From assembly GCF_900142245.1 (NCBI RefSeq), contig NZ_FRAG01000006.1, forward strand, positions 2,804 to 26,803: a stretch of 24,000 bases of DNA, written 5' to 3'. The DNA is from Paramaledivibacter caminithermalis DSM 15212. Lineage in GTDB: Bacteria > Bacillota > Clostridia > Peptostreptococcales > Caminicellaceae. How positions within the stretch are numbered: the stretch's first letter is position 1; the number at the start of each line of letters is the position of its first letter. Position numbers and translations under genes: made by a program. The notes under the pieces were generated by a model. That model saw nothing but the letters and a program-made list of their open reading frames with translations, searched no databases and was not told the DNA's origin. This document shows, piece by piece, positions 1 through 24,000 of the stretch.

Positions 1-210
1 GGTATAACGATCACCCCAAGCAGCATCAAAGCTTATAGCTATCTTCTTTTCTTCGGTATCAACGCAGTATATAGGAACTAGTTTATTTGGAGCTATGGTT
101 TCTAAAACCTTATAGCTAATATCTTTAAATAATAATAAGGAAAGCAAGATAATGGTGAAGATTATAATAGCTATAATCACACTCTTTTTCGAAATAACAA
201 TAAGCCTCAT
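1..210 (-). CDS. Polysaccharide deacetylase family sporulation protein (PdaB-like), N-terminal 70 codons only; the rest lies beyond the window start
   Basis: Not in the ORF track because it runs off the window. Minus-strand ATG at 208-210 is preceded by the SD-like GGGGGAAATC. Translation is MRLIVISKKSVIIAIIIFTIILLSLLLFKDISYKVLETIAPNKLVPIYCVDTEEKKIAISFDAAWGDRYT. This is an N-terminal TM anchor followed by an ISFDAAWG-type start of a NodB deacetylase domain. Confidence 0.6.
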   Translation of the reverse strand, partial: MRLIVISKKSVIIAIIIFTIILLSLLLFKDISYKVLETIAPNKLVPIYCVDTEEKKIAISFDAAWGDRYT

Positions 211-277
211 GATTTCCCCCCTTATTTCTCTTATATATTTAATTTATTCTTAAGTAATTTTATTATTCTATATGTTT

Positions 278-314
278 AAAAAAAAATATAAAAAACAACC
301 CACTGTTTAGTGGG
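278..314 (-). terminator. Rho-independent terminator of the 325..1506 gene
   Basis: Minus strand reads CCCAC-UAAACA-GUGGG (299-314) followed by UUGUUUUUUAUAUUUUUUUUU, 10 nt after the stop codon. Confidence 0.7.
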
Positions 315-324
315 CCTTTTGCTG

Positions 325-1506
325 TTATTTCTTTTCTAATTTATATATTCTTAATTTCTTATCACCTATCTTAGTCTCATCAACTACATCTCTTTGATGT
401 TCTTGTATTGTAACTGTATCTTGATCTCCATCGCTTATATATCTTTTTTCTGGATGCTTATCAAAATATTCTAACCAAAATCTAATTCCCCATTCTCCAG
501 AACTTCCATGAACACGAGGTATATATCTATGATTAAATTCTTTATGTATAGAAGAATGTGCTGGATTAGCTCCAACTGCCAATGCACCAATGTTTTGATA
601 TTCTATACCATCAAAGGATCCATTATAAAGATAGTTTCGTTTTTCTTCACTTTTCGGTCTAGCTCCATAGGGTAATGCTAATGTATTGACTTCGTAATCA
701 GGTAAATATTGTTTTATGTATTTAACATTTTCAGCTAGTGTCTTTTGTATATCTTCTGCTGACAAAACACTAAGCTTATCATGCCCTGAAGTATGATTGC
801 CTATATCCATTCCTTTGTTTATAATATATTTAAGCTTATAATCAATTAAATCCTTCTGTCTAAATGGGTTCCTTCCATATATATAAAATGTTGCTTCAAG
901 ACCAAAATCTGGATGTTCCTTATAAAAATCTTCTAAAATACCAACAGCGCAATTGGGATCTACCTTTTTCTCTCCATTTTCTTCAATAATATTAAAATCA
1001 GAATTATTACCATCATCAAAGGTAATAACTACTGGAGTCTTACCAGCTTCTATATCGATATCATTATTAATATAATCATTTAAGCTAATCAGTCTATATC
1101 CTTTTTCGTAAAGAAGTTCTAAATCTTTTTTGAAATTTTCTCTTGTTCTTACAAAATCTTTCTCTTCATCTCCAAGGGCATGATACATAACAATCATTAC
1201 CTTTCCTGCTTCATTGGGTTTTATTTCTTGCAAATTTATTTCCTTTTCTTTCTTATCTTCTTGTTCTTTATCATTTGTATCAGGTTCAGAATCCAAATCG
1301 CTATTAGCTTCACTTAGTTCATTTTCATCAACATTCCTTTTATCATCATTCTCTTTTTCATTTTCCTTAACTTCTCTAACAATTTTTTCATTTCCTTCAA
1401 CCTTCGAATCATTGGTATTGTTTAAATTTATAGTTGAAGCAGTACATCCTGTAAATAAAACTACTGATAAAATCATTGCTATAATATTTTTTGCATATCT
1501 CTTCAA
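325..1506 (-). CDS. Lipoprotein polysaccharide deacetylase (NodB homology domain)
   Basis: 393-aa ORF with a signal peptide and lipobox (LFTG|C). A roughly 70-aa acidic low-complexity linker (E/D/K/N rich) follows, then deacetylase motifs VVITFDDG and HTSGHD. Confidence 0.8.
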   Translation of the reverse strand: MKRYAKNIIAMILSVVLFTGCTASTINLNNTNDSKVEGNEKIVREVKENEKENDDKRNVDENELSEANSDLDSEPDTNDKEQEDKKEKEINLQEIKPNEAGKVMIVMYHALGDEEKDFVRTRENFKKDLELLYEKGYRLISLNDYINNDIDIEAGKTPVVITFDDGNNSDFNIIEENGEKKVDPNCAVGILEDFYKEHPDFGLEATFYIYGRNPFRQKDLIDYKLKYIINKGMDIGNHTSGHDKLSVLSAEDIQKTLAENVKYIKQYLPDYEVNTLALPYGARPKSEEKRNYLYNGSFDGIEYQNIGALAVGANPAHSSIHKEFNHRYIPRVHGSSGEWGIRFWLEYFDKHPEKRYISDGDQDTVTIQEHQRDVVDETKIGDKKLRIYKLEKK

Positions 1507-1736
1507 ATTAATTCCTCCTTAGTATTTTAAAAATTGTGAATATATTTGTGGTAAATTCAAAAACTATTATTAAGTTAATTTCATCGATAACTAAAGACAG
1601 ACAACTTTAAAGTATTATAAATTCCATAGAAAAAAATATAGAAAGATTCATTATCTTCTATGAAATTTATATTAGGTTCTAATGTTGGTTATCGATAAAC
1701 CTATTTACTAAATGAGTCTCATAGGGAGTGTTTATC

Positions 1737-1925
1737 TTGTCAATTATTAGAAGCCAATATACAAATATCAAAGGTAAAAGAACTGAATTAGGTAGAAAAA
1801 CCTTTAAAGAGGAAGATAGACATTGGCATAAAGAGGCAAAATCCCAAAAATCTCAGCTAGAGAGTTCTCATAATCATGGTATTCGTAAAGATGTAAAAGT
1901 AAAAATGAATAGGAAGCTAACATAG
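1737..1925 (+). CDS. Hypothetical small, very basic hydrophilic protein (about 62 aa); doubtful
   Basis: AGGGAG SD-like motif sits 8 nt upstream of a TTG at 1737 (the ORF track begins at GTG 1728). Product is K/R/H/E/S rich with no hydrophobic core. It is followed by the 1954..1978 hairpin. No family recognised. Confidence 0.2.
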   Translation: MSIIRSQYTNIKGKRTELGRKTFKEEDRHWHKEAKSQKSQLESSHNHGIRKDVKVKMNRKLT

Positions 1926-1953
1926 GGCAATAGGATAGCTTATCTACAATCTC

Positions 1954-1978
1954 AATAGGGTAGTCTTTCTACCCTATT
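1954..1978. terminator. Perfect 10-bp hairpin between convergent genes (no U-tract)
   Basis: AATAGGGTAG-tcttt-CTACCCTATT. It overlaps the last codons and stop (1969-1971) of the minus-strand Fe-S gene. Neither strand has a clear T-run after it. Confidence 0.4.
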
Positions 1979-2661
1979 CTAATTACATTAGTTCCTACAG
2001 GACAATTTTTAATACAAATACCACATACGGAACCCCTGCCAATATGCTTATAGTGATTTGACATATGCTCGCTACACGCCTGTGCATCTATAAGTTCTTC
2101 TCGCTTTATACCAGCGTACCACATATTTCCTCTCAATGCTAGTGCTGGGCATGCCTTAACACATTTATTACAATCTCCGCAAAAAGAATTAGTTATAGGT
2201 TCATCATATGCAACCTCCATATTTGTAAGTATAGTACCTAATCTAATCCTTGGTCCAAATTCCTTTGTTATAAGACAAGCATTTTTCCCTATCCAGCCAA
2301 GACCTGCTCTTGTAGCAGCAGTTCTGTGGGGAAATATTCCTTTATATTTATTTCCATCAATATTAACTGATTGAGATGCAGCAATAGGCATAGCTAAATA
2401 TCCCCACTGCTGTAATTTTGATACTCCGCTTAAAATAATTTGATCTATTTTATAGTTTACAGTTCTATAATGATGGAAATAACTATGGGTAGGTTCTTCT
2501 TCAATTTCATTAATAATTTGGTCTGACAGTCTAAAAATAACTGAGATCCCAGTTTTTAAATGTTTATATTTGTTGGGTAATACATCCTCAAGATAACCAA
2601 AACCTACCTTTGCAGCTCCTAAACTAATAAGCAAATTTTTTAATTTTTCTCTGTAGTCCAT
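1969..2661 (-). CDS. 4Fe-4S double-cluster protein, QueG/epoxyqueuosine-reductase-like
   Basis: Two ferredoxin-type motifs, CGDCNKCVKACP and CGICIKNCP. Start trimmed to ATG 2661 (MDYREKL), which is preceded by GGAGGAAGAAA. The track start at 2703 has no SD. Confidence 0.7.
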   Translation of the reverse strand: MDYREKLKNLLISLGAAKVGFGYLEDVLPNKYKHLKTGISVIFRLSDQIINEIEEEPTHSYFHHYRTVNYKIDQIILSGVSKLQQWGYLAMPIAASQSVNIDGNKYKGIFPHRTAATRAGLGWIGKNACLITKEFGPRIRLGTILTNMEVAYDEPITNSFCGDCNKCVKACPALALRGNMWYAGIKREELIDAQACSEHMSNHYKHIGRGSVCGICIKNCPVGTNVIRIG

Positions 2662-2938
2662 TTTCTTCCTCCAATATGATTTTATAAAAATCATAAATAC
2701 CATATAATAATATTTTACTACATTTTTTCACAATTTTTTTATACATATTTTACCTAATCTATCATTTCTATTTTACTATACTAAAAAATATACTTAAAAG
2801 CTTAAATTGTCAACATAATTCTTTTGTAAAATGGTTAAATTATAATTACAACCAAAAAGATATTACTAATAATTATTTCTCAGCATTAGTATAAGGTAAT
2901 ACCTTAGGTTGTAAAATATAATTAAAGGAGGATAAACA

Positions 2939-3145
2939 ATGGCACGTAATAAAGCTGTAGTTCCTGAAGCTAGAGCAGCCCTTAACAGCTTTAAGCTTGA
3001 AATTGCCAATGAATTAGGTTTAGCAAATTATGATACCATAGATAAAGGAAATTTAACTTCTCGACAAAATGGTTATGTTGGTGGATACATGACTAAACGT
3101 CTTGTTGAAATGGCGGAAAGACAAATGTCTGGAGGAACAAAATAA
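2939..3145 (+). CDS. Small acid-soluble spore protein, alpha/beta type
   Basis: 68 aa: MARNKAVVPEARAALNSFKLEIANELGL...NGYVGGYMTKRLVEMAE, the classic alpha/beta SASP signature. AAAGGAGG SD lies 7 nt upstream and a strong terminator lies downstream. Confidence 0.9.
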   Translation: MARNKAVVPEARAALNSFKLEIANELGLANYDTIDKGNLTSRQNGYVGGYMTKRLVEMAERQMSGGTK

Positions 3146-3168
3146 AATAGTTTAATAGATAAATATTT

Positions 3169-3218
3169 AAAATCACTGACAAACCCACGAATTCAGTCGT
3201 GGGTTTGTCAGTGATTTT
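3169..3218 (+). terminator. Rho-independent terminator of the SASP gene
   Basis: Perfect 22-bp stem AAAATCACTGACAAACCCACGA / TCGTGGGTTTGTCAGTGATTTT with a 6-nt loop, ending in a T-run. Confidence 0.85.
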
Positions 3219-3521
3219 AAAAGTCCTTATACCCTATAATTTCTTTTGAATATATATTTTTCTTATTCTTTCTTTTACTAAATTTCTATCTAACGGATCA
3301 TAAATTATAGGAGTTTTGGTAAAAACTTTAATTTACATACGGCCAAAGCGCCCATAATCATTGTACATTTGTGCATGTATAAATTAAATTTTTCTATTGG
3401 AAATCTATATTACTCCTTCAAATCATCATGATTGTTTATCTTTTCTCCTGTAATACTCTTTATAAGTCTAAGTTTCATTATAAAATTTTCACATATTATT
3501 GATGAATGAGTTCAATAAATA

Positions 3522-3530
3522 TGATATAAT
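3522..3530 (+). promoter_or_regulatory. Extended -10 promoter element (TGaTATAAT) upstream of the DUF4364 gene
   Basis: TGATATAAT sits about 80 nt upstream of the 3609 start. No good -35 at 17-nt spacing. Confidence 0.35.
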
Positions 3531-3608
3531 TTACTAAGTGTAGATAATTAAATTAATTAATTTTTGTTTAAATTGGTTATTTTTAAGCCTTAAGGTGTGG
3601 TGTTAAAA

Positions 3609-4136
3609 ATGTTTGCTAACAATAGTAAAGATGAAGCAAAAAATAAATTATTACTTTTATATATTTTTAATAAATTTGAAATTGCTATTACTAATAATCA
3701 AATAACAGATTTTGTTATGGAAAATGAATTGCTTAACTATTTTGTACTTCAACAGTTCTTATCTGAATTAGTTAATACATCATTATTAGAATACACTCAA
3801 AATGAAGACCATTATTATTATTTAATTACTGAAAAAGGAAAAGATACTCTTAATTATTTTAAAGATAGATTATCTGATAAATTCCTTTCAAGAATAGATA
3901 TGTTAATTGAAAAAAAGAAAAAAATACTTTTAAAGGAAACACAGATTTCTGCCAACTATAAGAAAAAATCTAAAAACGATTACTTAGTTGAACTTAAAGT
4001 CATAGAAAATGATATAACTTTAATTGACCTAAAATTAGATGTAGTGTCTAATAAACAAGCAAAAACTATTTGTGACAATTGGAAAAATAATGCTCCCGAT
4101 ATATATGGAGAAATAATTAAACTACTAATAGATTAA
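3609..4136 (+). CDS. DUF4364 family protein (PadR-like winged-helix fold, common in Clostridia)
   Basis: N-terminal NKLLLLYIFNKFEIAITNNQITDFVMENELLNYFVLQQFLSELV pattern matches my recollection of DUF4364. ATG 3609 is preceded by AAGGTGTGG; the track start at 3597 is a GTG inside that SD. Confidence 0.65.
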   Translation: MFANNSKDEAKNKLLLLYIFNKFEIAITNNQITDFVMENELLNYFVLQQFLSELVNTSLLEYTQNEDHYYYLITEKGKDTLNYFKDRLSDKFLSRIDMLIEKKKKILLKETQISANYKKKSKNDYLVELKVIENDITLIDLKLDVVSNKQAKTICDNWKNNAPDIYGEIIKLLID

Positions 4137-4152
4137 TATAATTTAAATATAT

Positions 4153-5067
4153 CTATATACATAAAATACCTGTAGGCTCTTTGCCTACTTTGATATTCTT
4201 TACTAAATAGAATCTCTTTAAATCAATAATAGAAACAGTATTATCTCCAATATTTGTTGTAAGTAAATACTTATTTCGGGAATCTACTTCTATACCTAGA
4301 GGCATTTTTCCTACCCTAATACTATCAATGATTCTTCTATCTTTTCTGTCTAAAATGTAGACAACATTAAGCTCCATATCAGTAATATATAAATGATCTT
4401 TATTTAACCCATATGTAACATCCATGGGGGTTTTTCCTATCTCTATCTTATCTTGAATCTTTAATTCCTTAGTATCCAATATTGTTATACTGCCCTTTCT
4501 AAGGCTTGAAAAATTAGTGTTGACTATATATAAGCTTTTTCCATCTCTATTCAATCTCATATGATAGGGATTTTGATTAACATAAATATTTCTTTCTCTT
4601 TGGTTAGTGACAGTATTGATAACCGATAAGGTATTTGTTTTAAAATTACATACAAAAAGTAAGCTTCCATCTCTATTAAGCTTTACATCATGTGGCATTT
4701 CTCCAACAGGAATCTGTGCTTGCAGAATCATTTTTTTTGCATCAACTACTGAAATAGAATTTGAATCTTCATTTGCTACGTATAATGAACCATTTTTTTT
4801 ATTAAGAACTAAATGACAAGGATTACTTCCTACATAGACCGTATCTATAATCATGTCAAGAATCAAGTCATATTTGCATACGCTGGAATTATAAGGATTG
4901 GAAATATAGAGAAACTTACTGCATAGATCTTCTACGACATGATGGGACCCAAAGGATTTTTTGAGGAATATTTTTGCCACCTCACGTAGGCTTATCATAT
5001 TAATAATTGAAAGTGTATCATCACCTGCATTAGAAATAATGATGGTTAATGCATTTATATTCCTCAT
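4153..5067 (-). CDS. YVTN-family beta-propeller repeat protein (YncE-like), apparently cytoplasmic
   Basis: Repeated units of about 40 aa: LYVANEDSNSISVVD, LFVCNFKTNTLSVIN, LYIVNTNF, LYITDMELNVVYILD, LLTTNIGDNTVSIID. Start trimmed to ATG 5067 (MRNINAL), preceded by GGAGGTATATGG. Confidence 0.7.
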   Translation of the reverse strand: MRNINALTIIISNAGDDTLSIINMISLREVAKIFLKKSFGSHHVVEDLCSKFLYISNPYNSSVCKYDLILDMIIDTVYVGSNPCHLVLNKKNGSLYVANEDSNSISVVDAKKMILQAQIPVGEMPHDVKLNRDGSLLFVCNFKTNTLSVINTVTNQRERNIYVNQNPYHMRLNRDGKSLYIVNTNFSSLRKGSITILDTKELKIQDKIEIGKTPMDVTYGLNKDHLYITDMELNVVYILDRKDRRIIDSIRVGKMPLGIEVDSRNKYLLTTNIGDNTVSIIDLKRFYLVKNIKVGKEPTGILCI

Positions 5068-5149
5068 CCATATACCTCCAAAAAAATATATTAAGACGTT
5101 CATCTTAATTACTATAGTATGTAATTTTCTCTTGTCACGTGATAATAAG

Positions 5150-5174
5150 CAAAAAAAATAGCGGCAAAACCGCT
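5150..5174 (-). terminator. Rho-independent terminator of folC
   Basis: Minus strand reads AGCGG-UUUUG-CCGCU followed by AUUUUUUUU. The stem overlaps the TAG stop (5173-5175). Confidence 0.6.
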
Positions 5175-6471
5175 AAATATTCTTTGTAAGTTTTTTTCTT
5201 ACATTTCCTATCATATATAATGAGCCACAGTATAAAATCAAGTCATCTTCTTTAGCTATTCTTAGAGATTCATCCACTGCACTTGCTATATCTTCATATT
5301 CTACTGGAATATTACCTAATGCTTCAATTTTCTCTTTTAGCTCAGCTAGTGAAATAGCCCTTGGATTATTAGGCCTAGTTATTATAACTTCATGGCATAG
5401 GGGAATAATCTCTTTCAATATGCCATCTACATCTTTATCACCCAATACTCCAATAACTCCGATTAATCTACCATAATTAAAGATTTCTTTTATAGATTTT
5501 TTTAGAGCCTTAGCTCCATGAATATTGTGGGCACCATCAATAAGCAAAGTCGGGCATCTTCTGATAACTTCAAGCCTACCAGGCCATTTTGCATTCTTAA
5601 GACCATTTCTTATTGAGTTCTCACTTATATTAATTTTGTGATACTCTCTTAAAGCATAAATAACCATTAATGCTACTGCTGCATTGTTGGCTTGATGCAT
5701 ACCTAGTAATTGTATCTCTAAATTCCTAAGCCTTATATCAGGCAAATCTATATTAAATTCAATACCAAATTCATCATATTTGTTTATCTCAATTGATTCT
5801 ATGGGTGCTACCAATAGTTTTGTTTTTCTCTCATTACAGACATTTTCTATTACTTCCATGGCTTCTTCTTCCTGGGGATGTACTACTGTAATACTATGTT
5901 CTTTTATAATCCCAGCCTTTTCATAGGCTATTTTATCTAGGGTATCTCCAAGATATTGGATATGATCAAATGATATGGGAGTTATTACTGAGACTAGGGG
6001 TTTTTCTATAACATTTGTTGAATCAAGTCTTCCCCCAAGTCCTACCTCCAGTACTACATAATCAACTTCCTTTAAGCTATAATAAAGCATAGCAATTGCT
6101 GTTACTATCTCAAATTCTGTAGGATGATTTTTACCTTCCTTCAACATAACTTCTACCTTTGTTTTAACTTTCTCAGTAACCTCAGCCAAATCATCCTTAG
6201 GTATATTTTGACCATTTATTCTTATTCTTTCAGTAAATTCCTCAAGATAGGGTGAAGTAAATAAGCCCACTTTATATCCTTGCTCTATAAGTATCTGACT
6301 AATAAAAGTTGAAGTTGAACCCTTGCCATTTGTACCTGCAACATGAATAACTTTTAACTTCTTTTGAGGATTTCCAAGGAGTTTAAGTAAATATCTAATA
6401 TTTTCAAGCCCAAGCTTGCTTCCAAATTTATATGTACCATGAATATACTCTAAAGCTTCACTGTAATTCAC
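5173..6471 (-). CDS. folC: Bifunctional folylpolyglutamate synthase / dihydrofolate synthase
   Basis: Mur-ligase P-loop HVAGTNGKGST, plus GLGGRLDSTNV and DGAHN motifs. Conserved position directly after valS. I prefer the GTG start at 6471, which has GAGGAGGG 5 nt upstream. The ATG at 6486 (track start) has no SD. Confidence 0.9.
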   Translation of the reverse strand: MNYSEALEYIHGTYKFGSKLGLENIRYLLKLLGNPQKKLKVIHVAGTNGKGSTSTFISQILIEQGYKVGLFTSPYLEEFTERIRINGQNIPKDDLAEVTEKVKTKVEVMLKEGKNHPTEFEIVTAIAMLYYSLKEVDYVVLEVGLGGRLDSTNVIEKPLVSVITPISFDHIQYLGDTLDKIAYEKAGIIKEHSITVVHPQEEEAMEVIENVCNERKTKLLVAPIESIEINKYDEFGIEFNIDLPDIRLRNLEIQLLGMHQANNAAVALMVIYALREYHKINISENSIRNGLKNAKWPGRLEVIRRCPTLLIDGAHNIHGAKALKKSIKEIFNYGRLIGVIGVLGDKDVDGILKEIIPLCHEVIITRPNNPRAISLAELKEKIEALGNIPVEYEDIASAVDESLRIAKEDDLILYCGSLYMIGNVRKKLTKNI

Positions 6472-6502
6472 ATTAGCCCTCCTCATATAATATGTTTAAA
6501 TG

Positions 6503-6523
6503 AGCCGAGCCATTTGCTCGGCT
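6503..6523 (-). terminator. Hairpin between valS and folC (weak or partial terminator)
   Basis: AGCCGAGC-aaatg-GCTCGGCT lies 7 nt after the valS stop. It is followed by CAUUUAAAC, a poor U-tract, so read-through into folC is likely. Confidence 0.35.
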
Positions 6524-6529
6524 ATAAAA

Positions 6530-9184
6530 CTACTTCAATTTATTTTGAGTATACTCTAATCTTTCTAAAACTTTATTATACATTTCCTGATATTTTTCTT
6601 TTTTCTCCTTTTCTTCTTCAACTAATTTAGCTGGTGCCTTACTGATAAAACCTTCATTAGACAGCTTTTTATTAACTCTATCCAGTTCTTTTTCAAGCTT
6701 ATCCTTTTCTTTTTGTAATCTATCAAGTTCTTTTTCAAAATCTACAAGGTCATCAAGTGGAATAAATATTTCAGCACCATCAATTACTGTAGAAATTGAA
6801 TCCTCTGGAATATTGGATTTGTTATCTTGAATTATTACTTCAGAAGCACTAGCTAAAGTAATCAAATAACTCTTGTTTTCTTCTATTGTTTTGAAAGCAT
6901 TATCATTGGCTACAACAATCACCTTAGCTTTTTTAGATGGAGCTACATTCATCTCTGCCCTTATATTTCTTATATTTTTGATTGCTTCCATTATTAATTC
7001 CATTTTCTTCTCTTCATCGGGCTTTATTTTCTCTTTTTCTGCCCTTGTCCACTCAGATGTTATTATATAATCTCTACTATTTGGTAGATGTCCCCAAATC
7101 TCTTCAGTTATAAAAGGCATAAATGGATGGAGTAGCTTTAAAAATCCCTCTAAAACCTCTAAAAGAACATCCTGAGCAGTACGTTTGGAATTGAAATCTT
7201 CACCATATAATCTTGGTTTAACTAGTTCAATATACCAATCACAATATTCGTTCCATATGAAATCATAAATCTTTTGTGCCGCTATTCCCAACTCAAATTT
7301 TTCTAGGTTTTTCGTTATTTCATCTGCAACTGTATTTAATCTAGATAAAATCCATCTATCGGAAAGAGTCAGTTTTCTTTCATATTCTTTATTTAATTCT
7401 TCTTTGTTTAAGTTCATCAGTACAAACCTCGATGCATTCCACAGCTTGTTAGCAAAATTTCTACAGTTTTCTACTCTTTCCATATAAAATCTCATGTCAT
7501 TACCAGGGCTATTACCTGTTGCCAACATAAATCTTAATGCATCAGCTCCATACATATCTATTACCTCTAATGGATCTACACCATTTCCTAATGACTTACT
7601 CATCTTTCTACCCTGTGAATCTCTAACTAAGCCATGAACAAAAACATGTTTGAATGGAACCTTTCCTATTTGGTCTAAAGCTGAAAATACCATTCTAACA
7701 ACCCAGAAGAAAATAATATCATATCCCGTTACTAATACATTAGTTGGATAAAAATACTTAAGATCTTCAGTTTCTTCTGGCCAGCCTAAAGTTGAAAATG
7801 GCCATAATGCAGAACTAAACCATGTATCTAGTACATCTTCATCTTGGCTAAGCTTGGTCGAATCACATTTCGTACAATTTTCTGGTTTATCTTTGCTAAC
7901 AATTATCTCTCCACAGTCATGGCAGTAATATGCCGGTATTCTATGTCCCCACCATAACTGTCTTGATATACACCAGTCTTTGATATTTTCTAACCAATGT
8001 AGGTATATCTTACTAAATCTATCAGGTACAAATTTTAGATCTCCCTTTTTAACTGCTTCAATAGCTGGTTTTGCTAATTCTTCCATTTTAACGAACCACT
8101 GGTCTGAAAGCATAGGCTCAACTACAGTATTACATCTATAACAGGCACCAACGTTATGATTATGTTCCTTAGTTTTAACTAAATATCCTTGTTCTTTTAA
8201 ATCCTTTACAAGGGCTTTCCTACACTCATATCTATCCATACCTTCGTATTTTCCTGCGTTTTCGTTCATTGTTGCGTCTTCATTCATTACAATAATCTGT
8301 GGAAGGTTATGTCTAATACCTACTTCAAAATCATTAGGGTCATGGGCTGGAGTTATTTTAACCGCTCCAGTTCCAAAGTCCATTTCAACATACTCGTCTG
8401 CTATAACTGGAATTTCTCTATTTACTATTGGAAGTATAAGAGTCTTTCCAATCAAATGCTTATATCTATCATCTTCTGGATGTACTGCAACAGCTGTATC
8501 TCCTAGCATAGTCTCTGGTCTAGTAGTAGCAATTTCTACATATTCATCACTATCCTTTACCGGATACTTAATATGCCAGAAGAAACCTTGTTTCTCTTCA
8601 TGCTCAACTTCAGCATCAGACAAAGATGTCTTACAATCTGGACACCAATTTATTAGTCTATTTCCCCTATAAATATATCCTTTTTCATATAGTTTAATGA
8701 AAACCTCAGTTACTGCTTTATTGCAGCCTTCATCCATAGTAAATCTTTCTCTGGACCAATCGCATGAATTTCCAAGCTTTTTCATTTGCTCAACTATTCT
8801 ATTGCCATATTCTTCCTTCCATTTCCATGCTCTCTTTAAAAACTCTTCTCTACCTATTTCTTCCTTAGTTTTTCCTTCTTCATTATAAATTTTTTCAACA
8901 ACCTTTACTTCTGTAGCTATACTTGCATGATCTGTTCCAGGAAGCCATAGAGCAGCATAACCCTGCATTCTTTTCCATCTAATAAGTATATCTTGTAAAG
9001 TCTGGTCTAATGCATGACCCATATGAAGCTGTCCTGTAATATTGGGGGGAGGTAATACTATTGTATATGTCTCCTTCTCTGGATCCAATTCAGGTTTAAA
9101 AAGATTGTTCTCCATCCACATACTATAGATTTTTTCTTCAAATTCTTTAGGATTATATTTTGTTGCTAAGTTCTCTTTAGTCAT
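6530..9184 (-). CDS. valS: Valine--tRNA ligase
   Basis: 884 aa with class I HIGH ([12 protein letters not shown]) and KMSKS motifs. The CP1 editing region and C-terminal coiled coil are typical of ValRS. AAGGAG SD lies 8 nt upstream. Confidence 0.97.
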
Positions 9185-9265
9185 ACTACCAACTCCTTAT
9201 ATATTATTTTCAATCATTTATCTAAAAAAATATTACTTAAATATTGAATCTTTATTTGTTCAAAT

Positions 9266-9772
9266 TTATTTAAATTGCTGAGGTATATTATATCTTGCCA
9301 TTATATACTCATCAACATATTTACCATTTCTTACTATTGAATATTTCTTTTTACCTTCTATTTCAAAGCCAAGGGATTTATAAAGGTTTACAGCCCTTTC
9401 ATTACCTTCTAATACTCCTAATTCTATCCTAATCAACATTAACCAATTATCTGCTAAATCAATGATCTTTTCCACAAGCTTTCTTCCAATACCCTGCCCT
9501 TGATATTCTCTTCTTACACTTATTCCAAAATCAGCTGAATGTTTCATCCTAGGGTTCTTCATAATAGTAAGTCCAGCAACACCTACTACCTTTCCTTGAA
9601 CCTCTGCAACTAATTGATGTGAATTTGAATCTAAATTTCTTATGAAATTTTCACTCTTCATAACTGTTTCAGTAATAATCCCCAAAGTATTTTCCCTTAC
9701 TCCATCCTGTATCCTTATCTCATTAATATCAGAAGCATCACTTATCTTTATAGGTCTAATAATAAAATCCAT
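9266..9772 (-). CDS. GNAT family N-acetyltransferase
   Basis: Acetyl-CoA motif A is QGQGIGRKLVEKI. Size (about 168 aa) and layout are typical of GNAT. Start trimmed to ATG 9772 (MDFIIRP), 8 nt after the GGGGG SD. Confidence 0.85.
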   Translation of the reverse strand: MDFIIRPIKISDASDINEIRIQDGVRENTLGIITETVMKSENFIRNLDSNSHQLVAEVQGKVVGVAGLTIMKNPRMKHSADFGISVRREYQGQGIGRKLVEKIIDLADNWLMLIRIELGVLEGNERAVNLYKSLGFEIEGKKKYSIVRNGKYVDEYIMARYNIPQQFK

Positions 9773-9879
9773 CCCCATTTCCCCCTTCAAAAATTTTCCT
9801 CCATTCTATCTAGAATGACCCTAATCCTAATACTCAATCTTAGTCTCAATCTTAATCTTCCCCAATAGCTTTGACCTTC

Positions 9880-10135
9880 AAAAAATAAAAACACCTTCTC
9901 ATCCACAAAGGGACGAAAAGGCATAGCTCGCGGTACCACCCTATTTTTAGTATATAAACAGATAATACTAACACTCTAAAATCTTTAACGGAATATACCG
10001 GCTAAATCTACTTGCTTAGATTTTCAATTTAGCATCTCAGAAGCTACCTTCAGAAGTAATTTACATAGGAAACCTTTCAGCCTACGGATTTCCATCTCTA
10101 GATGTTTTACTTTCCTACTCCTCTTCTTCGTTGAT
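9880..10135 (-). promoter_or_regulatory. T-box riboswitch leader (tRNA-Val predicted) with intrinsic terminator
   Basis: The minus strand shows the expected T-box elements. Stem I has GA/AGTA elements (GAAGAGGAGTAG) and an AG box (CTAGAGATGG). The specifier loop is UGAAGGUAG (codon at 10045-10048) and the F-box is CCGTTA (9986-9991). The T-box motif is AATAGGGTGGTACCGCG (9928-9946). The terminator is GCCUUUUCGUCC...GGAUGAGAAGGUG followed by UUUUUAUUUUUU. Confidence 0.9.
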
Positions 10136-10156
10136 TTTCCTGTATTTTTTGTATTC

Positions 10157-10185
10157 ATTATACATATATAATAGATAAAAGTCAA
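10157..10185 (-). promoter_or_regulatory. Sigma-A type promoter driving the T-box leader
   Basis: Minus strand has TTGACT (10180-10185), an exact 17-nt spacer, then TATAAT (10157-10162), about 20 nt upstream of Stem I. Confidence 0.75.
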
Positions 10186-10241
10186 GATTAACTGAAAATA
10201 AATTCAATAGACTTTACTAAAAACATTAAAGGAATTATGTT

Positions 10242-10769
10242 TCATATTGAAGTGTCTTTTTGTAATTTTCTAAAATATTGCATATATTTAATCAAAGCAA
10301 ATAAAGCAAATATTATTGCAAAGGATATTAATATTATACTATAAGGCATCCCAAAAGCCATATACAATATAGCTATATAAAAAATCACTGTGGCCATCTT
10401 ACCAAATTTGTTTGCTGGAATAACAATTTTATCCTTTTTATAATAAAGAAAAAGTCCCCCAAGAATCATTAAAATTTCCTTTAACCCAACAATTATTATT
10501 ACCCAAATAGGTAAAAAATCTTTGATTGTAAAACATATAAGTACAGTAATTAGCATTAATTTATCAGCAAGAGGATCCATCGCCTGTCCCCATTTTGTAA
10601 TTAAATTATATTTTCTAGCTATATAACCATCTAAAACATCTGTAATACCTGCTAAAATAAATATATATGTCGCATAAATAATATTGCTTTCTCCTTCATG
10701 AAAAAATATATAAATAAATAAAGGTACTAATAGAAACCTTATAGTGGTTAAAATATTTGGTAGATTCAT
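10242..10769 (-). CDS. pgsA: CDP-diacylglycerol--glycerol-3-phosphate 3-phosphatidyltransferase
   Basis: CDP-alcohol phosphatidyltransferase motif DVLDGYIARKYNLITKWGQAMDPLADKL. Four or more TM helices, 175 aa. Confidence 0.9.
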   Translation of the reverse strand: MNLPNILTTIRFLLVPLFIYIFFHEGESNIIYATYIFILAGITDVLDGYIARKYNLITKWGQAMDPLADKLMLITVLICFTIKDFLPIWVIIIVGLKEILMILGGLFLYYKKDKIVIPANKFGKMATVIFYIAILYMAFGMPYSIILISFAIIFALFALIKYMQYFRKLQKDTSI

Positions 10770-10921
10770 ATTTTTCTCCCCATGATTATTTTTTCATATG
10801 TTTGTTGATTTAATTTCAACATTACACCTAATATTATATGATATAAATACTAATATGTACATATTTTATCAATAACTATTACTAGAAGTTAATTTTACTT
10901 TATCACAGCTATATAATTCTC

Positions 10922-11275
10922 TTACTTAATTAACCTAAGTGAATATCTTCTTTCCAGATAAAGAATAAGCTCTTTAACCATATCATAATAATTTTTATTA
11001 AGCACACTCCAATTCCTATGATAATTTGCAAAAATATATCTTTTTACACTTAAAGAAGGTATATATGGATTACCTAAAAAATCCGTTTGATCCTTATACA
11101 AGCATAACCTTGTTATTCTACCTTTCCCTACAGTTAAATCATCTGGATTAATACCATTATCTACTGCATCCTTATGTACCAATGCAAACCATGCATAATT
11201 GTCTATAGCACCTTTAATGTATCCATATTTATTACAATTCTTATCAATTTTTATATCATAATTATAATCAGACAT
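10922..11275 (-). CDS. Hypothetical protein (117 aa), family not recognised
   Basis: Clean ORF with a GGAGGGG SD 5 nt upstream of the ATG. Soluble, no motif I can name. Confidence 0.55.
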   Translation of the reverse strand: MSDYNYDIKIDKNCNKYGYIKGAIDNYAWFALVHKDAVDNGINPDDLTVGKGRITRLCLYKDQTDFLGNPYIPSLSVKRYIFANYHRNWSVLNKNYYDMVKELILYLERRYSLRLIK

Positions 11276-11410
11276 TAAAACCCCTCCAAAATGTCTTTAC
11301 TAAAATGTCTATGAAATCCTTATATATAATATTCTTCTCTTTAACTAAAAGCTTATTCATTAAAAATATTTGAATACTATATACTTTCTTAGATTTTTTT
11401 TGAATTATAT

Positions 11411-11443
11411 AAACAAAAAAAGAGCAAGTGATTAGCCTACTCT
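11411..11443 (-). terminator. Rho-independent terminator at the end of the agr-like operon
   Basis: Minus strand reads AGAGUAGG-CUAAUCA-CUUGCUCU (8 bp including 2 G-U pairs) followed by UUUUUUUGUUU. Confidence 0.6.
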
Positions 11444-11465
11444 TTCTCCTATATTATACAATTTT

Positions 11466-11509
11466 GCACATAAAACGTGATGAAATCTCCTTCATCACGT
11501 TTTATGTGC
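11466..11509 (-). other. Perfect 19-bp stem / 6-nt loop hairpin spanning the agrB stop codon
   Basis: GCACATAAAACGTGATGAA-atctcc-TTCATCACGTTTTATGTGC with no mismatch. The agrB TAA (11502-11504) lies in the 5' arm on the minus strand. No U-tract follows (AAAAUUG). Confidence 0.6.
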
Positions 11510-12077
11510 CGAATAATAAATTGACAAACCCAAATATTGTAGCTAAAGTCATCATATCACTAATTTCTTGAAATCCAAATAAATATATGATTATATTAAT
11601 AGTAAATATTATTTTGATAGCCTTTAAGCCATTAGTTTTAAAATAACTTTTTTCTTCCTTAGATAGTCTTTTATTTATGTTATCTATAGTCCCAATTTTT
11701 ATCCCTATTATATAACTTATCATATAGACTAATAGTAATAAAAAGATATTAAAGTCAATATGATATCTTACAAATAAAGCAATCATAGGAACTACTATGC
11801 TTAACATGAGACATATCATACTGTTTTTTGTATGATATCCTCCAAAATATCTTCTTATAAATATAAATGTAACTGTATAAACCACTACCGATGAAAAAGC
11901 AGCCAATTTAGGAATTAATATATTTAGAAGCATTGAAATTACGAATAAACTAACAATCCATATTAGATAATTCATTAAAATCTCAACTGAATATATTAAT
12001 ATCTCTTCCCTTTCTCTATCAGATTCACTTATTAAAGCCATGTATTTACCTAGCTTTACAGCAATATTATGTATCAT
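11502..12077 (-). CDS. agrB: AgrB-family membrane endopeptidase (AIP precursor processing)
   Basis: 191 aa and polytopic. The motif RRYFGGYHTKNSMIC has His and Cys 7 residues apart, as for catalytic H77/C84 of S. aureus AgrB. Its ATG overlaps the stop of the upstream regulator (ATGA). Confidence 0.85.
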   Translation of the reverse strand: MIHNIAVKLGKYMALISESDREREEILIYSVEILMNYLIWIVSLFVISMLLNILIPKLAAFSSVVVYTVTFIFIRRYFGGYHTKNSMICLMLSIVVPMIALFVRYHIDFNIFLLLLVYMISYIIGIKIGTIDNINKRLSKEEKSYFKTNGLKAIKIIFTINIIIYLFGFQEISDMMTLATIFGFVNLLFGT

Positions 12078-12793
12078 TTATTGGATACCTTCTTTTCTTC
12101 TATAAGCTCCTTTTCCACCACATCAACAAACTTACTTAGAAATTCTATGTTTTTAGGTCTTGTTACAAAACCTAATTTACCAAAGGAATTATTATCAAGG
12201 TTTTGTATGATGTTATTTAAGGATCGTCTAATAGATGATTTTTTTTCATCATTTTGATTAGAGAGGGTATCATATACCCTGCTTTTAACCTCCTCATCAT
12301 ACAAAAGCACCTTTATCATTTTTTGAAAAAGGGATTTTTGTTTTAGATCGCATCTATTATTTAATATTTCTTCTGTTTTATCATTTACCTTATTATCTCT
12401 GGAGATGTAGATATCTCTTTTTACAATGTTTAAAACCATATTGAGATCTTCAAATCTCATAGGCTTACCGACCTTATAATCGTAGTATTTCATACGCTTA
12501 ATAATTTCACTGTCATGTAGAAACGTTATTAATATAATAATTGGTCTATATTCTTTTAAAAGATATCCTACCAGCTTATCTCCTTCTAAATAAGGCATAA
12601 AATGGTCAGTTATAATGATATCAAAATCGCATGTTTTCAATATTGCTTCTTTTGCCTGATTGGGGTTATAAAAACCTACAGGGATAATGTCCTTATGAAA
12701 TTCTGATATATATTCACATACAATATCTACTTGCTCCTTAAAGTCATCTATTATAGCTGCTTTAATCTTAATATGATCACCCTCCCTTCTCAA
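12074..12793 (-). CDS. Response regulator, Spo0A paralog (REC domain plus Spo0A_C-like DNA-binding domain)
   Basis: The REC domain has all key residues: IIDD, IIITD(HFMPYLEGD), ILIT and GKP. The C-terminal roughly 105 aa aligns by eye to the Spo0A C-domain. SSIRRSLNNIIQNL matches [20 protein letters not shown] matches FGYT, and RPKNIEFLSKFVD matches KPTNSEFIAMVAD. TTG start with an AAGGAG SD 5 nt upstream. Confidence 0.8.
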   Translation of the reverse strand: MRREGDHIKIKAAIIDDFKEQVDIVCEYISEFHKDIIPVGFYNPNQAKEAILKTCDFDIIITDHFMPYLEGDKLVGYLLKEYRPIIILITFLHDSEIIKRMKYYDYKVGKPMRFEDLNMVLNIVKRDIYISRDNKVNDKTEEILNNRCDLKQKSLFQKMIKVLLYDEEVKSRVYDTLSNQNDEKKSSIRRSLNNIIQNLDNNSFGKLGFVTRPKNIEFLSKFVDVVEKELIEEKKVSNK

Positions 12794-12841
12794 TTAATCT
12801 CCTTAAAGCTATTTTCTATTATGCCATAGTCTACTATTTCC

Positions 12842-12973
12842 TTATTTTCTTAATGCTTTAGGTATTTCTGGTTCGCCAAATACAATTGAACATGCATTGC
12901 TTTGAACCATAGTAGATGCAAATGTGATTAAAGCTGGTACCAATGCCAATAATGCTTTGTTAAGCTTTTTCAT
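12842..12973 (-). CDS. agrD: AgrD autoinducing-peptide precursor (43 aa), absent from the ORF track
   Basis: Hand translation gives MKKLNKALLALVPALITFASTMVQSNACSIVFGEPEIPKALRK. It has an amphipathic leader, Cys plus 4 residues (CSIVF), then an E-P-E-I-P-K-x-L tail like DEVEVPKEL of S. aureus AgrD. An AAGGAGGTGA SD lies 6 nt upstream. The start overlaps the upstream gene by 14 nt. Confidence 0.85.
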   Translation of the reverse strand: MKKLNKALLALVPALITFASTMVQSNACSIVFGEPEIPKALRK

Positions 12974-14186
12974 CCTTTGTCACCTCCTTATAGGGTATTT
13001 GTATATCCAATGCAAAGTATCTGTCCTTGATGATTCGATACCTTGCATTTTCGCCGATAAGGGAAAGCTTTATATTCTCCATATTCAAGTCATGCTCAAG
13101 TATTTTTATCAGCCTTCTTTTTTCTAAGTCATTTAATATAATTTTCAGATTAAAGCTTATATATTCCCTTAGCTCTAAAGTTACAATTACATTTTCAAAG
13201 CTTATTTTCCTCAAGGCAGAATATAAAAGTATCTCCAACATAAAATAAAGCTTCTTAAAATCATAGTCTACAAAACCCAGCCTCTCATCTATGTGATAAT
13301 AAAAGTTTTTATTTGATTCCTTCATGCTTTTAAGGATTTCCTCTATCTTTTCAATTTCAATAACATTTAAATATGTCTTCATTAAATTCAAATAATAATA
13401 TATTTCATCTTCTGTGCTATTATATAAAAGGGTCTGAAAGGTGCTTTGGGGACTATTTAATATCTCCTTGTAATTCTCATATAATATGGTTCTACTCAAT
13501 AAAACCATAGTTACTATCATAAACACTATCGTCTCTATGAGGAATATTTGTATATTTATAAATATTTTTCTAGCATCAATATCATATAAGTATATCTTGA
13601 AAAAAATTTCATTATAATTCATACTAAATAAATAACCGCTTAAAAGCAGAGCTACTATAACATGAAAGGTTATCTTCTTCGATTTTGATAATAGATTCCA
13701 TGGTAAAGTCAATAGTTTATTTGATTTTAAATTAAATTTTAAGCATATAAATACTGTTATTATTTGAAAAATCCTAGTGGGAAACGAAAATATAAATCTA
13801 TACTGAAATAGATTACCAGAATATTTAATTTTTAACAAATTAATAATAGGTGTAGAAAAAGTTTCATAAAATATTAAAGCAAATACCGCTAGATATCCAC
13901 CTAATAAAGCTTGTCTAACATTAAGTCTAAAAACAACTTTAAGAATAAGAATATAGTATAATAAAGATATAATACTCATTATTATAAAACTATCTATATT
14001 TTTCCTTATTATGATTAATACTAAAGGAAAAACAATGGAAACCAATAATGTTTTAATTACAAACCTTAAACTAAACTCTTTAGATTTAAAAATATTTCCC
14101 TTGATTAGAATTATTCCTATTAAGCATGTTAATAGAACCTCGGGAGTACCGACAATTATTGCATCAATTAAACTCATATTTTCCAT
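12960..14186 (-). CDS. AgrC-like polytopic membrane sensor paralog 2, kinase motifs not recognisable
   Basis: 6-7 TM helices by eye plus a cytoplasmic domain of about 180 aa. That domain resembles the AgrC/HPK10 DHp+CA layout but lacks the H-box, N-box Asn and G1/G2 glycines. Start trimmed to ATG 14186 (MENMSL) after a GGGGAGAG SD. Confidence 0.65.
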   Translation of the reverse strand: MENMSLIDAIIVGTPEVLLTCLIGIILIKGNIFKSKEFSLRFVIKTLLVSIVFPLVLIIIRKNIDSFIIMSIISLLYYILILKVVFRLNVRQALLGGYLAVFALIFYETFSTPIINLLKIKYSGNLFQYRFIFSFPTRIFQIITVFICLKFNLKSNKLLTLPWNLLSKSKKITFHVIVALLLSGYLFSMNYNEIFFKIYLYDIDARKIFINIQIFLIETIVFMIVTMVLLSRTILYENYKEILNSPQSTFQTLLYNSTEDEIYYYLNLMKTYLNVIEIEKIEEILKSMKESNKNFYYHIDERLGFVDYDFKKLYFMLEILLYSALRKISFENVIVTLELREYISFNLKIILNDLEKRRLIKILEHDLNMENIKLSLIGENARYRIIKDRYFALDIQIPYKEVTKDEKA

Positions 14187-14279
14187 AGGTCTCTCCCCAA
14201 TCCTCATAGGTTTATGTCAATATATTCATTGATATATTCTATAAAAATTATTAAATCTTTACTATACATTTTTGGGGAA

Positions 14280-15509
14280 TTAATTTTTTATATGTTTTTC
14301 CAAATCATTATATGGTACACATATTTCCAACTCAAAATATTTATCTTTATTAATCCGATATTCTGCACCTTCCTCTACAATGGAAAACTTTAAATTCTCC
14401 ATATCTAAGTCTTGTTCAATTATCTTCAATAACTTTCTTCTTTCTATATCATTCAATATTATTTTTAAGTTAAATCCTATATTATCCTTTAATTCCAAAG
14501 TAATTATTGTATTCTCAAAGGTAACTTGTCCTAATACCTTATCTTTAAACATTTCCAATAAAAAATATATTTTTTTAAAATTATACCCTGTCATCTCTAA
14601 GCTTTTATCAATATGGTAATAAATATTTTTATTGGCTGCCTTCATTTTTTTTAGTAATTCTTCTACCATATCAATACCTATGACATTAAGGTAATCCTTA
14701 GTTAGACTTAAATAATAATATATTTCTTTTTCCGTACTGTTATATAATAATCTTTCAAAGGCCTTCCTTGGACTGCTTAGTATATCCCTATATTCTTCAT
14801 ACTGGATGGTTCTGCTCAATAAAATAATTATTACTATCATAAATGCAATAGTTTCTATAAAAAATATTTGTATATTAAAAAATATTTCTTTGACATCGAT
14901 ATTGTATAAGTCTATCTTCATATAAGTCTCAGTGTAGTTGGCACTGAATAAATAGGTACTAACAATTAATAGTACTATGGAATAGAATGTCTTTTTCTTT
15001 GACTTTGACAATAACCTCCACTGAATATTTAAAATTTCACTTGATTTTAGGTTGAATACTAAGCATATGAATAATGCAACTATTTGAAATATCCTAGTAG
15101 GTATGGTAAATAAAAATCTATAATCAAAGTAATAGCCACTATATTTTATCCTCATCAAATTCACTATTGGAGTAGACAAGGTCTCACAAAACAATATAAT
15201 AAGCATTACTAAATAACCACATATTAAAGCCTGTCTATAATTAAATTGAAAAACAAATCTTAAAGTAGCAATTATAAATAACATGGATATACATCCTATT
15301 GCTATAAAACTATTTATATTTTTTCTAATGATAATTAGAAGTAAGGAATAGATAGTGGAAGTCAATAATATTTTTAATATAAGTTTTAGATTATAATCTT
15401 TAGACACAAATATATTTCCATTTATTAAAACAATACTTGTTAAATAGACTAAGAAAACCTCAGGAATACCTACAACTATTACATCCAGTAACTTTACATT
15501 ATCTTCCAT
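14280..15509 (-). CDS. AgrC-like polytopic membrane sensor paralog 1, kinase motifs not recognisable
   Basis: Roughly half the residues are identical to the 12960..14186 product over the full length, with the same architecture. Start trimmed to ATG 15509 (MEDNVKL) after a GGGGGAAG SD. The track start at 15590 adds 27 residues with no SD. Confidence 0.65.
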   Translation of the reverse strand: MEDNVKLLDVIVVGIPEVFLVYLTSIVLINGNIFVSKDYNLKLILKILLTSTIYSLLLIIIRKNINSFIAIGCISMLFIIATLRFVFQFNYRQALICGYLVMLIILFCETLSTPIVNLMRIKYSGYYFDYRFLFTIPTRIFQIVALFICLVFNLKSSEILNIQWRLLSKSKKKTFYSIVLLIVSTYLFSANYTETYMKIDLYNIDVKEIFFNIQIFFIETIAFMIVIIILLSRTIQYEEYRDILSSPRKAFERLLYNSTEKEIYYYLSLTKDYLNVIGIDMVEELLKKMKAANKNIYYHIDKSLEMTGYNFKKIYFLLEMFKDKVLGQVTFENTIITLELKDNIGFNLKIILNDIERRKLLKIIEQDLDMENLKFSIVEEGAEYRINKDKYFELEICVPYNDLEKHIKN

Positions 15510-15673
15510 AGGTCTTCCCCCAATATTCATTCTTATATACTTATATTTTACAAAAAAATGTAATTTCCCACAAGATGTTTTCTTCGACATTATTTTACAT
15601 TTTTCACGTCCTTGTTATATCAAGCCTTTCACGATTTAATAATATGCTATAGGAATTTAAGTAAAGATTTTAA

Positions 15674-15761
15674 TTTATACATATCCAAAATGGTCAAAAA
15701 CATTGCATGTTTATACATATCAAAATATCCAGAGCTTTTAAGGATTTTTGATGTGTATAAA
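15674..15761. repeat. Three copies of an 18-20 nt motif TTTATACAYATC(C)AAAAT (two direct, one inverted) upstream of the agr-like operon
   Basis: Copy 1 at 15674-15693 is tttatacatatccaaaatgg. Copy 2 at 15710-15730 is tttatacatatcaaaatatcc. Copy 3 at 15741-15761, read on the minus strand, is tttatacacatcaaaaatcct. Copies 2 and 3 form an inverted repeat around a 10-nt centre. Confidence 0.7.
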
Positions 15762-15844
15762 TTAACTGTTTTACTGGAATATCTATATATAAAAGAATTA
15801 TTATTATCTGTAAATAGGGTATTAATGCTAATATATTAAATTTT

Positions 15845-15873
15845 AAACAAAAAAAGAATAGGCCCTTAGCCTA
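15845..15873 (-). terminator. Weak terminator of the small 15866..16012 ORF
   Basis: Minus strand reads UAGGC-UAAGG-GCCUA followed by UUCUUUUUUUGUUU. The stop codon sits in the loop. Confidence 0.4.
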
Positions 15874-16012
15874 CACTTTCTTCTTTTCTTAGAAATTCTA
15901 TTTTATTTTTTGTTAATTCATTATACAGCTTTAAATCAATTTTTCCATTTTCAAGCAATTTATCGCAAAGCTCGATAAAATTTTCTACAATTTCAACTAA
16001 TTCTTCATACAT
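15866..16012 (-). CDS. Hypothetical small helical protein (48 aa)
   Basis: ATG 16012 (MYEELVEIVENF...) is preceded by GGAGGTAGAAAA, while the track start at 16054 lacks an SD. Charged and helical-looking; no motif recognised. Confidence 0.4.
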   Translation of the reverse strand: MYEELVEIVENFIELCDKLLENGKIDLKLYNELTKNKIEFLRKEESVG

Positions 16013-16310
16013 TTTTCTACCTCCACATACAATTTTCTTTAAAATTATATGCAAAAAACTGAGTTTTATACCATTTATTCCTTAAACAATTTATTTTTTT
16101 GATCTTTTATATTTCAGAACAAAGGCGTCTGACGACTGATTTTAGTTGCAAGTTCTATGTTGCAAGTACTAGGATCTTTCTGGTAAGTTTTTAAAAAACA
16201 ATTTGTACAAATATGTTACTGGCAATAATTTTAATTCTCCTTCTAGTACTCTATTTTACTCTGTTTTAGCTATGCAATTTCTTTTAAAAAAAGTTTGAGT
16301 TCTTTAGCAA

Positions 16311-16346
16311 TAAAAAAAGATAGAGCACTTATTAGATACTCTATCT
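16311..16346 (-). terminator. Rho-independent terminator of speE
   Basis: Minus strand reads AGAUAGAG, a 13-nt loop, CUCUAUCU, then UUUUUUUA, 9 nt after the stop. Confidence 0.7.
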
Positions 16347-16354
16347 CCTAATGC

Positions 16355-17209
16355 TTATTCAAGCTCTTGTTTCATAAAATTTGGAAGATTAAAGCAGGAC
16401 TTAAATATTTCACTATTTATATACTTAGTATTTCTATTAAGCTTTTCAATATTTGCTGTCAATGGATCATATTTTAATGAAGCAAGGGTAAAACTCCACA
16501 TACCTCCTGGATAGCTTGGTACAACAGCTTTATAAGTCCTAACTATAGGAAAATGCTTTTTTAAAATATTTCTTGTCTTCTTTAATACTTCTTTATGAAA
16601 AATAGGAGATTGGCTTTGACATACCATTATCCCATCATCCTTCAATGATTTTTTTAAACTAATATAAAATTCTTCTGAAAAAAGTATTTCTGCTGGACCA
16701 ACTGGATCAGAGGAATCTACTATAGCTATATCATAACTTTTATTTTTATTCTTAACAAACTTAATTCCATCCTCAAATATGAAGTTAACCCTTTCATCCT
16801 TTGGTGCCTCACCAGAAATAGAAGGTATATATTCAACACAAGCTTCAACCACTGCCCTATCTATTTCAATCATATCTATATTTTTAAGGTTTGCATACTT
16901 AATTAACTCATTAACTACTCCACAATCACCTCCACCGATTACTAATACATCCTCTGGCTCATTATGGGTAACTGCAGGAATATGTGAAATCATTTCATTA
17001 TATATATATCCATCTAATTCCGTAGTTTGAATAACACCGTCTAAAACTAAACAACGACCAAAATCATAAGAATCTACTATATTTATTTGTTGATAAGGTG
17101 ATTTTTTTGAAAAAATTACATCCTTCAATCTATAATGCAGCTTCATATTATCCCTTTCATCTTCCACTAACCAAGTTTCCCCATTTATTTCTTTAAAAAA
17201 CTTCTCCAT
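16355..17209 (-). CDS. speE: Spermidine synthase (polyamine aminopropyltransferase)
   Basis: 284 aa with VLVIGGGDCGVVNELIKY (SAM-fold glycine loop) and the DSSDPVGPAE motif, plus overall SpeE layout. Confidence 0.92.
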   Translation of the reverse strand: MEKFFKEINGETWLVEDERDNMKLHYRLKDVIFSKKSPYQQINIVDSYDFGRCLVLDGVIQTTELDGYIYNEMISHIPAVTHNEPEDVLVIGGGDCGVVNELIKYANLKNIDMIEIDRAVVEACVEYIPSISGEAPKDERVNFIFEDGIKFVKNKNKSYDIAIVDSSDPVGPAEILFSEEFYISLKKSLKDDGIMVCQSQSPIFHKEVLKKTRNILKKHFPIVRTYKAVVPSYPGGMWSFTLASLKYDPLTANIEKLNRNTKYINSEIFKSCFNLPNFMKQELE

Positions 17210-17354
17210 AAGCCTTTATCTGGTTATTCCTTAACCAGATTTTAATCACCACCTTCGTTTTTTATTATATTCTTTATTATGTACTTTTAAAATAGCACAT
17301 ACTCTTTATTTTACTCTAAACTATATGCAAATTTCAATTGCTTTTCAAAATCAA

Positions 17355-17384
17355 ATCAAAAAAAGGCAAAATTATTTGCCTTTT
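17355..17384 (-). terminator. Rho-independent terminator of the LiaF-like gene
   Basis: GGCAAA-uaau-UUUGCC is flanked by A and U runs. The minus strand continues UUUUUUUGAUUUG. It overlaps the stop codon at 17383-17385. Confidence 0.7.
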
Positions 17385-18267
17385 ACTCAACCCTCACATC
17401 AAATTTTCCAATACCTGTATCCACATCTATTTCCAGCTTCTTTTCAGCATTTTCGTAGTTCGGTGATATATAACTATCCCCTGATTTATACCATCCCAAT
17501 CCGCTAATATTAGTGTTTTTTATACCTCCATCAAAATCAGCCTTTACTCCAAGATTCTCTGGTATAGTTATCTCAAGATTTGATATTCCCCCATCAATAT
17601 CAACCTTTGTGTAATCTTGTTTATCTCCAAATTTTAAATTCAAATTAGATACTCCCATATCCATATCAAGCTTTGATATTTTTAGGCTGCTAAAATCCAA
17701 AGTCCCATTTATTGCACCAGTATCTATATCTATGTCCCATAATACATTATTATTTAAATTAAAATTGTAATCATAGGATTTCTTGTTATTTAATTTTATA
17801 AAATCAATTTCTTGTTCAATATTTATATCTACTTTAGTTTTGTCATCACTAAATCTTACTTGTCTTTTTACATTTGAACTAGATACCTTTGCTTTTATGA
17901 GATTATCATTTATTGAATTTATTTTTATATTTCCTCCTGCTAATTTAAGCCTTAATTTCCCAATACTAGTTTTTTCGTGAGTTGCTTGAACAAAATTGGG
18001 ATTCGAATTAAAAGTAATATCATTTTTCCATTTATAGTCTCCATAAAAACCAAGCAGAATTACAATAATAAAAAATATTCCCCATGTAATATACCTGATT
18101 AAATTATTAGCTCTAAATATTATATTTATCCCTATCACTATAAGTATTAAAGGCCATAGCCTAAAGATTCCATAAAAAGACCAATTTATAATCCCAAGGT
18201 TGCTCATAAGCAAAAAAACACCTATGAAGATTAGTATAAATCCACCTAAATTACCCCTGCTTTTCAA
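17383..18267 (-). CDS. LiaF-like / DUF4097 (toast-rack) membrane protein
   Basis: N-terminal LiaI-LiaF-like TM hairpins (GFILIFIGVFLLMSNLG, WPLILIVIGINIIF). The C-terminal beta-rich repeat region has DxDxG(I/V)xN periodicity. TTG start with a GGGAGGA SD 8 nt upstream, 1 nt after the pspC-like stop. Confidence 0.7.
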   Translation of the reverse strand: MKSRGNLGGFILIFIGVFLLMSNLGIINWSFYGIFRLWPLILIVIGINIIFRANNLIRYITWGIFFIIVILLGFYGDYKWKNDITFNSNPNFVQATHEKTSIGKLRLKLAGGNIKINSINDNLIKAKVSSSNVKRQVRFSDDKTKVDINIEQEIDFIKLNNKKSYDYNFNLNNNVLWDIDIDTGAINGTLDFSSLKISKLDMDMGVSNLNLKFGDKQDYTKVDIDGGISNLEITIPENLGVKADFDGGIKNTNISGLGWYKSGDSYISPNYENAEKKLEIDVDTGIGKFDVRVE

Positions 18268-18268
18268 G

Positions 18269-18709
18269 CTAATTTTCCTCCCTTTTCTTAAATATTATAA
18301 ATGCTCCAAGGATTATTAAAGCAACTGGCCATAATTTACCTAAATCAAACCAATAAACGTACTTCTTAATTAAAAATAAAACTCCTAAAACAATTAATAT
18401 CGTTCCTATAAGAATCCTATTTTTATCATTCTCTCCATTTTCTTTCCCATAATAATGCTCATATTTGTCATCATAATTTTTAGCACCAACTACGTACTCA
18501 TCATCATTTAATGCAGTATTATAGCTTGATCCTTCTGGAAAAACTATAGCACAGATTATATAGGCAATAATACCCGCTCCCCCCATAAGAGTAAATATTA
18601 CCCATGCAATTCTTACTAGTGACGTATCAATTCCAAAATAATCTGCAATTCCTCCACATACTCCCGCAAGTATCCTATCATTTCTTGAGCGATATAATCT
18701 TTTTGACAT
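18269..18709 (-). CDS. PspC domain-containing membrane protein
   Basis: RLYRSRNDRILAGVCGGIADYFGIDTSLVRIAWVIFTLMGGAGIIAYIICAIVFP is a canonical PspC domain. A C-terminal TM hairpin follows. Confidence 0.85.
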   Translation of the reverse strand: MSKRLYRSRNDRILAGVCGGIADYFGIDTSLVRIAWVIFTLMGGAGIIAYIICAIVFPEGSSYNTALNDDEYVVGAKNYDDKYEHYYGKENGENDKNRILIGTILIVLGVLFLIKKYVYWFDLGKLWPVALIILGAFIIFKKREEN

Positions 18710-18847
18710 TCTAACACTCCTTCCCCATACTCTATTATTTATTATGCCATTAAGTTGTTTAATATCCTTCTAAATATTTTATATTACCTAAACTAAAAAG
18801 AAATTTTAAAAAGCAGAGTAATAGTAGATTTAATTTTTATTGATTAT

Positions 18848-18876
18848 AGTATAACATAAGCTATCTTGTGTTACAA
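18848..18876 (-). promoter_or_regulatory. Candidate sigma-A promoter of the pspC/liaF-like pair
   Basis: Minus strand has TTGTAA (18871-18876), a 17-nt spacer, then TATACT (18848-18853) with an extended TGn immediately upstream. Confidence 0.5.
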
Positions 18877-19051
18877 GGTACTGAATAAAACTTTTTATAA
18901 AAGTTTACAATATAAATCATAATTACATAACTTTTGTGCAAAAGTTGCGTAATTATGCGAAAAGAAAATATTAAGGTCCTCTTGATAGAAAGCTTGACGG
19001 GTTTTATTAGTATAATACTACCAAATACCGATCCAGGATTTTTATATATAT

Positions 19052-19089
19052 AAATTTAAAAGGCAAAATCTTAATTTATAGATTCTGCC
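19052..19089 (-). terminator. Rho-independent terminator of the TDT transporter gene
   Basis: Minus strand reads GGCAGAAUC, a 10-nt loop, GAUUUUGCC, then UUUUAAAUUU. Confidence 0.6.
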
Positions 19090-19103
19090 TTAAACTATTT
19101 TTT

Positions 19104-20045
19104 CTAATTTTTTATAGTATTATCAACTTCTTCTTTAACAAAAATAAAACTAACATATCTTATTAATACGTATATCACTATAAGAACAGCAATTAATTCT
19201 TCAAACTTAACTATATAGTTTAATACTTCTATCGACTGATTGATTTTAATTAAAAATCCATTTACTTTTTTTATTGCAATAGCACTTATCACAAAAGGAA
19301 AGGTAAATGCTGCGTAGCTAGGATAAAACTTAATCCTCAACATTTTGGGCATATACATAAGAACTGAAGCAGTCATAATCAATGACAAGCAAGTTAAAAA
19401 GACAATAATAATCATATTCTTTTCAATAAAAGAGCTCATATACCCTGCTAAGCATAAACTGGCAGGGGCTGCAAATATAGCTATAGTTGGCAAGGCAGGT
19501 TCTTTAATCCTTTTAATAAAAAAAACTCTGTAAGTTACTATAGGTAATAAAGCTAAATATGAAATTAGTCCAAACCAAAATATGATCTGTCCAAGCTTTA
19601 TCATATTATATGCTGGTGCTGTGACGCTTGCAACAACAATTCCAACATAAACAACAAAACAACTCGGAAAAATCTTTTCAATGCTAAATTTTAAAACATG
19701 CTTTTTAGTAAAATAAACTATCAAAACACAATGTATAAGTATACCTAATATCCAAATTCCATAAGCTATTGAAGGTAGGGAAGGTTTAATATAAGTTGAT
19801 AAAATCATTAACCCCATTGAAAAAGTAGGGCTTACACTTGCTATGACAGGATTATTAAGCTTTTCTACTATAGTTTTAAAGCCTGTTAAAATTTTAATTA
19901 TTAAAAGTATTAGTATTCCAGCAGATATTACTCCAAAAATATTTCTATATACACTGCCATAGGATAGTATGAGATTACCTAATGCAGCTAAAGCCAACAT
20001 CAAACCTGCTATAGGTATAGGTATCTTTTTTATTACTCTTTCCAT
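19104..20045 (-). CDS. TDT (TehA/Mae1) family transporter
   Basis: 313 aa with about 10 TM helices. The N-terminus KIPIPIAGLMLALAALGNL is typical of the family. Confidence 0.75.
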   Translation of the reverse strand: MERVIKKIPIPIAGLMLALAALGNLILSYGSVYRNIFGVISAGILILLIIKILTGFKTIVEKLNNPVIASVSPTFSMGLMILSTYIKPSLPSIAYGIWILGILIHCVLIVYFTKKHVLKFSIEKIFPSCFVVYVGIVVASVTAPAYNMIKLGQIIFWFGLISYLALLPIVTYRVFFIKRIKEPALPTIAIFAAPASLCLAGYMSSFIEKNMIIIVFLTCLSLIMTASVLMYMPKMLRIKFYPSYAAFTFPFVISAIAIKKVNGFLIKINQSIEVLNYIVKFEELIAVLIVIYVLIRYVSFIFVKEEVDNTIKN

Positions 20046-20058
20046 TTTTCACTCTCCA

Positions 20059-20523
20059 TTATTCGTCAATGTTTTTAATCTCCAATTCTCTTACTATTAT
20101 TTCAGCCACTTTTTCAGCTATCTCTCCTGTAAAGGATATACATTGCTCTTTATGTTCACCTGAAGCCATATCCATTCCTTTTGTATGAACATGACAACAA
20201 AGACAGCCATGGTTATCTCTAAAGCTTTGTTGTAATTCATTAGCCAATTTAAGAGTATTTTGAACCTTTGGGTCTCCACCCTTTGTCCTGCCAAAGAAAT
20301 ATCCCAAGGATAATATTCCTCCCGATACAGCTCCACAAACACATTTAGATTTTCCTATTCCTATCGGAAAACCTGATGCCATAGCAATCATTTCATCGGG
20401 CATATCGATTTCAAAATTATTTTTTATAGAGCTTACAACAGCTTCCGAACAGTAAAAATCACCCTTCCTAAACAATTCCTCAGCATCATTTCTAATTTTT
20501 TTTATACTTACCTCTTTCTTCAC
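20059..20523 (-). CDS. C_GCAxxG_C_C family redox protein
   Basis: Motifs FYCSEAV, CVCGAVSGG (C-GCAxxG) and CLCCHVH. GTG start after GGAGGAGA. Only 13 nt separate it from the downstream TDT gene. Confidence 0.8.
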   Translation of the reverse strand: MKKEVSIKKIRNDAEELFRKGDFYCSEAVVSSIKNNFEIDMPDEMIAMASGFPIGIGKSKCVCGAVSGGILSLGYFFGRTKGGDPKVQNTLKLANELQQSFRDNHGCLCCHVHTKGMDMASGEHKEQCISFTGEIAEKVAEIIVRELEIKNIDE

Positions 20524-20768
20524 TAAAATCTCCTCCTATTCTATTTGAATTATTTATAAATATATCAGATAAATATATTGATTTCTAATTAAATGTTTAA
20601 ATATAAAAATATATTCTATTTAAAAAAACTATAGTTTTTTATTGGAAATGAATAAAAATAATACCCTACCTTGTTTTACAAGTTTCTTAAGAAAACCTTA
20701 AGAATTATATAAGTTCTTTTGTAAGAAATAGATGTTATTATCTATTCAAAGTTTATTTTGAAGGGATG

Positions 20769-20777
20769 TGATATAAT
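20769..20777 (+). promoter_or_regulatory. Extended -10 promoter element (TGaTATAAT) of the two-component operon
   Basis: gTGaTATAAT lies 33 nt upstream of the 20810 ATG. No convincing -35. Confidence 0.45.
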
Positions 20778-20809
20778 ATGTCTACAAAAATATATAGGGG
20801 TGATATGTT

Positions 20810-21496
20810 ATGAATATACTTGTATGTGATGATGATAAAGAAATAGTTGAGGCCATAGAAATATATCTAAAAAATGAAGGTTACAACATCTTTAAAGCTA
20901 ATAATGGATTAGAAGCATTGAAAATATTAGATAATTCAGAAGTTCATCTTATTATAATGGATATTATGATGCCCAAGATGGATGGTATGAAGGCTACAAA
21001 TAAAATTAGAAAAACTAAAAATATTCCAGTTATAATGCTTTCAGCTAAATCTGAAGACATGGATAAAGTAATGGGCTTAAATATAGGAGCTGATGATTAT
21101 GTTACTAAGCCCTTTAATCCATTGGAGCTTATAGCTAGAGTTAAATCTCAGCTTAGAAGGTATACAACCCTCGGAAGCTATACCCAAACAACAGGAGTTT
21201 ATAAAACTGGTGAATTAATCATAAATGATGAGAGTAAAAAAGTAACTGTAGATGGTGAATTAGTTAAATTAACACCTATAGAATATAAGATACTTAAATT
21301 TTTGACAGAAAATGCTGGTAAAGTATATTCCATAGAACAAATATATGAAAATGTTTGGCAAGAGCCAGCATATAACCCAGAAAACACAGTGGCTGTGCAT
21401 ATTAGAAGAATAAGAGAAAAAATAGAGATAAATCCAAAGAAACCAAAATACTTAAAGGTGGTGTGGGGAATTGGCTATAAAGTGGAGAATATTTAG
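20810..21496 (+). CDS. OmpR-family DNA-binding response regulator
   Basis: REC domain (DDD, IIMDIMMP, MLSA, TKPF) plus a winged-helix trans_reg_C domain (LTPIEYKILKFL, VHIRRIREKIE, VWGIGYK). Confidence 0.93.
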   Translation: MNILVCDDDKEIVEAIEIYLKNEGYNIFKANNGLEALKILDNSEVHLIIMDIMMPKMDGMKATNKIRKTKNIPVIMLSAKSEDMDKVMGLNIGADDYVTKPFNPLELIARVKSQLRRYTTLGSYTQTTGVYKTGELIINDESKKVTVDGELVKLTPIEYKILKFLTENAGKVYSIEQIYENVWQEPAYNPENTVAVHIRRIREKIEINPKKPKYLKVVWGIGYKVENI

Positions 21497-23594
21497 CCAT
21501 TCATTAATAACAAAAATTATTGTTTTTATAATAACTATAGCTTGTTTTTCTTGTAGTATAACAATGTTTATAAATCTTATAGAGATAACAAATAGTGACA
21601 TAGATATAGTTTTTGGAGATAATTATTATAGTAGTCATGGATATATAAATGAATTGTACAATTTAACTAGATATCTATCCCAATTAATTATAACTTATAA
21701 AAGCCAAGATTACATATTATCTGGTGGAACCGTTACTGAAAAAGACTTTGAAATAGAAAAAGAAATTCTTTTTTCAGAGTTCCAAAATAATTCAAATAAA
21801 TATAATCCTAATTGGTCCCGTGAAAAAAATTATGAAGCATTTGAAAGGTATGCCGCCAATAAAATATTAGAAGAAAAAAATAGATTGATTCAGGAGGATT
21901 TAAAAAAGTTTAAATCATATTTGAAAAAATTGCAAAACTTAAATGGAATCTTATATTATATAAGCGATGGTGAAAATGAATTTACCAACAGTCCAAATAA
22001 ATCTAAAGAATATTTTAAAAAATATCCTTCTTATATAGTATTTGATAAATCTGATGAAATAATATTTCCAAATGAAGTTAAAAATAATCCAGAATATAAT
22101 TGGATTAAAAACAATATTGCACAATTAGTTCAAGAAGACTATGTTATGTATATTGCATTTATTGAAGGTCCTTTGAATGATCGAATTAAAGAATGGGAAA
22201 AAAATAAAGCAGCTGTCACTGAAACCTTATATATAATAGCATACTTACTTGCAGGCTTATTGATTTCTTTTATATATTTAGTATTGGTTATTGGCAGAAA
22301 GTCATTTAATGATAATAAGCTTCATTTTAATTTCATAAATAAGCTCTACAATGATATCAATATTGTCCTGTGCTTAGGCATTATAGCATCATGGTTTGGA
22401 GCTATGGGATTTGTATTTGATAATGATGTATATGAAATCATACTTCCTATAACTGCTATATTAGGTACTTTGGGATTAATATTAGTCCTATCATTAGTTA
22501 AACATATTAAAAATAGGACACTCATTAAGCATACATTAGTTTATACTATATTGAGCAGATTTTTTAGTTTCATAAAGTCCATCTATAATAGTGGTAGTGT
22601 TGGAATAAAAATTATATTAATAGTAATAGGTTATCCCTTAATAATAGGATTATCTTTCTTTATATTTGTACTAGGTCTATATAATGTCATACTAGTTATC
22701 CTAGCATTGTTTATTTCTCCTACAGCTATAGGAATAGCATTATGGTTATCACTCAAAAAAGTAAAAGAATTCAATGCAATAAAGGAAGGTGTAGAAAAAA
22801 TAAAAAATGGATATATACATCATAAAATAGACGTATCTGGAAATGGAGAGTTTGGGAAGCTTGCTTCTAATATTAATAGCATAGCCGATGGATTAAATAA
22901 AGCAGTTGACAATGAACTTAAGAGTGAGCGATTAAAAACAGAGCTTATTAGCAATGTATCCCATGATATAAGAACTCCCCTTACTTCTATAATAACCTAT
23001 ATAGATTTGTTGAAAAAGGAGGGCTTGACCTCAGAAAACTCTGAAAAATATTTAGGTGTATTGGAAAAAAAATCTTTGAGATTAAAGTTTTTGACAGATG
23101 ACCTATTTGAAGCTTCCAAGGCATCTAGTGGTGATATTCCTGTTAATATTGAAAAAATAGATATAGTCTCTCTGCTAACCCAAGGTATGGGTGAATTAGA
23201 TGATAAGATAGCTTCTTCGGGATTAAAATTTAAGTTTAACTATCCAGCAGAAAAGGTATTTGTTAAAGCCGACGGTAAGCTCCTATGGCGTGTAATAGAA
23301 AACCTTATGTCAAATATCTTTAAATATGCCCTTAGAAGCTCAAGAGTTTATATCGATGTCCTTGATTCAGACAATAGCGTTTCTATTGTTTTTAAAAATA
23401 TATCTTCTTACGAACTTAACATAAATGCAGATGAGTTAATGGAACGTTTTAAACGTGGAGATGAATCTAGAAACAGTGAAGGCAGCGGTCTTGGACTATC
23501 AATTGCAAAAAGTCTTGTGGAACTACAGAATGGTGAATTCAGTATAGAAATTGATGGTGACTTATTTAAATCTATAATTGTTCTGCCTAAATAG
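21471..23594 (+). CDS. Sensor histidine kinase (large extracytoplasmic domain, multi-TM block, HAMP, HisKA, HATPase_c)
   Basis: H-box SNVSHDIRTPLTSI, N-box LMSNIFKYA and G-box GSGLGLSIAKSLVE. TTG start at 21471 has AAGGTGGTG 7 nt upstream and overlaps the regulator gene end. The first in-frame ATG would fall inside TM1. Confidence 0.9.
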   Translation: MAIKWRIFSHSLITKIIVFIITIACFSCSITMFINLIEITNSDIDIVFGDNYYSSHGYINELYNLTRYLSQLIITYKSQDYILSGGTVTEKDFEIEKEILFSEFQNNSNKYNPNWSREKNYEAFERYAANKILEEKNRLIQEDLKKFKSYLKKLQNLNGILYYISDGENEFTNSPNKSKEYFKKYPSYIVFDKSDEIIFPNEVKNNPEYNWIKNNIAQLVQEDYVMYIAFIEGPLNDRIKEWEKNKAAVTETLYIIAYLLAGLLISFIYLVLVIGRKSFNDNKLHFNFINKLYNDINIVLCLGIIASWFGAMGFVFDNDVYEIILPITAILGTLGLILVLSLVKHIKNRTLIKHTLVYTILSRFFSFIKSIYNSGSVGIKIILIVIGYPLIIGLSFFIFVLGLYNVILVILALFISPTAIGIALWLSLKKVKEFNAIKEGVEKIKNGYIHHKIDVSGNGEFGKLASNINSIADGLNKAVDNELKSERLKTELISNVSHDIRTPLTSIITYIDLLKKEGLTSENSEKYLGVLEKKSLRLKFLTDDLFEASKASSGDIPVNIEKIDIVSLLTQGMGELDDKIASSGLKFKFNYPAEKVFVKADGKLLWRVIENLMSNIFKYALRSSRVYIDVLDSDNSVSIVFKNISSYELNINADELMERFKRGDESRNSEGSGLGLSIAKSLVELQNGEFSIEIDGDLFKSIIVLPK

Positions 23595-23756
23595 CATAAA
23601 AGCAAGATAAAATTTTTCAATCTGACTCATGGTACTAATTTCTATCACGGAAATTTAATTTATTTAGTAACACAAGGGATTAATCTATATTGTAACCTTT
23701 AGAGCTATGCTGAATATAATGAAATTATAGGCAATTTTTAATATGGAGGGATTTTA

Positions 23757-24000
23757 ATGAAAAAGTTTAAAGCTATCTCCTTGTTACTATCTATAGTATT
23801 AGTTATATTTATAGCATTGACAGGATGCGGTGAAAAAGAACTTACAAAGGTTACAGTTGCAGAAGTAACTCACTCGGTATTTTATGCGCCCCAATATGTT
23901 GCTTTAACTGAAGGGTTCTTTGAGGAAGAAGGACTTGAAGTAGAGTTTGTAAATACTAAGGGTGCAGATAAAACTATGACTGCTTTACTATCAAATCAAG
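23757..24000 (+). CDS. ABC transporter substrate-binding lipoprotein (NMT1/SsuA-like), 5' part only
   Basis: GGAGGG SD precedes the start. Signal peptide with lipobox LTG|C. TVAEVTHSVFYAPQYVALTEGFFEEEGLEVEF resembles nitrate/sulfonate/bicarbonate-type binding proteins. It runs off the window. Confidence 0.65.
   Translation, partial: MKKFKAISLLLSIVLVIFIALTGCGEKELTKVTVAEVTHSVFYAPQYVALTEGFFEEEGLEVEFVNTKGADKTMTALLSNQ

Follow-up and report, generated by a model that had tools for sequence, protein, structure and literature searches.

How a peptide signal could reach a receiver-domain regulator is a question raised by this locus, an agr operon of a deep-sea clostridium in which the usual regulator appears to have been swapped for a diverged copy of Spo0A, and the usual kinase for kinase-less membrane proteins. 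Among the decision circuits of Firmicutes, agr and Spo0A are the two that have been studied best, and the way in which peptides act on clostridial sporulation is still debated. We analyzed a 24-kb window, i.e., the whole stretch of DNA under study, from Paramaledivibacter caminithermalis DSM 15212 (contig NZ_FRAG01000006.1, positions 2,804-26,803); all coordinates are those of the window, and all features given below lie on the minus strand. A Spo0A-derived regulator in an agr cassette behind a classic 0A box constitutes a concrete and testable physical link between both circuits, and the operon points to an undescribed connection between peptide signaling and the sporulation switch.

The regulator gene (12793..12074), an open reading frame that was confirmed, encodes a 239-aa response regulator of the Spo0A family, and starts at a TTG codon located 5 nt after an AAGGAG ribosome-binding site. 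Its start lies 48 nt downstream of agrD (12973..12842; TIGR04223, 23.8 bits against a cut-off of 19), coding for a 43-aa autoinducing-peptide precursor, and its stop overlaps by 4 nt the start of agrB (12077..11502; PF04647, 7.3e-24), coding for the 191-aa membrane peptidase that processes AgrD. On the other side, the first codons of agrD overlap the 3' end of the gene for membrane protein 2 (sensor 2, 12960..14207), predicted to have about seven transmembrane (TM) segments and a cytoplasmic tail of ~175 aa, which is preceded by its paralog, membrane protein 1 (sensor 1, 14280..15509; 58% identity). These five genes form a single unit with terminator-like hairpins at both borders, one 3' of agrB at the operon end (11415..11449), and another belonging to an upstream 62-aa gene (15858..15874), which insulates the operon promoter. 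The mechanically called frame of sensor 1 extends to 15590; since 15510-15590 is conserved promoter DNA, its start is likely M28 (MEDNV) at 15509, and the likely true start of sensor 2 is M8 at 14186. In public annotations the membrane proteins are listed as "hypothetical," and sensor 2 has a 100% identical match in a P. caminithermalis entry of that kind; the regulator goes under "CheY-like" or "response regulator of citrate/malate metabolism."

The receiver (REC) domain, covering approximately residues 9-125 (12419..12769), was recovered by NCBIfam, BLASTP, and PDB matches, and its likeness to Spo0A, proposed by the first-pass annotation from the letters of the sequence, was borne out. Indeed, BLASTP against Bacillus subtilis Spo0A aligned the receiver alone, with 30% identity over residues 9-117 (E 6e-9), whereas the best NCBIfam model was that of Spo0A (TIGR02875, 1.4e-9, model positions 2-138) against 7e-4 for the runner-up family, and Spo0A receiver structures were among the best PDB matches. 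The phospho-acceptor pocket, which had been described as an intact DD/D/T/K set, is complete (D16, D17, D63, T90, and K110), and was kept in all receiver-bearing members of the family except P0014; among those that keep it, P0011 and P0013 have membrane partners of 284-285 aa without any cytoplasmic domain. With the pocket lost in P0014, and stand-alone C-domains among the relatives (P0037, P0071, P0088, and P0093), phosphorylation is not universal across the family. In Pfam, the regulator scored 26 bits for Response_reg, below the gathering score of 30.2, and its relatives reached up to 54 bits.

A receiver so close to that of Spo0A raises the question of whether the regulator could be the single genuine Spo0A of this organism, unusually diverged, which we consider extremely improbable and have rejected. 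On the TIGR02875 equivalog it obtained 37.6 bits, for the receiver only, against a cut-off of 200, and it had no match to Pfam Spo0A_C, on which a true Spo0A scores 109 bits. Moreover, the family is fixed within agr cassettes, with several members on mobile-element-like DNA, and includes the stand-alone C-domains mentioned above. The regulator is flanked by agrD and agrB, as the first-pass annotation had noted in placing it away from spoIVB; no spoIVB-like gene was found within the 24-kb window, and neither spoIVB nor recN was found as a neighbor. The recognition helix of Spo0A is nearly invariant across Firmicutes. In the regulator, the helix SSIRRSLNNIIQ, with SSIRRSLNNII as the recognition-helix equivalent, keeps S210, R214, and I220, and presents the changes E213 to R, R217 to N, and H218 to N, in agreement with the earlier view of a protein far more divergent than a genuine Spo0A. 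The family helix is itself conserved (S-T-I-R-K/R-x-L/I, with S210 and R214 kept). These data support a diverged Spo0A-family member in both domains, and not a genuine Spo0A. The term "paralog," in the strict sense, presupposes that the P. caminithermalis genome has a bona fide spo0A at another locus; a literature search on sporulation or spo0A status of this species returned nothing usable.

For the C-terminal domain (residues 133-239; 12077..12397), homology to Spo0A appears only through family profiles and structure prediction. Direct Pfam, NCBIfam, BLASTP, and PDB phmmer searches with the 239-aa protein recovered the receiver and not the C-domain, and the plain profile search for Spo0A_C (PF08769), on which the first-pass annotation had staked its proposal, was negative for the regulator itself, even at E<=1. 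A word-indexed homolog search with a 21-sequence family profile added only generic LytTR, OmpR, and NarL receivers. From these negative results it could be argued that the likeness arose by chance or is generic, so that the protein would be a receiver with an unrelated tail, either an ordinary helix-turn-helix of the LuxR or sigma-4 kind, or a coiled region; besides, full-length AlphaFold with five close homologs gave an uninterpretable model (pLDDT 37), and the E-values of Foldseek were modest (6e-3). We regard this as very improbable, since there is sequence support that does not depend on any model. Five out of 10 distant family members presented sub-threshold Spo0A_C matches, the best one being P0013 (2.7e-5; 24.5 bits, the gathering score being 25), which in full-length BLASTP matched a true Spo0A at 4e-14 in the pairwise comparison and at 3e-7 in a 2.3-Gb database. 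Likewise, hhalign of the family against three Spo0A C-domains resulted in P=3.4e-5 over 95 columns, pairing the same columns as the motifs aligned in the first-pass annotation, (V/L)Y...S.(V/I).R...I and (K/R)P.N.EF(I/L); the GF..RPKN.EFL motif of the regulator resembles FGY...KPTN.EFI of Spo0A. The family C-domain profile matched the Spo0A C-domain 1LQ1 end to end in the PDB, at rank 2 and with a marginal E of 0.087, and the family profile, searched against 1.84 billion proteins, retrieved the true Spo0A P0128 at 3.7e-4.

The structure prediction that had been proposed as a check led to the same domain. AlphaFold of residues 133-239, from an input alignment of 16 family sequences with Spo0A sequences excluded, reached a pLDDT of 85.3, and the best structural match of this model was Spo0A_C. 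In Foldseek against the PDB, ranks 1-7 were all 1LQ1 or 1FC3 chains (probability 1.00, TM 0.6-0.69), followed by a sharp drop to 0.15 for the first match after them, whereas the top six matches in the viral library were phage "Spo0A C terminal" proteins, and NarL and sigma-4 matches did not exceed a probability of 0.35. Consequently, from hhalign, AlphaFold, and Foldseek, the C-terminal likeness to Spo0A is real, yet remote, and the output domain is a Spo0A_C-like helix-turn-helix, with no match to LytTR, the AgrA-type domain.

The components on the signaling side are of two kinds. AgrB and AgrD are typical of agr systems, and the AgrD sequence, ...SNA-CSIVF-GEPEIPKALRK (ACSIVFGEPEIPKALRK), has a Cys-x4 ring and an acidic C-terminal recognition tail; AgrB is expected to process it, with CSIVF as the predicted five-residue ring of the cyclic peptide. 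The ring varies between orthologs, being CSIVF in the window and CCSGY in Wukongibacter. The membrane proteins, with a cytoplasmic C-terminus, are of another kind, and the AgrC HPK10 histidine kinase receptor is absent from the cassette. Neither a kinase nor any other family was matched by Pfam on all 10 membrane-protein variants, by a PDB profile search, or by a profile search over 5.8 billion sequences, and HisKA and HATPase gave no match in the adjacent proteins, so that the lack of kinase motifs in the sensors, already pointed out from the letters, was confirmed. Furthermore, no conserved histidine was found among their invariant or near-invariant columns, and some relatives have no cytoplasmic domain altogether. 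In hhalign there was no similarity to the AgrC of phage CDHM1 (probability 0.4%); the only stretch aligned was the last 14 residues (P=0.16), which may hint at a decayed GHKL domain, without being evidence for it. From their sequences, we infer that the membrane proteins are not histidine kinases, and no cognate histidine kinase is encoded alongside the regulator.

The regulator family is rare, patchy, and effectively undescribed, but the order 7-TM protein(s)-agrD-regulator-agrB was found in nearly every locus examined. Since this cassette recurs around relatives only 20-35% identical, the linkage to agr that the first-pass annotation had read from this operon is not a local accident; the control by a peptide that it attached to that linkage is inferred from gene order. 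Several cassettes of the relatives adjoin phage or plasmid-type genes, including a phage-type integrase, TubZ, toxin-antitoxin genes, an anti-Pycsar gene, and a DndB-like gene (phrog_5732, 2e-71; phrog_5830, 3e-58), which suggests that mobile elements may read or manipulate host dormancy. Truncated spo0A effector domains are carried by phages (PMC10294663), and gut mobile elements show an enrichment of PF08769 (bioRxiv 10.1101/214213). In this context, the regulator could be mainly a mimic or decoy of Spo0A, competing for orphan kinases or 0A boxes, by which the cassette would promote or block host sporulation according to a peptide census, with no regulon of its own. A receiver closest to that of Spo0A and an output domain with the Spo0A_C fold fit such a role, as do the mobile-element neighbors and both precedents. 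We consider it unlikely, as the cassettes of the window and of Wukongibacter are surrounded by housekeeping genes with no recombinase nearby, and neither tblastn of the regulator against phage and plasmid collections nor a scan of IMG/VR with a subfamily profile yielded any family member.

The promoter of the operon offers a further tie to Spo0A. A perfect 0A box, TGTCGAA (15583..15589), the only copy in the 24-kb window, lies 32 nt upstream of a -10-like hexamer, TAAAAT (15545..15550), and is accompanied in tandem by a degenerate box, TGTAAAA (15593..15599), the two starts being exactly 10 bp apart, with the degenerate box upstream. A perfect or near-perfect box ~32 nt upstream of the -10 was present in all 11 loci having upstream sequence, the spacing being also 32 nt in L003, L008, L011, and L017, and ~31-33 nt in L012 and L018. 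The box is perfect in the window, L003/L004, L008, L011, L012 (two copies), L017, and L019, where a second box (TGTCGTT) lies 3 bp downstream, and is one base off in L001/L002, L018, and L013, with G2, C4, and G5 always kept. By chance, such a box would be expected within the 150 upstream nt with a probability of 0.004-0.008 per locus, and of ~1e-9 for four independent lineages. Spo0A makes its specific base contacts with G2, C4, and G5 (PMC3485338); the literature provided base-level contacts only, and residue-level Spo0A-DNA contacts were not found. A direct repeat, TTTTG(G)ATATGTATAAA, at ~15700-15760 was considered as an operator, and was dropped because it is not conserved in Wukongibacter.

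Which protein reads this box is a separate matter. Because the recognition helix differs at E213, R217, and H218, binding of the regulator to TGTCGAA is not assured, and a box perfectly conserved across very diverged loci is equally well explained by an invariant host Spo0A. The box could then be the docking site of the genuine Spo0A of the host, making the cassette a member of the Spo0A regulon that is switched on at stationary phase or sporulation onset, while the regulator reads a different motif. The exact TGTCGAA in loci whose proteins are 20-35% identical fits the near-invariant helix of Spo0A, and there is precedent, on phages and other mobile elements, for 0A boxes that respond to host Spo0A (PMC2731898). 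On the other hand, the box co-occurs with the regulator family at every locus examined, the conserved family helix retains S210 and R214, and autoregulation is usual in agr systems. We therefore hold docking of the host Spo0A to be possible, though not the probable case, and it does not exclude autoregulation by the regulator, the two being mutually compatible.

In brief, our preferred reading, to which we give a probability of roughly 0.6, is that a rare and uncharacterized offshoot of the Spo0A family, with a receiver and a Spo0A_C-type domain, serves as the transcriptional output of an agr-type cassette, replacing the LytTR regulator AgrA, and regulates its own operon through the 0A box. 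AgrB would turn AgrD into a cyclic peptide, for which the two 7-TM proteins in the place of AgrC are likely receptors, judging from their position and topology. Clostridial Spo0A is phosphorylated by orphan kinases, and autoregulation is the rule in agr systems, as for AgrA at agr P2. By analogy with the former, the regulator would probably be phosphorylated by unlinked kinases or acetyl phosphate, because its pocket is intact under selection, and the 7-TM proteins would modulate its activity by direct contact, most likely through their invariant juxtamembrane R...YE..K..L helix. The active regulator would then bind the 0A box of its own promoter, creating a positive feedback like that of AgrA, and may act at further 0A boxes as well, in which case the peptide signal would be linked to the Spo0A regulon. 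Against this mechanism, the regulator remains below the Pfam gathering thresholds of both Spo0A_C and Response_reg. A conserved pocket with no partner kinase, and sometimes with a bare membrane domain as partner, prompts the question of how signals pass from a 7-TM receptor to a receiver. More tentatively, and with considerable doubt, peptide sensing could be kinase-less, with a 7-TM receptor controlling by contact a Spo0A-mimic that occupies genuine 0A boxes genome-wide, so that cells, or carrier phage- or plasmid-like elements, push the host into or out of sporulation through a cyclic-peptide census.

Compared with Spo0A (B. subtilis P06534; 1QMP, 1FC3, and 1LQ1), the regulator has the same plan, i.e., a receiver, a linker, and a six-helix Spo0A_C domain with a helix-turn-helix, and its receiver is closest to that of Spo0A among curated families. 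They also share Y...S.(V/I).R..(I/L)..I in the recognition helix, FG(Y/F)...(K/R)P.N.EF(I/L) at the C-terminus, and a TGTCGAA box in the regulated promoter; clostridial Spo0A, dependent on orphan kinases, likewise has no adjoining kinase gene. However, the regulator is only ~30% identical in the receiver and ~18% in the C-domain, its linker is shorter, the loop that precedes its last helix has 5-9 fewer residues, its recognition helix departs from the invariant sequence, and it resides inside an agr cassette instead of beside spoIVB, in a rare and patchy family with several members next to mobile-element genes. With the canonical agrBDCA of Staphylococcus, Listeria, and Clostridium, the operon shares typical AgrB and AgrD, a compact and translationally coupled cassette, a polytopic membrane protein at the AgrC position, a peptide ring that varies between orthologs, and a promoter element positioned for autoregulation. 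It differs in having a Spo0A_C output, not LytTR, in membrane proteins devoid of the HPK10 kinase core (neither an H-box histidine nor ATPase motifs), which in some relatives consist of the membrane domain alone, and in the order sensor-D-regulator-B, against B-D-C-A.

Homologs of the Spo0A effector domain on phages and other mobile elements (PMC10294663; bioRxiv 10.1101/214213) show the same Spo0A_C fold outside the sporulation gene, and our family has, similarly, mobile-element neighbors and stand-alone C-domains. Nevertheless, the published phage homologs are recognizable by PF08769 and lack a receiver (PMC10294663), whereas this family stays below the Pfam threshold, has, in most members, a receiver whose pocket is intact, and is linked to agrBD. 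Finally, the agr cassette of phage phiCDHM1 (PMC3901668) is alike in being an agr cassette on a clostridial mobile element, beside the lysogeny module; it encodes a conventional AgrC kinase, in which we saw the HD H-box and the G-boxes, and no regulator, whereas the cassette described here encodes a Spo0A-like regulator and no kinase.

Five closely packed genes occupy positions 11415-15874 on the minus strand, between two terminator-like hairpins, and encode a 7-TM protein (sensor 1; mechanical ORF 15590..14280, 436 aa), its paralogue sensor 2 (14207..12960), a 43-aa AgrD (12973..12842; NCBIfam AgrD model, 23.8 bits vs a cut-off of 19), a 239-aa response regulator (12793..12074) and AgrB (12077..11502; PF04647, 7e-24). 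The agrD gene overlaps the 3' end of the sensor 2 gene, and the regulator gene, which begins with a TTG codon 5 nt behind an AAGGAG site, overlaps agrB by 4 nt. In the alignment of the window with the Wukongibacter promoters, the leading 27 codons of the sensor 1 ORF (15510-15590) proved to be conserved non-coding DNA, so that its most likely start is 15509 (M28). For sensor 2, which is 100% identical to a hypothetical protein of Paramaledivibacter caminithermalis, M8 (14186) is the probable start and matches the 408-aa NCBI annotation. Minus-strand genes of 117 aa (10922-11275; weak DUF7678 match) and 62 aa (15866-16054; no match) border the cassette, and the flanks are housekeeping in nature (valS, folC-like, GNAT, CDP-alcohol phosphatidyltransferase, and speE). 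Elsewhere in the window, tandem genes for PspC-domain and LiaF-like proteins (17383-18709, minus strand) form a cell-envelope stress module, and an ordinary OmpR-type response regulator with a HAMP-HisKA-HATPase kinase (20810-23594, plus strand), unrelated to the cassette, shows that canonical two-component systems are easily recognised in this genome.

The first-pass annotation had described the regulator as resembling Spo0A along its whole length. In the receiver, BLASTP aligned residues 9-117 to Bacillus subtilis Spo0A (30% identity, 6e-9), the Spo0A equivalog (TIGR02875) was the best of 18,950 NCBIfam models (1.4e-9; runner-up 7e-4), and the top PDB matches included Spo0A receiver structures. 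By single-sequence searches, the C-terminal half had no BLASTP alignment to B. subtilis Spo0A and no PDB match, and the plain Pfam Spo0A_C search proposed at first pass left the regulator itself unmatched. An exhaustive profile search over 1.84 billion cluster representatives retrieved its homologues (the family; members denoted P00nn, their loci L0nn), a small set of 211-262-aa proteins plus four stand-alone C-domains, and matched one true Spo0A over both domains (E 3.7e-4). Spo0A_C matches below threshold were found in 5/10 family members (best 2.7e-5, 24.5 bits vs a gathering score of 25), and a 16-member C-domain profile aligned end to end with the Spo0A C-domain 1LQ1, ranked second in the PDB with an E of 0.087 that is marginal alone. 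Furthermore, hhalign matched the family to three Spo0A C-domains (P=3.4e-5, 95 columns), and P0013 aligned over its full length with a bona fide Spo0A encoded on a gut contig (4e-14 pairwise, 3e-7 against a 2.3-Gb database).

AlphaFold reached a pLDDT of 37 for the full-length regulator when given five close homologues; with the family alignment, free of any Spo0A sequence, residues 133-239 were modelled at 85.3. The seven best PDB matches of this model were exclusively 1LQ1/1FC3 chains (probability 1.00, TM 0.6-0.69, rmsd 2.7-3.8 Å), the eighth dropping to a probability of 0.15, and in a viral structure library the six best were phage proteins labelled 'Spo0A C terminal'. The receiver matches and this converging C-domain evidence thus confirm that both domains of the regulator belong, if remotely, to the Spo0A family, and the segments first paired by eye are those paired by profile and structure methods. 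Stand-alone proteins of 90-117 aa consist of the Spo0A_C-like domain alone (P0037, P0071, P0088, P0093; L013 302-601), and the gene for the one in L013 directly precedes a pair of short 7-TM genes and an agrD.

A genuine Spo0A, by contrast, was rejected as an identity for the regulator, which scored 37.6 bits vs the 200-bit equivalog cut-off. The equivalent of the Spo0A recognition helix reads SSIRRSLNNIIQ in the regulator; S210, R214, and I220 are kept, and E213, R217, and H218 are replaced by R, N, and N, respectively; no spoIVB lies beside the gene. It is probably a paralogue, as first read, and a genuine spo0A presumably lies elsewhere in the P. caminithermalis genome. Spo0A paralogues occur in a minority of Clostridiales, being found in 11/118 Spo0A-encoding genomes (bioRxiv 10.1101/2022.02.25.481979).

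The nearest genomic relatives, two at 81% identity, are in Wukongibacter baidiensis and Wukongibacter sp. M2B1, where all five genes recur in a chromosomal neighbourhood other than that of the window. The order membrane protein-agrD-regulator-agrB is kept at 20-35% identity around P0014, P0013, P0011, P0009, P0012, P0008, P0016, and P0006. P0010 (L016) is the one partial exception: an incomplete ORF and the gene for a 44-aa peptide precede its regulator gene, but on the downstream side (1408-2540) agrB is replaced by genes for MazE, an antitoxin, and for Apyc1, an anti-Pycsar protein of metallo-beta-lactamase fold, which point to a phage context. A DndB-like gene and a tyrosine recombinase of the MrpR type precede the cassette in L008, L011, L012, L017, and L018, and in L012 they strongly matched the phage families phrog_5732 (2e-71) and phrog_5830 integrase (3e-58), and further neighbours among relatives include PemK toxins, a TIR protein, TubZ, MazE, and Apyc1. 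A TubZ-like tubulin with a small upstream gene is typical of plasmid or phage segregation; such a pair (L019 1647-3593) adjoins the P0016 cassette divergently. Upstream of the recombinase, L008 (621-2021), L011 (607-2017), and L017 (1-1128) encode, in this order, a PemK toxin, a TPR protein of ~226 aa, and a 43-44-aa ORF, the latter two looking like a second, RRNPP-type peptide-signalling pair of TPR receptor and small peptide. From the recombinase/DndB-like, toxin, TubZ, and anti-Pycsar neighbours, part of the family appears to be carried on phage or plasmid-like elements, which fits published Spo0A effector domains on phages (PMC10294663) and gut mobile elements (bioRxiv 10.1101/214213). Searches of phage and plasmid collections with the regulator (tblastn), and of IMG/VR with a subfamily profile, returned no family member.

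Ten variants of the membrane proteins align well over their N-terminal ~250 aa, a region of ~7 TM segments whose C-terminus is cytoplasmic. Among the invariant residues are a PE pair in TM1, K52, R68, a P.R..Q motif, N197, K204, and the juxtamembrane Y243; R239 and E244 are nearly invariant, and no histidine is conserved. Long forms carry a poorly conserved cytoplasmic tail of ~150-175 aa, missing in forms of 282-295 aa (partners of P0011 and P0013, and the L013 locus). Pfam, PDB and 5.8-billion-sequence profile searches, and hhalign against phage AgrC assigned them to no kinase or other family, so that the early remark that the sensors have no kinase motifs holds in the window and across the family. 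The phosphorylatable pocket proposed with it is complete in the regulator (D16, D17, D63, T90, and K110) and kept in every receiver-bearing member but P0014, including those whose partners are membrane domains alone; it is therefore probable that phosphorylation is important and has a source other than the membrane proteins. P0014 (L003 2594-3382) has lost the acidic pair, with phospho-Asp changed to Q and Lys to T, yet its cassette is complete and includes a membrane protein of the long form (423 aa); it is thus probably a phosphorylation-independent variant.

Using the motif set beforehand from the Spo0A literature, we found a perfect 0A box (TGTCGAA), unremarked at first pass, at 15589..15583, minus strand, in the conserved block 15510-15590, as the single copy in the 24-kb window. 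Identical copies, oriented likewise, precede the first cassette gene by 45-98 nt in L003/L004 (L003 1070), L008 (4888), L011 (4937), L012 (4483 and 4492, with 2 nt between the copies), L017 (3898), and L019 (3866, followed by TAT and TGTCGTT). One-base variants in L001/L002 (TGTCGAT), L018 (TGTCGAC), and L013 (AGTCGAA) keep G2, C4, and G5, and every relative having upstream sequence possesses a perfect or one-base-off box. Its distance to a -10-like hexamer is exactly 32 nt in the window (TAAAAT), L001 (TAAAAT), L003 (TATAAT), L008 (TATAAT), L011 (TATCAT), and L017 (TACAAT), ~31 nt in L012, and ~33 nt in L018, placing a conserved box at a fixed, activator-like position. By shuffling, the chance of a box within 150 nt upstream is 0.004-0.008 per locus, and ~1e-9 for four independent lineages. 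Spo0A sites are known in tandem at a 10-bp spacing, e.g., at abrB, and a degenerate TGTAAnn box lies exactly 10 bp upstream of the main box in the window, L001, and L003. The bases G2, C4, and G5 are those specifically contacted by Spo0A (PMC3485338). A relaxed-consensus TGGCGAA inside agrD (12925-12915; L003 ~2492) simply codes for the G-E that is conserved in the AgrD tail and is probably coincidental. Upstream of the promoter block, TTTTG(G)ATATGTATAAA forms a direct repeat, its two copies ~38 bp apart (15700-15760, minus strand), that is not conserved in Wukongibacter.

Who reads the box admits one main alternative, which we regard as rather unlikely, namely that the host's own Spo0A does so and the regulator differs in specificity; the recognition-helix changes keep this reading alive, and it can coexist with autoregulation. 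In the most likely scheme, AgrB would make a cyclic peptide from AgrD, and the 7-TM proteins would sense it and modulate the regulator through contact, not phosphotransfer. The regulator, receiving its phosphate from unlinked kinases or from acetyl phosphate, would bind the 0A box and auto-activate the operon, and its action might extend to the Spo0A regulon. The cassette would connect peptide quorum sensing physically to the Spo0A switch, in a way that can be tested, and its receiver domain seems to be controlled with no kinase as partner. The literature already describes Spo0A paralogues as well as Spo0A effector domains and agr genes on phages; a limited search of it returned no published description of an agr cassette combined with a Spo0A-like regulator. 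Compared with known systems, the cassette is functionally like agr but has neither an AgrC kinase nor a LytTR AgrA, and the regulator, functionally like Spo0A but outside its equivalog, belongs to a remote branch of the Spo0A_C fold.

Follow-up and report, generated by a model that had tools for sequence, protein, structure and literature searches.

A conserved AgrD-type peptide precursor gene overlapping a membrane-protein gene in Paramaledivibacter caminithermalis

Introduction

Does a 43-codon frame that begins within the 3' end of a membrane-protein gene encode the precursor of a cyclic quorum-sensing peptide, and what would its neighbors contribute to making or sensing that peptide? The question is raised by a 24,000-nucleotide stretch of the genome of Paramaledivibacter caminithermalis DSM 15212, referred to here as the window, in which a sequence-only reading had picked out the frame as a hidden agrD gene and the overlapped gene as that of its putative receptor. 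We found no publication on the AgrD peptide or on agr in Paramaledivibacter or Wukongibacter, and expression, peptide, or genetic evidence for agr in this genus was not found in the searched literature. The AgrD identity itself is already public annotation and is not new. RefSeq entry WP_084111653.1 (Paramaledivibacter caminithermalis) has the exact agrD sequence and is named "AgrD family cyclic lactone autoinducer peptide," and NCBI gives the same AgrD family name to the Wukongibacter orthologs. The gene was therefore hidden from the open reading frame track on which the first reading was based, but not from the public gene calls, which include it.

Results

Direct reading of the minus strand placed the gene, the parts of its product, and its ribosome-binding site as follows.

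12842..12973, minus strand: agrD, 43 codons plus stop, identified by TIGR04223 match, conservation, pN/pS, and NCBI name
12973..12893, minus strand: agrD leader, M1 to A27
12892..12878, minus strand: predicted ring, C28-S-I-V-F32
12877..12845, minus strand: predicted AgrB-recognition tail, G33 to K43
12980..12989, minus strand: agrD Shine-Dalgarno sequence AAGGAGGTGA, within the K-E-V codons of membrane protein 2

The start codon ATG occupies 12973..12971 and the stop codon 12844..12842, and the translated product is MKKLNKALLALVPALITFASTMVQSNACSIVFGEPEIPKALRK. The reading frame is thus where the sequence-only reading had put it, and so are the two other features it had described: a Shine-Dalgarno sequence in the last codons of the upstream gene (AAGGAGGTGA at 12989..12980, where 9 nt separate GGAGG from the ATG) and a 14-nt overlap with that gene, which ends at a TAA (12962..12960) inside agrD. 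The overlap, which that reading called unusual, is no peculiarity of this locus: throughout the family, agrD comes immediately after the membrane-protein gene or overlaps it. All seven loci have an unchanged GGAGGTG here, and the equivalent codons of paralog 1, the other membrane-protein gene, lack it. GGAGG occurs at the 3' end of the agrD-preceding paralog in 7/7 loci and at that of the other paralog in 0/7, and the agrD Shine-Dalgarno sequence is thus under selection.

Five genes are arranged on the minus strand in the order membrane protein 1, membrane protein 2, agrD, Spo0A-like regulator, agrB, and the flanking genes are housekeeping genes (valS, folC, pgsA, and speE). Besides agrD, the operon has the following features.

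15545..15600, minus strand: promoter block conserved across 7 close loci
15598..15592, minus strand: TGTAAAA in the promoter block
15589..15583, minus strand: invariant Spo0A-box-type TGTCGAA in the promoter block
15573..15568, minus strand: weak -35 TTGTGG, hexamer putatively assigned
15550..15545, minus strand: -10 TAAAAT, 17-nt spacer from the -35, hexamer putatively assigned
14280..15509, minus strand: membrane protein paralog 1 (earlier "sensor 1"), 409 aa with ATG 15509 as its start, a start set by homolog starts and a Shine-Dalgarno sequence
12960..14186, minus strand: membrane protein paralog 2 (earlier "sensor 2"), 408 aa, NCBI version P0002, "hypothetical protein"
12074..12793, minus strand: response-regulator-like protein with a Spo0A-like receiver plus a C-terminal domain (about 110 aa), from HMM and PDB profile matches
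11502..12077, minus strand: agrB, membrane peptidase/cyclase, 191 aa, Pfam AgrB match
11415..11449, minus strand: terminator-like hairpin with a 14-pair stem and a T-run, closing the operon

Two of these genes have starts that differ from the open reading frame calls. The 436-aa call for paralog 1, which runs from 15590, is over-extended into the promoter; homologs begin at an MDNMSL equivalent to the start at 15509, and a GGGGGA Shine-Dalgarno sequence precedes it. The regulator probably starts at ATT 12772..12770 rather than at the TTG at 12793. The last codons of paralog 2 hold the Shine-Dalgarno sequence and start codon of agrD, and agrB and the regulator gene share 4 nt (ATGA). With the regulator gene in between, agrD and agrB are not adjacent, and agrB lies about 770 bp downstream of agrD. 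A scan for hairpins followed by T-runs found five such sites in the window, compared to 0.7 expected, and none between the operon genes. Because terminators lie upstream (16349 and 15874) and after agrB (11449..11415), we conclude that the five genes form one operon.

Upstream of the operon, the DNA of the seven close loci has diverged apart from a single conserved block of about 75 bp. This block contains the only TGTCGAW in the 24-kb window, a TGTCGAA box located 9 nt upstream of the weak -35; we take TGTCGA(A/T) to be the Spo0A-box consensus. A generic promoter scan showed no enrichment (42 found, 42.3 expected), and the proposed operon promoter rests on cross-species conservation, not on that scan. 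The block suggests that transcription of the operon may be activator-dependent, via Spo0A or via the operon's own regulator.

The agrD product matched the curated NCBIfam AgrD model TIGR04223 at 23.8 bits (cutoff 19), and five agrD orthologs also scored above the cutoff (20.2 to 29.5 bits). Scores for the most distant agrD peptides were 13.6 to 14.7 bits, or there was no match. The narrower staphylococcal AgrD model, Pfam PF05931, gave 13.8 bits for agrD, under its cutoff of 22.7. When the 43-aa peptide was the query of a word-indexed homolog search, nothing but the peptide itself came back, and orthologous loci were reached via homologs of the membrane proteins. The close loci are those of Wukongibacter baidiensis (L001) and Wukongibacter sp. 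M2B1 (L002) and those from metagenomes (L003, L007, L008, and L010); a further locus, L004, is identical to the window and is not counted among these six. A 43-aa agrD occurs at the same overlapping position in 6/6 of the other close loci, starting with ATG or GTG, including L010, where it is absent from the gene calls and was recovered from the DNA.

Over the seven loci, 29 of the 43 AgrD residues are invariant, including VQSNAC and GEPEIPKxLRK. The ring, by comparison, occurs in six variants: CSIVF, CCSGY, CALGY (twice), CCGGL, CWLGH, and CSIAH. Pairwise Nei-Gojobori-style counts, from a small sample of non-independent pairs, gave a pN/pS of 0.38 in the leader, 0.00 in VQSNAC, 1.46 in the ring, and 0.08 in the tail. 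This substitution pattern, with flanks at 0.00 and 0.08 and a ring at 1.46, argues for selection in the agrD reading frame, and a diverging ring between conserved flanks looks like the specificity divergence expected of AgrD. Loss of the cysteine or of the EPEIPK tail from orthologous loci had been named beforehand as evidence against an AgrD precursor; both are conserved. The single cysteine followed by exactly four residues (C28-SIVF) and the acidic, proline-containing tail (GEPEIPKALRK) were likewise correctly described. The leader had been described as basic and amphipathic; it is basic, but rather than amphipathic it is hydrophobic and signal-peptide-like, ending in SNA before the cysteine.

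The same junction is found well beyond the close loci. Many short members of the membrane-protein family end in ...EGGVINEED or a similar string, and its back-translation gives GGAGGTG followed by an out-of-frame ATGAAGAAG. Because of these two elements, we predicted an overlapping agrD in distant members, and the DNA then confirmed it. Four distant loci (L011 to L014) encode a membrane protein that is approximately 30% identical, and a small gene with the pattern C-x4-(G/Y)E..(I/R)P follows directly. L011 encodes a 285-aa membrane protein, a 44-aa agrD with a 14-nt overlap (...SANAC-ASMA-GETEIPDILK), a receiver protein, and AgrB. The L012 peptide is ...VSAC-TAGM-GETTRP.... In L013, agrD (...KKC-TALC-YEEEIP...) is followed by a receiver protein and then by an unannotated gene that is truncated at the contig end. 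L014 has two membrane paralogs, agrD (...NSAC-IILT-GEIKIPKSLK), and then AgrB, with no receiver gene. The cysteine, the four-residue spacing, and GE..(I/R)P are kept in all 7 close and 4 distant loci, except that the first tail residue in L013 is Y, not G. The membrane-protein gene adjoins agrD in 11/11 loci examined, and the junction is a conserved property of the whole family. It ties this family to autoinducing peptide (AIP) biology without telling sensing, processing, or export apart.

The operon also encodes the enzyme that AgrD processing calls for. AgrB matched Pfam PF04647 at 84.6 bits (cutoff 23), and its RRYFGGYH82...C89 segment is invariant across orthologs. In S. aureus AgrB, the catalytic pair is H77/C84 (PMC10196373), which has the same spacing as H82/C89; the window protein thus keeps both catalytic residues. 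Together, the TIGR04223 match, the operonic agrB, and the conservation of orthologs support agrD as a real, conserved precursor gene for a cyclic quorum-sensing peptide, as the sequence-only reading had proposed, and as an ordinary new member of the AgrD family.

From these features, we infer the processing steps, the N-terminal cut site, secretion, and signaling as follows. agrD would be the third gene transcribed in the five-gene operon and would be translated from its own strong Shine-Dalgarno sequence, which the final codons of the membrane protein 2 gene contain. With its basic, hydrophobic leader, the 43-aa precursor would reach the membrane, where AgrB (H82/C89) would cut after F32, releasing GEPEIPKALRK, and would join the F32 carbonyl to the C28 thiol to give the five-residue ring C-S-I-V-F; this AgrB-dependent cyclization of C28 to F32 is well supported by homology. 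The leader would be removed afterwards, with a cut favored directly before the cysteine, and an S to N acyl shift would then turn the resulting tail-less peptide into homodetic cyclo(CSIVF), for which the computed [M+H]+ is 550.2694. The fast divergence of the ring between related species would set signal specificity. We consider this whole, comprising a functional agrD, a five-gene operon, a CSIVF ring made by AgrB, and specificity set by the ring, to be the best explanation of the data, with a probability of approximately 0.88. The operon lacks a canonical AgrC/AgrA pair, so that autoinduction through it is no more than a possibility.

The form of the final product depends on where the leader is cut. 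Signal-peptidase sites have small residues at positions -1 and -3, and by reading, S-N-A before the cysteine fits a cut of this type. Molloy et al. reported that clostridial AIPs without an N-terminal extension pass through a cryptic thiolactone to become homodetic cyclopeptides (PMC8251862), and a table in PMC12312760 shows the AIPs of C. perfringens ([CLWFT]), C. acetobutylicum, and L. plantarum as rings only. Cleavage before the cysteine and cyclo(CSIVF) are favored because of this clostridial precedent, the signal-peptide-like leader, and the invariant S-N-A preceding C. The five-residue thiolactone predicted by the sequence-only reading therefore stands as a C-x4 ring, whereas a stable thiolactone is not assured, since clostridial tail-less AIPs rearrange. 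Its comparison with the CLWFT ring of C. perfringens is confirmed in the literature, as is the conserved tail proline of that AgrD; the MKKLNK leader of C. perfringens and the S. aureus string DEVEVPKEL, which it also named, were not confirmed in searchable literature text.

A mature signal of the staphylococcal kind, a thiolactone with an N-terminal tail (NA-, SNA-, or QSNA-[CSIVF]), is the other form to be weighed. The VQSNA before the cysteine is invariant with pN/pS of 0 and could be an exocyclic tail that contacts a receptor, and a table in PMC12312760 has predicted tails for the C. botulinum and C. difficile AIPs. However, the clostridial AIPs determined by experiment are tail-less and homodetic (PMC8251862), and both the ring-only AIPs and the residues at the putative cut site described above point the same way. 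We rate a tailed thiolactone as somewhat less likely than not.

Far less probable is a product of another kind, whether a Sec-secreted linear pheromone, some other small secreted peptide unrelated to AgrB, or a chance reading frame: the N-terminus does resemble a classical signal peptide and weakly matches the N-terminal models of Phr (13.3 bits) and SHP (12.6 bits), but those matches are far under cutoff and span MKKLNK... only, the operon encodes no receptor of the Rap, Rgg, or TPR type, the window and every related locus with a sufficiently long contig (7 others) have an agrB gene, the C-x4-GE..IP pattern and ring-specific diversification are AgrD signatures, and conservation of agrD across 11 loci excludes chance. 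A Phr- or SHP-type pheromone was rejected on the same two grounds of subthreshold matches and no cognate receptor. The baidienmycins, cyclic depsipeptides of Wukongibacter M2B1, were considered as a linked product and rejected as well, as they are NRPS products.

We next turn to the membrane proteins, which are 58% identical to each other and of which the sequence-only reading had taken the one upstream of agrD for a sensor and putative receptor. They may be AIP receptors of AgrC-type kinase descent that signal to the Spo0A-like regulator without His-Asp phosphotransfer of their own, for example by binding or sequestering the regulator or by controlling another kinase or phosphatase; we put this at a little under even odds. 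Paralog 2, with a length of 408 aa, has seven predicted transmembrane helices and a 170-aa cytoplasmic alpha/beta domain, and its AlphaFold2 (AF2) model (pLDDT 62) likewise has seven membrane helices and an alpha/beta domain. Read on the sequence, the positive-inside rule places the N-terminus outside the cell and the C-terminus within it. Foldseek matches of the model in the PDB are almost all histidine-kinase CA domains (best E 0.0096), including AgrC 4BXI (TM 0.56, rmsd 4.3 A, E about 0.01, from this low-confidence model). The presence of the membrane-protein gene beside agrD in every locus, and in the window an operon shared with a receiver protein in which all phospho-acceptor residues are retained, are also consistent with a receptor.

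Against this reading, the membrane proteins, judged by sequence, are not histidine kinases. Neither HisKA nor HATPase HMMs matched them even at E 10. The phospho-accepting histidine of AgrC has no counterpart among 14 close homologs, which share no invariant histidine, or in a 91-sequence alignment, where the highest histidine frequency in any column is 34%; three full-length members have no histidine at all in the cytoplasmic 175 residues. The N, G1, and G2 ATP-binding boxes of AgrC, and any match to a HATPase_c-type HMM, are also missing: D.G.G / G.G.G (G1/G2) motifs occur in 0/29 full-length members, glycine makes up 1.7% of the cytoplasmic domain, and the N-box position in both window paralogs is Y or D, with the Asn lost. 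The cytoplasmic domain itself is missing from 62/91 family members, which are membrane-only proteins of about 280 aa. The low pLDDT of the model and a Foldseek E of only about 0.01 weaken the fold argument, and L014, which has no receiver gene, weakens the genetic one. The membrane proteins are thus probably AgrC-like in architecture with kinase descent, yet they fail the features that define a kinase. Of the claim that they are sensors, the AgrC-like topology and a weak fold match stand, while a receptor role is not demonstrable.

Searches with these proteins defined a small family. Paralogs 1 and 2 had no match in Pfam or NCBIfam, even with the cytoplasmic domain alone at E 10, and none of ten relatives tested (0/10) had a significant Pfam domain. 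A HMMER profile search of 1.84 billion representatives returned only 78 relatives. The family profile searched against PDB sequences gave only noise (e.g., Aurora kinase, E 0.28), single-protein scans with P0021 and P0023 in genome and metagenome contigs gave nothing, tblastn against plasmid and phage collections gave no match, and a genome scan with the close family returned two Wukongibacter genomes only, both already known.

The membrane proteins could instead act on AgrD, in leader removal or AIP export, with the true receptor encoded elsewhere. The best-conserved positions of the membrane domain are polar or charged (E16 94%, R138 94%, R61 89%, E108 88%, and Q141 81%, with W163 also in this group), and such conservation of intramembrane residues alongside a hypervariable AIP ring would suit a processing role, as would the membrane-only form of most members. 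The tight linkage of their translation to that of agrD would fit a processing partner made in stoichiometric amounts, and L014 has membrane proteins, agrD, and agrB but no regulator. In S. aureus, MroQ/SpsB carry out or help with leader removal and AIP export; MroQ is an integral membrane protease that AIP biosynthesis requires (PMC9388083). In addition, agrBD loci without adjacent agrCA are known (table in PMC12312760). However, the membrane proteins show no similarity to CPBP/Abi, rhomboid, or other protease or transporter families, the cytoplasmic domain of 29 members is kinase-CA-like, which is not readily explained in a processing or export factor, and a receiver protein shares the operon in most loci. 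We regard a role in maturation or export as unlikely on this balance.

Like AgrA, the regulator has a receiver domain, but unlike AgrA it has no LytTR domain. The receiver keeps the DD pair, the phospho-acceptor Asp, the Thr, and the Lys, and it matched Pfam Response_reg (26 bits) and TIGR02875 (E 1.4e-9). Its best PDB matches are Spo0A receivers (E 1e-7 to 1.4e-13); with the regulator family profile, 1DZ3 scored E 1.4e-13, at least four orders of magnitude ahead of other receivers. No LytTR domain was found in the six family members scanned, and the LytTR regulator BtsR matched over residues 10-159 only (19 bits, E 7e-4). The C-terminal half is co-linear with two parts of Spo0A, the recognition helix and the signature KPTNSEFI (RPKNIEFL in the window), though with weak support: Pfam Spo0A_C did not match in full-length scans and gave a non-significant E of 0.12 on the isolated domain, and the hhalign alignment with 1LQ1, 56 columns long, had a probability of 4%. 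The AF2 model of the regulator (pLDDT 41.6) was left out of the fold search. The assignment of this domain to Spo0A_C is only suggestive, and we do not claim it.

Discussion

The peptide itself is close to known AgrDs. In S. aureus AgrD-I, C28 and M32 form the ring, and D33 and E34 are needed for AgrB cleavage (PMC10196373); C28, residue 32, and E34 are at the same positions in the window AgrD. The two systems also share a tripartite precursor of similar length, an acidic residue 34 followed by ..PK.L, the His-x6-Cys pair of AgrB, and a hypervariable ring between conserved flanks. They differ in that the window leader is signal-peptide-like rather than an amphipathic helix, the tail has 11 aa rather than 14, the gene order is two membrane proteins-D-regulator-B rather than B-D-C-A, there is neither an AgrC kinase motif nor a LytTR AgrA, and the staphylococcal Pfam AgrD model scores below cutoff.

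The tail-less AIPs of clostridia (R. cellulolyticum Rc-AIP1, C. perfringens [CLWFT], and C. acetobutylicum [CVLVTL]) come from organisms in the same class, Clostridia, as P. caminithermalis. The window precursor shares with theirs an Ala immediately before the ring cysteine, a five-residue ring, and a tail Pro, and because of these shared features, a tail-less product that becomes a homodetic cyclopeptide seems likeliest (PMC8251862; PMC12312760; PMC6534674). The layouts described for clostridial loci are agrBD, agrBD with agrCA, agrD1B1, or agrB2D2C2A2 (table in PMC12312760), and none of those described there has agrD overlapping an upstream membrane-protein gene with a regulator between agrD and agrB. 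Like the agrBD loci that have no cognate AgrCA (C. perfringens agrBD and C. difficile agr1), the window contains a production module that has no canonical AgrC/AgrA pair linked to it as the sensing half. Unlike them, it also encodes a strictly syntenic membrane-protein family and a receiver, which by sequence are not AgrC and AgrA.

The regulator resembles Spo0A in its receiver, in RPKNIEFL compared to KPTNSEFI, and in the invariant TGTCGAA of the operon promoter, but its length is 232-239 aa and its score is 37.6 bits against a Spo0A equivalog cutoff of 200. Because it is encoded in an agr-type operon, it is not the organism's Spo0A. Neither the membrane partner nor the regulator fits the AgrC/AgrA paradigm.

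With this peptide, the predicted AgrDs gain a further member, one from Clostridia of deep-sea and saline-sediment origin, and its six natural ring variants could be synthesized for a study of specificity. The wider value lies in the operon, in which agrD is joined to a membrane-protein family without kinase motifs or annotated domains and usually also to a Spo0A-like regulator. If the membrane proteins sense the peptide, agr signaling without a histidine kinase would be possible; if they process or export it, they would be candidates for the poorly understood late steps of AIP maturation. A more speculative and, in our view, doubtful proposal is that the operon represents an undescribed agr-type branch, in which AgrC would be replaced by proteins that have neither the His nor the ATP lid, are often membrane-only, and are translationally linked to the precursor. 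These would signal to a Spo0A paralog by a route other than His-Asp transfer, and the regulator or Spo0A would feed back through the 0A-type box in the promoter. Were that so, peptide signaling in these bacteria would be tied to regulatory logic of the sporulation type.

Membrane proteins and a conventional-looking putative kinase

Window, 12960..15509, minus strand: membrane-protein pair of the agr operon (family P0002-P0097)
Window, 20810..23594, plus strand: adjacent genes for a putative 228-aa regulator and a putative 707-aa kinase

The paired membrane proteins belong to a rare family (78 representatives among 1.84 billion) that has no annotated domain and is named 'hypothetical protein' in public annotation. 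Two thirds of the family are membrane-only members. The family has neither a conserved His nor ATP-binding motifs; its conserved residues include a juxtamembrane Ser, S257, and several charged intramembrane residues. By contrast, the gene pair on the strand opposite the agr operon would, on its sequences alone, be read as a conventional two-component system: the 228-aa protein as an OmpR-type regulator, and the 707-aa protein as a kinase that carries SHDIRTPL, which is H-box-like, and GSGLGL. Typical kinase motifs are thus readily spotted in the P. caminithermalis genome, whereas the agr-linked membrane proteins lack them.

Proposed promoter and probable regulator gene start

A Spo0A-box-type TGTCGAA lies within 15545..15600 (minus strand) of the window and is invariant in seven loci. 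TGTAAAA is found approximately 10 bp upstream of this box, and a weak -35 follows shortly after it; the surrounding block of approximately 75 bp is kept in the seven loci. A 436-aa ORF call (ATG at 15590) runs over this promoter region; the call is over-extended, and the true start of membrane protein 1 is the ATG at 15509.

Regulator start region: window, 12770..12793, minus strand; Wukongibacter baidiensis (L001), 7406; Wukongibacter sp. M2B1 (L002), 8721; metagenome locus L003, 8722; distant locus L011, 5029

A non-canonical ATT at 12772..12770 of the window (minus strand) is the probable start codon of the regulator gene; a strong SD, GAAGGGAGG, lies 8 nt before it. The SD and ATT are also present in L002. 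The receiver N-terminus IKIKAAIIDD is kept in L001 and L003, where no in-frame ATG, GTG, or TTG was found upstream of it, and public gene calls for these Wukongibacter-type loci give N-terminally truncated regulators of 215 and 188 aa. At the aligned start position, the L011 regulator has ATG (GGGTGATCATATG versus GGGTGATCATATT).

Variation among distant modules

Hairpin GGGGAGA...TCTCCCC, without a T-run: L011, 4985..5005; L012, 5407..5428
Two membrane paralogs, agrD, and agrB: L014, 3501..6618

In two of the distant loci, this hairpin separates agrD from the regulator gene; it may serve as an attenuator or as an RNA-stability element, setting how strongly agrD is expressed relative to regulator/agrB. 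It is not found in the window, which shares only GGAGATTAATT. The module of one distant locus, L014, has no receiver gene, indicating that the regulator is not obligatory.

Surroundings of distant modules

Conserved upstream context: L011, 1..3829; L012, 1..3832; L013, 1..3326
TPR protein, then small signal-peptide-bearing ORF: L011, 215..1049; L012, 104..994; L013, 1..496

The upstream context common to these three distant loci includes genes for a DndB-like protein and for a tyrosine recombinase resembling MrpR, with a PemK toxin gene also present in L011 and L012. A tblastn search against plasmid and phage collections gave no match. This shared context suggests that the agr-like module in these genomes is carried on a mobile or defence-island-like element. 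Directly upstream of the modules, a TPR protein gene is followed by a signal-peptide-bearing ORF of 40 to 44 aa (endings ...DPPDAFVVPQKIERVA, ...ADEPHGYITQKTKVVA, and ...DPPDSGFKSTETVERVA in L011, L012, and L013, respectively). The two resemble an RRNPP-type receptor/pro-peptide pair, in which case two peptide-signalling systems would be neighbours.

Follow-up and report, generated by a model that had tools for sequence, protein, structure and literature searches.

Kinase-dead tandem membrane proteins as candidate autoinducing-peptide receptors in an agr-type operon

The locus described here raises the question of how a peptide signal might be read in an agr-type operon that encodes AgrB, AgrD and a response regulator and no kinase. 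Many Firmicutes carry agrBD without cognate agrCA, and peptide sensing in these bacteria is a long-standing gap. The operon lies in the window, the whole 24,000-nucleotide stretch of Paramaledivibacter caminithermalis DNA that was analysed, and consists of five minus-strand genes in the order X1, X2, agrD, regulator and agrB (Table 1). X1 and X2 retain a histidine-kinase fold, have lost its catalytic residues and are under purifying selection. We consider it about an even bet (probability roughly 0.5) that they are kinase-dead, kinase-derived receptors for an autoinducing peptide (AIP) that stand at the AgrC position and signal by protein contact.

Table 1. Coordinates of the X operon and its flanking elements, in the direction of transcription (window positions).
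Feature	Position	Strand	Length or extent	Remarks
Terminator-like hairpin of the upstream gene	15858..15874	-		Terminator scan; marks the operon 5′ boundary
Promoter/leader region 5′ of X1	15510..15605	-		Conserved
X1 (paralog 1)	14280..15509	-	409 aa	ORF with ribosome-binding site; ATG preceded by GGGGGAAG
X1 domains	CA-like, about 14307-14630	-		7-TM, juxtamembrane helical hairpin, degenerate CA-like
X2 (paralog 2)	12960..14186	-	408 aa	Start identical to NCBI model P0002
X2 TM domain	13491-14186	-	residues 1-232	
X2 juxtamembrane hairpin	13311-13490	-	residues 233-292	Bears the family motif
X2 CA-like domain	12987-13310	-	residues 293-400	
agrD	12842..12973	-	43 aa	ORF with AAGGAGG ribosome-binding site; start overlaps the X2 3′ end
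Response regulator	12074..12793	-	239 aa (TTG start) or 232 aa (ATT start at 12772)	
agrB	11502..12077	-	191 aa	AgrD-processing membrane cysteine peptidase; start overlaps the regulator stop (ATGA)
Intrinsic-terminator-like hairpin	11415..11449	-		Terminator scan; closes the operon

The original prediction described tandem full-length paralogs of about 409 and 408 residues at 12960–15509, and both reading frames are found there on the minus strand. Their products are collinear end to end with 58% identity (242/415 residues; BLASTP, E=3e-168), and orthologs of X1 occur in Wukongibacter. An AlphaFold2 model made from an alignment of 71 sequences has a mean pLDDT of 91.5, against a pLDDT of 56 with 14 close sequences as input. 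Seven TM helices (residues 6–29, 40–63, 67–84, 90–121, 130–150, 168–200 and 209–232+), where six or seven had been expected, lead into a cytoplasmic part of about 176 residues (233–408; some 180 had been predicted) that is built from three helices (246–255, 259–273 and 278–291) and an alpha/beta domain (295–397). When this predicted model was used as a Foldseek query against the PDB, histidine-kinase CA or DHp+CA structures made up all but a few of the top 50 matches to the C-terminal domain, including VraS, DesK, HK853, VanS and AgrC (4bxi and 6e95), with 4gt8 at E=2e-4 and TMt 0.65, 8dvq at TMt 0.66 and 4bxi at TMt 0.60. The CA topology, an alpha/beta sandwich of the Bergerat/GHKL type, is present with a Foldseek probability of 1.0 to the CA domains of VraS, VanS, DesK, NtrB and AgrC, at target-normalised TM-scores of 0.56–0.66 for what is a predicted model. 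Matches in a viral structure library are histidine kinases as well.

The catalytic features of this fold are missing. The DHp histidine (FRHDYxN in AgrC) is absent from both paralogs and across the family, as the missing H-box had suggested: residues 232–296 of X1 and X2 contain no His, no cytoplasmic alignment column reaches 30% His or Gly among 71 members, and conserved His or Gly is likewise absent from the cytoplasmic part of 23 full-length relatives. The histidine of the YYHID motif, once taken for the single conserved cytoplasmic His, loses that standing; it is H298 in the first CA-like strand, and is replaced by N or Y in close orthologs. With the N box and G boxes placed by secondary-structure order and family alignment, and not by residue-level structural superposition, the expected replacement of the N-box Asn is borne out (Asn in 2 of the 23 full-length sequences at the equivalent column, and in neither paralog). 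The segment between strands 3 and 4, which is the place of G1, F, G2 and the ATP lid, spans 24–32 residues with 0–2 Gly (n=23), in agreement with the absent G1/G2 boxes and shortened lid described earlier. Neither X1 nor X2 has a Pfam or NCBIfam match at E<=1, and Pfam finds no HisKA or HATPase domain, HATPase_c_5 included, in the 71 members; the Pfam search does detect HisKA plus HATPase_c in a true kinase of the window at 21471–23594.

Since dN/dS is low, at about 0.05–0.29 over all three domains (X1, 0.10–0.29; X2, 0.05–0.25), the two genes are not decaying. The selection that the original prediction had proposed in place of decay is purifying, with a dN/dS of 0.05–0.21 in the CA-like domain and values far below 1 elsewhere. 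The TM domain of X2 is the faster-diverging part (72% identity vs 80–87% for the cytoplasmic part). The best-conserved cytoplasmic element of the family is the juxtamembrane hairpin, which bears the motif RTxxYExYKxxLxxP...NS(T)xxE(I/L)xxY. Clustering at 50% identity divides the family into 78 clusters; its motifs and synteny are conserved, and neither the two paralogs nor the 71 members correspond to a family model in Pfam, NCBIfam or PHROGs. About 54 of the 78 cluster representatives are 256–313 aa long and align to the profile no further than about position 280, which covers the TM domain and hairpin, and so the CA-like domain is wholly missing in about two-thirds of the members; the hairpin is kept in every one, CA-less members included. 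This CA-less majority did not appear in the original prediction. Because most members do without the CA-like domain, the functional core shifts to the TM domain and the juxtamembrane hairpin, and the family spans every evolutionary stage between a degenerate CA domain and its complete loss.

The resemblance to AgrC, which had been part of the original prediction, holds at the level of architecture (seven TM helices, helical hairpin, CA-fold domain) and of locus context, and is without significant support at the level of sequence: hhalign aligns the X family with 12 staphylococcal AgrCs at a probability of 30% over 69 columns, the AgrC profile being shallow and confined to staphylococci. The TM and CA slices alone score below 2%, whole-length as well as TM, cytoplasmic and CA slice comparisons in local, low-mact and global modes reach no significance, and the X profile gives chance-level matches only against PDB sequences. 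Like AgrC, the X proteins join a polytopic TM sensor to a helical hairpin and a CA-fold domain, are encoded beside agrB, agrD and a response regulator, and have a CA-like domain that superposes on 4bxi (TMt 0.60) and 6e95; in Foldseek, AgrC is no closer to this domain than VraS, DesK or VanS. Unlike AgrC, they lack the H-box His, N-box Asn, G1/G2 boxes, ATP lid and HATPase_c_5 match. The gene order also differs, X-X-D-R-B here against B-D-C-A in staphylococcal agr. The label "AgrC-like" is one of architecture and context only.

The genomic setting fits an AIP receptor: X2 overlaps agrD, after which come the regulator, whose receiver is Spo0A-like, and agrB. AgrB matches its Pfam family at E=7e-24, and its catalytic His82 and Cys89 show no variation among six family-linked AgrBs. 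The 43-aa ORF, MKKLNKALLALVPALITFASTMVQSNACSIVFGEPEIPKALRK, is a putative agrD, assigned by pattern and context rather than through a curated AgrD model. It shows the precursor pattern (...SNACSIVFGEPEIPKALRK) of an amphipathic leader, a Cys with four ring residues and an acidic E-P-x-x-P type tail, with SNA-CSIVF as the core and GEPEIP as the tail. An agrD lies directly 3′ of the last X gene in 12/12 loci (this window and 11 related ones), and the ORFs in all 11 related loci keep the leader, the Cys and a G-E-(P/T)-x-(I/V)-P tail while the ring residues vary (CSIVF, CCSGY and CALGY in three close species). Across loci, the stretch leading up to the Cys follows the conserved pattern (V/I)(Q/S)(S/A)NAC.

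The N-terminal 145 residues of the regulator match Pfam Response_reg (1e-5) and the Spo0A model TIGR02875 (1.4e-9, far below that model's cut-off), and the best PDB matches of its receiver are Spo0A receivers (E=1e-6 and 5e-5). The phospho-site is intact (D16/D17, D63, T90 and K110) and conserved in 8 REC-containing homologs. A helix-turn-helix-like domain follows the receiver; it has no match in the PDB or Pfam, with a Pfam model likewise absent in homologs, and hhalign aligns it to Spo0A 175–261 in the expected manner at a probability of only 0.5%. In contrast to the AgrC system, this regulator has no match to an AgrA-type LytTR domain, and combines a Spo0A-like receiver with an HTH that has no Pfam model. 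Since the five active-site residues of the receiver are intact, some phosphodonor must exist, which weakens the case for a purely phosphorylation-free pathway at this locus. The regulator probably takes phosphate from elsewhere, for example from orphan Spo0A-type kinases or acetyl phosphate, gated by the receptor.

Upstream of X1 lie a TGTCGAA box (15583–15589), two TGTAAAATA repeats and a candidate promoter (-35 TTGTGG, 17 nt, -10 TAAAAT). About 95 bp of this region are shared with two Wukongibacter loci, the only ones that a scan of genome contigs for X returned, and the sequence further upstream is not conserved. The box occurs once in the 24-kb window. In L003, L004, L006, L009, L010 and L011 it lies at a comparable distance 5′ of the leading X gene; L001 and L002 carry the variant TGTCGAT, and in L005 the box is 207 nt upstream. 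It is a putative binding site of the regulator, and its presence in the operon promoters is a hint, suggestive only, of Spo0A_C-like DNA binding.

Comparison of the 12 loci shows which partners travel with the X genes. agrB is present in 7/7 loci whose contig is long enough and the regulator in 10 of 12; no locus has a kinase gene, and the sole kinase in the window belongs to an OmpR/HisKA pair, 5 kb off on the other strand with unrelated genes between. L005 combines a pair of X genes with agrD and agrB and has no regulator alongside, and the regulators of L007 and L008 are HTH-only, the receiver domain being absent. Three lineages have tandem X pairs, namely this window, L005 and L007. In this window and in L007 the paired genes are each other's nearest relatives, and the L005 pair has diverged strongly; this pattern points to repeated duplication, and a single ancient origin of the tandem pairs is rejected.

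This genomic context suggests a receptor role for X1 and X2; ligand binding, dimerisation and regulator contact are inferred, as is a role for the promoter box. AgrB would process the 43-aa AgrD to yield a cyclic autoinducing peptide with the ring C-S-I-V-F and an exocyclic tail ending in SNA. The peptide would bind the 7-TM bundle of X1 and X2, probably as a homo- or heterodimer, a bundle whose outer half holds a conserved polar cluster (E16, E108, R138, Q141, N190/Y191, N211/Q213 and E218). A conformational change would then reach the juxtamembrane hairpin (RTxxYExYK...P...NS(T)xxE..Y). Because X1 and X2 have neither a phospho-acceptor His nor an ATP site, output would be by protein–protein contact, with the operon regulator (Spo0A-like receiver plus HTH) bound, released or occluded, and the regulator would act on the TGTCGAA-containing promoter. 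The CA-less majority together with the HTH-only regulators of L007 and L008 forms a phospho-independent core and argues for contact signalling, and this uncharacterised family probably transmits a peptide signal without phosphorylation. The scheme also gains from the differing AgrD rings of the three close species, from the quicker divergence of the X2 TM domain and from the recurrence of the promoter box. In addition to the intact receiver and the non-significant AgrC profile comparison, two observations run against it. Conservation is slightly higher in the outer than in the inner halves of the TM helices (entropy 0.72 vs 0.93), opposite to the hypervariable ligand side of staphylococcal AgrC, so a hypervariable extracellular face in the style of AgrC specificity groups is rejected; and L005 has no adjacent regulator.

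The same two observations lend themselves to an unlikely alternative, in which X1 and X2 are not sensors and instead assist in peptide production or export, for example a leader peptidase cutting before SNA-C, an exporter or an immunity protein, with the kinase-like domain a leftover. In its favour, L005 has just X, X′, agrD and agrB, the outward TM half bears the Glu, Arg, Gln, Asn and Tyr cluster and is the better-conserved one, (V/I)(Q/S)(S/A)NAC would suit a cleavage or recognition site, and the CA-like domain is dispensable in most members. However, a signalling protein agrees better with descent from a sensor-kinase fold and with the strong purifying selection seen on the CA-like domain where it is kept, Pfam and NCBIfam return no protease or transporter family, hhalign shows no relation between the X TM domain and the linked AgrBs, and an extracytoplasmic peptidase would have no need of a hairpin that is the best-conserved cytoplasmic element.

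A shade less probable again are AIP-gated phosphatases or anti-kinases, whose hairpin would dock on the receiver like a kinase DHp or a Spo0E-type hairpin and remove, or protect, a phosphoryl group that other kinases provide. Histidine kinases act as phosphatases through their DHp domain, with no requirement for the His or for ATP hydrolysis, and a hairpin common to all members, operons without a kinase and a Spo0A-like receiver whose active site is intact in 8/8 REC-containing homologs all agree with such a role. It is unworkable at L007 and L008, where the regulator has no receiver to dock on; moreover, HisKA, HisKA_3, SPOB_a and Spo0E-like signatures are absent from the hairpin even at E<=10, and no counterpart is evident for the phosphatase motifs adjacent to the His (E/DxxT/N, DxxxQ).

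We regard it as improbable that X1 and X2 still take part in a phosphorelay, either by recruiting a separate kinase, as RetS does with GacS, or through a non-canonical nucleotide site, with X1-X2 perhaps the regulatory half of a hetero-oligomer. The receiver's need for a phosphodonor, the independent origin of tandem pairs in three lineages and the acidic residues retained at the G1-Asp-equivalent column (D/E in 22/23) and beside the N-box position (E/D in 18/23) would accord with it, but the His, Gly-rich loops and lid are all absent, most members have no CA-like domain, none of the 12 loci has a conserved kinase gene nearby, and the one kinase of the window is distant and on the opposite strand. 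That X1 and X2 are functionless, decaying remnants of a former agrC, for which the loss of every catalytic motif might speak, is scarcely credible and already contradicted by two intact reading frames, a dN/dS far below 1 in each domain and a 78-cluster family with conserved motifs and synteny.

The reading of X1 and X2 as contact-signalling receptors has partial counterparts among known systems. DivL is cytoplasmic or polar, has PAS domains and a recognisable HisKA/HATPase sequence, and carries Tyr in place of the His, whereas the X family is 7-TM, has no detectable kinase sequence signature and has often lost the CA domain. Plant subfamily-2 ethylene receptors are membrane ligand receptors with a degenerate histidine-kinase domain that signal via protein–protein contacts; the likeness is one of logic only, as they are eukaryotic with another sensor domain and other partners. 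In Spo0B, a helical hairpin is joined to a C-terminal domain with a CA-like fold and no ATP binding, and the protein acts on Spo0A, much as the non-ATP CA-like domain of X is paired with a Spo0A-like-receiver regulator, but Spo0B is soluble with a phospho-accepting His, while X is membrane-bound with no conserved His and no SPOB_a/SPOB_ab Pfam match. The model for the non-catalytic signalling proposed here is DivL, a Caulobacter histidine pseudokinase whose kinase fold lacks the phospho-acceptor His and which binds a response regulator rather than phosphorylating it (PMC4211667, PMC5361649). Very few histidine pseudokinases are known from bacteria, DivL and PsmA among them, and X would be a membrane-receptor addition to their number.

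Kinase-less agr operons that combine agrB and agrD with uncharacterised genes are found elsewhere in the Clostridia. The C. perfringens operon CPE1563-CPE1562-agrB-agrD co-transcribes two "hypothetical" genes and has no kinase (PMC2706048), and C. difficile agr1 is likewise agrBD without cognate agrCA (PMC8534292). The C. perfringens peptide is sensed by a true kinase, VirS (PMC7492741), whereas the X loci have no kinase gene. In the part of the literature that we covered, we found no description of a kinase-less AgrC-type receptor or of an agr locus with a Spo0A-like regulator. The X family is a concrete candidate non-kinase AIP receptor for the gap represented by C. difficile agr1, C. botulinum and C. 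perfringens, and offers a compact five-gene operon in which the peptide is defined and the promoter is likely to be autoregulated.

More tentatively, the loci may belong to an undescribed agr-type quorum-sensing system, in which a kinase-derived 7-TM receptor without a catalytic domain, often just TM plus a ~45-aa hairpin, reads the cyclic peptide and directly holds or releases a small regulator (Spo0A-like receiver plus HTH) that binds 0A-box-like sites, and phage-like elements spread the module among Clostridia. If so, the elements or their host could tie decisions under Spo0A control, sporulation or lysogeny for example, to cell density. The phage-like settings and the 0A-box-like promoter element suggest that peptide signalling is linked with mobile elements and with the sporulation master regulator. 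By tblastn with one family member, no match to X was obtained in GenBank phages or PLSDB plasmids, and IMG/VR gave none with two members as queries, the latter by a method that finds close relatives only. Five related loci adjoin phage-type integrase and recombinase genes, and this setting is shared with the C. difficile phage phiCDHM1, which has agr-type genes on a mobile element. phiCDHM1 reportedly carries a conventional agrC kinase; the X loci bear a kinase-less X protein instead.

The agr-like operon of the window consists of five tightly packed genes bracketed by two terminator-like hairpins, in DNA of the low GC content (25-35%) typical of Clostridia. Signal production resembles that of agr systems, with agrB and a 43-aa AgrD (MKKLNKALLALVPALITFASTMVQSNACSIVFGEPEIPKALRK) made up of an amphipathic leader, a Cys with four ring residues, and a G-E-P-x-I-P tail. 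With this small ORF and agrB in the operon, paralog 1 (X1) and paralog 2 (X2) thus occupy the sensor position of an agr operon. Across loci, conservation covers the leader, the pre-Cys (V/I)(Q/S)(S/A)NAC and the tail; the four residues of the ring are variable (CSIVF, CCSGY, CALGY, CSYMA, CSRTF, CASMA, CSLTY, CIILT, CFAAH, CGWMW, CGGSW, CTAGM). Such constancy of the 3-4 residues before a variable ring is unusual and suggests that either the exocyclic tail or the site of leader cleavage is conserved.

Positions of features in the window and in related loci (L001 and L002, Wukongibacter; L003-L011, metagenomic contigs)
Feature	Positions	Strand	Remark
Paralog 1 (X1)	14280-15509	-	409 aa
Paralog 2 (X2)	12960-14186	-	408 aa
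agrD	12842-12973	-	43-aa ORF; start overlaps paralog 2 end; conserved pre-Cys residues
Receiver-domain regulator	12074-12793	-	239 aa
agrB	11502-12077	-	Pfam AgrB E=7e-24
Terminator-like hairpin	15874-15858	-	one flank of operon
Terminator-like hairpin	11449-11415	-	other flank of operon
Conserved promoter block	15510-15605	-	5' of paralog 1
Candidate upstream ORF	15527-15590	-	MS.KT.CGK...FVK
Regulator start region	12770-12793; L002 8388-8460	- (window)	
Inverted repeat	11455-11500	-	perfect, 9 bp
DUF7678-matching gene	10922-11275	-	117 aa; E=6e-4
LiaF-like and PspC-domain genes	17383-18709	-	cell-envelope stress pair
OmpR/HisKA two-component system	20810-23594	+	conventional
Genuine kinase	21471-23594		HisKA, HATPase_c
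AgrD ORFs in other loci	L001 8214-8345; L002 8214-8345; L003 3986-4120; L004 5081-5212; L006 7845-7979		conserved pre-Cys residues
TGTCG(A/G)A-type box	L003 2657-2663; L004 4157-4163; L006 6916-6922; L009 5907-5913; L010 4298-4304; L011 5903-5918		77-98 nt upstream of first X start
Box variant TGTCGAT	L001 5606-5612; L002 5613-5619		upstream of first X
HTH-only regulators	L007 302-601; L008 1257-1661		99 and 134 aa
DndB-like and MrpR-type pair	L003 308-2588; L004 1766-4091; L006 4571-6829; L009 3533-5832; L011 3563-5829		

The original prediction described full-length tandem paralogs with about half of their residues identical, and X1 and X2 indeed share 58% identity over their full length (E=3e-168). 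The X2 product is 100% identical to a Paramaledivibacter caminithermalis 'hypothetical protein'. Neither paralog matches Pfam or NCBIfam at E<=1, and PDB sequences yield no match to a profile of 14 close homologs; as a positive control, Pfam detects HisKA and HATPase_c in the genuine kinase of the window. Searched exhaustively with an HMM, 1.84 billion representatives yield 78 clusters of the family, whose members we call X. AlphaFold2 models X2 with a mean pLDDT of 91.5 from an alignment of 71 of these clusters (only 56 from a 14-sequence alignment). The model has seven transmembrane (TM) helices, within the six to seven predicted; TM7 runs on into the cytoplasm to residue 244, where a Pro kink leads to helices 246-255, 259-273, and 278-291. 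The alpha/beta domain is built of five strands (295-299, 332-339, 343-350, 382-387, 391-397) and three helices (311-325, 353-365, 367-378). Nearly all Foldseek matches in the PDB are histidine-kinase ATP-binding (CA) domains or fragments that join CA to the helical hairpin domain (DHp), including VraS 4gt8 (E=2e-4, TM 0.65 on target), VanS 8dvq (TM 0.66), many DesK entries (170-190 aligned columns), and AgrC 4bxi (TM 0.60) and 6e95. Matches in a viral structure library are likewise histidine kinases. The proposed DHp+CA layout is thus backed at the level of predicted fold.

The catalytic motifs of this fold are lost. Motif statistics cover 71 members for the juxtamembrane part and 23 full-length members for the whole cytoplasmic part, and in these sets no cytoplasmic column reaches His or Gly in 30% of sequences. 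The YYHID His, previously taken as conserved, belongs to strand 1 of the CA-like domain, and close orthologs have N or Y in its place. With N-box and lid positions assigned by the order in which secondary-structure elements follow one another, the N-box helix corresponds to helix 311-325. Its column 318 is E/D in 18/23 members, and the N-box Asn column (Asn339 in LDNAIE of AgrC) holds Ile and Met in the window proteins and Asn in only 2/23, in which IDNL and FDNI look like relics. Between strands 3 and 4, where kinases have G1, F, G2, and the ATP lid, the 23 members have 24-32 aa with 0-2 glycines, compared with about 41 aa including GEGRGLG in AgrC (sequence confirmed against 4BXI/6E52); in the X2 model this stretch consists of two helices joined directly. 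An acidic residue is kept in 22/23 at the column equivalent to the G1 Asp. The family alignment thus bears out the predicted absence of an H-box His and of G1/G2, the N-box Asn replacement in both copies and the shortened lid, and the pseudokinase reading of X1 and X2 is supported. X has a polytopic sensor domain, as AgrC does, but neither the H-box His nor the GHKL ATP-binding motifs. Comparison of the family profile with one of 12 staphylococcal AgrCs reaches 30% probability over 69 columns, and under 2% for the TM or CA slices alone. The description 'AgrC-like' fits architecture and genomic context, not family membership, and the X family should not be filed as AgrC.

Selection has maintained both copies. 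Nei-Gojobori dN/dS between window genes and Wukongibacter orthologs is 0.15-0.25 (TM), 0.07-0.09 (juxtamembrane hairpin), and 0.05-0.10 (CA-like) for paralog 2, and 0.21-0.26, 0.19-0.29, and 0.10-0.21, respectively, for paralog 1; these figures are rough because dS is close to saturation, yet all lie far under 1. With values of 0.05-0.29 over three domains, decaying remnants are ruled out, in agreement with the earlier argument for a selected function over recent decay.

Twelve loci were compared: besides the window, two come from Wukongibacter genomes and nine from metagenomic contigs picked across the family. In 12/12 the last X gene is succeeded, mostly with an overlap, by an AgrD-like ORF (36-49 aa), agrB lies downstream in 7/7 loci with a long enough contig, and none of the twelve contains a kinase-domain gene. 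Linkage of X to agrD and agrB is therefore obligate in this set, and linkage to one regulator family is frequent. Proteins of ~390-460 aa make up only 16/78 cluster representatives; about 54/78 are 256-313 aa long and match only profile positions 1 to ~280. Complete short forms stand directly ahead of agrD in four loci (L004, L006, L007, L008), and short forms retain seven TM helices and the hairpin with its motif RTxxYExYKxxLxxP...S..E..Y. The CA-like domain is dispensable in the family and has probably been lost repeatedly, as long and short members interleave by sequence similarity. Three lineages have tandem X pairs, which seem to have arisen by separate duplications.

The closest PDB matches of the regulator's receiver are Spo0A receivers (E=1e-6), and it also matches the N-terminal part of TIGR02875. 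Its active site is complete (D16/D17, D63, T90, K110), as in seven homologs. The C-terminal domain (~100 aa) has no Pfam model; by eye it aligns as expected with Spo0A 175-261, at only 0.5% probability and without statistical support, so 'Spo0A-like' is established for the receiver only. In L007 and L008 the regulator is the C-terminal HTH-like domain alone, and the receiver is thus dispensable in some loci. A canonical start codon shared with Wukongibacter is absent from the regulator gene. Both have ATT, opening IKIKAAIIDD, 5-7 nt past a strong Shine-Dalgarno sequence (GGGAGGG / AAGGAGG); this suggests initiation at ATT (232 aa) rather than at TTG 12793.

We infer that X proteins sense the autoinducing peptide that AgrB makes from AgrD. 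The signal would leave X through the juxtamembrane hairpin contacting the regulator, by sequestration or release or by gating of its phosphorylation state, and not by phosphotransfer from X. As the window receiver is intact, its phosphodonor likely lies outside the operon, with Spo0A-type orphan kinases or acetyl phosphate as candidates. The main rival suggested is a role for X in peptide maturation or export, which draws on the conserved pre-Cys motif of AgrD, on L005, where no regulator adjoins the module, and on a conserved polar/charged cluster in the outer half of the X2 TM bundle (E16, E108, P113, R138, Q141, N190, Y191, N211, Q213, E218). Outer halves of TM helices are also slightly more conserved than inner halves (entropy 0.72 vs 0.93, p=0.048), the opposite of what is expected of a hypervariable ligand pocket. 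It is also possible that X acts as a phosphatase or anti-kinase, or recruits an unlinked kinase.

With X as the putative receptor, the operon would represent agr-type peptide signalling through a kinase-derived, kinase-less receptor family. Plant subfamily-2 ethylene receptors provide a precedent in logic, and Spo0B one for a CA-like domain without ATP binding. Among the nearest functional precedents are the histidine pseudokinases DivL (PMC4211667) and PsmA (PMC12963549). C. perfringens has an agrBD operon with uncharacterised co-transcribed genes and no kinase (PMC2706048). No description of the X family was found in the literature searched.

Conservation with the Wukongibacter loci extends over the ~95 bp 5' of paralog 1 and does not reach further upstream. 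This block contains two TGTAAAATA repeats and a TGTCGAA box, the only copy in the 24-kb window (0.61 expected per whole window); TGTCGAA is the Spo0A '0A box' consensus. In 9/12 loci a TGTCGAA-type box on the coding strand precedes the first X start by 74-98 nt (as TGTCGAT in L001 and L002), and in L005 by 207 nt; L007 and L008, whose regulators are HTH-only, lack it. The box looks like a regulatory site of the operon, for the operon regulator or host Spo0A. Part of the block can also be read as a short upstream ORF that, in the window, shares the reading frame of paralog 1; its equivalents in L001 and L002 stop after 15 and 21 codons, and changes are a mixture of synonymous and non-synonymous, compatible with coding or plain promoter sequence.

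In L003, L004, L006, L009, and L011 the module lies directly 3' of two genes, one DndB-like (430-447 aa) and one for an MrpR-type recombinase, which match the phage protein families phrog_5732 (E=4e-66) and phrog_5830 'integrase' (E=1e-57). Genes for PemK toxin, a TPR protein, and an integrase are nearby; L006 also has a P22-type antirepressor, and L011 has TIR/SEFIR genes. The agr-like module here seems to be carried by a recurrent element of phage-like or integrative type. The window module is a chromosomal copy flanked by pgsA/valS and speE. Upstream of the operon, the LiaF-like/PspC pair and the OmpR/HisKA system appear unrelated to it. Downstream, the gene with a weak DUF7678 match does not keep its adjacency to the module in other loci. 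An inverted repeat (ACGTGATGA-aggagattt-TCATCACGT) lies directly 3' of the agrB stop, ahead of the terminator-like hairpin on that side.
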